A stretch of DNA of 41,166 nt from the IMG/VR virus record IMGVR_UViG_3300044580_000569, positions 1 to 41,166 of that record. One strand, given 5' to 3'. How positions within the stretch are numbered: the stretch's first letter is position 1; each line of letters starts with the position of its first letter. A program made the translations under genes and the position numbers. Of this stretch, positions 1 through 41,166 are shown one piece after another. The notes below the pieces were generated by a model. The model saw only the letters and a list, made by a program, of their open reading frames with translations, did not search any database and was not told the DNA's origin. Source of the DNA: a virus. Lineage: Duplodnaviria; Caudoviricetes.

Positions 1-2145
1 AACATCTGTATAACCTCCGCCTGTTGAAATAAACTTTATGTTACCGCCGATTTCGCCGGTATTTAGGTTGAAGAAAGTTTTCCCATCCTGGCTGACTATT
101 CTGTCTGTTGTTACCCTTCCCGGAAGAATTTCAGTAAATCCCCAGAGTTTGGTTATATCTCTTTCGTTTTGATATTCCTTCCCGATTAAAAGAGTAAGCA
201 GGTGATAAAATCCTACGACCTGTTCTATTGCAATTGGGATTTCTGATAAGACAAATTCTCCGACTCCTGTTGATTTACTGACCTTCGCGTATAGGTAGTA
301 CGTCTTTTCTGATTCTGTCAATGGTGCGCTCAAGTAAGCCGTCATGTTCCAGAATTTGTAATCCGTATCCGCATGTTGGCTTTTGAGTTCAGTAATCCCG
401 AGCGTCATATGCTGTATAATACATGCGCTGATTGATAGCCTTTTGTTTTCGTCTATCTCTATAGATGGGTTTGAAATTGTCGGATTTGTTGTTCCATTTA
501 CAAATCTAAACTGTAGGCTTTCATCTCCGACCAGAGCCTGCATTGTCTGAATTGTGATTGGGTTGATTGCTCCGGAGTAGTTGCTGATTGCGGCTGCGAG
601 CATCTCCATTGTTTCTCTGGCATCTCGATATGACCTCTTGGTGTAGTTTATCGAGTCCTTCTTGCTTTGTTCAATCACGACCGGTGTTGTTTCGATTTTT
701 CCGAGGTAGCTGGATATTGAGACTCCGACCGGGGCATTTGATAACTCGATTTGTGGAGCATATGGCCGGTTGATGTAGTCCTTCACTCCGGTGATTCTTA
801 CCAGTGCGCTGTCTTGTTGAAATTGTTGATCTGAAAAATTAACGTAGCCACCGAGCCGGATTTTGCCGCCGATGTTCAACCAGTTTTTTCTTGCCCATAT
901 TGGGTCGAGGTCTCCGATAAATGAGAACTGCGGAACCTCGTTTTCGCTAAAGTATTCAACTGCTTTTCTGAACATGTCCCAGCTTGCACCAGTCTTTGTG
1001 GCATTATCGCTGATGTATGCTTGTGGCATATGAATGTTGAACACTCGGTATTTGTCATTGACTGCAGGTTTGAATGTCTCATTTGGCATTTTCTGTCCGT
1101 CGATATCTTGCCACAAAATTTCAAACTTTCGATCTGCGTGATTGTAGTTGACATCGAATTCCTTACCTGCGAGCATCCCGGTTTGGAATATCAAACTCAT
1201 TTTTTCGCCTTCAATCAGGCATGCTGTATAATCCAGCCCTTCTGGGATGGTGTTGTCTTTTATGTCGTACAAATTACCGGCCGCATCAACCGTGATCACC
1301 TCTGTTACTGTTCCTTCAAGATTTGGGTAGATATCGGAGCAGTCCAGACTTCCTTCCTCATTTGTTGCAAGTGGTTTATCAGCTCGAGTAATCGAGTATC
1401 CATCTGCATCGGTCTGATAAATGCGGCCATCCGGAGTAGTGATGGTTTGATTTTTCGGGAGCAGCAATTCAGAAACGTTGTTATATTTACTTGGGTCAAT
1501 GTTGCGACTTCCTCCCTGGACGTATAACCTCTCGATTGCTCTGGTTCTGTAGTCACGGTTTTCCCTTCTTACTCCGGTTAAGAAACCGTTTCCTTTTCCG
1601 TATGAAAGTGCCAATGGGGATTCCTTATTGTATTCAACCTTTTTTAAATGGATTGTTTTTCCACTTATCTCATATTCGGTATTGAATGCTTCGGCGACCA
1701 TCTGTAATGCTTCGGCACATGTGTTGTGTGAAAAAGTGACAGTTTTTTCATTTGTATCGATATAGTCTCCTGCGATCCACCCACTCTCGCGCTGGTTCAT
1801 GTTGTCAACGATAATCTGCAGGAATTCATGCGGCTTTGCTGTTAATGAAAATTTCAACCGGTTAGTGGTATCCTTAATCCGGTATTTGGTAAGCGCACCT
1901 TTCGGAGCCTCAAATATTAATGTATATTCATAGTTTCTACTTCCATTTTTTGTGATATTTGCTGGGCTGTTAAGAGTATATATTTGTCCTTGATAATCTA
2001 TGAATGCGCCAATCGGGATTTCTACGTGTTCAGGTTTGTTAAAAGTAACGGTAACGGTATCATCTCCCATGATCGTCCGGTACCGGTAGCTGTCGTCGCT
2101 TACAAGTACATCGAGCGTGTTCGTTTCATTCAAATTTATTATCAT
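1..2145 (-). CDS. Tail tip/hub (Tal-like) protein, 3' truncated by window edge (>=715 aa)
   Basis: Not in the ORF track. Hand translation from ATG 2145 (MIINLNETNTLDVLVSDDSYRYRTIMGDD...) stays open to base 1. Lies after tape measure and distal-tail genes. Confidence 0.8.
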   Translation of the reverse strand, partial: MIINLNETNTLDVLVSDDSYRYRTIMGDDTVTVTFNKPEHVEIPIGAFIDYQGQIYTLNSPANITKNGSRNYEYTLIFEAPKGALTKYRIKDTTNRLKFSLTAKPHEFLQIIVDNMNQRESGWIAGDYIDTNEKTVTFSHNTCAEALQMVAEAFNTEYEISGKTIHLKKVEYNKESPLALSYGKGNGFLTGVRRENRDYRTRAIERLYVQGGSRNIDPSKYNNVSELLLPKNQTITTPDGRIYQTDADGYSITRADKPLATNEEGSLDCSDIYPNLEGTVTEVITVDAAGNLYDIKDNTIPEGLDYTACLIEGEKMSLIFQTGMLAGKEFDVNYNHADRKFEILWQDIDGQKMPNETFKPAVNDKYRVFNIHMPQAYISDNATKTGASWDMFRKAVEYFSENEVPQFSFIGDLDPIWARKNWLNIGGKIRLGGYVNFSDQQFQQDSALVRITGVKDYINRPYAPQIELSNAPVGVSISSYLGKIETTPVVIEQSKKDSINYTKRSYRDARETMEMLAAAISNYSGAINPITIQTMQALVGDESLQFRFVNGTTNPTISNPSIEIDENKRLSISACIIQHMTLGITELKSQHADTDYKFWNMTAYLSAPLTESEKTYYLYAKVSKSTGVGEFVLSEIPIAIEQVVGFYHLLTLLIGKEYQNERDITKLWGFTEILPGRVTTDRIVSQDGKTFFNLNTGEIGGNIKFISTGGGYTDV

Positions 2146-2150
2146 CTTGT

Positions 2151-2978
2151 TTAAATAAATATCATTTTTAGATCAAATTCGCACCAGATTTTATTCTTTC
2201 CTATTGCGATACGGCCTACATTCATTTCCTGGTAATATGCAGAGTATGTTTCTTCATTCTTATTGAAGTATAGCTCTCTTTCTCCCGGTCTTGTCAGGTC
2301 GTAAAAAAACGCATTCAAATTGCGCATCAGCGCAGCGGCACTTCCAGCTGTAGCGAGTAGTTTTAAGCGCACATCCTTAGCCTTCATTTTGACATGTTCT
2401 GGATCATAGACGGCTCCGTTGATTGCTGTTGTGTCAATCAGGAGGTTCTGTTTCACTTCCGGGATTTTCAGGATTTCTTCTTCGCTTCCCTGAAGGACTG
2501 CTATCCCATATTGCGATATGTCCTTTGTGTCGATTTGGTATCCCTGTTCCGGAAATTCTCCACCTGTTGGCTCCTGATATGTGTATCCGGACATGGGATT
2601 GTCTTCTGAAAATCGAAGCGTAAAAAGTCGCATTTTCAGGATGCTCCCTTTGAAATCTTGGCCGGCGAGGAGTCGGATTTGTTTTGTAATTCCCAAATCT
2701 GAAAACGTAACATCGTGGTATGCGCCATCAATGAGCAGGTTGATAAAACCATTAATGTCGGCATTCTGGTTGATGGTTGCAAACCGGACATCAAACTCTT
2801 TTCTTTCGTATTTCAAGTCTGACAGGTCGACCTCCAGGCCATCCTCCTCCGGCCAGTCGTTTGCTTCCGGTTCTTTGATTTTTGGCATGGATATAATGCC
2901 TGCGTAATCACCATCCCGGACGATAATTCCGTATGTGGTGGTAGCATTTATTCCGTCTATGATTATCTCGCCTGTCAT
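2151..2978 (-). CDS. Putative distal tail (Dit-like) protein
   Basis: 275 aa directly downstream of tape measure. Two similar halves (IDG..YGI..K.PE vs ID.K..YGI..KIPE). Confidence 0.6.
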   Translation of the reverse strand: MTGEIIIDGINATTTYGIIVRDGDYAGIISMPKIKEPEANDWPEEDGLEVDLSDLKYERKEFDVRFATINQNADINGFINLLIDGAYHDVTFSDLGITKQIRLLAGQDFKGSILKMRLFTLRFSEDNPMSGYTYQEPTGGEFPEQGYQIDTKDISQYGIAVLQGSEEEILKIPEVKQNLLIDTTAINGAVYDPEHVKMKAKDVRLKLLATAGSAAALMRNLNAFFYDLTRPGERELYFNKNEETYSAYYQEMNVGRIAIGKNKIWCEFDLKMIFI

Positions 2979-5900
2979 ACCTTGATATTGATTCCTTTTG
3001 TGTTGATCTGGTCGATTCCGCTTTTAACTGAATCCATTGTCTTTTCGATTTTCTCCAGTCGGCTGGTGTTCCGGTCGATGTTGAATAAATGGTTAATCAT
3101 CACCGTAATGTTGACCAGCATGATTTTCATATTTTCGCTAATTGAGTACGTGTGACCCTGTATTGCTGTCATCCTTCCATTCAGCTCATTGATAGAGTCC
3201 TGGCTGGCTTGTGCTATTCCCTTGCTTGATGCTGTCCTGTTGCTGGCATTAAATATGTCTATTCCTTGTTGTTTGAGGGCTTCTTGAGTATCCAGCATAG
3301 CCTTATTATATTGCTCGAGTGCAGCCGGGTATTTCTCTGTGAATCTTAAAATATCATCGATAATATCATAGTCGGCATTGTCGCTATCGAATGATGCAGC
3401 CATTTCTTCTTCGAGTTGATTAAACATTTTACCGAAAAATGCATCAAATATCTTTTGTTGCATGATTTCCTGTATCACTTCTGTCACCGCTCCTTTGAAT
3501 TTGTCGATTGCTCCGGTAATCTCACCATTTGTAAATGCTTCGACCAGTGCATCACTTAGTTTGCCTCCCAGGTCGCCGGCCAAGTCTGAGAAGGTTTGCC
3601 GCATTTGCTCCCGTGCTTCGACTGCTTTTCCTCTGATTTCTTCCCAATTGTCAATGAGCTTTTTTGTCGCATCATCCATCTTGTCGTAATCGTTCAGGAT
3701 TTCCTGATTAAGCTCGTATGTTTCCGGATTGAAAATTTCGCCATATTTGTCTTTTAGATTTTCCAGTACCGGAACTGTTTTTGTAGTCACGGCTCCGGCG
3801 ATACCTCCTACGATAGCTCCAATACCTGCGCCAATTAAAGTTGACAATCCGAATGTAAAACCTGCGAAAATTGTCCCAACTGCTGCACCGGTAGCTGCTC
3901 CGGCTCCGGCTCCACCAGCGACATTTCCCCAGTTGATTTCCTGTTTTGTTCCTGTTTGAACCTGTCCATCTCCCAATTTTGCAGCACTTCCCTGGAGTTC
4001 ATTCATTGCTGCTGCATACTGCATTGCTCCGTCGATTGCTCTCTGATATGGATTTTCAACTCCGAATATGTTACTCTCTTTGTATGACTCCATTTCGATA
4101 CGCGCCATTGCGGCCAGATGTGCGCTCTCCACAATCTTATCGTTCCACTCCTCCTGCGCTTGTTTGTTGGCTTCAATCTGGTTTGCAATAATAGAGTACA
4201 TGTCTGCAAGTCCGGAAATTCCGGCAGCTGCTATATCAGTTTTTGTCGCATTCTTGTCAAATATTTGGGTGACATTGTCAATACTTCCGGCCAGCCCACC
4301 GATAACGGATCCGATATCTCCCATGATACCTTCTGTCGTTTGAAGTGCGCCTGCAAGCTTTTGAAGCGATCCACTGAGCTTGTTCGCGATGTCGAGTATT
4401 TTCTCCCATTCTTTTGCGTCGACTGCTTCTGTTGATTTCGTTTTAACTTTATCGAGAGCAGCGGCTAATTTTTCAACGTCCACCCCGGCTTGTTTCAGCG
4501 TCTCCAGCTGTTCAGGTGATAGCTCGATTTCTGCTATCGTTTCCTTCAGCGTTCCAAGCTCTTTGATTGTGAGCTTGCTTATGTCCTCAAACAATGGCAT
4601 CGCTTCCTTTATTTTCGACTGCATGAAGTCGGAGCCTTCTCCAAAAAGATAAAGTTCAACCAGCCCAGTCCCGCTTTCGCGGAGCGCATCCTTTTGCAGT
4701 TCCTCGATTGCTTTTTGCATCTGTCGCTTTGCTTCTTTGACTGCATCACTTTCAGCACCCTGTTCGGTTGTCAATCTCTGTATATCTTCATTAAATTTCT
4801 TTTCGATATCCAATCTTTGTTGCGCGTAGTTCCGGTAGTTCTCGAGTAGTTTATCCTTCGTTTGCTGCTGCTTATTCTGGTATGCTTTATCCTCATTTTC
4901 ATCCATTGATGTGAATGCAGCAGCTTGTTTTGTCGATAGCTGGATACTTTCTTTGTCAAATTTCACACCTTTCGCTTCTGCTTCTGCTTTGGCATTTTCC
5001 CGGAGCGTAGAGAGCATATCTTCACGCTGGCGATTGATTTCTGTTTTTCGCTTTGCGTGGTTTAGTGCGAGTTGCGCCAGCTCTTTGTCGATGCCATCTT
5101 TCATCGCGTCGATGCGTGCCTGTTCAGCTTGGTACTGAATGTCTTCATCCATCCTTACCTGATTGATGCGGTTTTGCTCGAGCTGATTCTGTATTTTATC
5201 CTTATCTTTATTGGATTTGTCGTACTGTTTGTTAAAGAGCTGTATTTTCTTTTGTTCGGCCTCGATTGCTTTATCGATTTCTGTCAAACGCGTTTCCCTG
5301 TCTTCCGGTGTCATCGATTGGGATAGTATTTTTGACCTCTCACCCTGTAGTCTTTTAATCTCTTTATTGGATTTAGCGATGTCCTGAGCAGCTGTTGTTC
5401 TAAGTGTTTTGCGCTCCTTTTCTTCCATCCTCAGCTGGGTGAGCTGGTTGGCTATCTCGCTTTTGTCGTATGTACCCATTCCGGTGATACGTCCTTTCTT
5501 GTCGCTGTCTCCAATTGCGGAGAGGAGCTTTTCTCGGCGAGTTATTTCGTTTTGTAGTTGGTCGTCTGTAAATCCGGTTATTCCGGCCAGAAAGTTTTTA
5601 GCATTGTCCTTTTCGATGTTTCGTCTCGTTATTTCGAGGTCGGCTTTGGCATCTTCTACGGCTCTGGCCAGTTGCTGTTGTAACACGGAGTCGGAAAGCG
5701 AGCCAGTCGATTTAAAATTTTTTAATCGTTCCTGTGCTTTCTCTACCTTTTCGAGTTGCTCATCATAGGTATCTTTTAGCGTTTTAGTAGCCCTATTCTC
5801 CTCCTCTTGTGCGATGTCCTTTTTGAGCTGGAGTATTTGCTCGAGAGTCATTCGCTCGGTGTTATATTTCGCGATGATTTCCGGGTACAATTCAATGAGT

Positions 5901-7180
5901 TTCTTTATTGCCTCGCGCCTTCTTCCTTCTGTAGCGTATTGGTCATTCATGGTGTCGATGGCCTTATCTACTTCTGCTTTTCTCTGTTGCTCTTTTTGAA
6001 TAGCGATTTCCTGTTGTTCATTATACCTTTTCGTTGCTCTCTCGGCGGCTGTTGTTTTGTCCCGGAGCAGGAATATAGCAGTTCCGAGTCCAACCAGAAC
6101 GGTTGCCGCGAGGACGTATGGGTTCACAGCCATCGCTGCATTGAGTGCTTTTTGTGCTGCAGTCTGGACTCCAATTGCGACGGCATTTGCTTTGTGGCCG
6201 AGAGTTAATGCTCCAAGCGCGCGATTCATCTCAAGGTATAATGTGGCAGTTTTCGATGCGGCTACAATTTTTTCGAGAGCTGCTATTGTGATCAGGGCAG
6301 CTTTGTAGGTTCCGTAAGTTGCTACAAGGATTGCGATGGCTTTTCCTATGCTTTCGTAATTTTCGACGGCTGTTTTTGCTCCTGTAATTACACTTGATAT
6401 TGTGTCCTGATTTGCGCGTCCGATTTCGTTCATCATCATATCGACGGCATCTCCAAGATTCGAAATCTGACCTCCGATAGTTTTACTTTGTTCCTCCATC
6501 AGATTATAAAATTTCCCACCTTTTGAAGTCATAGCCACAAATGCTTTTTCTATTTGTGGAAATCCGACAAGGCCTTCGCTGACAAGTTCAGTTACTTTAT
6601 CTTTTGTAACTCCGAATTGTTTTGCTAACTCTTCAGCGACTGGGATACCGCGTCCCATAAATTGTCGCATATCTTGAGCAAAGAGCCGGCCTTGCACCTG
6701 CGTAGTTCCGTATAAATATACAAGGTCATTTAAAGGGATGGAAAGTCCGGCAGCAACATTCCCGAGCATAACAAGGTCTTTGTTGACGTTTTTAGCCGAT
6801 GTTCCGTAAGCCAGAAGGCTCTTTGCTCCGGATGCTACGGATTTTAAATCAAATGGTGTAGTTGCGGCGGTCTGGATTAGCTGTCCCATCAATTCATCTG
6901 CAGCAGATTTGCTTTGCAGCATGGTTTTAAATGCCACTTCGAGCTGTTGGAATTCTCCACGTATATTGGCTATTTGTTTTGCAAATCCTGCGGCTGCAGC
7001 TGCTGAAAATGCGACACCGATTGAGGCTCCAATTTTCCCGATCATGTTATCCATTTTCGCGCCTTCCTTCTGGGTGTCCTGGGATAGTCCATTGAACATT
7101 CCCTTTGCCCTTGCAAGGTCTTGCTGCAGGCCTTTTGTGTCGGCTGCTAATCCATATACTATTTTTCCTTCGTCGCTCAT
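2975..7180 (-). CDS. Tape measure protein
   Basis: 1401 aa helical/coiled-coil protein. N-terminal tape-measure motif (TAATTPF..LLAYG..LGNVAAG..QFMGRGIP). Follows tail chaperones. Confidence 0.93.
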   Translation of the reverse strand: MSDEGKIVYGLAADTKGLQQDLARAKGMFNGLSQDTQKEGAKMDNMIGKIGASIGVAFSAAAAAGFAKQIANIRGEFQQLEVAFKTMLQSKSAADELMGQLIQTAATTPFDLKSVASGAKSLLAYGTSAKNVNKDLVMLGNVAAGLSIPLNDLVYLYGTTQVQGRLFAQDMRQFMGRGIPVAEELAKQFGVTKDKVTELVSEGLVGFPQIEKAFVAMTSKGGKFYNLMEEQSKTIGGQISNLGDAVDMMMNEIGRANQDTISSVITGAKTAVENYESIGKAIAILVATYGTYKAALITIAALEKIVAASKTATLYLEMNRALGALTLGHKANAVAIGVQTAAQKALNAAMAVNPYVLAATVLVGLGTAIFLLRDKTTAAERATKRYNEQQEIAIQKEQQRKAEVDKAIDTMNDQYATEGRRREAIKKLIELYPEIIAKYNTERMTLEQILQLKKDIAQEEENRATKTLKDTYDEQLEKVEKAQERLKNFKSTGSLSDSVLQQQLARAVEDAKADLEITRRNIEKDNAKNFLAGITGFTDDQLQNEITRREKLLSAIGDSDKKGRITGMGTYDKSEIANQLTQLRMEEKERKTLRTTAAQDIAKSNKEIKRLQGERSKILSQSMTPEDRETRLTEIDKAIEAEQKKIQLFNKQYDKSNKDKDKIQNQLEQNRINQVRMDEDIQYQAEQARIDAMKDGIDKELAQLALNHAKRKTEINRQREDMLSTLRENAKAEAEAKGVKFDKESIQLSTKQAAAFTSMDENEDKAYQNKQQQTKDKLLENYRNYAQQRLDIEKKFNEDIQRLTTEQGAESDAVKEAKRQMQKAIEELQKDALRESGTGLVELYLFGEGSDFMQSKIKEAMPLFEDISKLTIKELGTLKETIAEIELSPEQLETLKQAGVDVEKLAAALDKVKTKSTEAVDAKEWEKILDIANKLSGSLQKLAGALQTTEGIMGDIGSVIGGLAGSIDNVTQIFDKNATKTDIAAAGISGLADMYSIIANQIEANKQAQEEWNDKIVESAHLAAMARIEMESYKESNIFGVENPYQRAIDGAMQYAAAMNELQGSAAKLGDGQVQTGTKQEINWGNVAGGAGAGAATGAAVGTIFAGFTFGLSTLIGAGIGAIVGGIAGAVTTKTVPVLENLKDKYGEIFNPETYELNQEILNDYDKMDDATKKLIDNWEEIRGKAVEAREQMRQTFSDLAGDLGGKLSDALVEAFTNGEITGAIDKFKGAVTEVIQEIMQQKIFDAFFGKMFNQLEEEMAASFDSDNADYDIIDDILRFTEKYPAALEQYNKAMLDTQEALKQQGIDIFNASNRTASSKGIAQASQDSINELNGRMTAIQGHTYSISENMKIMLVNITVMINHLFNIDRNTSRLEKIEKTMDSVKSGIDQINTKGINIKV

Positions 7181-7383
7181 TTCCGATTCTTTTTTACAAC
7201 TATAATTTCTTCATCCTCTTTGAAGTTGTCCGGGTTGTTGGCATCTTTTGAAGCATCAAATTTCGGATTGTCCTTCTTTTTTTTGCTATCATAGCTCGGA
7301 ATTATCGAGCTGTAAAGGGCGACGTTTGCATAGCTGATTTCATAAAGTATGTAATCCGGTGTTAAACCCGGGTATGCCTTCAT
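7177..7383 (-). CDS. Tail assembly chaperone, T (frameshift extension) part
   Basis: Its frame is open upstream to the slippery site at 7479-7485 in the preceding gene. Confidence 0.75.
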   Translation of the reverse strand: MKAYPGLTPDYILYEISYANVALYSSIIPSYDSKKKKDNPKFDASKDANNPDNFKEDEEIIVVKKNRK

Positions 7384-7394
7384 GAATCCTCCAA

Positions 7395-7883
7395 TTACAG
7401 CCCAGATGCTGTCGTTTCTTTCATCACTTCCTTCGTCGCCTTGATGAGATTTATCTCGCTCAGGGAAGTGATAAGCACGAAAAAATCGGCTATCTCCAAC
7501 CTTGAAAGCAGCCGGGTGATCAGCTCGTTTGTTTCCTTTGGTGTCATCTTCACAAGTATGATTTCGGCCAGCTCTTCCCGTGTTGGGTTGCGATTAAACA
7601 ACCTGTTGAGAATTCTTTTTTCCTCTTTGATTGTTTTTGTGATTCCGAGGACTAATGTTGCCGCGATTATCCCGACTTTGTTGCATTTCCATGCGTTGGC
7701 CAGAGTTGTCTCGATAATAGCCTGCATACTTTCTACATTGTGAATGCGTGGAAATCCGGCTATAAGTTCCGAAATGCGTATCAGCGTGGCAGTTGTTGGC
7801 CTCGGTGCTTTGTATTGCCTTCCTGCTATTGTAACCACTTCTGGTTCTTGGAGGATGGTGTCGGCTGTTTTATTTTCAATCAT
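7395..7883 (-). CDS. Tail assembly chaperone G
   Basis: 162 aa between major tail and tape measure genes, contains T TTT TTC slippery heptamer. Confidence 0.75.
   Translation of the reverse strand: MIENKTADTILQEPEVVTIAGRQYKAPRPTTATLIRISELIAGFPRIHNVESMQAIIETTLANAWKCNKVGIIAATLVLGITKTIKEEKRILNRLFNRNPTREELAEIILVKMTPKETNELITRLLSRLEIADFFVLITSLSEINLIKATKEVMKETTASGL
7479..7485 (-). other. -1 programmed ribosomal frameshift site (T TTT TTC)
   Basis: Correctly phased X XXY YYZ heptamer (GAT TTT TTC). The -1 frame reads RAYHFPERDKSHQGDEGSDERNDSIWAVIGGFMKAY into ORF 7177..7383 with no stop. Confidence 0.8.
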
Positions 7884-7902
7884 TGATTTATTGTGTTTTG
7901 TT

Positions 7903-7978
7903 TGGTGGCGACAGCAGGATTCGAACCTGCGACCTCCGGACTATGACTCCGGTGAGCTGGCCTCTGCTCTATGTCGCG
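7903..7978 (-). tRNA. tRNA with CAT anticodon, initiator (fMet)-like, encoded CCA
   Basis: Folds as CGCGACA-TA-GAGC-AGAGGCCA-GCTC-A-CCGGA-GTCATAG-TCCGG-AGGTC-GCAGG-TTCGAAT-CCTGC-TGTCGCC-A-CCA (76 nt). Confidence 0.88.
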
Positions 7979-7984
7979 ATGTTT

Positions 7985-8012
7985 AAAAGGCAGCCGGGTG
8001 TTAATCGGCTGC
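7985..8012 (-). terminator. Possible weak intrinsic terminator after major tail gene
   Basis: GCAGCCG...CGGCTGC stem (7990-8012) followed by CTTTT on the minus strand. Confidence 0.5.
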
Positions 8013-8033
8013 TCTTTGGTAGGTTAATTCTGA

Positions 8034-8534
8034 TTAGACGGCTGTCTTTTTAAATTTGGTGTAAAGTTCGCCATCAGCACATTCTAAGAATGTAAATGTG
8101 AAGTCTCCATACTGGCCTTCGCTTTCGCTGTAGCCCTCTTTATATTTCACATGGCATTTTCTGGCTTTGACACCTACACCTCCGACATTTTTGGGGGTAA
8201 CTTTCACTGAGTACGGGTCAGCTACTATCAGGCTTTTTATTTTCAATTCTCCTGCTTCAGTGTCGTGCGTTGCATCCAGAATTGTTGCTAAAGTAGCAAA
8301 GTCAGGCTCAATGATGCGCGTGGTTAATCTCACCATTCCTTCGCCTTCGTCATACGCAACGATTTTGCCTCCTGAAGCTCTCGCTTCGAGGCTTTCGCCG
8401 TCAGTCACTTCCATTGTGGTGCTTTTGTCCTTGATAGTTCCGATTGAGCTAAGGCTCGCAGCCATTGCATCGGCAGCACCAGTTTTCCCTATTTCGATGG
8501 AGCACTCGCTCCAACTCATGATTATTTGGCTCAT
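8034..8534 (-). CDS. Major tail (tube) protein
   Basis: 166 aa beta-rich ORF in tail-tube position, followed by a hairpin. Confidence 0.75.
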   Translation of the reverse strand: MSQIIMSWSECSIEIGKTGAADAMAASLSSIGTIKDKSTTMEVTDGESLEARASGGKIVAYDEGEGMVRLTTRIIEPDFATLATILDATHDTEAGELKIKSLIVADPYSVKVTPKNVGGVGVKARKCHVKYKEGYSESEGQYGDFTFTFLECADGELYTKFKKTAV

Positions 8535-8545
8535 TTTTTCTCTTT

Positions 8546-8950
8546 TTATTTGGTTATTCTTCTGAAATAAATTTGTGCGTTTACAAAATTCTGATCTATC
8601 GTCTCCTCATCAAAGGTTTTAATAATTGATTTCCTGGAAAGGTCGTATTCTGTTGAACTCAGCGCATCGATGGTTGTCTGGAGGAATTCTTCAAGTGTCC
8701 GGCATTTGGCGGTATCTTTGATTTTCCTTCCACTTTCGGCTTGTAGTTTTGGCACGTAAATGTTAACCGTCACTATTCCTTCCTGTATCTGGCCATCTGT
8801 GCCAGTCATGAAAATAATCACAGCATCCTCCTTCTGGGAGTCTGTTGGTCTACCGGCAGAATTATAAACCTGTCCGTTGATTCCTGTTTTCAGGCTTGCG
8901 GCTATAAGTTTATAAATGTCTGTTTCGATTGTACCTCCTGTCTTTTTCAT
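8546..8950 (-). CDS. Tail terminator/completion protein
   Basis: 134 aa, position immediately before major tail gene. Confidence 0.6.
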   Translation of the reverse strand: MKKTGGTIETDIYKLIAASLKTGINGQVYNSAGRPTDSQKEDAVIIFMTGTDGQIQEGIVTVNIYVPKLQAESGRKIKDTAKCRTLEEFLQTTIDALSSTEYDLSRKSIIKTFDEETIDQNFVNAQIYFRRITK

Positions 8951-9390
8951 TTCTTGCTGATTTTTTTGAACATTTGCTCTGCCATTTTCTTCGCTTCAAT
9001 TTCTGAAAGTTTGAGGACGTTGCGTCCGGTTGCTTCTACGTATTCCGCGTAATTCATCCCGGCTACAACGACCAGTCCTATTCCGCTTGGGATTAGTTCT
9101 GTTGCTTTTCTTGCCGCGAATTCCTGTCCTTGTTGTTTCCCTTTGTCACCATTCATTTTTGATTCAAAGCTCGGGCTTCCTACTATCTTTCCATCCTTGA
9201 CAACAACATAGCCGGTACTGCTCACGAGGTTACCGGTTCTGTCGGTATAACCTCTTGTTTCCTTTGCTAAGTTCACAACTGTTTCTCCAATGTAGGAAAG
9301 TTGATAAATGAGAGCCTGTTCCCTTCGTTGGATTTGCAGGGCTATCATTTTATCAATTTCCTGATTGGGTGTTAGCTGTGTGATTGGCAT
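8947..9390 (-). CDS. Neck protein, HK97 gp10-like
   Basis: DRTGNL.SS and YAEYVE motifs, position in head-tail cluster. Confidence 0.7.
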   Translation of the reverse strand: MPITQLTPNQEIDKMIALQIQRREQALIYQLSYIGETVVNLAKETRGYTDRTGNLVSSTGYVVVKDGKIVGSPSFESKMNGDKGKQQGQEFAARKATELIPSGIGLVVVAGMNYAEYVEATGRNVLKLSEIEAKKMAEQMFKKISKK

Positions 9391-9707
9391 CAGACTGTGA
9401 TTTTGATCCGGTTTGTAAATGTCAGATGTTGGATGCTTTGAATTGTGAAGTCTCCGAGATCATCTCCTTTATAGTTCTTCAACCGGAGCCGCTTTCCTTC
9501 GATATCTTGGTTCTCGATTAATATCTCGTATGTGGCCTGTGTGAAGGTTCCACCCTCGTATCGTCCTTTGTTGCTCTGGTTGTTGACCTTCAGGTGACAT
9601 TCGATTTCCTCTCCTGCTACCTCTGTAGACGGGATCGGGTCTCCGGTTTGCGTGTCTACGCTGGCCGGTGATTGATTGATCATCTGAATGGTTCCGTTGA
9701 TTATCAT
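9390..9707 (-). CDS. Head closure protein
   Basis: 105 aa, position after adaptor gene. Confidence 0.55.
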   Translation of the reverse strand: MIINGTIQMINQSPASVDTQTGDPIPSTEVAGEEIECHLKVNNQSNKGRYEGGTFTQATYEILIENQDIEGKRLRLKNYKGDDLGDFTIQSIQHLTFTNRIKITV

Positions 9708-10024
9708 AGCTCTTCTCCGATGTATCCGTATTGTACGCTTGATGTTGATTCTCCGGCTTCCCGGTAGATTGCTTCTGACTTGCGTTTGAAGTTGTCGCGT
9801 TCCTTTTGTGACAAAGAAAAGCTGACACCTCCCTCCGAAACATTGGGAGCATTGGAGAGCCAGTCCATCATGTCGGCCTTGGCCAGCTTGTACCCGTTTG
9901 ACTTTAAAATCTCGGGAGTGATGGTTTCTTCTCCAGGCAGTCCCCTTTCCACAGCCACCCTGATAAGGGTTGACTGCGGTACGGGATAACTGCTAATCGT
10001 CTTTAATGATTCGATGATAGTCAT
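9704..10024 (-). CDS. Head-tail adaptor/connector
   Basis: About 106 aa right after capsid gene. Start set at ATG 10024 to avoid overlap with capsid gene. Confidence 0.6.
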   Translation of the reverse strand: MTIIESLKTISSYPVPQSTLIRVAVERGLPGEETITPEILKSNGYKLAKADMMDWLSNAPNVSEGGVSFSLSQKERDNFKRKSEAIYREAGESTSSVQYGYIGEEL

Positions 10025-10035
10025 TTTGCTCACTT

Positions 10036-11142
10036 TTATTGACCGTCGTTCCACCCACTTGATGTCTGAGTAACATTCAGGAAAACAAGAGAGGCGCGAT
10101 TGATGAGTGCTGGTTGTACGTATGCTTCGGCCATCGTCACTTCAAGCATTGGGTTCAATTCTGAATAAACGGTAGTTTTGGCATATTTTCCTTGCACCTG
10201 AAGTGCGTCGGTATTCTGGATCATTGGAACCGGTTTGTAATATGTCCATCCCAGCTGAGGAGTTGGAGACAAAACAACGGCCTTTTCATTCCAAGGTTTC
10301 AGCGTTGTTTGTGATCCATCTTTTCCTTCGATAGTTACGTAAGAGTCAATCACCAAAATTTGGGGATATCCTTTTCCGCGCATGTACGCGTTTACGTTTT
10401 CAATCGATAGAACTTCTGTTGAAGTCAAACCGGAAACATTGATAATAACTGATGCGACTCTTTTAGCTGTTGCTGTTTGAGCGATCAGGTTTTCAAACGC
10501 TGCCACTTCCATGATTGCGTACATCGGCTTTTTCAGACCTTTTTTGGCGATATCTTTCTGGGCTTTTACCAAGTCAGCGATACCGTCGGCAGAAGCATCG
10601 CTCCATGCTTTTGCAACTCCTTTGAAGTTTGCCGCAGGTATGTTGAAGTCGATGACATCGGCGGTGGCGTTTTCGCCTTCGATGCTTGCAGGGAATGTGT
10701 GTTTCCCGGCCGATCCAATACGCAGCGCGTCGAGTTCTACGCGGTAGTCGATACCGTCGTTGCACGCCTTGATATCATCATACACCAAGTCAACCAAATA
10801 ACGAGCCGTAGCTTTGTCTTCGGTGTTGGCTGCTGCGATAGTTTTCAGGTCATTGTACTCGTTGATTGAGACTTCGTCTTTCACTTTAGAAATAGAAATT
10901 TTCCCGAGTTTTCCACTCCAGGAGCCTACTTTCTTCCTGGTCTTGATAGGCGATTTCACGTTAAAGGCTACCCTGTCTGCTGAGATAGGTATTCCTTCTT
11001 CCCCTTCGATTCCTTTGATATCAAATTTCGGGGTGTATTTCAATGGGAACAACGCAGCCCATGCCAGTCCCGTTCCGGGTTTATAGCTATTCACTTCGGC
11101 CTGCATTCCCGGTATGTCAATGTCAAATAATGGCTTGTTCAT
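10036..11142 (-). CDS. Major capsid protein (phage capsid E-like)
   Basis: 368 aa after scaffold and decoration genes. LFP..., IDFNIPA...W...ADGIADL pattern. Confidence 0.88.
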   Translation of the reverse strand: MNKPLFDIDIPGMQAEVNSYKPGTGLAWAALFPLKYTPKFDIKGIEGEEGIPISADRVAFNVKSPIKTRKKVGSWSGKLGKISISKVKDEVSINEYNDLKTIAAANTEDKATARYLVDLVYDDIKACNDGIDYRVELDALRIGSAGKHTFPASIEGENATADVIDFNIPAANFKGVAKAWSDASADGIADLVKAQKDIAKKGLKKPMYAIMEVAAFENLIAQTATAKRVASVIINVSGLTSTEVLSIENVNAYMRGKGYPQILVIDSYVTIEGKDGSQTTLKPWNEKAVVLSPTPQLGWTYYKPVPMIQNTDALQVQGKYAKTTVYSELNPMLEVTMAEAYVQPALINRASLVFLNVTQTSSGWNDGQ

Positions 11143-11144
11143 TT

Positions 11145-11723
11145 TTATACGAGATTAATGGTTGGTAACAATGCGGCCACTTCAGCAGAAATGTTCGCGG
11201 TTTCTTTTCTCAGGTTGGCTCCGTTCACCAATTTAACCAGCTTGTCGCCTTCGTTTGGTTCGATAGCCTGTCCGGTTACAAATAAAGGAGTCAGGAGAGG
11301 TTCTGCGAGGACTGCTGGAGTTTCACCGTCAGCTGCTGCGCTTTCTACTTTTGATTGGTAGAGAACTGTTCCGGCCGAGATGGCCACTCCAAGGGTTACG
11401 GTGACAACATCTTTGTCATCGTTGGTGGTTGTGTCTACTGCGGTACACTTTACTCCGGTATCTCCATGAGCGATAATGTCATCTACTGCCACTCCGCTAC
11501 CTTTTGCGATTTCGATTGATGTATCGGTAGTCTTCACTTCCTTAAGCAATCGATAGGCCTTGATAGGCACGAATTTTCCAGAGGAGAGACCGACTGCGGT
11601 TCCCTCTAACACTCTGAAGGTCTGATTTGCAACCAGACCACCACCCGGTTTTTCAGCGTAGATCTGTTCGAATACAACAGGATCGTTGGCCTCGGGGCTG
11701 GTATATTTAAAATTTACATTCAT
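11145..11723 (-). CDS. Head decoration/cement protein
   Basis: 192 aa between scaffold and capsid genes. Confidence 0.6.
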   Translation of the reverse strand: MNVNFKYTSPEANDPVVFEQIYAEKPGGGLVANQTFRVLEGTAVGLSSGKFVPIKAYRLLKEVKTTDTSIEIAKGSGVAVDDIIAHGDTGVKCTAVDTTTNDDKDVVTVTLGVAISAGTVLYQSKVESAAADGETPAVLAEPLLTPLFVTGQAIEPNEGDKLVKLVNGANLRKETANISAEVAALLPTINLV

Positions 11724-11750
11724 TTTTTTGTGTTGTTTAAAAAGTTAAAC

Positions 11751-12458
11751 TTATTTTGTGGGTAATCCCTTTATCACAGATGATGCGGCTGCATTTGCTT
11801 TTCTCTCCTCGATTCGCTCTTTTACCTGTGCTGGCGGTTCCTTTTCGACGGTACCTTTTCCACCCGGAGGTGTTGAAAACACTACACCTTTTTGCTCGAT
11901 TTGAGTAATGAATGGCTCGATTTCCGTTTTGATTTCATTCAGGTAGGTGTCGAATTCCTCATCATTTTCAAAGTTCATTTTCGCTACTGATTTCTTGTAG
12001 CTGTTTTTGAGCTGCTCCGGTGCTTTGATTTCTTCCAGTAACTTTTCCAGCCGGCTTGCTCTTGTGGTTACGACTTTCTCTCCTTCGATGGCTTTGATTT
12101 TTGCTTCGAGAGCTTGATTGCTTTCGATCAGTTTCTTTGCCCATTCAGGTGTGTCATCCCCATCTGGTTTTTTACTTCCTTCTGGTTTTTTTGGTTCCTG
12201 TGGTTCTGCCGCGATTGGTTTCCCTTCTTTGAGGCCGTGTTTCTTTTCGTAGTTAGCGATTGCTGTGCTTGTTGCTTCGGTTACCCGGCTATCTGCATAG
12301 CTGTCTATAACTTGCTGCATGGTCACTCCTGCTACTGCAGTCTCGACCTGATCTTCGCTGGTTACAGTCTTCGCCAATTTATCGGCTATCCTGCTAAGTA
12401 CTGAGTCCTGAATGTCCGCGTATTTGGCTTTCAGTCCTTCTAAAATCTTGTTTTTCAT
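11751..12458 (-). CDS. Capsid scaffolding protein
   Basis: 235 aa charged helical protein with PEWAK motif, upstream of capsid genes. Confidence 0.7.
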   Translation of the reverse strand: MKNKILEGLKAKYADIQDSVLSRIADKLAKTVTSEDQVETAVAGVTMQQVIDSYADSRVTEATSTAIANYEKKHGLKEGKPIAAEPQEPKKPEGSKKPDGDDTPEWAKKLIESNQALEAKIKAIEGEKVVTTRASRLEKLLEEIKAPEQLKNSYKKSVAKMNFENDEEFDTYLNEIKTEIEPFITQIEQKGVVFSTPPGGKGTVEKEPPAQVKERIEERKANAAASSVIKGLPTK

Positions 12459-12502
12459 TGCGTCTCGTTTTTGAGTTTTTTATTTGTGATAAATGTCAGC
12501 CA

Positions 12503-12545
12503 CAAATATATGAAATTATTTCTTAAAATGAGTATATTATACTCA
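12503..12545 (-). promoter_or_regulatory. Late (head/tail operon) promoter: -7 box plus palindromic site
   Basis: TATATTTG (12510-12503) and perfect inverted repeat TGAGTATA-T-TATACTCA (12529-12545). Confidence 0.7.
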
Positions 12546-12606
12546 GATTATTTAGTATTAATTAGCTTATTTATTAAGATTATTTAGCTATAAACCAGCC
12601 GATTAG

Positions 12607-12638
12607 TTTGTTTTATTCAGTAAAAAACACTATCTTAG
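12607..12638 (+). promoter_or_regulatory. Promoter of accessory island, unit 1
   Basis: TTTG-N20-TATCTTAG, a variant of the Bacteroidota TTTG-N19/21-TAnnTTTG consensus. Confidence 0.6.
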
Positions 12639-12678
12639 ATGTGTAATAAAGAAGTTAAACCCTCAAAAATTGATAAAA

Positions 12679-12999
12679 ATGAAAACTGTAAATTTTAAAA
12701 ACGCTTTTCTGATGATCTATGCTTCCGTTCCTTTCTGTAATTCTTTTTTCTCTTGCGATGCTAAAGTTCAGATTTGTTTCTGTGATCGTGATAATTTCGA
12801 TTTGGATGTTGTTGAATACAATAACTGTATGAACCTGGTTACAAACCAACCGATAACAATCGAAAATGCGAGAGCTGCATTCCTTGCTTTTGGTATCGAA
12901 ATGGATGAGGTGATTGATAATGCTGTTTCGGCTCATCTAACTAAAACCGAGATCGCTTCTCTGGTTTCTTTGGCAATCGCGAAAATCTTAAAAAAATAA
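12679..12999 (+). CDS. Hypothetical protein (accessory island)
   Basis: A-rich leader and ATG MKTVNF start. Confidence 0.7.
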   Translation: MKTVNFKNAFLMIYASVPFCNSFFSCDAKVQICFCDRDNFDLDVVEYNNCMNLVTNQPITIENARAAFLAFGIEMDEVIDNAVSAHLTKTEIASLVSLAIAKILKK

Positions 13000-13039
13000 T
13001 AACCCTCCGAGCCGGTCTTCCGTCCCGGGTAAAACTCAA

Positions 13040-13282
13040 ATGAATATGAAAACAATTGACGATCTCTTCGATTTGGTTTTGGAACAGACAAATAAAAACA
13101 AAGGTAAGATGGTTCGGTATATGTTCGATATCAGCCAGAGATATAATTGGGTGTCGATGACTCAGGTCGTTGAGCTTTCCGGTGAGAAGAAGGAGAAGGA
13201 GATTTTCTCTAATATGTCTATCGCGACTCCCGAGGAGCTGCAGTTGGTCTACTGGACTATCGTCAACAAAGGCCGCAAATAA
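13040..13282 (+). CDS. Hypothetical protein (accessory island)
   Basis: 80 aa, A-rich leader, tiles with neighbours. Confidence 0.75.
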   Translation: MNMKTIDDLFDLVLEQTNKNKGKMVRYMFDISQRYNWVSMTQVVELSGEKKEKEIFSNMSIATPEELQLVYWTIVNKGRK

Positions 13283-13338
13283 AAAACAATCCGGGAGCTT
13301 GTCTCCCGGGTAATATATAAACTCAAATTCACCGAAAA

Positions 13339-13542
13339 ATGAAAACTCTATTAATCAACGTATCCCAAGCAGCGAGAGCCTATGATGCTCTTGTGGACTC
13401 CTACCTGACTCGCTTCATCAACCAGACCGCATCTAATGCTTACGATTTCGACCCTGAAAAGCTGTTCTTTGGCGAGCCTTTGCAGGATGCTATCGTTGAT
13501 GTAATGGAGCGTTATGGTGTGAATGAATTTGAAATATTATAA
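13339..13542 (+). CDS. Hypothetical acidic protein (accessory island)
   Basis: 67 aa, A-rich leader. Confidence 0.75.
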   Translation: MKTLLINVSQAARAYDALVDSYLTRFINQTASNAYDFDPEKLFFGEPLQDAIVDVMERYGVNEFEIL

Positions 13543-13561
13543 ACCCTTTAATTTTATAAAT

Positions 13562-13783
13562 ATGGACGCTTTAGAATTTATCACAAATTATAAATCATAT
13601 GTGGCTCGAATTGAGGCCATATCTGCTGAAAAATTTCAGCCGGCTATTGATGAAATGTACAGCCGTGATCCTCATGATATGGTATCTCCAAGTACTTATT
13701 TAAATTCGGATGCTGAGGCCGTAGGTCTTGTATTCAGGTTTTTCCGTGTGGAGTGTATTCGTCTCGGTTTGATAAATGAATGA
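13562..13783 (+). CDS. Hypothetical protein (accessory island)
   Basis: 73 aa from ATG 13562 (MDALEF), followed by terminator. Confidence 0.7.
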   Translation: MDALEFITNYKSYVARIEAISAEKFQPAIDEMYSRDPHDMVSPSTYLNSDAEAVGLVFRFFRVECIRLGLINE

Positions 13784-13804
13784 TTCGGCCGGTCATCTTT
13801 CTCC

Positions 13805-13828
13805 GGGAGCTTCGGCTCCCTTTTTTTT
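13805..13828 (+). terminator. Intrinsic terminator
   Basis: GGGAGC-TTCG-GCTCCC followed by T8. Confidence 0.9.
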
Positions 13829-13914
13829 CCGGATCGACCCGGAATTTGCCGCGCTGTCCCGGTGCTTCTCGTTAGTTAATTAGAGTTAATCGACTGAAAA
13901 TAAATGCTTTATAA

Positions 13915-13946
13915 TTTGGTGTATTGAATAGAAAGCACTACCTTAG
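13915..13946 (+). promoter_or_regulatory. Promoter of accessory island, unit 2
   Basis: TTTG-N20-TACCTTAG, near-identical copy at 26773-26804. Confidence 0.65.
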
Positions 13947-13971
13947 AGGTATAAATTAAAAAACAAACGAT

Positions 13972-14334
13972 ATGAAAACTACAAAAACAAAAACTTACGA
14001 AATCAAAATTAAAAGCGCACCCGGTTCGTTCCATAAGATTGGGCATGATGCTTACCCTTCTCTAAATGCAGCACTTAAGGATGTAAAACTATTTTCTGAA
14101 GCGTTTAAGCCAGAATCAATTTTTGTATTCTGCAATGGCCGCATGGTATGTAAAACTGAAAATAAAAACGGTTCTTTCCGGGATCCTTATTATGAAATGT
14201 CTGATGGCTTCCAGTCTTTCTCTTGTGCTGCTGTTAATTCCGGAGATGATCGACTGGTTGCTTTGGCTGCTAATGTTGCAAAGGCTATCAATGAGATAAC
14301 CGACCACCTGAATTCAAATTATTTGTGGGACTAA
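13972..14334 (+). CDS. Hypothetical protein (accessory island)
   Basis: 120 aa, A-rich leader after promoter. Confidence 0.75.
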   Translation: MKTTKTKTYEIKIKSAPGSFHKIGHDAYPSLNAALKDVKLFSEAFKPESIFVFCNGRMVCKTENKNGSFRDPYYEMSDGFQSFSCAAVNSGDDRLVALAANVAKAINEITDHLNSNYLWD

Positions 14335-14351
14335 TCTTAAAATCTGAAATC

Positions 14352-14552
14352 ATGAAAAAGCGAAACGTCACTAAAATAAAAATAACATCCATCCACTCTG
14401 ATGGGATGTGTGGTATTCCTGCTCGTATATTGCTCCAGCGATTTTGTCTTCTCAGGTATTGTGAGAAAGTTGGCGACTCCGAGTCTGTGAATAACTACCA
14501 GCTCGGGTTGCTACGGGAGCATGGTGTTGAATTTGATGTAATTGAGATTTAA
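14352..14552 (+). CDS. Hypothetical protein (accessory island)
   Basis: 66 aa from ATG 14352. Confidence 0.6.
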   Translation: MKKRNVTKIKITSIHSDGMCGIPARILLQRFCLLRYCEKVGDSESVNNYQLGLLREHGVEFDVIEI

Positions 14553-14600
14553 AAATATAATGCTTGTCGGCTGCTCGAGTGTGGAACCGTCGCTTTTAAT

Positions 14601-14960
14601 ATGACTTACTCCGAAATAACGCAGCAGCATGCTCCCTGTGAGAACTGCTTTTTTGCTTTCTCAAATGAGCAATTTAAAGAAGGATTGGCAAAGGCCGGCC
14701 TTAGTGAAAATGATAAAATCTATTCTGCCGGTCATGGCTTGTATGGCACAAAGGAAGGCATTCAGAAGTTTTTTTCATTTTATGATGAGCAAGATAAACG
14801 CATCGCTGCTGAGTGCGATCCGCAGTCGGTTTATGATTATGAATTCGTAAATCATGAGTGTTCATATACTAATGATGACCGCGAGGCGTTCGCCATTGTG
14901 GTTCGGATTTTTGGCGAGGAGACAGCTGGTTCTGTTAAGCGCAGATATGCGTATTCGTGA
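14601..14960 (+). CDS. Hypothetical acidic phage protein (FFAFS.EQF...YEF.NHE motif)
   Basis: 119 aa. Motif pattern recalled from phage/ICE hypothetical proteins. Confidence 0.75.
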   Translation: MTYSEITQQHAPCENCFFAFSNEQFKEGLAKAGLSENDKIYSAGHGLYGTKEGIQKFFSFYDEQDKRIAAECDPQSVYDYEFVNHECSYTNDDREAFAIVVRIFGEETAGSVKRRYAYS

Positions 14961-14984
14961 TTTTCCGGTCTCGTTATTTTTTCG

Positions 14985-14992
14985 TACCTTTG
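14985..14992 (+). promoter_or_regulatory. -7 promoter box for the last two island genes
   Basis: TACCTTTG, a perfect TAnnTTTG, 27 nt before ATG 15020. No clear -33 box. Confidence 0.5.
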
Positions 14993-15019
14993 TGTGTTAT
15001 ACTTAATAAATCCATCCTG

Positions 15020-15277
15020 ATGACTGAAAATAAAAAAATGACTTTTTACCATGTCCGGTTCCGGGAGGCTCCGGACACATCTGGCCAGCTCGACTATTAT
15101 TTTGGTTCGCTGGCGGCAATCTACGACGTGTTTTCTCCCGAGCAGGTCGGCTGTAAAATTGAGAATCTTTGGAATAAGAATCTTAGCTCTGGTGGCTCCT
15201 GGTCTGGTTCCCGGTCGACCGTCACCCGGTGTGAAATGATAAGAAAAAAAACTAACAGAGGAGGGCGTATAAAATGA
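15020..15277 (+). CDS. Hypothetical protein (YYFGSLAAIY motif)
   Basis: 85 aa from ATG 15020, stop overlaps next start (ATGA). Confidence 0.7.
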   Translation: MTENKKMTFYHVRFREAPDTSGQLDYYFGSLAAIYDVFSPEQVGCKIENLWNKNLSSGGSWSGSRSTVTRCEMIRKKTNRGGRIK

Positions 15278-15489
15278 GCGAACCAAAATATAAAGAAGAA
15301 TTAACCGAGGCTATGCATTCGGAGTTTGAAGTCGATCTGGCTACTGAATTACAGCATCGGTGCATCACTCTTTGGTGTCTTGCTGGAGCTAATGAAAACA
15401 AAGAAGATTTCCCGGCCTTGTGCGAGCTTTATGGCGTGACTGTCGATGAGGCTCTGGAGTTGAAGGGTTATTGTTTGAGCTTACTTTAA
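15274..15489 (+). CDS. Hypothetical acidic protein, candidate immunity protein
   Basis: 71 aa, translationally coupled to previous gene, converges on the MuF C-terminus. Confidence 0.65.
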   Translation: MSEPKYKEELTEAMHSEFEVDLATELQHRCITLWCLAGANENKEDFPALCELYGVTVDEALELKGYCLSLL

Positions 15490-15527
15490 AAAAAAGCGCG
15501 GTGTTGTGTCCGCGCTTTTTCTTTTTT
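15488..15527. terminator. Bidirectional intrinsic terminator
   Basis: A8-GCGCGG-loop-CCGCGC-T5 between convergent genes. Confidence 0.88.
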
Positions 15528-18195
15528 AGTTCCCTTTGTATAGGTAGTTTTCAAATATTACCCTCTCCACCGTATTGTTCAGGTTAATGTTGCCATACCA
15601 GTTGCTTTTAATTAACAAATCCTTTCCCCATGGAGTATCTGCAAGTAAGCGCATTGGGAATCTATTTGATTTCGGGTTGTCTTTAAAGTATTTTTCTATA
15701 ATTCCGATTGCCTGTCTTGCTTGTGATTCGCTTAGTTTATTTGCTATTCGACCACCTAAATACTCCGATATTTTGTTTTTATTTACAGAAAAACCGTATC
15801 TTGCCCATGCGTATCCTCCTATATCAATGTTCGCGTGAACCTTGATTTCTTCGACACCTGCGTTTTTGTATTGTTTATATAAACATTGAAATAATTCTTT
15901 TGTAAATCCATTCCCTTGCATTTCTTTCGGTATTGTTAGGAATTCATGGATGACGTACATTTTTCCTTTTGTGTCTGTTTTAAATGTTCTTATCATTCTG
16001 AATTTTTCACCTTTGTATGTTCCGCTTATAATCATTTCGGCTTTACTTTCTTGCAAAAAGAGACCTTGTGTTTTTACAGTCATATTGTTTTTTTTCATTA
16101 ATGCGTTTAAATCAATATTAAATTCTGTCAAATTAAAATCTCGCATCTTTTTTATGTATATATCTTCTATGTTTCCACTTCCTCTTGCTTTAATCGTCCA
16201 TCCTTCATTTTCGAGTGCTTGTCGTTTTTTATAATCCATTCTGTACGACTGAGGTTTGAAGTCGTCCACTTGGTTTGTTATTACCGGGCTTGGCTTTTGA
16301 GTTTTTGCCGCAGCTGGTGCTGGTGTTCTTGTTGCAGTTCCAGCTATGCCTCTTTCGTATCTTCTTATTGCTCTATCGAATTGCTCTACTCGCCAGCTCA
16401 AAGCATTTGGTACCGCTACTGTTCTGTTTGCTATTTCGATAGCTTGTTTTATGTCTATTTCGCTAACTCCAGCGAGTCTTAGTTTGTTTATGTATTCGTT
16501 TGTTAGCCTTGCTCGATATGCGTTTGAGCCTCGTATTATCTCGGCTGCTTCTTCTCTTGTGATGTTGGGTCTCCATCGTTTTTCATTTTCTATAACTGCA
16601 TTTATGTTGCGCAGGCTTACTTCCACTTGGTTTACTAATGGTTTGTTAGCTATTTTCGCTTTCCTCTCATCCCACGCCTTTTGGATTGCCGCTCGCTGTT
16701 CTGGAGTCCTGGCGGCGTGTCTGGCGGCACTTTTTTCGGCGGCTGTTAGGTAATCCTTAACGACTGCGTTTATTTTGGTTTCTCCTCTCCTAATTGCAGC
16801 AGCTGTTCGATGCCATCCGTCGATAACTTTCCATCCTCCTTCTACTGTATATCGTTCGTAGATAACCGGCGGCAGGTTGTCCCACTGTTTTTTTGTCATT
16901 GCTACTAAAGCATCTACTTTCGCTTTATCTGTATTGGTCACATTGTAATTGTTTTGCTCCCATGCAATAATTTTCTCTCGGAGTTGTTCTGTTTTAAACT
17001 CTATTATTTTAGCATCCGGATTGTGTTTTAAGAAATTTCTAAGCTCCTCTGGCATTTTTCTTTGATCCCTTGCTTCATTTACTTCTTTGGCAGTTGGTCG
17101 TGCTGGTTCCGATGCTACCGGTTGTTGTTTGAACCATTCGGTTGTGTTAGTTCCTTTGAAGTTGTCCCTGATAAAGTATGGCTGTGATTTTGCTGTTGCG
17201 ATCCGGTCTTTGTTTTGTTCAGCCCAGTCTTTAAAATTTTGTGGCAGGTCTTTCACTTGGTTTTGGCTGGTGGTGTCGGTTGGCTTTCCTTCCTCGATTT
17301 TCTCGACATCTTGCTGGAGTTCCTCGGGTGTTTTTAGGATCGTTACTGTGTGGCACATGCAGTGGGGATGCCATCCCGTAAATTTAAAATCTTTCGGGTA
17401 CTTTCCCTTCAGTTCGTCGCAGATGTCGTAAACGTGGCCGGGGTTGTTTGTCAGCCGGACTTCAATTCCGACAACAAAGTCGAGCTGTTGGATTCGCTCG
17501 TGGTCTGCCGCGCGGTAGGCCATGTTGGTCTCCGTCCGGGTGAGGCGCATTGCGTTCTTGTAGCTGCTGCGGTAGACTCCCTGTCCCGGATGGTATTGTT
17601 TGGCATTTTTTGAGAGTTGTAGGATTCCATGCTGGTCTCGCACTCTTCTGAATAGTTTGTCCGGCTGCTGGAGGTATTGTTTGAGGTCTCTGGCCATTTG
17701 TCCGGCCGGCAATCCTTCCCGGATTCCAATGTCGAGACCTGCCTCGATTTCCTGTTTAAATCCATTTGTGTACTTCCATACCCGATCGCTGAGTTTCATC
17801 CCGGCTTCCTTCCGGTTGATGAAGGCCTGAAGGGCAGCGTTGTTGTTATTGAAGTATTTTTTAAATTTACCGGGGATATCATCGGTATTTTTTATCCCGA
17901 GTATTCTTTGGGCTATCTGGTCATTTATTAAATTGCTATTTTCCCATTCCGCAGTAATTCCATTTACCACAGTGGTTTGTATTTCTGATTGCATTTTAGC
18001 AGTCATCTTATCGATGCGTGCTTTGGTTCTGGGGTAGTCATCGAAGCTAAAAGGTTTACTGAACAGGTCATTCGCGTTAAATGTTGCACCAATAGCGGCA
18101 GCCTCCTTGATTCCTTCATCAAAGATTGCGTCGATTTGCTTCATATAGCTCTGTATTCTGCGATAGTGCGCCTTTTCCCAGTCCAGTTGGTTCAT
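15526..18195 (-). CDS. Minor head protein (MuF/SPP1 gp7 family) with ParB-like and GNAT-like C-terminal extension
   Basis: RLTRTE and WHPHCMC MuF motifs, LPPV..VIDGWHR ParB/Srx motif, IPKEMQGNG...GGYAWARYGF acetyltransferase-like motifs, position after portal. Confidence 0.85.
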   Translation of the reverse strand: MNQLDWEKAHYRRIQSYMKQIDAIFDEGIKEAAAIGATFNANDLFSKPFSFDDYPRTKARIDKMTAKMQSEIQTTVVNGITAEWENSNLINDQIAQRILGIKNTDDIPGKFKKYFNNNNAALQAFINRKEAGMKLSDRVWKYTNGFKQEIEAGLDIGIREGLPAGQMARDLKQYLQQPDKLFRRVRDQHGILQLSKNAKQYHPGQGVYRSSYKNAMRLTRTETNMAYRAADHERIQQLDFVVGIEVRLTNNPGHVYDICDELKGKYPKDFKFTGWHPHCMCHTVTILKTPEELQQDVEKIEEGKPTDTTSQNQVKDLPQNFKDWAEQNKDRIATAKSQPYFIRDNFKGTNTTEWFKQQPVASEPARPTAKEVNEARDQRKMPEELRNFLKHNPDAKIIEFKTEQLREKIIAWEQNNYNVTNTDKAKVDALVAMTKKQWDNLPPVIYERYTVEGGWKVIDGWHRTAAAIRRGETKINAVVKDYLTAAEKSAARHAARTPEQRAAIQKAWDERKAKIANKPLVNQVEVSLRNINAVIENEKRWRPNITREEAAEIIRGSNAYRARLTNEYINKLRLAGVSEIDIKQAIEIANRTVAVPNALSWRVEQFDRAIRRYERGIAGTATRTPAPAAAKTQKPSPVITNQVDDFKPQSYRMDYKKRQALENEGWTIKARGSGNIEDIYIKKMRDFNLTEFNIDLNALMKKNNMTVKTQGLFLQESKAEMIISGTYKGEKFRMIRTFKTDTKGKMYVIHEFLTIPKEMQGNGFTKELFQCLYKQYKNAGVEEIKVHANIDIGGYAWARYGFSVNKNKISEYLGGRIANKLSESQARQAIGIIEKYFKDNPKSNRFPMRLLADTPWGKDLLIKSNWYGNINLNNTVERVIFENYLYKGN

Positions 18196-18199
18196 CTTC

Positions 18200-18409
18200 C
18201 TATTTAATCTTTATCCATCGACTGTTTATAGTGTCACCCGTTTCAATTACTCCGGCCTGCTCTAATTCAAAAACGGCCAGGGCTATGCTCTGGTGTTTTA
18301 TTTCCGGCATGGACTGTGTGAGCTGGTGGAGTGTGATGTGTTCCGGGTGTACCTTTTCTTTTCTCTCTTGTGTTAGCTCGATGATTTTTGCTTTGATTTG
18401 TTCTATCAT
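18200..18409 (-). CDS. Small winged-helix-like hypothetical protein
   Basis: 69 aa from ATG 18409 filling the portal-MuF gap. Helix-helix-LEQAGVI-beta hairpin pattern. Confidence 0.6.
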   Translation of the reverse strand: MIEQIKAKIIELTQERKEKVHPEHITLHQLTQSMPEIKHQSIALAVFELEQAGVIETGDTINSRWIKIK

Positions 18410-18419
18410 GATGTCGTGT

Positions 18420-19811
18420 TTAAGTTGTCGGTTCGAAGATGTCACGCGTATTTTCTTTGTTGATTTCATCCATGGTTTGCTCCGGGTTATCACTCCATCC
18501 AAGGTATTTAATTCCTTCTATCTGGCTGAGAATTTGCTTTCCTCCGGTTGCTGTCATGATGTTCTTAATAGTTTCACCTTCGTCGTTAATGCGGTACGGC
18601 GTGATTTCTTGCTCAACTTCCAGCTCATCGATTTCTTTTGCATGGCTTGGGAGGATCTTTTTTGCAAATTCTTTGATAACGTTAACCTCACGGTCGAGTA
18701 TCTCGAGCCAGGCTCCGGCTTCCTCTGTCACCTTCAGCTCAGCGTCTACAAACATCATTTTTCTTGCTTCTCCGGACATTGGTGTTGCTTTCATCTGATC
18801 AAAGCTCATATCCGGGATTTGAAGTTCTGTGAAGAATGCGCGGTATAAGTTTTCGATTTGGAGTTTCATGCTTTCAGTTGCCTGCTCCCATGTGATGTAC
18901 TCTGCTTTCGCTTTTTCCGGCCAGCGATAAACTGATACGTCGTCGCTATCATTCCCGGTCTTTGTTCCGAGGTCTTCATCTGAAAATATCCCAAATATTG
19001 GTTTACTGTTTTTTCTGATGTAGTTTCCGTTCCGGCTAAGTGTCCATTCAACTTCGTAGACATCGTTGCTGGTGTCTTCCCATATCGGTGTTTCCCGGTG
19101 CAAATAAACGGCTGGGATTTTACCGAGCTTATTTACTTCCCTTATTTCCTCACTCCATCCGCTTGTGGTGTCCTTCCATTTTATGTGTTCGTCTTTTGTG
19201 AATGTCTCGAAGTATTTTGTTTCCTCCGACCCTATTTTCCTTTTATATGCGAAACTTAGCGCGAGCAGGTCTCCGTCGTCATCAAAGTATGGGTATAGCT
19301 GGTCTCCCTGCATTGGGCTATAGTTCTTGCAGCGTATTTTTATATCGGCTTTTACTCCGTAGATGCTGTTTTTCGATTCCTGTGCATACCAGAGTGTGAC
19401 AAATTCACAGCCTGCAAAAAGTAAATTTCCCCTTTTAAAGTTGATTGTATTGATTCTGTTTCGTATCAGAATTTTTTCAATCAAACGGGCAGCTTCCTCC
19501 TGTTTTTTATTTCCTTTCTCGGTTTTGTAGATCCGTTTTACAGGCGTTCCGAACATGAGCTGCGTCATGCGCTTTACTGCAAGTTTTTGCAGCCCTATTC
19601 CTATCCTGGTGACTTTGATTGTCTTGTTTTTTGTGACCTTGTCTTTGTAGTTAGGGTCTGTAAATACAGGATGTTTCTTTGGATTGTACTCTTTTTCGAG
19701 TTCGCTCCATTCTGGGATAGTGACTGATTTTTTCTTTAATTCAGCAATCAGTTGTTCGATAGTGTTGAATGACTGATCAATTCCGGCGATATTTACTGCT
19801 GTTGTGTCCAT
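18420..19811 (-). CDS. Portal protein (SPP1 gp6-like)
   Basis: 463 aa after TerL. YITW and SGEARK motifs. Confidence 0.9.
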   Translation of the reverse strand: MDTTAVNIAGIDQSFNTIEQLIAELKKKSVTIPEWSELEKEYNPKKHPVFTDPNYKDKVTKNKTIKVTRIGIGLQKLAVKRMTQLMFGTPVKRIYKTEKGNKKQEEAARLIEKILIRNRINTINFKRGNLLFAGCEFVTLWYAQESKNSIYGVKADIKIRCKNYSPMQGDQLYPYFDDDGDLLALSFAYKRKIGSEETKYFETFTKDEHIKWKDTTSGWSEEIREVNKLGKIPAVYLHRETPIWEDTSNDVYEVEWTLSRNGNYIRKNSKPIFGIFSDEDLGTKTGNDSDDVSVYRWPEKAKAEYITWEQATESMKLQIENLYRAFFTELQIPDMSFDQMKATPMSGEARKMMFVDAELKVTEEAGAWLEILDREVNVIKEFAKKILPSHAKEIDELEVEQEITPYRINDEGETIKNIMTATGGKQILSQIEGIKYLGWSDNPEQTMDEINKENTRDIFEPTT

Positions 19812-19812
19812 T

Positions 19813-21306
19813 TTAGTATAAGTCTATTTCGAGGTTTGATGTATCTTGATTTTGCTTCTTTTTTGGTTTGATGTGGTAATCTACGGCATAGCACAAAAGG
19901 TCGACATATTCGTCGTGACTCCGGTTTGGAAATCCGCAAACCTCGACAACAAATTCTTCATTCCATTGATCTTCAACAAGGATAACCCTTCCACATTCTA
20001 CGCTTGGGGATGCCGCGTTTAGTCTGGTTTCTTTGTCATCTACCGGGGATGGGGTTCTTGTAACGTTGAGTTCTGTAATTTCTTTCAGCTGGTCTATGAC
20101 TGATATTCCATTTGCTTTCGGCTCTATTCTGATTGTGCTGCGGTGATCGTATCCGTTTTCTTTTACAAATTCCGGCATGAACCGGATTAAGTCTGGGAAT
20201 TTCATGTTTACCTTCCTGGCTTTGGTAATGTATAGGTCATTCCCTATTTTGCATGTGCCTATTATCCCTGTCGGGTCGTTGTTGGTATTCTGAGTGTATG
20301 CCGTGTCGGCAAAGAAAACAAAAGGCGCATTGTTTCGTATTTTCTCAAAGTCATATCTGGATATTGTTCTGAACCATTCCCTTTTGATGATGTTACCTCC
20401 TTCTTCTTGTGGCTCCTGGTCGTATTGACCTGCGTATGCTCTGGATCCGAGGTCTACAAGTGCTTCGTCCAGCACCTCCTGCGAAAGCCGGAGAGGGTCA
20501 AGGTACCCATCTATGTATCTTTCTTTCAAAAAAGCCGGTTTAACTGTATCCATCAACTTAGCCGGGAGGTTTATGTGGTGTATTTTTTCTCCTTTTTTTG
20601 CAAGCAGATAACCGGTCACGTCCTGCTCATGCAGTCGTTGCATGATGGTGATGGTTGGGGTGTTCTTTTTGTCGACCTTCCTGGTTGATAGTGTTTTGGT
20701 ATGTTCGTTTGCGGATGCTATCTCTACTGCGCTATAGCTTTGTCCTGGATTAAGAGGGTCGTCATTAATAATAACGTGGGCATGCTTCCCAGTGATCGTA
20801 CCTCCTGTTGATGTTGTATATCTGGCTCCAGTCTGCGTATTTTCGTAGCTCATTTTTTGCCGCTTGTCGCTTCTGATGACAACCTCCGGGAACAGCCGGC
20901 GGTATAAATCTGATGTGATTATATCGCGGCTTTTTGTGGTATGTTCAATCGAGAGGCTCATGCTATAACTGTTTGTAATTATTCGTATCGACGGGTCTTG
21001 CGTCCAGAGCCAGGCTGGGTACATGATGGTCGTAATTGTTGATTTCGTCGTCCCTGGTGGTATGTTAATAATAATATCATATGGTTTTGTCTCCCTTCTC
21101 ACAATGTATCCGGCCAGCTTTTGTAATTCTTCGCATAAATAAGGGATGTGCCAATTGTAGACCGGTTCCTCTTTGATGATAACCGGCCAGAATTCCTGAA
21201 CAAATGAAAACAGGGAGCGTTTGCACTTCTCCCTTTTGATTGCGGTTTCAAACCTTTCATCAGTCAGTAGTTCCTGTATCTTGCGTATCCGGCTTTTGCT
21301 GGTCAT
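19813..21306 (-). CDS. terL: Terminase large subunit
   Basis: Walker A PPGTTKS, Walker B IINDDP, IMQRLHE, nuclease DTA and HDEYVD. Confidence 0.95.
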   Translation of the reverse strand: MTSKSRIRKIQELLTDERFETAIKREKCKRSLFSFVQEFWPVIIKEEPVYNWHIPYLCEELQKLAGYIVRRETKPYDIIINIPPGTTKSTITTIMYPAWLWTQDPSIRIITNSYSMSLSIEHTTKSRDIITSDLYRRLFPEVVIRSDKRQKMSYENTQTGARYTTSTGGTITGKHAHVIINDDPLNPGQSYSAVEIASANEHTKTLSTRKVDKKNTPTITIMQRLHEQDVTGYLLAKKGEKIHHINLPAKLMDTVKPAFLKERYIDGYLDPLRLSQEVLDEALVDLGSRAYAGQYDQEPQEEGGNIIKREWFRTISRYDFEKIRNNAPFVFFADTAYTQNTNNDPTGIIGTCKIGNDLYITKARKVNMKFPDLIRFMPEFVKENGYDHRSTIRIEPKANGISVIDQLKEITELNVTRTPSPVDDKETRLNAASPSVECGRVILVEDQWNEEFVVEVCGFPNRSHDEYVDLLCYAVDYHIKPKKKQNQDTSNLEIDLY

Positions 21307-21754
21307 CCTTTATTTTTACTTTCGCTTTTTCTATCATTTGCGCCATCATTTCGAGTTCATCATCGGTGTATGCTGTAACGTCGTAGTCCTTCTTTACACT
21401 TATGTCTCCGTCGATATCTATTGGCTGTGAGGCGCGTCCGTAGAGTCGGTCGTATATTCGCTCTACCGAGTCAGTCTTTCCGTTCTTTGCGTCGCTCATA
21501 ATAGCTGAAATGTGGACGGCTATAAAACTCGGAGTCTCCGGGTCTTTGATAATGTCCTTTAGTTTCATCATCGGCATCTCCAGCAGCCATTGTTGAATTT
21601 TAAAGAAGTCCTCCTTCGATAGTTCTATTTTGAATTTCTCGCCAAGGATGGCAGCCACCTGTTTGTAAACAGATGGCTTCCTTCCACTATTCTTGGGCTG
21701 GTTATTCGATGTGAACCGGTTCCCGTTTTTATTTCCTATTCCAAATTTTGGCAT
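21260..21754 (-). CDS. Terminase small subunit (putative)
   Basis: F..NNQPKNSGRK N-terminus, ERIYDR.YGRA.Q motif, position before terL. Confidence 0.75.
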   Translation of the reverse strand: MPKFGIGNKNGNRFTSNNQPKNSGRKPSVYKQVAAILGEKFKIELSKEDFFKIQQWLLEMPMMKLKDIIKDPETPSFIAVHISAIMSDAKNGKTDSVERIYDRLYGRASQPIDIDGDISVKKDYDVTAYTDDELEMMAQMIEKAKVKIKDDQQKPDTQDTGTTD

Positions 21755-21755
21755 A

Positions 21756-21786
21756 TCGTTGATTTCTCGTTGATTTCTCGTTGATT
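21756..21786. repeat. 11-bp tandem repeat (TCGTTGATTTC x2.8)
   Basis: Direct reading. Fills the methyltransferase-TerS spacer. Confidence 0.9.
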
Positions 21787-23113
21787 ATCCTATTTTAGTT
21801 ATTATGCACTCCGGGTCGAGCTTGTACATCCTGTCGAGTATTACCTGGCAGTACTTAGGGTCGAGTTCCGAAGTGTAGCAGTTCCTTTTCAACTGGTGCG
21901 CTGCGGCCATCGTAGAGCCGGAACCTCCGAAAAGGTCAACAACCAAATCAAAAAACCGAGAGCTGTTGGTGATGTTCCGGCCTATCAGCTTCAGCGGCTT
22001 CATTGTCGGATGCTCGCCATTTCTCAGCAGCTTGTCTTCCCGGATGATTGTTGATGGTATCAAGTCCGAGAGCATCTCTTGGAGCATGTCTTTCATTTGC
22101 GCTTTGGTCATCTTCTCTATGTCGAGTTCGTCCTCTATGACCGTTGTCAGGCTCCTGTTGTTTACAAAATAATGAGCGGCTCCGTCCTTCCAGCCATAAC
22201 AAATTGGTTCGTGTCTCCACTGATAGTCTTGTCGGCCAAGTACCAGGCTTGATTTAACCCAGATGAGTTGCTGTTTGTCTGTAAGTCCGTTTGCTCTAAG
22301 CGATTCGATGAAGTTCACCGATTCGCGGCTTGCGTAGTAAACATAAAAAGCGGCTCCAGCCTTCATGATTCTGGCTGCCTGCGCAAATGCGTCAGTCAGA
22401 AATGCTTTGAATTTGGCATCGCTCATTTTATCATTTTCGATCTTGAGTTTCGCTGCTGTGCCTCCCTGATAATCGACATTGTATGGCGGGTCTGTAACGA
22501 GTAGGTCTGCGAGTTTTCCTCCCATTAATCTGTCGACCACTTCCGATTTCGTGCTGTCTCCACAGATGAGCCGGTGAGTAAGTCCCTGGGATTTAATTTC
22601 GAATAGGTCGCCTTCTACTATGTCTGTTTTGATTTCGTCCGGTATCTGGTAGTTGTCCTCCTCTGCTTCTTCCGGAACCTCTGGGGATATGTCCGCATCA
22701 ACTCCTGGGATATCTACACCCCATGTGTCGAGGTCTTCCAGGTTCCAATCATTGGCCAACATATCAAAGTCCCACTCTCCGAAGCCGGCGTTATCCTTGA
22801 TCGTGTATGCTTTCAGCTTTTCGATGCTGGTTCCTTCCGGGATGATCTTGCATGGAATTTCAGTGTGTCCGAGTTCTTTGAGTACTCGGTAGCGCATATT
22901 TCCTCCGATTGTGACATACTTTTTCCCGTGCTTAATTACGAGAATCTCTCGAAGCTGGAGCATCTCTGGGTCTTCCAGTATTGATTTTCTCAGCTTCTCA
23001 TACTTCTCGTCCCGGATTAAGCGTGGGTTCTTTGGTAGCCCTTCTATTTGTCCGTTGTTTGGTTCTATCTGATGGACGGGGATCATCCTTGTTATTACCT
23101 GTGTTTCGCTCAT
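21785..23113 (-). CDS. ParB-N domain fused to amino-DNA methyltransferase (beta class)
   Basis: KNPR..GGNMR ParB-like N-terminus. DPPY precedes HPTMKP and DLFGGSGS. Confidence 0.92.
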   Translation of the reverse strand: MSETQVITRMIPVHQIEPNNGQIEGLPKNPRLIRDEKYEKLRKSILEDPEMLQLREILVIKHGKKYVTIGGNMRYRVLKELGHTEIPCKIIPEGTSIEKLKAYTIKDNAGFGEWDFDMLANDWNLEDLDTWGVDIPGVDADISPEVPEEAEEDNYQIPDEIKTDIVEGDLFEIKSQGLTHRLICGDSTKSEVVDRLMGGKLADLLVTDPPYNVDYQGGTAAKLKIENDKMSDAKFKAFLTDAFAQAARIMKAGAAFYVYYASRESVNFIESLRANGLTDKQQLIWVKSSLVLGRQDYQWRHEPICYGWKDGAAHYFVNNRSLTTVIEDELDIEKMTKAQMKDMLQEMLSDLIPSTIIREDKLLRNGEHPTMKPLKLIGRNITNSSRFFDLVVDLFGGSGSTMAAAHQLKRNCYTSELDPKYCQVILDRMYKLDPECIITKIG

Positions 23114-23122
23114 ATCAATTTT

Positions 23123-23239
23123 TTAAAAAGGTAATCCTGACGGTTTTGCGTACTTAGGTGTTCTGGCTTTAGCCTTTGTTTTGTTCTTTATTTTGGTTTT
23201 TTCACCTTTACCCTTTTTTTCTGATCCTGTTTTAGCCAT
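23123..23239 (-). CDS. 38-aa very basic peptide (below ORF-track cutoff)
   Basis: Hand translation MAKTGSEKKGKGEKTKIKNKTKAKARTPKYAKPSGLPF, fills the gap between neighbours. Confidence 0.65.
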   Translation of the reverse strand: MAKTGSEKKGKGEKTKIKNKTKAKARTPKYAKPSGLPF

Positions 23240-23241
23240 GA

Positions 23242-24000
23242 TTAGTCGAGTTTTTTTGTGTTTATTAAATTCCACAAGGCTTTCACTCTGACAGCCTTGT
23301 TTATGGTTTTGTACTTGTCTATTATTTTGTCTTGAAAGTCTTCATAAAATCGGTATAACTCCTCGTTTTCTTCTATTGTGAATTGCTCCAGGTTCTGGCT
23401 GCTTCGAAGGTTGGCCGATCCATGCATGACGATGAACCTTCCACCCATCGTTTCAAATATGCATGTCTTTGTGTGGGTACCTGCTACTGCGAGTTGAAAC
23501 TTGTTATCTATGTCGAGTTCCTGGTAAATGTAAGGGACGAGGACGTTTCGCTCGTTTGAATAAAAATAGTGTGAAATTATCAGGCTCATTTCGTCCACAA
23601 ATCCTCCCTTTATCAAATTGGCCAAGCTATCGATGTTGTCCTGAGAAAGAGAGAGCGTTGTGATGATCATTCGCTTTATTTTCGCGTTGTGTTCCACAAT
23701 GTATGCTTCTATGAAGTCTCCGAAGATGAATGAACCGGGGACGACCACGTTTGCTCTCTCGTTTTTGTTTAACGTCAGTTGTCTGGCCAGCTTTGCTGCA
23801 TTCTCATACTTTATGTTGTAGCTCTTTATTGGCTGGTAGATTTTTGGCTTAGTGTACCTTGGTTCGATATTATCCTCCTCGCTGATAATATCGAATGCTT
23901 CAATGTCAAAATCCGGGAGTTCAAAGTCCGGCATTTCAAAAAGTCCGACGCTATCGAGATTGTCGTCTACTATTTCATTCTCCCTGTTTTCCATTTTCAT
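23242..24000 (-). CDS. Phospholipase D/nuclease (HKD-type) superfamily protein
   Basis: Single HTK....E......GSANL motif, acidic N-terminus. Confidence 0.75.
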   Translation of the reverse strand: MKMENRENEIVDDNLDSVGLFEMPDFELPDFDIEAFDIISEEDNIEPRYTKPKIYQPIKSYNIKYENAAKLARQLTLNKNERANVVVPGSFIFGDFIEAYIVEHNAKIKRMIITTLSLSQDNIDSLANLIKGGFVDEMSLIISHYFYSNERNVLVPYIYQELDIDNKFQLAVAGTHTKTCIFETMGGRFIVMHGSANLRSSQNLEQFTIEENEELYRFYEDFQDKIIDKYKTINKAVRVKALWNLINTKKLD

Positions 24001-24008
24001 GTTTTTTG

Positions 24009-24040
24009 CAAATTTAGTAATTTTCGAGTATAATATACTC
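24009..24040 (-). promoter_or_regulatory. Packaging operon promoter with palindromic site
   Basis: TAAATTTG (24016-24009) and GAGTATA-A-TATACTC (24026-24040). Confidence 0.65.
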
Positions 24041-24056
24041 ACTTTTAAATAAAAAA

Positions 24057-24497
24057 TTAAAATCCGAACACTAAGGCAGCGGCATCTCTCGCGTGGTTAC
24101 TGGTTTTCTTCGGCCATTTTGTTAATCTTACAAATTCGACCTGACTCATTTTTGTTGCTATATTTTTTGGTGGTACCATGTGAAATTCAACGCCTGCGTC
24201 CTTCAGGAAATCCTGCCATATCACACTGTCGCGCTTGATGCTTCCTGCACCCTGTAGTTTTTCCCTGCCGGTATTTCCGTACCACTTTCTTTGCCGCGCG
24301 TCTTCAAAATGCACCCGGACGTTTTCTTTTCCGTATTGTTTGATTAACTTGTTGACCTCGCTCATGGCCTTGTGGATTTTTAATGTCTCTATTGATAAAA
24401 AGCAGGACTGTGTTTTTCCTGCTTCGATGCGCTTATACCAGACGGCCATCCCGGTGTTCGTTCCCGGGTCTATTCCTATGTAAATTTGTTCTTTCAT
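24057..24497 (-). CDS. RuvC-like Holliday junction resolvase
   Basis: IGIDPG..TG, HFED and H.RDAA acidic catalytic pattern. Confidence 0.75.
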   Translation of the reverse strand: MKEQIYIGIDPGTNTGMAVWYKRIEAGKTQSCFLSIETLKIHKAMSEVNKLIKQYGKENVRVHFEDARQRKWYGNTGREKLQGAGSIKRDSVIWQDFLKDAGVEFHMVPPKNIATKMSQVEFVRLTKWPKKTSNHARDAAALVFGF

Positions 24498-24718
24498 TTT
24501 GTTTTTATTTTTTCAATTAATGATATCACGTAATCATATGCGATTAATTTTCCCCTTTGTATATTTTTACGGAGGCTGTCCGTGCTATTTCTTTCAGAGA
24601 TTGAATTAATGGTCATGTATGCCTTTTTCGCGAGCTGTTCGATTTCTTGTTTGAGATTTTCGACTTCCTTTCGGAGTGCCTCGAGTTGTTCCTGAAGTGT
24701 TTGTTCGTTTTTTTTCAT
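24494..24718 (-). CDS. Hypothetical coiled-coil protein
   Basis: 74 aa, tiles in operon. Confidence 0.65.
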   Translation of the reverse strand: MKKNEQTLQEQLEALRKEVENLKQEIEQLAKKAYMTINSISERNSTDSLRKNIQRGKLIAYDYVISLIEKIKTK

Positions 24719-24724
24719 ATCAGT

Positions 24725-25003
24725 TTATTCAATCATGGCCAGCAGCACTTCCTCTATCTTGTCGGCCTCCTCTCCGAGTTGCTCTGCGTTCTCTGGGTCA
24801 AATCGATTTATAATTGCTCGCAGCTCCTCCGCGTTTTTCTTGATGGCGTTCACCTTTTGTTTGTATTTGAATTTAAGGAGGCTATTTGCTCTCATCTTAG
24901 ATTCGATATCCTTGATTAATCCTTCCTGAACGATAGCAATTGCAAAGATGAAATTTGTTTTTATTGCAAGCTCTCGTTTTAGCTTTTCGTTTTTAATTTC
25001 CAT
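24725..25003 (-). CDS. Hypothetical protein
   Basis: 92 aa, tiles in operon. Confidence 0.7.
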   Translation of the reverse strand: MEIKNEKLKRELAIKTNFIFAIAIVQEGLIKDIESKMRANSLLKFKYKQKVNAIKKNAEELRAIINRFDPENAEQLGEEADKIEEVLLAMIE

Positions 25004-25015
25004 GTTTATGTTATT

Positions 25016-26311
25016 TCATGCTGTTTGTTTTTGCCTTGTCCGTTTGCGGATTTGCTGAATGTTTTTGTTTACTAAATCAATAATTCGATCGTGGTGTTCA
25101 GTTACAGTATTAAATTTACCACGGCATTGAAGTATTTTAAAATCCTTAAGTGATATTTCAACTGTTTCAACCGGTTCGTCTTTAATCCTTGCGCTGAGTA
25201 TCAATGAATCTTCTTTACTGAAGTAATTATTGGTGAATACGCAATGGTGAAGTTTGTCACCCTCTTCAACATATTCCTGAACACTTTCAAGAACTTTAAC
25301 GAGTATCAGTCCATCAGAAAAGTTGATCCCCATGAATTGTTCTTTCAACTTTTTAAATATTTCTTCCTGCTCGATTGCTCTTTGCTTTTTGATTTCCAGT
25401 TTTTCCTTTTCTTGAATAGCTCGCTTTTTATTCATTAGTCTGTCATGTTCTTTCTTCAAGTCCTTGGGACAAACGTAGTGAGCGTTGTGCAGATCCTTGC
25501 GGAAGTAATTCAGCAGATCGAGATAGTCTAACCACATCCCGGCATCATTAACCTTGTATTTATTCCTCATGCAGATTTTTATCGACGGCCAGTACCTCCT
25601 GATTATTCCACTGTCCCCGGATCTGATTTTAGATAATAGCGAATACTGTTTAGCTTTCAATAGCGTTTCAGCCTGTGGGTTCCTCGGGATGATTTCAACA
25701 GCTTCAAGAAATGTAAGCGTTTTAAGATTATGGTTGATGCCGTATCTCGTGAATTCAGGTTTAAACTCTGAACCTGGGTGATACTTATCTGGATATATTT
25801 CGTACTTGTTTTGGTTCCAGTAATGCCGTGGATTTTTATTCCTGATTTCAAGTTCACCATTCCAACAGTCGCAGTAACTATTCCATGTATGTGTTTTAGC
25901 GACAACTTCCCGTTTTTTTTCATTTAGGTACCAGTGCTGGAGAATTTCATGTATGAAGTATCTTGTTTGTTCTCCTGCTTTATGGTAGGATCTAATTTCA
26001 AAATTCCGTATAACTTGGAATTCACCAACTACTTGAGCGTAGGCTATAAATGCTACCTGAGTAAAAGTAGATTTTCTGCTTTCTTCAATCACCAGCTTTT
26101 GTCCGCAATGAGGACAAATTGCTCTTTTTCGATTAACTAACTCGGGTGAAAATCTCTCTCCACAATCCATGCAGATAACCCTACTTTTAGTAGCGTAACC
26201 GACATGTTTCAGCACAGAAATTTTCGCCCATGAAAGCATCTTATTATCGATGTATTGTAATTGTTTTGACAACTCGATAACCTGATATTGCATTTTTGTA
26301 CGTGGTCTCAT
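25016..26311 (-). CDS. PcfJ-domain protein
   Basis: N-terminal CxxC/CxxC, DLKKEHD, EEGDKLHHCV, QCRGKFN. Confidence 0.9.
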   Translation of the reverse strand: MRPRTKMQYQVIELSKQLQYIDNKMLSWAKISVLKHVGYATKSRVICMDCGERFSPELVNRKRAICPHCGQKLVIEESRKSTFTQVAFIAYAQVVGEFQVIRNFEIRSYHKAGEQTRYFIHEILQHWYLNEKKREVVAKTHTWNSYCDCWNGELEIRNKNPRHYWNQNKYEIYPDKYHPGSEFKPEFTRYGINHNLKTLTFLEAVEIIPRNPQAETLLKAKQYSLLSKIRSGDSGIIRRYWPSIKICMRNKYKVNDAGMWLDYLDLLNYFRKDLHNAHYVCPKDLKKEHDRLMNKKRAIQEKEKLEIKKQRAIEQEEIFKKLKEQFMGINFSDGLILVKVLESVQEYVEEGDKLHHCVFTNNYFSKEDSLILSARIKDEPVETVEISLKDFKILQCRGKFNTVTEHHDRIIDLVNKNIQQIRKRTRQKQTA

Positions 26312-26314
26312 GGC

Positions 26315-26731
26315 TTAATCAAAAAGTGAGGGTAGTTCAACAATTGCAGGTTTCTTTTCCTCTGCCTTTTTCGCCTTTTGAGCTTTGATTTTAGCCTGTT
26401 CCTCAGATACAAGCTTATCGATAGCTTCCTGTTTGGCAGCTTTCTTTTCGTCCTCTGTAAGCTCTACAACGTGGTTGACTACCACCCTGCAATTCACAGA
26501 ATTACCGACTTTGATATCTTCTTCATCATAGTAATGCACTGCCATTCCGTATATTTCTTCGTCTGCAAATCCGTTGCATCCGCTTTTCTGAACTTGATTG
26601 AGTATGTATGTACAGCAATCATCAATGTTCTTTTTTTCGTTCGCGTATTTTTCTGTAAACAGAGCATCGTTCTCGGCTCGTTTATCGAGATAGGATTTAA
26701 TAACTTCTTTAAATGTCTGTGTTGTTTTCAT
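26315..26731 (-). CDS. PcfK-like / AcrIIA9-family protein
   Basis: FKEVIKSYL..RA..D.LF...KNIDDCCTYIL.QVQKSGCNGFADEEIYGMAVHYYDE, adjacent to PcfJ. Confidence 0.85.
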   Translation of the reverse strand: MKTTQTFKEVIKSYLDKRAENDALFTEKYANEKKNIDDCCTYILNQVQKSGCNGFADEEIYGMAVHYYDEEDIKVGNSVNCRVVVNHVVELTEDEKKAAKQEAIDKLVSEEQAKIKAQKAKKAEEKKPAIVELPSLFD

Positions 26732-26772
26732 TGTTGTCTGTTTTATGGGTCTCCCCTGGTTTGTTTCTGAAT

Positions 26773-26804
26773 TAAAGATAATGCTTTCTATTCAATATAC
26801 CAAA
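26773..26804 (-). promoter_or_regulatory. Promoter for pcfK-pcfJ
   Basis: TTTG-N20-TATCTTTA, near-identical to 13915-13946. Confidence 0.6.
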
Positions 26805-26850
26805 CATAAACAGTTAAATATCAGTTAATTAAAGTCAAACAAAAAACTAT

Positions 26851-26903
26851 CCGCTAACACTTCATACCGGCAACTTCGCAGCCCGGTATTTAGGAGTTAG
26901 CGG
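26851..26903. other. 53-nt imperfect hairpin
   Basis: CCGCTAAC/GTTAGCGG outer stem and ATACCGG/CCGGTAT inner stem. Confidence 0.7.
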
Positions 26904-26909
26904 CAATTT

Positions 26910-27098
26910 TTAAACTGCAGGCTCATTTGATGTCTCCTCTTTTTTTGATTCGGTGATGAAGTACTTGGTTCCAGCTCCACAGCAGTTTTTTGCCTTTTTC
27001 CCACTTCCGCACTGGCATGGCTGGTTCCGGTTGACTTTCTTTGCTTTTATTGGGAGGCCGTTCCCCTTGTAAATTTCGACCATTCTTGTGCTGTTCAT
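26910..27098 (-). CDS. SEC-C metal-binding motif protein
   Basis: [17 protein letters not shown]. Confidence 0.85.
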
Positions 27099-27108
27099 TT
27101 ATTTGATT

Positions 27109-27423
27109 TTAAAATTGTGATTTTAATGGTACCCTTGTGAGGAGTTCCTGTGTGCATTCTCCGTTTAAATAATCATAAGATATGGCGGCTATTGCGCGAC
27201 CCTGGACTGTTGTTAATCCATCGTAGTTTAATTTTTTTGTTTTCAGGACTTCTATCGCTTTTGTGTATCCTTCTTTAACGGCGTGATTTTTAGCCATATT
27301 TATTCCTTTTTCCTCCAGTCGTTTTTCGATTAAACGGATTGTTTCTTCGATCTGGTCTTCTGTTGGTTTTGGTAGATCTGTTTTTAATAATTTGGCTATT
27401 TCTTCATAACTTTTTTTCTTCAT
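27109..27423 (-). CDS. Hypothetical protein
   Basis: 104 aa, tiles in operon. Confidence 0.7.
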   Translation of the reverse strand: MKKKSYEEIAKLLKTDLPKPTEDQIEETIRLIEKRLEEKGINMAKNHAVKEGYTKAIEVLKTKKLNYDGLTTVQGRAIAAISYDYLNGECTQELLTRVPLKSQF

Positions 27424-27440
27424 AATTTTTCATTTGTCGA

Positions 27441-27947
27441 TTAGTATTTCTTTCCATGTTTATGCTCCCTTGTTTTGTTGTACTCGAGCTTCCACTGGAC
27501 GTGGCTCTCGATGTCTATACCAAAGTTTCCGCAATAGTCAAGTATTCGGATCAGCGCGTCCGCCATTTCGTCTTCGTGGGTGTCTTTGATGTGTTCCGGG
27601 AAGTGTTCCTCATATCTATGCCCATCGTCAGAGCATGCATGCATCCATGCGGCCGCATCTGGATTTGTGTATTTTCCTTTTCTGTCAGCCTCGAGTGCTT
27701 CTGCAAGCTCGGAGACTATGAGCATCAAATAAACGGCCGGGTGTTGTTGTTGTTCATGGAATCCTTTTGCTCTGTTGGCCGTGTATATGTCGGTAGCTCG
27801 GTTTGTTAGGCTTAGGTCTGATTTTGTTATCTTTATTGCTTCCTTCACGGCATGGACGGCTCCGTGATATCCGACCATAAATTTTTTATCCTCTGTTCCC
27901 AACCCACAAAATTTTTGGATCAGGTATTCTGCATTGATTTCTTTCAT
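27441..27947 (-). CDS. MazG-like nucleotide pyrophosphohydrolase
   Basis: SELAEALEA...EDEMADALIRILD and KLEYNKTR..KHGKKY. Confidence 0.8.
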   Translation of the reverse strand: MKEINAEYLIQKFCGLGTEDKKFMVGYHGAVHAVKEAIKITKSDLSLTNRATDIYTANRAKGFHEQQQHPAVYLMLIVSELAEALEADRKGKYTNPDAAAWMHACSDDGHRYEEHFPEHIKDTHEDEMADALIRILDYCGNFGIDIESHVQWKLEYNKTREHKHGKKY

Positions 27948-28132
27948 TGTTGTTCTCTTTTGATTTCTTCTCGTAAAACTTCGATATTGTCTTCGATATA
28001 TGCTTTAACCTGTCCATTGCATTTTTGATTGTCATATAACCAGATCAGGTATTTAGCTGGGACGTTTGCCATTGTTTTTCCCTTGTGGATTCCGTATGGC
28101 ATCTCGGATTTATCTGTTAAAGCTGTATTCAT
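27944..28132 (-). CDS. DUF3820-like small protein
   Basis: MPYG.HKG.....VP..YL.W motif. Confidence 0.75.
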   Translation of the reverse strand: MNTALTDKSEMPYGIHKGKTMANVPAKYLIWLYDNQKCNGQVKAYIEDNIEVLREEIKREQQ

Positions 28133-28144
28133 TTTGATCCTTTT

Positions 28145-28606
28145 TTAAAATGGCAGTCCTGATTCTTCATCCTGCAGCTGTGATTCGTTGATTGTTTGTT
28201 GCTGTGGCATCTCCACCTTGATTGGTTGATGTGGTATTCCGGTTCCGGTTGTTTCTGGGGCATCCTCTTTTTTGCCGCTTGCCAGCATCTGGATGTTCTC
28301 TGCGTAGATTTCAGTGAGGTATCTTTTGATTCCGTCCTTCTCCCAGCTCCTGGTTTGGATTTTTCCTTCGACGTAAAGCATTGAACCCTTGCGGATGTAT
28401 TTTTCTGTCACTTCGGCAAGTCCGCGCCATGCTACGATGTTGTGCCATTCAGTCCGATCCGGGACGGTGGTTCCGTTCTGGAGGGTGTATCCCTTATCTG
28501 TTGTTGCGATTGTAAAGTTCGCCACTTTCACTCCTGCTTCGAGTGTTTTAATCTCCGGGTCTTTTCCTACATATCCCAGAATGATTGCCTTGTTTACTGT
28601 TGCCAT
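28145..28606 (-). CDS. ssb: Single-stranded DNA-binding protein
   Basis: VNKAIILG.VGKDPE, TEWH.IV.W, acidic tail DEESGLPF. Start set at ATG 28606. Confidence 0.95.
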   Translation of the reverse strand: MATVNKAIILGYVGKDPEIKTLEAGVKVANFTIATTDKGYTLQNGTTVPDRTEWHNIVAWRGLAEVTEKYIRKGSMLYVEGKIQTRSWEKDGIKRYLTEIYAENIQMLASGKKEDAPETTGTGIPHQPIKVEMPQQQTINESQLQDEESGLPF

Positions 28607-29019
28607 AGATGTAATTGGTTTTTTAATTGTTTGTGTTTTTTTCTTCTTGCTTTTTCTTTCGCGTCGTATTTCAGGTGGCATCGCTGGCATAAAGCCTGGA
28701 GCCGGTAGTCACTTACTTCGTGATTTTCTTCATCGTGGTCGAGATGTGCAATGGTCAGAACGATAACGATGTACTTTTCCTCCATGTTGCACCAATTGTT
28801 CAGGTGATCTATCATTTCCCTGGCTGCTTTGTATTCGCTGATTTTACCAGGATGACTGTATGGTGGTTTTGCAAATGTCCAGAATTTGCCATCCTTCATA
28901 TAACCAACCGAATAATTAACCGCTCCGCATCTCTCGCACCGGTTATTTGCTCTGGCCAGTATCCTGGGTCTGATTTCTGTCTTCCAGTTTGGTGGATATT
29001 TGCTGTAGTCGATTGGCAT
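28594..29019 (-). CDS. HNH-type nuclease-like protein
   Basis: CERC...VLTIAHLDH...LCQRCH..YD. Confidence 0.75.
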   Translation of the reverse strand: MPIDYSKYPPNWKTEIRPRILARANNRCERCGAVNYSVGYMKDGKFWTFAKPPYSHPGKISEYKAAREMIDHLNNWCNMEEKYIVIVLTIAHLDHDEENHEVSDYRLQALCQRCHLKYDAKEKARRKKHKQLKNQLHLWQQ

Positions 29020-29029
29020 TTTATTTGAC

Positions 29030-29131
29030 TTAAATTAAGCATATCGTTATAATCGCACCCCAAAATGCAAGTACAAAAACTATCAAATAAAGTAATCCGT
29101 TTTTGGCTCTACCGTCGTTGTTTGTTTTCAT
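29030..29131 (-). CDS. Small single-pass membrane peptide (33 aa)
   Basis: MKTNNDGRAKNGLLYLIVFVLAFWGAIITICLI from ATG 29131. Confidence 0.5.
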   Translation of the reverse strand: MKTNNDGRAKNGLLYLIVFVLAFWGAIITICLI

Positions 29132-29180
29132 GTTGATTTTATTTAAATTGTTTCGCATATATTGCGTGTTAACGGCAATG

Positions 29181-29435
29181 CTAAATCCACATACCATTAA
29201 AGTCCGCATCACCCATTTCTATATCTGCGTTCGTTGGTTCAGTTGGTTTATCCCATTTCTTATTGTAAGCATCCCACCCACACGCTTTGCAATATTGGTA
29301 GTCATATCCTATATCATCATAAGTTCGTCCGCATTTTTCACACTCTTCGTTAGGCTCGCACTCCCAATATTCGTTATCGTAATAATCTTCATCAGAAGCA
29401 CAGCCGTTAAAACCATGTATAGCGTTTTTTGTCAT
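29181..29435 (-). CDS. Acidic zinc-ribbon-like protein
   Basis: CEKC...CKAC, D/E-rich. Confidence 0.6.
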   Translation of the reverse strand: MTKNAIHGFNGCASDEDYYDNEYWECEPNEECEKCGRTYDDIGYDYQYCKACGWDAYNKKWDKPTEPTNADIEMGDADFNGMWI

Positions 29436-29447
29436 TGTTTTATTTAT

Positions 29448-29660
29448 TTAAGGATTTAATACTCTTTGTCTATTTTGCTTTTTTATATCTTTGGCTGTTT
29501 TCTTGTCCACCATTATCATGGTACTCCTGCTTATTCTCACCGGGACGAGTTTTTTTCTCTTCTCCTCGGCTTTCGCCTTCCGGAGTTCAACCTCTGCATC
29601 CGGTGTTTCTGTTCTCGGTTTTCTCTTTTTCTTTTCCTGAATGTATTGTTTATAACTCAT
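29448..29660 (-). CDS. Hypothetical basic protein
   Basis: 70 aa, coupled to upstream gene. Confidence 0.65.
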   Translation of the reverse strand: MSYKQYIQEKKKRKPRTETPDAEVELRKAKAEEKRKKLVPVRISRSTMIMVDKKTAKDIKKQNRQRVLNP

Positions 29661-30193
29661 GATTTTCTTTGTGTTCGCATGCCTTCCATCCTGTCCAGCA
29701 TCTGTGTTAGTGTTTCCGATTTTGATTCTCCTTTTGTCGAGGTGTGGTTTTCATAACTCACATTGTCAGCCTCGTTCAGCCTTTCCTCTGTGTATTTTTC
29801 AAGCCATCCCAGTATAACGGATGCGTCCATTCTGTATATCTGTCCGTATCTTCCCTTCATTGCATTTTTGAAACAAAGTTTTAAATCGTCCAGCTTCATG
29901 TAATAGTAATCTTCGAGTATTATTTCGGTCAAATTGACGATCTGGTCTTGATTCATGTTCTGGCCGGTGTTGAACATTAGAGCCGTGTCTGTTAATATCA
30001 TCGCCACTATTGCTTTTGCTGTCATTTCTCCGAGCTGTCTTCGGCATATTGCCAGCGATGGCACCGGTGATTCGATAACCTCACGAATGCTGACCGCCTG
30101 CAATTCCTTGTAGTACCGCTTCGGAGAGGTCTCTAAGGTTTTCAAGCTCTTTTCTCGTGTTGTTAGTTGTTTTTCCATTTCCTGTTGTTTCAT
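29657..30193 (-). CDS. Putative helicase-loader/replication accessory protein
   Basis: Follows initiator. DYYYMKLDDLKLCF..A..GRYG..Y..D...I..WL..Y pattern. Confidence 0.55.
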   Translation of the reverse strand: MKQQEMEKQLTTREKSLKTLETSPKRYYKELQAVSIREVIESPVPSLAICRRQLGEMTAKAIVAMILTDTALMFNTGQNMNQDQIVNLTEIILEDYYYMKLDDLKLCFKNAMKGRYGQIYRMDASVILGWLEKYTEERLNEADNVSYENHTSTKGESKSETLTQMLDRMEGMRTQRKS

Positions 30194-31031
30194 ATACTCG
30201 ATTTGATTTCAGTGATAATGCATTTGTAAGTGTTGACCTCCAGTCGAGGTTTTGTGATCGTGATTTCTTCTTGTGCTTCCATCCGGCCTCTGTTGCCCAA
30301 AATTCCACGCATGCCTTTTCGAGGCTGAGTGGTATGTTGACTCCTGGATTGAATTTTTTCTTTTCTTCCAGCCATTCCTGGTCATGTAGGAGGTTGGTGT
30401 ATTCTTCTCTTAACTGGGCGAGGTAGATTTTGTAATCGGTTCGCCATGTTTTTTCTTTTTTTTTCTTTTCTTCTTTCTCTTTCTTTTCTTCTTCTTCTTT
30501 ATCATCAATATTATCTACAACTATATATTCATTTCCATTTCCATCTCCATCTTCAATGCTTTTTAAGCGAATGTGCAACCAATCGGTTAACCGTTCGGTT
30601 ATGTTTTTTTTTTCATAAATCATAAATTCTGACGGATTAAAGCTCATTTTCAGTTCTTTATAAGTTTTTTCGTCATATTTACCTTTTCTTAGTAGTGCGG
30701 CAAATGTTCCAGTAATTGTATTCATTTTACCTTTTTCTGCTCGCTCACCTATCACTCGGTTAAGTTTTGGGTTAACCAATCTAACACCGTTCGGTTGACC
30801 GTTCGGTTGACCGTTCGGTTCAAAGTGTTTGCATATAACATCCCACACTTTTTGAAATTCTTCAGTTGATAAACCGACCATTTTTGATAATCTATTGATA
30901 TCTGAAGGTAAACTTCCGTTTTGGTGCTGGTAGCACAAGAGGTCTATGTATACTCCTTTTTCGGATGGAAGATATTCAGCTGTGTTCGTCAGCCAATCCT
31001 TGCTATAGAAAAGAAATGCAGGGTCTTTCAT
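30081..31031 (-). CDS. Replication initiator (DUF1376/YdaU-like N-terminal winged helix)
   Basis: PAFLFY..DWL......EKGVYIDLL, E/K-rich linker, GWK.......W C-terminal domain, internal direct repeats. Confidence 0.75.
   Translation of the reverse strand: MKDPAFLFYSKDWLTNTAEYLPSEKGVYIDLLCYQHQNGSLPSDINRLSKMVGLSTEEFQKVWDVICKHFEPNGQPNGQPNGVRLVNPKLNRVIGERAEKGKMNTITGTFAALLRKGKYDEKTYKELKMSFNPSEFMIYEKKNITERLTDWLHIRLKSIEDGDGNGNEYIVVDNIDDKEEEEKKEKEEKKKKEKTWRTDYKIYLAQLREEYTNLLHDQEWLEEKKKFNPGVNIPLSLEKACVEFWATEAGWKHKKKSRSQNLDWRSTLTNALSLKSNRVYETTGNGKTTNNTRKELENLRDLSEAVLQGIAGGQHS
30578..30820. repeat. 12-bp iteron-like repeats (ACCGTTCGGTTG), putative origin
   Basis: Three tandem copies at 30786-30820 and two at 30578-30600, inside the initiator gene. 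Confidence 0.7.
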
Positions 31032-31046
31032 TTGTGTTTTAAAATA

Positions 31047-31140
31047 GGACACCCTCTCTAATCCGGCAGGGTCTGACTTCTGCTTTCATAAAAAGGGTGT
31101 CCGTGAGTTCGTTTGTAATTCCTTCGGTCAGACCGGAATT
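31047..31140 (-). ncRNA. Structured leader RNA of replication initiator
   Basis: Stems AATTCC/GGAATT, GGACACCCT/AGGGTGTCC and GCAG/CTGC. Loops GGTCTGAC and GTCAGACC are complementary. Confidence 0.6.
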
Positions 31141-31146
31141 CTTGGA

Positions 31147-31188
31147 CAAATATAAAACTATTTTTTAATATACGAGTATAATGTACTC
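31147..31188 (-). promoter_or_regulatory. Replication operon promoter with palindromic site
   Basis: TATATTTG (31154-31147), 19 nt, then GAGTATAATGTACTC (31174-31188). Confidence 0.7.
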
Positions 31189-31191
31189 ACA

Positions 31192-31920
31192 TTATTGCAA
31201 AATAATTGGTATTGTAGGCATTATCTCCTGAATCTTGGCGATTTGCTCTCCGATTATTGTGCTTTTTGTATCGATGAGTAATGCAGTAGCATCCGGGCTA
31301 TAAAGCAGCAGGATAACGGAACGACCTCTGACGTCGGCCATGAATTCAACCTCGATTATCTCTCTGGCTCCTCCTTTGAAAATTGGAATTTTAAGACGGA
31401 ATTTTCCGGGTAGGTTTGATGTTACAACTCCACTGAAACTGTCAGAAAACTCCCCTTTGTCGTTGTTCTTTTTCTCAACCTTTGAGTTTACTTTTGCCTC
31501 GAAGTTGAGCAGCTCGGTAACCAGAGCCATGTTTTCCTCCCTGTTTTCAAAGTATGACCGGTTCATCTTCATGAATTGTCCCAGCTGGACTGGTTCCCAT
31601 TCCTTCTTGGTGTTGATTCCAAATTCGATGAGTGTTGGGTCGGTAGTGATTTTTCCGATGACCACTCCCGTTTTATAAGGGTCATCTTCGTCGATGATAA
31701 GGGCTATTTCTCCTTTGTCTTCGTTTACCAGAACATGGCATTTAAACTCGTCAATTCTTGATGCTCTTTTTTGCAGGAATTCAGCAGGTGCGCTAATCGT
31801 ACCTGCGATGTGGATTTGAACTGGTGGCAGCTCATCCAGTCTTTTGGGTGCTGCTCCTTCGAGGATTTCCAATGTTTTAACTCCCTGTTCTACCGTGATG
31901 TTGAATTTTTCGTTTTCCAT
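31192..31920 (-). CDS. Conserved phage protein, possibly YfdQ/DUF2303-like
   Basis: 242 aa. LP.KF.L.IPIFKGG motif, family call tentative. Confidence 0.55.
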   Translation of the reverse strand: MENEKFNITVEQGVKTLEILEGAAPKRLDELPPVQIHIAGTISAPAEFLQKRASRIDEFKCHVLVNEDKGEIALIIDEDDPYKTGVVIGKITTDPTLIEFGINTKKEWEPVQLGQFMKMNRSYFENREENMALVTELLNFEAKVNSKVEKKNNDKGEFSDSFSGVVTSNLPGKFRLKIPIFKGGAREIIEVEFMADVRGRSVILLLYSPDATALLIDTKSTIIGEQIAKIQEIMPTIPIILQ

Positions 31921-31938
31921 TTTTTTGTGTTTTAGTGA

Positions 31939-32367
31939 TTAGTTATTTGTTCCTGTTCTATCGATTTGAAATACTGTCTTTTGCATCTCCTGTGGCATCA
32001 TTGGTCGCTCGCTAACGAGGTCTCCGTCCGCATTGTAATACTCAACCATCCGGGTGCTATGATCCATGAATTTGTAACATGTTTCCTTCACGTAGACGGC
32101 GTTGTTTTTAATATTGCTCAGAAGGTTTTTTCTCTGGTCATTCAGCGGATCGAGCCTGGCTTTGAAATGCGCCATCATTTCTCTTTTTTCATCTTCCACG
32201 TCGTTTATTTCAATGGAGATCTCACTCAGTTCGTTTTTCATTTCTACGATCTGATCCGGCGTGAACCTTCGCATGTATCCCATCGGTTCTGCCGCGTCAC
32301 AGTTGTCCCTTAGAAATTGCTTTCTTTCTTCAATGTCTGCGTACTCTTTTCCTAATTGTTTACTCAT
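31939..32367 (-). CDS. Hypothetical phage protein
   Basis: 142 aa with central coiled coil. Confidence 0.75.
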   Translation of the reverse strand: MSKQLGKEYADIEERKQFLRDNCDAAEPMGYMRRFTPDQIVEMKNELSEISIEINDVEDEKREMMAHFKARLDPLNDQRKNLLSNIKNNAVYVKETCYKFMDHSTRMVEYYNADGDLVSERPMMPQEMQKTVFQIDRTGTNN

Positions 32368-32413
32368 AAAATTTTGTTTTTAATTGGTTATTTTTCGTCT
32401 ATAATAATTTATT

Positions 32414-32700
32414 TCATTCTGTTGCCTTTTTTATTGCCTGTTCTGCTTTTTCAAATGCTATTTGTTCGCTTCTTTCAAACATTCCAGAATAAAAAATTAC
32501 ATTCTTGCAAAACATTAACGCTTCCAACAATTCCGGGCAGCTGCTATCAGTTTTGCATTAGCTTTTTGTTCGTTGTATGAAACATCGCGAGATGGTACGA
32601 TTGCTATTAATGGTGTACCTACTGCTCCTATTGATATTCTGTCATCAGGCTGAGTCCACTCATTGATGCTCCATTCTCCTTTTGTGAATTTTGTTTCCAT
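32414..32700 (-). pseudogene. Frameshifted phage protein (T.G.W...ANAKLIAAAPELLEAL family)
   Basis: Adding one base at the C run 32535-32537 restores APELLEALMF...AEQAIKKATE*. Confidence 0.75.
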
Positions 32701-32702
32701 TT

Positions 32703-33443
32703 TTAAAATGCTGTTTTATTAAAGTTGATTGTCATTCCTTTATCTGCGACGTGGGTTGTTTTTCCGGTGGCATTGACAACTGCATTTTTGAATTGTTGTT
32801 CGTTGCTGCTTCCGTCGCTTAAGTGTATCAGGACGATATTGTTGACTTTCTTCAGGTCTGTCCGGTTTAAAAACTGAATGCATTTTTCAATACTCAGATG
32901 TGATTTGCTCACCCTTTCCTGGTGTTTTGCATTCAGTTTTCCTTCCATCATCCTGGTCTCTGTTATCTCCTCTCCGTAGTTAGCTTCGATGATGATGTTG
33001 TTGAGTCCATCAAAGTCGTAGTCTATTTCCGAAGTGTCCGTGATAAAAAGAACCTTTCCGCATTCCTTGTGGTTGATTAAATATCCGCAAGGCTCGGCGG
33101 CATCGTGCGTAACCGGAAAAGACAGGAGGTTGAACCCTCCCGCGTTTGTCCTTTTCAGCATGTTGATAGGTACAGCATTGTGGTGGTTGTTTATCTTGGA
33201 GGCTTCGATTGTACCCTTGCTGGCCATTACTTTGATTCCTGCATCCGCTATCACTTTGGCGTGTTTAGCGTGATCACCGTGTTCGTGTGTAATAATGCAT
33301 CCGGCTACCTTGGTGAGGTTGAAATTCAAAGCCTTTTTGACCTCTATAAATGGCAGGCCGGCTTCAATGATCAATGTCTCATCTTCTCCTTCCAGAATAT
33401 AACAGTTACCTGCGCTGCTGCTTCCTATCACTTTCAGTTCCAT
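32703..33443 (-). CDS. MBL-fold metallo-hydrolase (YycJ-like exonuclease)
   Basis: GSSSAGN, THEHGDH, HDA, TDT, IEANY, HLS motifs, next to RecT. Confidence 0.9.
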   Translation of the reverse strand: MELKVIGSSSAGNCYILEGEDETLIIEAGLPFIEVKKALNFNLTKVAGCIITHEHGDHAKHAKVIADAGIKVMASKGTIEASKINNHHNAVPINMLKRTNAGGFNLLSFPVTHDAAEPCGYLINHKECGKVLFITDTSEIDYDFDGLNNIIIEANYGEEITETRMMEGKLNAKHQERVSKSHLSIEKCIQFLNRTDLKKVNNIVLIHLSDGSSNEQQFKNAVVNATGKTTHVADKGMTINFNKTAF

Positions 33444-33449
33444 CCTTTT

Positions 33450-34433
33450 TTAAAAATTTGGTTTTTGTTTTGGTGTAACTGGTTCTGCAGGCACAGCTTG
33501 TTTGATTTGCTCTCCCTCAACTACCGGAGTGCTGTCCACATCCTCAATATCCAGTTTTTGCCGTTTTGACTTTTCTTCCGAGCCATTGAGTTGTGGCTTT
33601 TGTTCCGGGATAGTTTCTTCGGCATCCTCATCCGTTTTGCTGGTGTAAAGGCCGGAGTCGTCGCTGGTTGTTATAAACAGCTTGCATGCTCTACCGATAA
33701 CCGTTTTAATAGCCATCTGATCTGGGAAGTTCTTATGAGCCGTGCTTTGTCCTTTCGTTGCTCCCTGCATCCATGCTTGTCTGATTTGCGTCATTGGCAT
33801 GATTTCGACGTGGGTTCCTCCATCTGCAAGTTGCAATGTTGCGTATGCTCCAAGGATTTTGTTGTTGTCGATATTTCTGAAATCCTGTTTATGTTTCAGA
33901 ATTTTCTTGCGGCCTGTATCCGGATCGATTTCGTATTCGAATTCGTCGTTTTCGTAGATAACATTTCCGGTCGGTACTCCGACTATTCCTCCCAGCCTTC
34001 TGGCCAGCGCGATGGTACCGTGGTACTCGAGCGAAAATGTAAGCTTATTCCCGTAGACTATAAAGTCTCCCTGTTTTTTTGTAACCGATAGTCCCTGGAC
34101 TACCATTTCCAGAAGCGCATTTGCGATGCTTTCCTTCGTGCAGACCTCGAGTGCTGGTTTTCCATTTTTGTCTGTAACTTCCATGATTTTGAGCCATGCC
34201 AGTTTTATCTGATTTCCGACGGCGTAATTTTCAGGCAGCTTCAGGTCTCCGGCTTCCTGGAGACTTTGTACATGCTCCAGTACTGCGTTAGTTGTTTGGT
34301 TCTGAATGTCTCGCAATGCATTAGCATTGAGTCCTGCTTTTGGGGCAGGTGGCTGGCTACCTGCTGGTGTAGTAGCCGTCTGTGGTTTTGCTGCTATGTT
34401 GGCAGCTCCTTCAAAAATTGTTTTTTCTTCCAT
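33450..34433 (-). CDS. recT: RecT-family single-strand annealing protein
   Basis: SIANAL......GL....Q....YG, Y.G...LA, HKNFPDQMA.KTVI.RA.K. Confidence 0.88.
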   Translation of the reverse strand: MEEKTIFEGAANIAAKPQTATTPAGSQPPAPKAGLNANALRDIQNQTTNAVLEHVQSLQEAGDLKLPENYAVGNQIKLAWLKIMEVTDKNGKPALEVCTKESIANALLEMVVQGLSVTKKQGDFIVYGNKLTFSLEYHGTIALARRLGGIVGVPTGNVIYENDEFEYEIDPDTGRKKILKHKQDFRNIDNNKILGAYATLQLADGGTHVEIMPMTQIRQAWMQGATKGQSTAHKNFPDQMAIKTVIGRACKLFITTSDDSGLYTSKTDEDAEETIPEQKPQLNGSEEKSKRQKLDIEDVDSTPVVEGEQIKQAVPAEPVTPKQKPNF

Positions 34434-34485
34434 TGTTGCGAATTTTGCGCCTTTCGGCTGGTGATTAAATGTGTTTTATTAAATA

Positions 34486-34530
34486 CAAATATAACATTAT
34501 TTATTTGAAAGTGAGCATATTAAACTCACT
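34486..34530 (-). promoter_or_regulatory. recT operon promoter with palindromic site
   Basis: TATATTTG (34493-34486), 19 nt, then GAGCATATTAAACTC (34513-34527), extended to AGTGAG..CTCACT. Confidence 0.65.
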
Positions 34531-34547
34531 TTCTTTTGTTTTTTTAG

Positions 34548-36503
34548 TTAATCTTTTACGGTTAAAACCAAGCATCCGGGTTCAACTACAAGGTTGATGA
34601 TCTGGCTTTGCGTATTGATGATTTTGGTTACCGATTCTCGGTTGTCTATAAAGATTGGGGCTGTCGTTTGTCGATGGCGGCAGAGCGCGTTGATGATGTC
34701 TATCCCTGTGTTTAGTTTGGCGGCGTTGTTCAGCGAGTCGTATGGGACTCCCTTGTATAATGCGTCACAGACCTCTTCATCTCCTCCGTTAATTTGCTGT
34801 TTGAACATCCTAAATTTCACGTATTCAAACATCCGATTGACGGTGTTTTCGATTTCCAGCATCCTGGTCTTCTTATACTGAGTTATCATCATGCTGATTT
34901 TTTCGAGGTTTGCTTTCTCTTGTGCGAGTTGCACCTGCTGGTTCTCGAGTTCTTTCAGTCTTTTTTTAGATTCTTCTATCACTTCTTGTCTTCCGAGTTC
35001 CTTCTGTAGTTGTCCGATTTCAGTTCTAATATCGGCGATCCTTTTGTCGGACTCGCTGGTGTCTGGCTTTTGGATTGTTTTCTGGATGTTGAGGAGTTGT
35101 TGGTTTAGTGCCTCCCTTCTTTCAGCATAATCAGGGACATCTGCTACTGATTTAATGGCCGGTTCATGAAGTGGTATTGCTTCGTATTTCTCCTTCAGCT
35201 CTTGAGCCTCTTGGAGGTCTTTTGTTAGTTTGTTTTTTGATTCGAGGATTTTGGCTATTTCCTCTTTCAGCTCCGTGATTCGTTTGTTGTTGAGGCTTCC
35301 ATCTTCTTCGATTCGCTTTAGGATACTTTGTTTTGATGAGTTGAAATTTGCCGCAGCTGATTGCTGTATCTCGTAGATTCTGTCAGGATCGTATTCACGG
35401 TGGCAAGCTGGGCAGGCCAAATCTTCAGGGTTGATGCGGATTTCCTTTTCATTCTCTGCTTCCCATTGAACCCTGAGTCCTTCGTTAAGTGCTTCCAGCG
35501 ATTTGATGTCTCCAGTTTTTCTTGTAACATCATTGTCCGCTCTCTGGATTTGTCCGGTGATTTCGCTAATGATTCGGTCAATCCTGGAGCGTTCGCTTTT
35601 AATTTCAGCATTTTTGCTGTCCGCTTCATTCTGACTTGCTTGTTTGGTTTTGAAAGCCTCCCGATCCAGTTCAGCGATTTGGTTCATGATTTCTCGTTGC
35701 TGGCTTTCGATTCTCTCCCATGATTTTGAGAGGTCATTTCTTTTTTCATCCTCGCTTTTAAGCTCAATTTCCAAATCCGATATCTTGCTCTTTATCGCAT
35801 CCCAGTCCTGCTGGCTCGCGATTGTCCTGTTTGCTTCATCGATTCTGGCCGGGATGTCTGCTTCTGATTTTTTAATCAGATTGATTTTATCAGCTATTCT
35901 CCTTTCCTCATCCGCGATGTTCTTTCCTTCCATCAACCCGATAACCTCGTTTAGCTCCGGGTTAACCTTCAGAATAGTTTCATCGGTTATTTCTCCGGCC
36001 ATACTAATCAGGACGGCTCGCTTATCTTTTTTGTCCATCCTTGAGAAATGATAAGGGTCAGTAATGAGTTTGAATAATCCCTCATCGATGATGTCGTTTA
36101 TCCTCCTCTTGTATTCGCTGATTTGAACCGGCACATCGTCCATGTAGCAGATTGTCTCATGTCCCGCGAGGTACTCCTCTGATGTTCCCCTTCTGGTTAC
36201 CCAGTTTTCGCGGTAAACTTTCCGGAGTTTTACAAGTCGTCCGTTCACTTCGATTTTCCCTTCTACTTCATGGTCAATCTTTGGAATCGTATTTCCTTTG
36301 CTGTCTATCGTTTTTATATCAAAGACCGCATTCCCTTCGCTGTCCTTTCCAAATAGCAGCCATGTGAAGGCATCAAATATTGAAGTCTTCCCGGTTTCGT
36401 TGTCCCCATGTATAAATGTCTGATCTGGTTTGAATTCAACGTCCAGACTCCGGATGCCTTTGAAATTTGTAAGGCTGAGTGTTTTAATAATAACTGTGTT
36501 CAT
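34548..36503 (-). CDS. SMC/Rad50-like AAA ATPase
   Basis: NFKGI, Walker A GDNETGKT, coiled coil with CPAC hook, Walker B PIFIDNRES. Confidence 0.9.
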   Translation of the reverse strand: MNTVIIKTLSLTNFKGIRSLDVEFKPDQTFIHGDNETGKTSIFDAFTWLLFGKDSEGNAVFDIKTIDSKGNTIPKIDHEVEGKIEVNGRLVKLRKVYRENWVTRRGTSEEYLAGHETICYMDDVPVQISEYKRRINDIIDEGLFKLITDPYHFSRMDKKDKRAVLISMAGEITDETILKVNPELNEVIGLMEGKNIADEERRIADKINLIKKSEADIPARIDEANRTIASQQDWDAIKSKISDLEIELKSEDEKRNDLSKSWERIESQQREIMNQIAELDREAFKTKQASQNEADSKNAEIKSERSRIDRIISEITGQIQRADNDVTRKTGDIKSLEALNEGLRVQWEAENEKEIRINPEDLACPACHREYDPDRIYEIQQSAAANFNSSKQSILKRIEEDGSLNNKRITELKEEIAKILESKNKLTKDLQEAQELKEKYEAIPLHEPAIKSVADVPDYAERREALNQQLLNIQKTIQKPDTSESDKRIADIRTEIGQLQKELGRQEVIEESKKRLKELENQQVQLAQEKANLEKISMMITQYKKTRMLEIENTVNRMFEYVKFRMFKQQINGGDEEVCDALYKGVPYDSLNNAAKLNTGIDIINALCRHRQTTAPIFIDNRESVTKIINTQSQIINLVVEPGCLVLTVKD

Positions 36504-36517
36504 TGTTGCTGAGTTTG

Positions 36518-36766
36518 TTAGTTTTCTTTTGATTTCTTGATGTATCTACCTGTTTTAGGGTCTCTCTCTTTTTGAAGTCGTTTTTCGAGGTGGAGGATGA
36601 TCTCTCCCTGATTTATGAGCTTGGCTTCAATCTTTTTGTTGATTTCCTGTAAAATTTCAGTCTTATTTTTCTCGGCGTGATACTTGTCTACGAGGCTCTT
36701 TTTTTCTTCCTCGAGCTGTTTGATTTTTTCGTTCAGCTTGCTTGCTGTTCTAAATAGGTGTAACAT
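36518..36766 (-). CDS. Hypothetical coiled-coil protein (RD.KTGRY motif)
   Basis: 82 aa, tiles in operon. Confidence 0.65.
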   Translation of the reverse strand: MLHLFRTASKLNEKIKQLEEEKKSLVDKYHAEKNKTEILQEINKKIEAKLINQGEIILHLEKRLQKERDPKTGRYIKKSKEN

Positions 36767-36770
36767 GGTT

Positions 36771-37049
36771 CTAATTTTTTAAAATGTTGATTACTTGTTT
36801 TTTGTTGATTATTATCTGTCGGCCTACCTGAGTGATTGCTTTGTCAATCCTTCCGCTTGACTTGAGCTTCTGGGCTGTGGTTTTGCTACAGTTCAGAAAC
36901 TCGGCCAGACCCGAGATTCCGTAGACGTATTCGTCTTGTGTTTCGACAGGCCTCTCCGACTTTGTTTCCTGCGCCTGAGCTTCCCGGATAAGGGATTTAA
37001 ACTCGGCTACTGTTAGTTGCCATATCGGTGTGGTGTCGCTGATGATCAT
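36771..37049 (-). CDS. DUF3853-family HTH, excisionase-like
   Basis: WQLTV.EF, YVYGI.GLA....CS..TA..LK.SGRID.AI.Q.GR.II. Confidence 0.85.
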   Translation of the reverse strand: MIISDTTPIWQLTVAEFKSLIREAQAQETKSERPVETQDEYVYGISGLAEFLNCSKTTAQKLKSSGRIDKAITQVGRQIIINKKQVINILKN

Positions 37050-37279
37050 AGTCCTTTGCTTTTCATTGTTTCTGCCGCTTCTGCTACTCTGGCCAGGTGT
37101 TCTTCGTACTTTGTGAGGCTTCCCACCTGTTCCATTTCCAGTCTCTCGATTACTTCTCCATTTCTGCTGGTTATCACTTTGAGGTTTTTGAAATCCACCA
37201 GCACCTTATAACCTGCGCTCATGTGGTGCGTCATGGTTTTCTCTGATGTTTCGTGTGTTGTTTGATACTCGTAGTTCAT
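37046..37279 (-). CDS. Hypothetical protein
   Basis: 77 aa from ATG 37279, coupled to next gene. Confidence 0.6.
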   Translation of the reverse strand: MNYEYQTTHETSEKTMTHHMSAGYKVLVDFKNLKVITSRNGEVIERLEMEQVGSLTKYEEHLARVAEAAETMKSKGL

Positions 37280-37289
37280 GGTTGCATTT

Positions 37290-37694
37290 TTAATTGTTTT
37301 GACCTTCTGAAATTTGTTGTTTAATCGCATACTTTGCAACTGTTGCTTTCACATGTCGCAGGTGCTTATTGCATTCTGTCAACAAATCTATGTACTCACC
37401 TCCGGATATTCCCTTTTTACTAAAGCTTATAAGGAGCCGTTTAATTTCAGCTGCCATCGTTTTGTTAGATTCTTCCAGCCCTTTTTTGTAAGATTCGTTT
37501 GACTGCTTCGGTGTCTTTGAAAAACAAGCAGTAAGCACTTCGTCTATGTTTTCCTGCTCACGCAGTTTCTGGGCTTTTCTCTCCCAGTATTCGTTTGCGT
37601 GGTTAGGGTTTTTCTGTCGGTACTTTCTCAGGCTTTCCCGGACGTACTCGTTTCTCAGCCTTCTTGCATCTTCGCTTAGTTTTTGTGTCGGCAT
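37290..37694 (-). CDS. Hypothetical protein, basic N-terminus
   Basis: 134 aa, R.YRQKNP.....YWERKA motif. Confidence 0.7.
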   Translation of the reverse strand: MPTQKLSEDARRLRNEYVRESLRKYRQKNPNHANEYWERKAQKLREQENIDEVLTACFSKTPKQSNESYKKGLEESNKTMAAEIKRLLISFSKKGISGGEYIDLLTECNKHLRHVKATVAKYAIKQQISEGQNN

Positions 37695-37698
37695 AATG

Positions 37699-37926
37699 TT
37701 AATTTGTTCTTGTTACCAATATTGCATCCTTCATGCCTCTTTCAGAGGCCGAGTATCTCTCGCTACCTTCTTTGTGCAGCCGGGAGATTGTACTTCTTAC
37801 CGTTGACGGTTTAACTTGCCTGTTCAGGAATTTAACCGACTGGTTATTATCCAGTTTCCTGATGCTTCCGATGATTTCCGTTCTCTCTGAGATAATCGGT
37901 TTTTTTTGTGTTCGTTTTTTTGTCAT
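37699..37926 (-). CDS. Small basic DNA-binding protein in Cro position
   Basis: 75 aa, first gene divergent from repressor. Confidence 0.6.
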   Translation of the reverse strand: MTKKRTQKKPIISERTEIIGSIRKLDNNQSVKFLNRQVKPSTVRSTISRLHKEGSERYSASERGMKDAILVTRTN

Positions 37927-37949
37927 GTCGTTGATAGTTATTAACTTTG
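37919..37949 (+). promoter_or_regulatory. Rightward (repressor) promoter
   Basis: TTTG-N19-TAACTTTG. Confidence 0.6.
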
Positions 37950-37997
37950 TTGATTAATATGTTTGTTGTTTTGTGTATTGTTCTGTTTATAACTATG

Positions 37998-38028
37998 CAA
38001 ATGTAAACATTTTGTTTGTTACAGCAAA
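37998..38028 (-). promoter_or_regulatory. Leftward early lytic promoter
   Basis: TTTG-N19-TACATTTG, overlapped by AAAC-N5-GTTT repeats. Confidence 0.7.
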
Positions 38029-38081
38029 CTATTTGTTTGGTTATTGTAGTTAATTATTGTTAAATTAAAATCATTGTAATT

Positions 38082-38456
38082 ATGTATCAGCGTATCAATA
38101 CTGTTTTTGACTTCTTAAAGGAATCAAAGAAAATCCGCAATCAGCAGGATTTTGTAGAACGCGTTGGTTCTGATAAGTCTACAGTGTCTCAAATCTTAAA
38201 TGGCAAAAGGGCAATCACCAAACAATTTGTTTTATCTGTTTGCAAAGCATTTCCTTTTTTGTCTGAAGAATGGATTATAAATGGGACAGGGTCAATGCTG
38301 TTAGATGAGTCATCCAGCGATAAAAATGACAACTTGAATTCAAATAATAATGAAAAGTATAGCTTATTGTATAATGAGACTCTACTTCGTATAATAGAGT
38401 CTCAGCAAAAAACAATTGAAAAATTAACTGATTTGGTTATAAATTTCAAGCATTAA
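38082..38456 (+). CDS. XRE-family HTH repressor (no S24 peptidase domain)
   Basis: NQQDF..RVG..KSTVSQILNGKR..T...WIINGTGSM. Confidence 0.88.
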   Translation: MYQRINTVFDFLKESKKIRNQQDFVERVGSDKSTVSQILNGKRAITKQFVLSVCKAFPFLSEEWIINGTGSMLLDESSSDKNDNLNSNNNEKYSLLYNETLLRIIESQQKTIEKLTDLVINFKH

Positions 38457-38490
38457 ACTATAAATTAATAAACTAATAAAAAATATAGCT

Positions 38491-39555
38491 ATGGATTTTA
38501 AAGACTCAATTAAACAAATTGCGGAGCGGGTGGAAAAATTAAAAGACAACCTCCCGACAGAAGAAGCTACAAAGAATGCTTTAATTATGCCATTTATTCA
38601 GGTTCTTGGTTATGATGTGTTTAATCCTTTAGAAGTGCTCCCTGAAATGAACTGTGATATAGGGATGAAAAAAGGAGAAAAAATTGATTATGCAATTTTG
38701 AAGGATGGAAATCCTATCATGTTAATTGAATGTAAACACTGGGCACAAGATTTGAATTTACACGACAATCAATTATTGCGATATTTTCATGTTTCAAAGG
38801 CAAAGTTTGGGCTTCTCACAAATGGCATCATTTTTAAATTTTATACCGACCTTGAGACTTCCAATAAAATGGATGAAAAACCATTTTTAGAAATTAATCT
38901 ACTTGATCTTAAAGATGCGCAAATCGAAGAACTAAAGAAGTTTCATAAATCGTATTTTGATGTTGATATCATTTTGAGTTCTGCAAGTGAATTGAAATAT
39001 ACAAGTGAATTGAAATCAATTATTGCTAAAGAATTCGCAAATCCATCACCAGATTTTGTTCGTTATTTTGGAAAACAAATTTATGATGGGACATTCACTG
39101 CAAAGGTGTTAGAACAATTCACCTCTTTGGTTAAGCGGTCTATTGCTTCGTCTATAAATGATATGATTTCTGATAGATTGAAAGCCGCAATTAAAGAACA
39201 GGACGACCAGCATGAACAATCTGATGCTTTTGCACAGAGCACTCCTGATTCGCGTGAAGATAAAGTCGTTACTACGGATGACGAGATCGAGGCTTTTTAT
39301 ATTGTTAAATCAATTCTTAGAAATGTAATTTCTGCAGAAAGAATAACCTACCGAGATGCTCAAACTTATTTTGCTATATTTATTGATAATAACAATAGAA
39401 AAACCGTTTGTAGGCTATATTTAAATTCAGAATCAAACAAACGCATTACTTTCATTGATGAATCAAAGAAAGAAGTTCACAATAAAATATCATCAATTGA
39501 TGATATTTATAAATTTTCAGATCAATTGATAAATGTTGTTCAAAAATACGTATAA
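38491..39555 (+). CDS. HsdR N-terminal-like PD-(D/E)xK nuclease protein
   Basis: TEEATK.ALIMPF...LGYDVFNP.EV, KIDYAI, IECK, QL.RYF, LTNG. Confidence 0.88.
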   Translation: MDFKDSIKQIAERVEKLKDNLPTEEATKNALIMPFIQVLGYDVFNPLEVLPEMNCDIGMKKGEKIDYAILKDGNPIMLIECKHWAQDLNLHDNQLLRYFHVSKAKFGLLTNGIIFKFYTDLETSNKMDEKPFLEINLLDLKDAQIEELKKFHKSYFDVDIILSSASELKYTSELKSIIAKEFANPSPDFVRYFGKQIYDGTFTAKVLEQFTSLVKRSIASSINDMISDRLKAAIKEQDDQHEQSDAFAQSTPDSREDKVVTTDDEIEAFYIVKSILRNVISAERITYRDAQTYFAIFIDNNNRKTVCRLYLNSESNKRITFIDESKKEVHNKISSIDDIYKFSDQLINVVQKYV

Positions 39556-39562
39556 TTAAACC

Positions 39563-39841
39563 ATGCAATCATCAGATTCTCAAAAAATAGTTGAGCGTTT
39601 CTTCGAGGTAATTTATGACCTGAAGGCTCGCCGGGTTATTCGTGGAAAACAAACCTTTACACGGGCATATGGTATTGATCGTTGGAATTTCAACAAGGTT
39701 GAGGCTGACAAGTCTCGGGATATCTTCCAGATTTCATGGTTGGCTTACCTTGTCAATGATTTTGGTGTTTCGTCAGAGTGGCTGATGACCGGCCGTGGTG
39801 ATATGTATATCTCGGTTCCTCAACCTGCAAAGAAAAGATGA
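39563..39841 (+). CDS. Small HTH/XRE-like protein
   Basis: 92 aa, FGVSSEWLMTGRG.M motif, coupled to integrase. Confidence 0.7.
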   Translation: MQSSDSQKIVERFFEVIYDLKARRVIRGKQTFTRAYGIDRWNFNKVEADKSRDIFQISWLAYLVNDFGVSSEWLMTGRGDMYISVPQPAKKR

Positions 39842-41166
39842 AATTTTCCTATCAGTTCCTTCTTGATTCCGAATCTGGCCGGGATGACTTAAAGTTGCGG
39901 CTCCGCGTGAGGTGGTCTGGACGCGTTGTTTCATTTGGTGTCGGTTATCGCGTCGATGCTTCGAAATGGAGCCGGGAGACACAGCGTTGCAAAAATTCGA
40001 CAACTCATGGGAATCGTAAAATTTCGGCATCGGTGATAAACCGGAAAATTCAGGAGCTGGAGTCTGTTGTGGTTGATTTGTTCTCTGGCTATCAAACTCG
40101 GGATGTAGTTCCTTCTGTAGACCAGTTCCGTTCTGATTTCAATAAAGCAATCGGCAAGGCTCCGGCCGTTGTTCCTATATCGATTTTTGCCGCTTTTGAT
40201 GAGTTCGTGAATACCTCCGGGCAGCTCAACTCCTGGAGTCATTCGATGCATCAGAAGTTTGGAACTTTCCGCGCTCATCTCTTTGCTTTTGCTCCCGGGT
40301 TGACTTTTGGTTTGTTGACAGATTCTGTCTTGACAGATTTTGTCAACTATCTAAACCGGTGCGGTCTTCGCAATATCTCAATCGACAAAAATTTAAAAAT
40401 GTTTCGCTGGTTCCTTCGCTGGGCTTTCCAGCGTGGATATTACTCCGGCCGGTTGCATGAAACTTTCAGGCCTCGGTTGAAGGGTGCGGATGGCAATAAA
40501 GAAGTTATTCATCTCTCCTGGGATGAGCTTCTCATGTTCCTTGATTTTGATTTTTATGGTAATGTTGGCACACCAGAAGAACCGGAATTCCTTAATAAGG
40601 AAAAAGCGCAGGCTTTGGATCGGGTTCGTGATGTGTTTTGCTTCTGTTGCTTCACCGGATTGCGATACTCTGACGCTGCAAAGCTGACGCGTGACGATGT
40701 CCGGGACGGCTCGCTGCATGTGGTTACTCAAAAGACGGCCGATGCTCTTAAAATCGAATTAAACGAGTTTTCTGCGTCCATTCTTAAAAAGTGGGAGCCG
40801 GTCAGCTTTCCTTCTCGTCGGGTGCTTCCTGTTATATCAAATCAAAAAATGAACGACCAGCTCAAAATTGCCGCGCGTGTCGCAGGTCTCGATTCTCCGC
40901 AGAGGGTCATCTATTTTAAAGGGAGCAGCCGGTTTGAGGAGGTGTTTCCGCTTCATGATGTCATCAGCACTCATGCTGGCCGTCGCACCTTTATTGTCAA
41001 TGCGCTGTATCTTGGGATTCCTTCGGAGGTGATCATGCGCTGGACTGGCCATAAAAATTTTGCTTCAATGAAACCGTATGTCAAAATAGTAGATGATTTA
41101 AAGGCTCGGGAAATGTCAAAGTTTCGCCGGGATGCCTTGTCCCCTGGGGACGATTCTGGGGACTAA
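39838..41166 (+). CDS. int: Tyrosine integrase (arm-binding, SAM-like and catalytic domains)
   Basis: TGLRYSD, QKT, HAGRRTF, GH......PY catalytic residues. Confidence 0.95.
   Translation: MKFSYQFLLDSESGRDDLKLRLRVRWSGRVVSFGVGYRVDASKWSRETQRCKNSTTHGNRKISASVINRKIQELESVVVDLFSGYQTRDVVPSVDQFRSDFNKAIGKAPAVVPISIFAAFDEFVNTSGQLNSWSHSMHQKFGTFRAHLFAFAPGLTFGLLTDSVLTDFVNYLNRCGLRNISIDKNLKMFRWFLRWAFQRGYYSGRLHETFRPRLKGADGNKEVIHLSWDELLMFLDFDFYGNVGTPEEPEFLNKEKAQALDRVRDVFCFCCFTGLRYSDAAKLTRDDVRDGSLHVVTQKTADALKIELNEFSASILKKWEPVSFPSRRVLPVISNQKMNDQLKIAARVAGLDSPQRVIYFKGSSRFEEVFPLHDVISTHAGRRTFIVNALYLGIPSEVIMRWTGHKNFASMKPYVKIVDDLKAREMSKFRRDALSPGDDSGD

Follow-up and report, generated by a model that had tools for sequence, protein, structure and literature searches.

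The gap between the tail tube gene and the tail assembly chaperone gene of a 41-kb temperate siphophage, whose relatives are prophages in Bacteroidota genomes, holds a tRNA-shaped element, and elements of this shape recur in the same gap in related phages with their stems kept and their anticodons free to drift. The element is best read as a recurrently domesticated tRNA-shaped cis element rather than as a special initiator tRNA. As to its role, comparison of the sequences leads us to lean, if modestly, towards a phage t-element, at which host RNase P and RNase Z would cut the tube mRNA from the chaperone/tape-measure mRNA.

The element and its setting

In the window, that is, the whole 41,166-nt stretch of DNA that was analysed, ARAGORN calls a single gene, a minus-strand tRNA-Met(cat) (Table 1). 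The same segment matches Rfam RF00005 at 57.6 bits (gathering score 29; E 5e-10), the sole Rfam family to reach its gathering score in the window, and its minus strand folds into a cloverleaf of -29.1 kcal/mol (z -2.5), an equally good fold being found in 2 of 200 shuffles. The tRNA proposed here in the initial annotation is genuine, in that ARAGORN, Rfam and fold agree. Read from the sequence, the acceptor end has an unpaired C1xC72, G2:C71, C3:G70, A73 and an encoded CCA, the D and anticodon stems contain A11:U24, G29:C41, G30:C40 and A31:U39, and the anticodon loop is G32-UCAUA-G38, with U33 and A37 kept; every base feature listed in that annotation (C1xC72, G2:C71, C3:G70, A73, A11:U24, the CAT anticodon, A31:U39 and G32/G38) is present.

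The copy in the window thus combines the 1:72 mismatch, G2:C71, C3:G70, A11:U24, A73 and CAU, which we take to be the marks of initiator tRNA-fMet, with an anticodon arm that lacks both the three consecutive G:C pairs closing the stem (A31:U39) and the C32/A38 closure of the loop (G32/G38). Passages of PMC2528185 give the three G:C pairs and the C32-A38 pair as hallmarks of initiator tRNAs. Elongator tRNA-Met and tRNA-Ile2 (CAT) do not match, since their paired 1:72 and C11:G24 are absent from the window copy, which has C1xC72 and A11:U24. Its best whole-sequence score in the Bacteroidales genome G002 is with a C11-type CAT tRNA; its D stem and acceptor top are of fMet type. Indeed, it shares with Bacteroidota host tRNA-fMet genes (L182, L184-L186, L190) the 1:72 mismatch, G2:C71, C3:G70, A11:U24, CAU and A73, together with a similar ACAT/ATAT 5' flank. 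It differs from them at 31:39, which is G31:C39 in 6/6 host genes and A31:U39 in the window, and in having G32/G38 for the C32/A38 of the host, a comparison that is not independent because the search pattern fixed C32/A38. The source of the window element is likely a host initiator tRNA gene.

The element is identical in L001, the one close relative (0/76 differences), whose tube gene differs at 24/501 positions and whose chaperone gene differs at 32/489. The exact anticodon-arm pattern had 30 hits in IMG/VR, 29 of them not tRNAs and the only tRNA being that of the near-identical L001 contig; against cultured phages the element gave generic tRNA matches only.

Table 1. Features of the window by position
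Feature	Position	Strand	Basis
Tape measure protein gene	2975..7180	(-)	phrog_9959, E 4e-213
T-like part of the chaperone pair (-1 frame from its ATG on)	7177..7383	(-)	phrog_25685; frame overlap
Overlap of G and T frames	7395-7440	(-)	
Tail assembly chaperone, putative G-like gene, 162 aa	7395..7883	(-)	phrog_12247 (unknown function); position and frame layout
A-rich unstructured leader; 22 nt from base 73 to chaperone ATG	7884..7902	(-)	fold
tRNA-shaped element, fMet-type acceptor and D arm, CAT anticodon	7903..7978	(-)	ARAGORN, Rfam, fold
Terminator-like hairpin: 7 bp, GC-rich, 9-nt loop, -11.8 kcal/mol, then four U's	7985..8012	(-)	sequence, folds
Major tail (tube) protein gene, 166 aa	8034..8534	(-)	predicted fold, Foldseek; phrog_17745 (unknown function)
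Small opposite-strand ORF cluster between scaffold-like and head morphogenesis genes	13040-15489	(+)	
Head morphogenesis protein, 889 aa	15526-18195	(-)	
HSDR_N endonuclease-like gene, 354 aa, adjoining the repressor	38491-39555	(+)	
Integrase	39838-41166		

The identity of the upstream gene comes from fold comparison, the sequence searches having given nothing: no hit was found for the tube profile among PDB sequences, and BLAST to the Porphyromonas tube was not significant. The AlphaFold model of the 166-residue protein has a pLDDT of 86.7, and its best Foldseek match is the Bxb1 tail chain (E 2.6e-6, TM 0.73), with other tail tubes next, such that the protein is, by predicted fold, a tail tube. 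Downstream of the element, the 162-residue product is a presumed G-like chaperone, labelled from position and frame layout and not from a family hit; two queries of the protein against cultured phages gave no match. An ORF in the -1 frame overlaps its gene and precedes the tape measure gene, which is the usual layout of G/GT chaperones. Such an open -1 frame overlaps the end of the chaperone gene in 11/11 loci printed, with a DSIW motif in 10/11, and a frameshift from G to T is presumed; the overlap contains no obvious classic slippery heptamer, and a purine-rich GGAAGTG-like word recurs in it. The integrase lies ~32 kb from the element. The tube fold, the G/GT layout and the integrase coordinates all fit the placing of the element in the initial annotation, between the major tail and chaperone genes and far from the integrase.

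Elsewhere in the window, the best cultured matches of the capsid are those of Porphyromonas phage005 and RAP44 (30-32%). Residues 196-351 of the 889-aa protein match, within the head-morphogenesis region, a PHROG named Bxa ADP-ribosyltransferase; Pfam found no domain in this protein, which leaves the enzyme domain putative.

Occurrence in related phages

Two samples of the gap were drawn. In the first, alignment of the chaperone yielded the best 80 of 410 viral hits together with 10 genome and 48 metagenome loci, 138 in all, which the window and L001 bring to 140; 11 without an upstream gene were dropped, and the 129 that were left hold 90 distinct gaps. A strict parser for an acceptor stem and T arm found the shape in 54 of these, against 7/1700 dinucleotide shuffles, 0/85 reverse complements and 3/1152 downstream windows. 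A covariance model built from 17 copies found it in 57/90 at E up to 1 which, with four more from the parser and one partial copy, gives 62/90. The second sample, from an alignment of the tube protein (best 80 of 149 hits), contributed 44 gaps new relative to the first, and a T arm was found in 31 of them, 25 of which were also found by the model. Conservation of position in related phages, which the initial annotation had named as a check, is therefore seen in both samples. In a search of 29 whole records the model matched 21, mostly once, with a second internal copy in G007 and G020. Within Rfam it is the generic tRNA model that matches, and the copies that are most degenerate are missed.

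The element is also dispensable. For this comparison 49 chaperone clusters were formed at 70% identity, two degenerate ones being left out and the imperfect L109 and L117 being counted as carriers by eye; half of the 16 element-free clusters are without a terminator, and four of these have a gap of < 40 nt. On a quick tree of the chaperones, presence of the element needs 13 changes, at least five of which are forced by well-supported branches.

Conserved shape and drifting decoding features

What is kept in these copies is the shape. Plain MAFFT alignment of 17 copies leaves 94% of the cells in stems paired, with changes on both sides in 17 of the 21 pairs and with 1:72 open in 12/17; in a separate Glu-like group of 11 copies, pairing is 97% and 8/19 pairs have changed on both sides. 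Covariation, the other check named for related phages, is thus found in both alignments, and it is seen in all four stems. Another alignment (95% paired, 20/21 pairs) is model-fitted and holds three host tRNAs, and is not relied on. In model-fitted alignment, too, the 22 clusters without a tRNA-like loop have acceptor pairs 2-7 paired in 127/131 cells and the T stem in 108/108, and in eight related groups 32 of 37 stem changes preserve pairing. Since the stems are paired even in clusters without a tRNA-like loop, selection on shape after decoding was lost follows; in other words, judged from these sequences, it is the RNA shape on which selection acts. C56, R57, A58 and C74 are found in 31/31 clusters, the T-loop part of this being partly built into detection. 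In the second sample, C is at 74 in 16/31 and at 73 or 74 in 31/31, several of the C73 cases having, by eye, an acceptor shorter by one pair.

What drifts is the decoding part. Clustering at 85% identity of 59 in-slot rows, from which three host tRNAs outside the slot, a partial hit and a misaligned row had been removed, gave 31 clusters: CAT is kept in nine, a 7-nt anticodon loop in 16, the three G:C pairs in two, C32/A38 in three, CCA in five and the full initiator set in two. Loops run from 4 nt (L102) to 18-20 nt (the L115 group); in some copies the D or the anticodon arm has gone or the acceptor is shortened. A clearly non-decoding copy stands in Phocaeicola coprocola DSM 17136 (L115), and ARAGORN labels such odd-anticodon copies Met, SeC, Val, Gly, Ile, Asn or Lys. 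The family shows two of the features by which a t-element is recognised, namely a conserved T arm stacked on a paired acceptor stem and freedom from the constraints of a decoding tRNA, the window copy alone being ambiguous in the latter respect.

These patterns bear on the proposal, put forward in the initial annotation, of a functional initiator tRNA, protected from the anticodon nucleases of the host by its changed anticodon arm and thereby able to sustain late translation. The window copy does keep CAU, U33, A37, A73, CCA, C1xC72, A11:U24, G29:C41 and G30:C40, unchanged in L001, and in the 16 seven-nt loops A38 is kept in three and lost in 13, more than its neighbours (positions 34-37 are kept in 11-12/16), which lends the idea weak support. 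Moreover, loop changes in phage tRNAs are predicted, in passages of PMC10264068, to evade nucleases; that evasion is itself a prediction. Against this stand the three G:C pairs and the C32-A38 pair missing from the window copy, an exact anticodon arm that recurs within a tRNA in just 1/30 pattern hits, that of the near-identical L001 contig, the full initiator set in two of 31 clusters and the absence of CAT from most. Phages, according to the same passages, generally avoid tRNA-fMet where VapC-LT2 targets it (PMC10264068), and a nuclease of this kind in the host is hypothetical. As a role for the family, a substitute initiator fails and is very unlikely. Because the window copy retains the marks for charging and formylation, and A38 goes missing more often than its neighbours, it is possible that this copy yields a released, chargeable RNA as a by-product or an early stage.

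The drift also recalls neutral decay, in which the gap would be a tolerant parking place where captured real tRNAs degrade as pseudogenes. Several source tRNAs, a range of copies from intact to barely recognisable, and a tree that needs at least five gains or losses would all suit such a history. Non-decoding copies, however, keep their stems, with compensatory changes, which is not expected of neutral decay and makes this account highly improbable.

Source tRNAs

Scored against the 30 tRNA genes of one Bacteroidales genome, occupants of the gap fall nearest to fMet (L293, L032), Ser-GCT (L298), Thr (L281), Trp (L358) and Glu (L079, L311), the Trp and Glu assignments having small margins; further occupants are unassigned. 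Some occupants look intact, namely the fMet-like L293-L296 with C32/A38 and the Ser-GCT of L298. From these resemblances, the bodies of the elements appear to match no fewer than five kinds of host tRNA, those just named, and to have several origins. All 30 distinct tRNA genes of Bacteroidales genome G002 have C74 and one has CCA, so that only the first C of CCA is encoded; C74 is also found in 19/19 of a mixed, partly overlapping host set (host genes L170-L193 and L368-L397, genomes G001-G005). C74 without the full CCA is, in other words, a signature of host tRNA genes that the phage elements keep.

Spacing, promoters and terminators

Base 73 and the chaperone ATG are a median of 22 nt apart (17-43, n=28), or 19.5 nt (12-24, n=24) in the second sample. 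This spacing is tight (sd 6 nt), and that to the tube stop codon is loose (7-134 nt, sd 38). A sigma-70 promoter scan found nothing above chance in the window, and a -7 box of the Bacteroidota promoter consensus stands within 40 nt upstream of the element in 0/55 cases. The element therefore probably belongs to the late transcript; a phage-specific promoter is the alternative.

Terminator-like hairpins occupy the gap in 8/16 element-free clusters against 4/31 with the element (Fisher p 0.012, a soft value as the clusters are related). Porphyromonas phage005b and RAP44 have a hairpin and U tract in the gap and lack the element. The window itself has both: a hairpin that was overlooked in the initial annotation separates the tube stop codon from the tRNA and stops 6 nt short of the latter. 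With its 9-nt loop it escaped the terminator scanner, whose loop limit is 8 nt. Its function as a terminator is presumptive.

A two-hairpin motif (TGAC, a short stem with a GAAAGA-type loop, CC and a hairpin with a GGNAGGT-type loop) stands ahead of the element, in the gap after the tube gene, at L054, L061, L063, L078, L110, L282, L293, L295, L298, L303, L307, L308, L315 and L338; it is alone in L315 and absent from the window, and gave no Rfam match in the loci scanned. The tube gene is of two types, ~20-28% identical, which switch across the gap (L032 versus the window; L281-L359), the chaperone of L032 being 56% and its tube 29% identical.

This switching of tube gene type between close relatives, together with the integration of related phages at tRNA genes described in passages of PMC10367356, would fit a DNA-level attachment site or recombination relic. 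An attachment site in a tRNA gene was nonetheless rejected, as the element is internal to the tail module in prophages, lies ~32 kb from the integrase in the window, and has a free sequence with pairing kept and both acceptor strands covarying; the DNA-level account is scarcely tenable.

Two contigs of run X1, which is probably DNA, stop on either side of the T arm, the depth being 17 towards the tube gene and 5.5 towards the chaperone gene; the 30-nt gap between them is compatible with branching of the graph at a word that host tRNAs also contain, and is not evidence. RNA run X2 is the reverse of X1, with low cover on chaperone genes and none on the tube gene; these too are contigs and not evidence.

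Proposed role

As a t-element, the element would be transcribed inside the late mRNA between the tube and chaperone genes. RNase P would cut at its 5' end, and RNase Z or another 3' nuclease just past the stem; cutting at one or both ends would part the tube mRNA from a chaperone/tape-measure mRNA that begins with a ~20-nt leader, and the two, decaying or being translated at different rates, would probably bring about a step down in protein output. In the window, a leaky terminator-like hairpin and the element may act in series. Transcription, cleavage, the cutting enzyme and the direction of the effect on expression are all points that we infer.

The grounds for supposing a cut lie in what is kept, since the T arm, the acceptor stack and the host-type C are the parts that tRNA-processing enzymes read. 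In the passages cited, the T-arm/acceptor stack is what RNase P binds, the elbow being the point from which it measures (PMC4919913); the enzyme also pairs with C74/C75 and is able to cleave precursors that lack CCA (PMC1874595), and PMC10731613 likewise describes the reading of the stack and the C74 pairing; RNase Z cuts CCA-less precursors after the discriminator (PMC1874595). Five Bacteroidales genomes have RNase P RNA (5/5) and RNase Z-like genes (5/5, two of them over the cut-off).

Several observations tell against processing. U at -1, the preference of RNase P, precedes the element in only 11/29; most carriers lack an upstream hairpin that could shield the cut tube mRNA; several relatives have no structure in the gap at all; and some occupants look like intact tRNAs. 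The short leader may be just the room that ribosomes need. The initial annotation had offered, besides the initiator, a tRNA-like signal for processing through which tube and chaperone levels are set against each other: of this proposal the conserved position and the covarying stems have been borne out, with anticodon and source free, and the processing itself stays conjectural.

The tight spacing to the chaperone ATG and the loose spacing to the tube stop would also suit an element that is not cut at all, acting as a folded cis structure, be it a pause or attenuation site, an insulator of the chaperone start, an exonuclease barrier or a site for a protein that binds the tRNA elbow. The leader is unstructured once the cloverleaf forms, and ASCH-like genes have comparable fMet-shaped RNAs as their 5' leaders, immediately downstream of promoter-like boxes. 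Insulation could come from any stable hairpin, however, and the kept T-loop and host-type C after the stem point to tRNA-specific enzymes; in addition, a U tract after the element is absent. An uncut structure is unlikely.

Toxins that target the acceptor end of tRNA are known, and the element might be an excised, CCA-tailed decoy that soaks up toxins directed against the acceptor end or elbow, with the late operon supplying copy number. A kept top half and a free anticodon are the pattern expected here too, and defences that target tRNA exist (passages in PMC10264068). A decoy has no need, though, to sit ~20 nt before the chaperone start or to alternate with terminators, and some copies have a shortened acceptor or are without the D arm, so that this role is distinctly improbable.

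If the t-element reading is extended beyond this gap, it becomes more tentative and may well prove too broad: phages may time and again turn host tRNA genes, of whatever type, into portable punctuation, RNase P/Z cuts replacing or supplementing terminators and setting the ratios of virion proteins, and many odd single phage tRNAs may be mRNA processing signals.

Similar RNAs at other sites

Another family of fMet-shaped RNAs, in which the conserved loop (mostly TTGACTT or TTAACTT) is not that of Met, was found 18-68 nt before ASCH-like genes at 44/74 loci, or in 18/38 distinct sequences. Its loci are L204, L206, L208, L209, L217, L220, L225, L235, L239, L249-L251, L254, L256, L258, L262, L264 and L268 (element near 1490-1565) and also L196:2817-2891; a promoter -7 box lies just upstream in 11/18. 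All five ASCH-like proteins tested match phrog_625, and Pfam ASCH is over the cut-off in 2/8 and weak in four, the rest being grouped by eye. No description of this RNA family was found in the open literature searched. Other phages carry fMet-shaped RNAs with changed anticodons, each at 1490-1565, after the major capsid gene (L236), after the capsid and a 154-aa gene (L247), after the terminase gene (L252) and after a head morphogenesis gene (L214).

Comparison with known systems

In the open full-text literature no report of tRNA-like elements at the tube-chaperone junction was found; subscription papers and supplements of structured-RNA surveys could list them. Passages of PMC10367356 and PMC4810235 make no mention of one. 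If the t-element reading is true, it would bring an organelle-style punctuation of mRNA by tRNAs into a bacterial virus, evolved several times from different tRNAs, and would offer a testable account of why a single late transcript gives many tube subunits and few molecules of chaperone and tape measure. On that reading, moreover, single phage tRNAs called with odd anticodons may decode nothing, which affects analyses of codon compensation, recoding and anti-defence.

The phage tRNAs described in passages of PMC10264068 are, like the window copy, altered near the anticodon loop relative to the host; they keep their anticodon and decoding shape, whereas the tube/chaperone family does not. For cuts in phage and polycistronic RNAs, the non-tRNA substrates of bacterial RNase P provide precedent, among them hisCD mRNA, phi80-induced M3 RNA, P1/P7 C4 RNA and T4 gene 32 mRNA (passages in PMC10731613 and PMC11143913), but these, unlike the phage elements, are not whole captured tRNA genes in a virion operon. 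The terminators after the tail-tube genes of Porphyromonas phage005b and Riemerella phage RAP44 stand in the same gap, with the same presumed step down after an abundant protein; they are a simple hairpin and U tract, and the tRNA shape is absent.

The t-elements of plant mitochondria (Forner et al. 2007, PMC1920247) are likewise tRNA-like, with a conserved T arm, and lie beside protein genes; in the passages cited they are proposed, and in part shown, to direct the RNase Z and RNase P cuts that make mRNA ends (PMC1920247). The phage elements, which are known from sequence, differ from these in standing within bacterial late operons at one fixed junction, in coming from several tRNA types and in alternating with terminators.

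What the first reader, a model, noticed from the sequence alone, without database searches (positions are those of the whole stretch)
15526..18195. MuF minor head protein carrying tandem ParB-like and GNAT-like effector domains
Seen: an 889-aa protein whose N-terminal ~350 aa is MuF-like (RLTRTE, WHPHCMC). It is followed by a ParB/Srx-like segment (LPPVIY..VIDGWHRTAAA, ~16760-16960), a low-complexity linker (TATRTPAPAAAKTQKP) and a C-terminal domain with an acetyl-CoA-loop-like MQGNG and GGYAWARYGF. The last ~700 nt look more AT-rich than the rest of the gene. Known: MuF proteins of temperate phages can bear interchangeable C-terminal toxin domains and are virion components. Inference: a virion-delivered two-enzyme payload, a nucleotide-binding/hydrolase domain plus an acetyltransferase, with a recently swapped tip.
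Basis: partly seen in the sequence, partly recalled or inferred. Interest (0 to 1): 0.82.

Follow-up and report, generated by a model that had tools for sequence, protein, structure and literature searches.

The report
Phage-head acetyltransferase toxin with plug antidote
This prophage head protein ends in a swappable domain predicted to be an acetyltransferase, next to a small overlooked gene whose product is predicted to plug its active site, so the pair is likely an undescribed toxin-antidote system that would act by acetylating bacterial proteins.

Summary
The 889-aa ORF is real. It is a Bxa-type MuF head protein (aa 1-349) with a ParB/Srx-like module, a helical domain and a C-terminal domain that models confidently as a GNAT fold.

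Swapping is shown, not only inferred. A sister phage 96% identical on the MuF side and in the next gene replaces exactly window 15278-17149 with an ADP-ribosyltransferase-like tip plus an ADP-ribosylhydrolase gene. Other assemblies drop the ParB module in frame or change the tip at about aa 631.

Its homologs abut the GNAT gene in 64 of 142 GNAT loci and appear in 0 of 67 MuF loci with other or no tips. A predicted complex (0.86, best control 0.00) puts its conserved motif on the acetyl-CoA loop.

In Patescibacteria the same GNAT family sits with a small partner and a Sir2 deacylase (5 of 7 GNAT-hit genomes; Sir2 in 8 of 401 overall), which points to protein-lysine acetylation.

Verdict: a new variant of the known MuF toxin-immunity systems. 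Toxicity, substrate, virion loading and ParB activity are untested.

The parts
17149..18195 (-). MuF head domain, Bxa-type (aa 1-349); predicted virion-loading carrier
   Evidence: PHROGs head morphogenesis, minor head and Bxa families; 99% identical in sister phage L001; downstream of the portal gene
16750..17052 (-). ParB/sulfiredoxin-like module (aa ~382-482, motif VIDGWHR); optional
   Evidence: PHROG E 3e-6; ESM Atlas 0.94; 94% identical in P0009, whose GNAT is only 42% identical; deleted in frame in one contig; fold not confirmed
16663..16737 (-). Short recurrent hinge motif between modules (aa ~487-511)
   Evidence: Profile hits 27 stored sequences, in several as multiple copies; one contig joint lies at 16731
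16342..16632 (-). Helical spacer domain (aa ~522-618), shared with MuF proteins that carry other tips
   Evidence: E 4e-22 to the L001 protein; also in P0006, P0010, P0011, P0013; helical in the model
16261..16341 (-). Low-complexity linker containing a second exchange point near 16303 (aa ~631)
   Evidence: Run X4 contig matches 16303-17057, then runs into sequence 27 of 30 nt identical to the L001 linker before its ADP-ribosyltransferase-like tip (compared by eye)
15526..16203 (-). GNAT-fold tip (aa 665-889): H750, Q760-G-x-G-x-x-K766 loop, HANIDIGGYAW (787-797); predicted acetyltransferase toxin
   Evidence: Model pLDDT 95; fold searches; 2227 relatives at 50% clustering; conservation
15491..15520 (.). 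Hairpin with flanking A and T tracts between the two convergent stop codons; likely a two-way terminator
   Evidence: Terminator scan; consensus match only
15274..15489 (+). 71-aa acidic partner gene (motif KEELTxxMHxEF); predicted immunity protein
   Evidence: Occupies the slot of the ADP-ribosylhydrolase gene in L001; homologs abut GNAT genes; not found at other tips; predicted complex
14957..15277 (+). Upstream 106-aa gene whose 3' end supplies the ribosome-binding site and overlapping stop/start for whichever partner gene fills the slot
   Evidence: Junction sequences of window and L001; loose ends at 15277 in runs X3, X4 and X19, and the X5 joint
18420..19811 (-). Portal gene (context for MuF)
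   Evidence: Pfam SPP1_portal E 4e-28

Best explanation
The gene encodes a MuF phage-head protein with exchangeable C-terminal modules, whose tip is predicted to be an acetyltransferase toxin that likely acetylates lysines of bacterial proteins and is likely held inactive by the adjacent 71-aa protein, predicted to plug its acetyl-CoA site. Shown: the domain layout; exchange of the extension together with the convergent gene between sister phages; tight linkage of tip and partner. Predicted: the GNAT fold and the plug-type complex. Inferred: a few MuF copies are packed in the head and enter the next cell with the DNA (published for other MuF proteins). A cell without the partner would be acetylated and slowed or re-directed. 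The lysogen would be protected because the partner is the last gene of a plus-strand run of small genes that could be expressed apart from the late genes. Protein lysine as target is inferred from the Sir2 deacylase next to the same GNAT family in Patescibacteria, by analogy with ART + hydrolase and Apk2 + Aph1 (about 45% for lysine; about 70% for toxin plus immunity whatever the target). The ParB-like module is an optional passenger, likely a nucleotide-binding or phosphotransfer domain, without its own partner gene.
For: Cassette swap: L001 is 96.3% identical over window 24194-17150 and 96.1% over 15277-14557. Between these it has an ART-like tip (PHROG ADP-ribosyltransferase E 4e-6; a 99%-alike protein clusters by tip with PF03496/PF01129 carriers) and an ADP-ribosylglycohydrolase gene (E 5e-30). 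One contig of run X5 joins 15277 to 17150 with 2090 other letters, the same length as the L001 cassette. Linkage: the partner profile hit 64 of 146 loci searched whole; all 64 are among the 142 GNAT loci and lie at the GNAT gene's 3' end, 53 convergent and 11 co-oriented. It hit 0 of 54 MuF loci with other tips and 0 of 13 short-MuF loci. In two samples of 401 genomes it gave 3 new hits, 2 beside a GNAT tip. Partner distances follow GNAT (rho 0.29, p 5e-4) and not MuF (0.08, p 0.06), n=40. Complex: score 0.86, best of 3 controls 0.00; the mark was reached by 116 of 157 solved and 2 of 215 mismatched pairs; runs agree in >=92% of contacts; partner pLDDT >=84. Partner residues 6-21 contact GNAT H750, loop 760-766 and 786-797, and E17 touches G761, G763, T765 and K766. 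The tip is net +13 and the partner net -10. Other clades have their own adjacent small acidic ORF with a conserved His (clusters of 26, 13 and 10). Sir2 (E 1e-41) lies next to GNAT + partner in 8 of the 10 loci of the third cluster and in no other stored locus. In 401 genomes of that class, Sir2 was in 8 and the GNAT in 7 (one spurious); 5 have both, adjacent, and two of these were new to the session.
Against: No activity, toxicity or virion data exist for this family. Structural matches are weak and do not single out a subfamily: tRNA-acetylating toxins, protein N-acetyltransferases and small-molecule GNATs score within about 2 Z units. The position where motif B usually has a catalytic Tyr (recalled) holds an invariant Trp797, although Tyr795 is near-invariant (102 of 104, partly by construction of the search pattern). 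The Sir2 link comes from one non-phage lineage and may be one event. No Sir2 is in the window or in any Bacteroidota locus, and 2 of those 10 loci lack it. One weak partner homolog has no GNAT nearby (L234). 78 of the 142 GNAT loci have no hit to this partner profile, among them 10 of the 55 best-scoring viral loci, one of those truncated. The linkage counts include duplicates and kin; 56 distinct partner sequences were kept in A4. The two GNAT-positive loci of the control set are contigs used to train the profile.
Confidence: 0.68

Rival explanations
1. Same toxin-immunity pair, but the tip acetylates the amino group of aminoacyl-tRNA and blocks translation, like TacT/AtaT toxins.
For: TacT1/2/3, AtaT, KacT and GmvT structures are among the fold hits (Z 5.9-6.4). 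The window's tip is basic (+13) and its partner acidic.
Against: These hits do not outrank protein N-acetyltransferases. The family is only mildly basic (median +3, 62% positive). No peptidyl-tRNA hydrolase was among 185 downstream representatives scanned, whereas Sir2 was. The partner has no DNA-binding domain at significance.
Confidence: 0.2
2. The tip is a non-lethal host-takeover or counter-defence acetyltransferase delivered at infection (like Rac on RNA polymerase or AcrVA5 on Cas12a), and the partner only keeps it off in the producing cell.
For: Phage GNATs that modify host proteins are described (PMC7824862 passage on Rac; PMC5512222 section 11). AcrVA5 is a fold hit (Z 5.6, rmsd 2.7 A, 88 of 95 aligned, rank 50). 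A few copies per virion suit an enzyme acting on a specific target. This is compatible with lysine acetylation.
Against: The slot is shared with tips of kinds shown to be antibacterial in Bxa and Apk2 (PMC11699363, PMC12226406 passages). A dedicated partner in every clade examined suggests self-toxicity.
Confidence: 0.25
3. The tip modifies phage DNA (Mom-like) or a small molecule, or is a non-catalytic CoA-binding relic, and the small gene is a regulator.
For: Mom is a phage GNAT. The top Foldseek hits include the non-catalytic acetyl-CoA-binding domain of isocitrate lyase 2 (its non-catalytic role is recalled). Trp stands at the usual Tyr position.
Against: H750, the Q/G loop, N789 and Y795 are conserved at about 32% mean identity. 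The tip is exchanged with toxin-type tips, and its partner with a known type of immunity gene.
Confidence: 0.1
4. One reading: ParB and GNAT form a coupled two-enzyme payload.
For: ParB followed by the GNAT tip occurs in the window and P0009, and with a different ParB-like stretch in P0013.
Against: Most GNAT-tip proteins have no ParB. ParB is deleted in frame in one contig and joined to an L001-type tip linker in another. The partner gene follows the tip, not ParB.
Confidence: 0.1

Closest known systems
Bxa-BAH-Bsi of Bacteroides stercoris prophage (PMC11699363; passages and supplement text searched)
   Same: Same MuF subfamily (Bxa PHROG E 6.5e-88). C-terminal enzyme with adjacent immunity genes. 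The sister phage L001 carries an ART-like tip plus ADP-ribosylhydrolase in the same slots.
   Different: The tip is a GNAT fold. The paper lists ART, glutamine deamidase and alarmone-synthetase tips, with 0 mentions of acetyltransferase in main text or readable supplements. Here the partner gene is convergent and plugged behind another gene's ribosome-binding site.
MuF polymorphic toxins (PMC5576092; passages, section 5 and supplement text searched) and Apk2-IapK-Aph1 (PMC12226406; passages)
   Same: MuF gene after the portal in a temperate phage, variable extension, small neighbouring ORF; immunity by active-site occlusion plus an eraser enzyme.
   Different: No GNAT, acetyltransferase or ParB entry in text or readable supplements (one scanned file not readable). 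Multi-module extension with several exchange points.
Polyvalent-protein GNAT and DdrB-like ParB domains (PMC5512222; passages and section 11)
   Same: GNAT and ParB domains in multidomain virion-associated phage proteins, predicted to modify proteins. Relatives of this tip occur in proteins of up to 7601 aa, some with ART, glutamine deamidase, zeta-toxin or WXG100 domains.
   Different: Their two GNAT families are placed in gammaproteobacterial phages and conjugative elements, with no Bacteroidota, MuF fusion or immunity partner named in the section read. Identity with either family could not be tested because the supplements were unavailable.
GNAT toxin-antitoxin toxins TacT/AtaT/KacT/GmvT; phage acetyltransferases Rac and AcrVA5
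   Same: GNAT fold used in conflict; fold hits at Z 5.6-6.4.
   Different: No sequence match in PDB. This domain is fused to a head protein, has an extra strand and a C-terminal helical extension, and its partner is a small acidic plug without a DNA-binding domain.

Membership tests
MuF polymorphic toxin | N-terminal MuF-superfamily domain | tested here: met
   PHROG head morphogenesis, minor head and Bxa; TIGR01641 below cut-off; PF04233 not hit on the window's copy
MuF polymorphic toxin | Gene next to portal/terminase in a temperate phage | tested here: met
   Portal and terminase upstream with one 100-aa ORF between; integrase and repressor-like genes; record classed as provirus
MuF polymorphic toxin | Variable C-terminal extension on a conserved N-terminus | tested here: met
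   18 tip clusters among 122 proteins; three different extensions on MuF domains 96-100% identical (window, P0006/L001, P0007)
MuF polymorphic toxin | Small adjacent ORF specific to the tip (candidate immunity) | tested here: met
MuF polymorphic toxin | Toxicity of the tip and rescue by the partner | not testable with these tools
   Needs expression experiments
MuF polymorphic toxin | Presence in the virion | not testable with these tools
   Published only for other MuF proteins
GNAT superfamily | GNAT fold | tested here: met
   Model pLDDT 95; top VIA and Foldseek lists almost all GNAT, best Z 8.2, rmsd 3.3 A, 129 aligned
GNAT superfamily | Motif A Q/R-x-x-G-x-G/A pyrophosphate loop | tested here: met
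   Q760 97, G761 94, G763 99, K766 94 of 104 rows; aligns to the loop of a solved N-acetyltransferase
GNAT superfamily | Acyl transfer from acyl-CoA | not testable with these tools
   No assay
tRNA-acetylating TA toxins (TacT/AtaT) | Sequence or structure standing out towards this subfamily; motif-B catalytic Tyr | tested here: inconclusive
   Z 5.9-6.4, tied with or below other GNATs; Trp797 at the usual Tyr position and Tyr795 two residues earlier (canonical position recalled)
tRNA-acetylating TA toxins (TacT/AtaT) | Antitoxin with a DNA-binding (RHH) domain encoded upstream | tested here: not met
   The partner lies at the 3' end and has no significant Pfam family
ParB/sulfiredoxin superfamily (aa 382-482) | Profile match and conserved DGxHR arginine | tested here: met
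   PHROG E 3e-6; PF02195 precomputed on the same protein; Atlas 0.94; motif in sequence; below the Pfam cut-off
ParB/sulfiredoxin superfamily (aa 382-482) | ParB/Srx fold | tested here: inconclusive
   Model failed, pLDDT 56 with 2 sequences
Polyvalent-protein GNAT families 1/2 (Iyer 2017) | Sequence identity to the defining alignments | not testable with these tools
   Supplements unavailable

The most novel reading that the evidence does not exclude
A widespread, undescribed acetylation-based toxin system. One GNAT family (over 2200 clusters at 50% identity) is carried on phage heads, in giant polyvalent proteins and as a stand-alone effector of Patescibacteria. It acetylates lysines of target-cell proteins, is blocked by short acidic proteins whose His/Glu motif mimics CoA in the active site, and in Patescibacteria is erased by a dedicated sirtuin: the acetyl counterpart of the ART/hydrolase and Apk2/Aph1 three-part systems.
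Probability: 0.4. Interest if true: 0.8.

Novelty: new variant of a known kind. Interest (0 to 1): 0.66.

Why it matters
The toxin lists I could search for MuF and polymorphic toxins name nucleases, peptidases, ADP-ribosyltransferases, deamidases and alarmone synthetases, but no acetyltransferase. This locus adds a candidate new chemistry together with its antidote family, which makes it clonable and directly testable.

It also offers a natural experiment on the open question of what MuF toxins are for. Near-identical phages from sludge, wastewater and digester samples differ in this cassette, with breakpoints known to the base.

The link to a sirtuin in Patescibacteria suggests that these small-genome bacteria, which live on host cells (recalled), may use the same enzyme on their hosts or competitors.

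Tried and rejected
Uninformative searches: Pfam, NCBIfam and PDB sequence searches on the whole protein or tip gave nothing significant; Cas3_C, Avs1b, neuroserpin and proteasome hits were dismissed as chance. Single-sequence pattern scans for the tip and for ParB found no real relatives in viral contigs (two 13-25-aa ParB matches ignored). The ParB segment has only one close relative in the 5.8-billion set, and iteration in session data added none. The AlphaFold2 model of aa 382-625 failed for ParB and was not used for a fold search. Earlier scan findings: none by sequence or by words.

Expression: only contig-level runs were available. One RNA library holds part of the partner gene but also portal and MuF pieces, so nothing is concluded about transcription or lysogenic expression. 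Missing cover of the tip in several runs is not taken as absence. The sigma-70 promoter scan was at chance level (8 found against 9.7 expected) and does not cover Bacteroidota promoters.

Rejected readings: 'swap limited to the last 700 nt'. G919 as a GNAT hit, because it overlaps a tryptophan-synthase-like ORF. Several small clusters as alternative frames in high-GC DNA.

Rows dropped: L072 and L094 were left out of A3 (a stop in the L072 range; L094 had the same overrun pattern); 8 duplicate partner sequences were left out of A4; 13 of 82 control loci were not assessable because truncated; downstream-gene scans covered 185 of 312 cluster representatives.

Not-in-print claim: it rests on searches of an open-access library only, plus term searches in the papers cited.
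Full report
Observation. It lies in the head module of a provirus record: terminase and portal upstream, scaffold-like and major capsid genes further down, integrase and repressor-like genes elsewhere. Named relatives of the MuF part come from Bacteroidales. Runs holding parts of the region are labelled sludge, wastewater, digester and landfill. Residues 1-350 match PHROG head-morphogenesis families and the Bxa family but not Pfam Phage_Mu_F. The last 700 nt are 33% GC against 45%, but third-position GC drops from 0.54 to about 0.33 directly after the MuF domain.

The tip is a GNAT fold. A search of 1.84 billion representatives found 2227 relatives, from about 580-aa proteins to giants of 7601 aa. 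With 104 sequences AlphaFold2 gave pLDDT 95. Foldseek and VIA lists are nearly all GNAT or acyltransferase folds, though weak (best E 4e-4; best Z 8.2, rmsd 3.3 A over 129 residues), and no subfamily stands out. 27 of 104 members hit Pfam Acetyltransf_10 at E<=0.01. H750, Y776, A788, G793, W797 and W866 are invariant, and Q760, G761, G763 and K766 are present in 94-99 of 104 rows. Conservation of the ANIDxGGY stretch is partly by construction, since 73 of the rows came from loci found with that pattern. By my recalled picture of motif B, Trp797 occupies the usual catalytic Tyr position, and Tyr795 may substitute.

The ParB-like segment is supported by a PHROG (E 3e-6), the Atlas (0.94, 151 of 256 features) and its DGWHR motif, but its model failed. 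Its one close relative, P0009, has it at 94% identity while MuF is 75% and the GNAT 42% identical, which suggests that it moved on its own. P0008 has the same scaffold as P0009 with another domain in that position. A short hinge motif and a helical domain recur between modules in many MuF proteins.

Swapping is shown. Among 122 MuF proteins with extensions (pre-selected for length 488-1556 aa; the best 120 of 7918 hits were listed) there are 18 tip clusters; this GNAT is the tip in 12, including two records of the window's own protein. Sister phage L001 is 96% identical up to window 17150 and again from 15277 to 14557. Between these points it carries an ADP-ribosyltransferase-like tip and a convergent ADP-ribosylglycohydrolase gene. 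The same breakpoints appear in other runs: one X5 contig joins 15277 to 17150 across 2090 other letters, and X3, X4 and X19 leave the window at 15277 into the hydrolase start. An X4 contig keeps ParB and the helical domain, then enters an L001-type linker at 16303 (27 of 30 nt, compared by eye); it is a separate contig from the one with the hydrolase, so their linkage is inferred. An X20 contig lacks the whole ParB module in frame.

The overlooked part. In the window the hydrolase's slot holds a 71-aa acidic ORF (15274-15489, +). It starts behind the same ribosome-binding sequence and ends at a hairpin shared with the MuF stop. Of 146 loci searched whole, 64 had a homolog; all 64 were GNAT loci, with the hit at the GNAT gene's 3' end, 53 convergent and 11 co-oriented. 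78 GNAT loci had none, mostly outside Bacteroidota where record titles tell. In loci chosen by MuF alone, it was in 0 of 54 with other tips and 0 of 13 short ones. In two samples of 401 genomes, three new hits appeared: one beside a MuF-GNAT, one beside a truncated GNAT, and one weak orphan. Partner divergence tracks the GNAT rather than MuF (rho 0.29 against 0.08, n=40), a modest signal. The predicted complex scored 0.86 against 0.00 for the best control (mark reached by 116 of 157 solved and 2 of 215 mismatched pairs; contacts agree >=92%; partner pLDDT >=84). The conserved N-terminal motif lies over the pyrophosphate loop, H750 and the HANIDIGGY stretch. This supports binding but does not show it. 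The partner family has no Pfam match.

A clue to the substrate. GNAT loci of other lineages have their own adjacent small acidic ORFs, each with a conserved His (clusters of 26, 13 and 10). In 8 of the 10 loci of the last cluster, mostly titled Patescibacteria and showing no phage genes in the gene maps, a convergent Sir2-family gene follows. In 401 genomes of that class Sir2 was found in 8 and the GNAT in 7 (one spurious). Five have both, adjacent, where 0.14 are expected; two of the five were new to the session. Kinship inflates that contrast and it may be one event. By analogy with Bxa-BAH-Bsi and Apk2-Aph1-IapK, an eraser of acyl-lysine beside the pair suggests protein-lysine acylation. 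Against this: no Sir2 in the window or in any Bacteroidota locus, although a control Bacteroides genome encodes one.

Mechanism. Shown: layout, exchange, linkage. Predicted: fold and plug. Inferred: loading into the head, delivery with the DNA, acetylation of proteins in a cell lacking the partner, and protection of the lysogen by a partner expressed from the opposite strand. I put toxin plus immunity at about 0.7 and lysine as target at about 0.45. Rivals are tRNA acetylation, a non-lethal takeover or counter-defence enzyme, a DNA or small-molecule modifier, and a coupled two-enzyme payload.

Comparison. It meets every testable feature of MuF polymorphic toxins and belongs with Bxa. PMC5576092 (passages, section 5, six supplement files), PMC3482391 (first 300,000 of 357,715 characters) and PMC11699363 (passages, eight supplement files) contain no acetyltransferase tip; one scanned file in each supplement set was unreadable. 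PMC5512222 (passages, section 11) describes GNAT and ParB domains in polyvalent phage proteins and predicts protein targets, but names no MuF fusion or partner in what I read. Its supplements were unavailable, so this family may be one of its two. Rac was seen only in a search listing and a passage of PMC7824862. A whole-word search for MuF and GNAT returned five papers, four listed, and of these only PMC5512222 is on topic by title; subscription literature was not searched.

Verdict. A new variant of a known kind: known carrier and logic, with a candidate new toxin chemistry, a new immunity family and base-level swap maps. Interest 0.66.

Noticed in passing
L233 1199-2265 / L236 ~3500-4570 (genome handle G145): About 1.07 kb of phage-like DNA (5'-truncated GNAT tip with a degenerate loop, an intact partner gene and the start of a scaffold-like ORF) sits between two 47-nt CRISPR-like repeats near the end of an array of over 40 repeats, with spacing 1124 against the usual 78; other long gaps are 511 and 668. 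It could be a giant spacer that captured an immunity gene, or a misassembly.
   Followed up: partly
L122, L123, L126, L129, L135, L139, L142, L143, L238, L239: Patescibacteria-type stand-alone GNAT with a long acidic N-terminus, a small partner and a convergent Sir2 gene; some lie near rRNA-like sequence and an RlmH-like gene. In L139 the Sir2 gene is followed by an ADP-ribosylglycohydrolase and an HD-domain gene, like an array of erasers.
   Followed up: partly
L234 1297-1647 (genome handle G049): Weak orphan homolog of the partner (E 3e-7) with no GNAT nearby; a possible orphan immunity gene.
   Followed up: no
window 13040-15489 (+): A run of small plus-strand genes, opposite to the late genes, inside the head module; gene content varies between sister phages. 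It may be a lysogeny-expressed accessory region.
   Followed up: partly
window 18200-18502 (-): Unannotated 100-aa ORF between portal and MuF, conserved in L001.
   Followed up: no
window 21785-23113 (-): ParB-N plus N6/N4 DNA methylase fusion upstream of the small terminase-like gene; a second ParB domain in this phage.
   Followed up: no
P0008, P0010, P0011, P0007, P0015 (middle domain): A domain with GxGLY and E-x-V/I-x-F/L-like motifs, ADP-ribosyltransferase-like by eye, fills the slot held by ParB in the window; no Pfam match.
   Followed up: no
P0230, P0135, P0181, P0195, P0130: Relatives of the tip occur, often in several copies, in large proteins with WXG100, glutamine deamidase, zeta-toxin or MuF domains, so the family may also travel by type VII secretion.
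   Followed up: no
L096 6460-7227: A Bacteroidota GNAT locus with the small partner and also an ADP-ribosylglycohydrolase gene downstream, possibly kept from another module.
   Followed up: no
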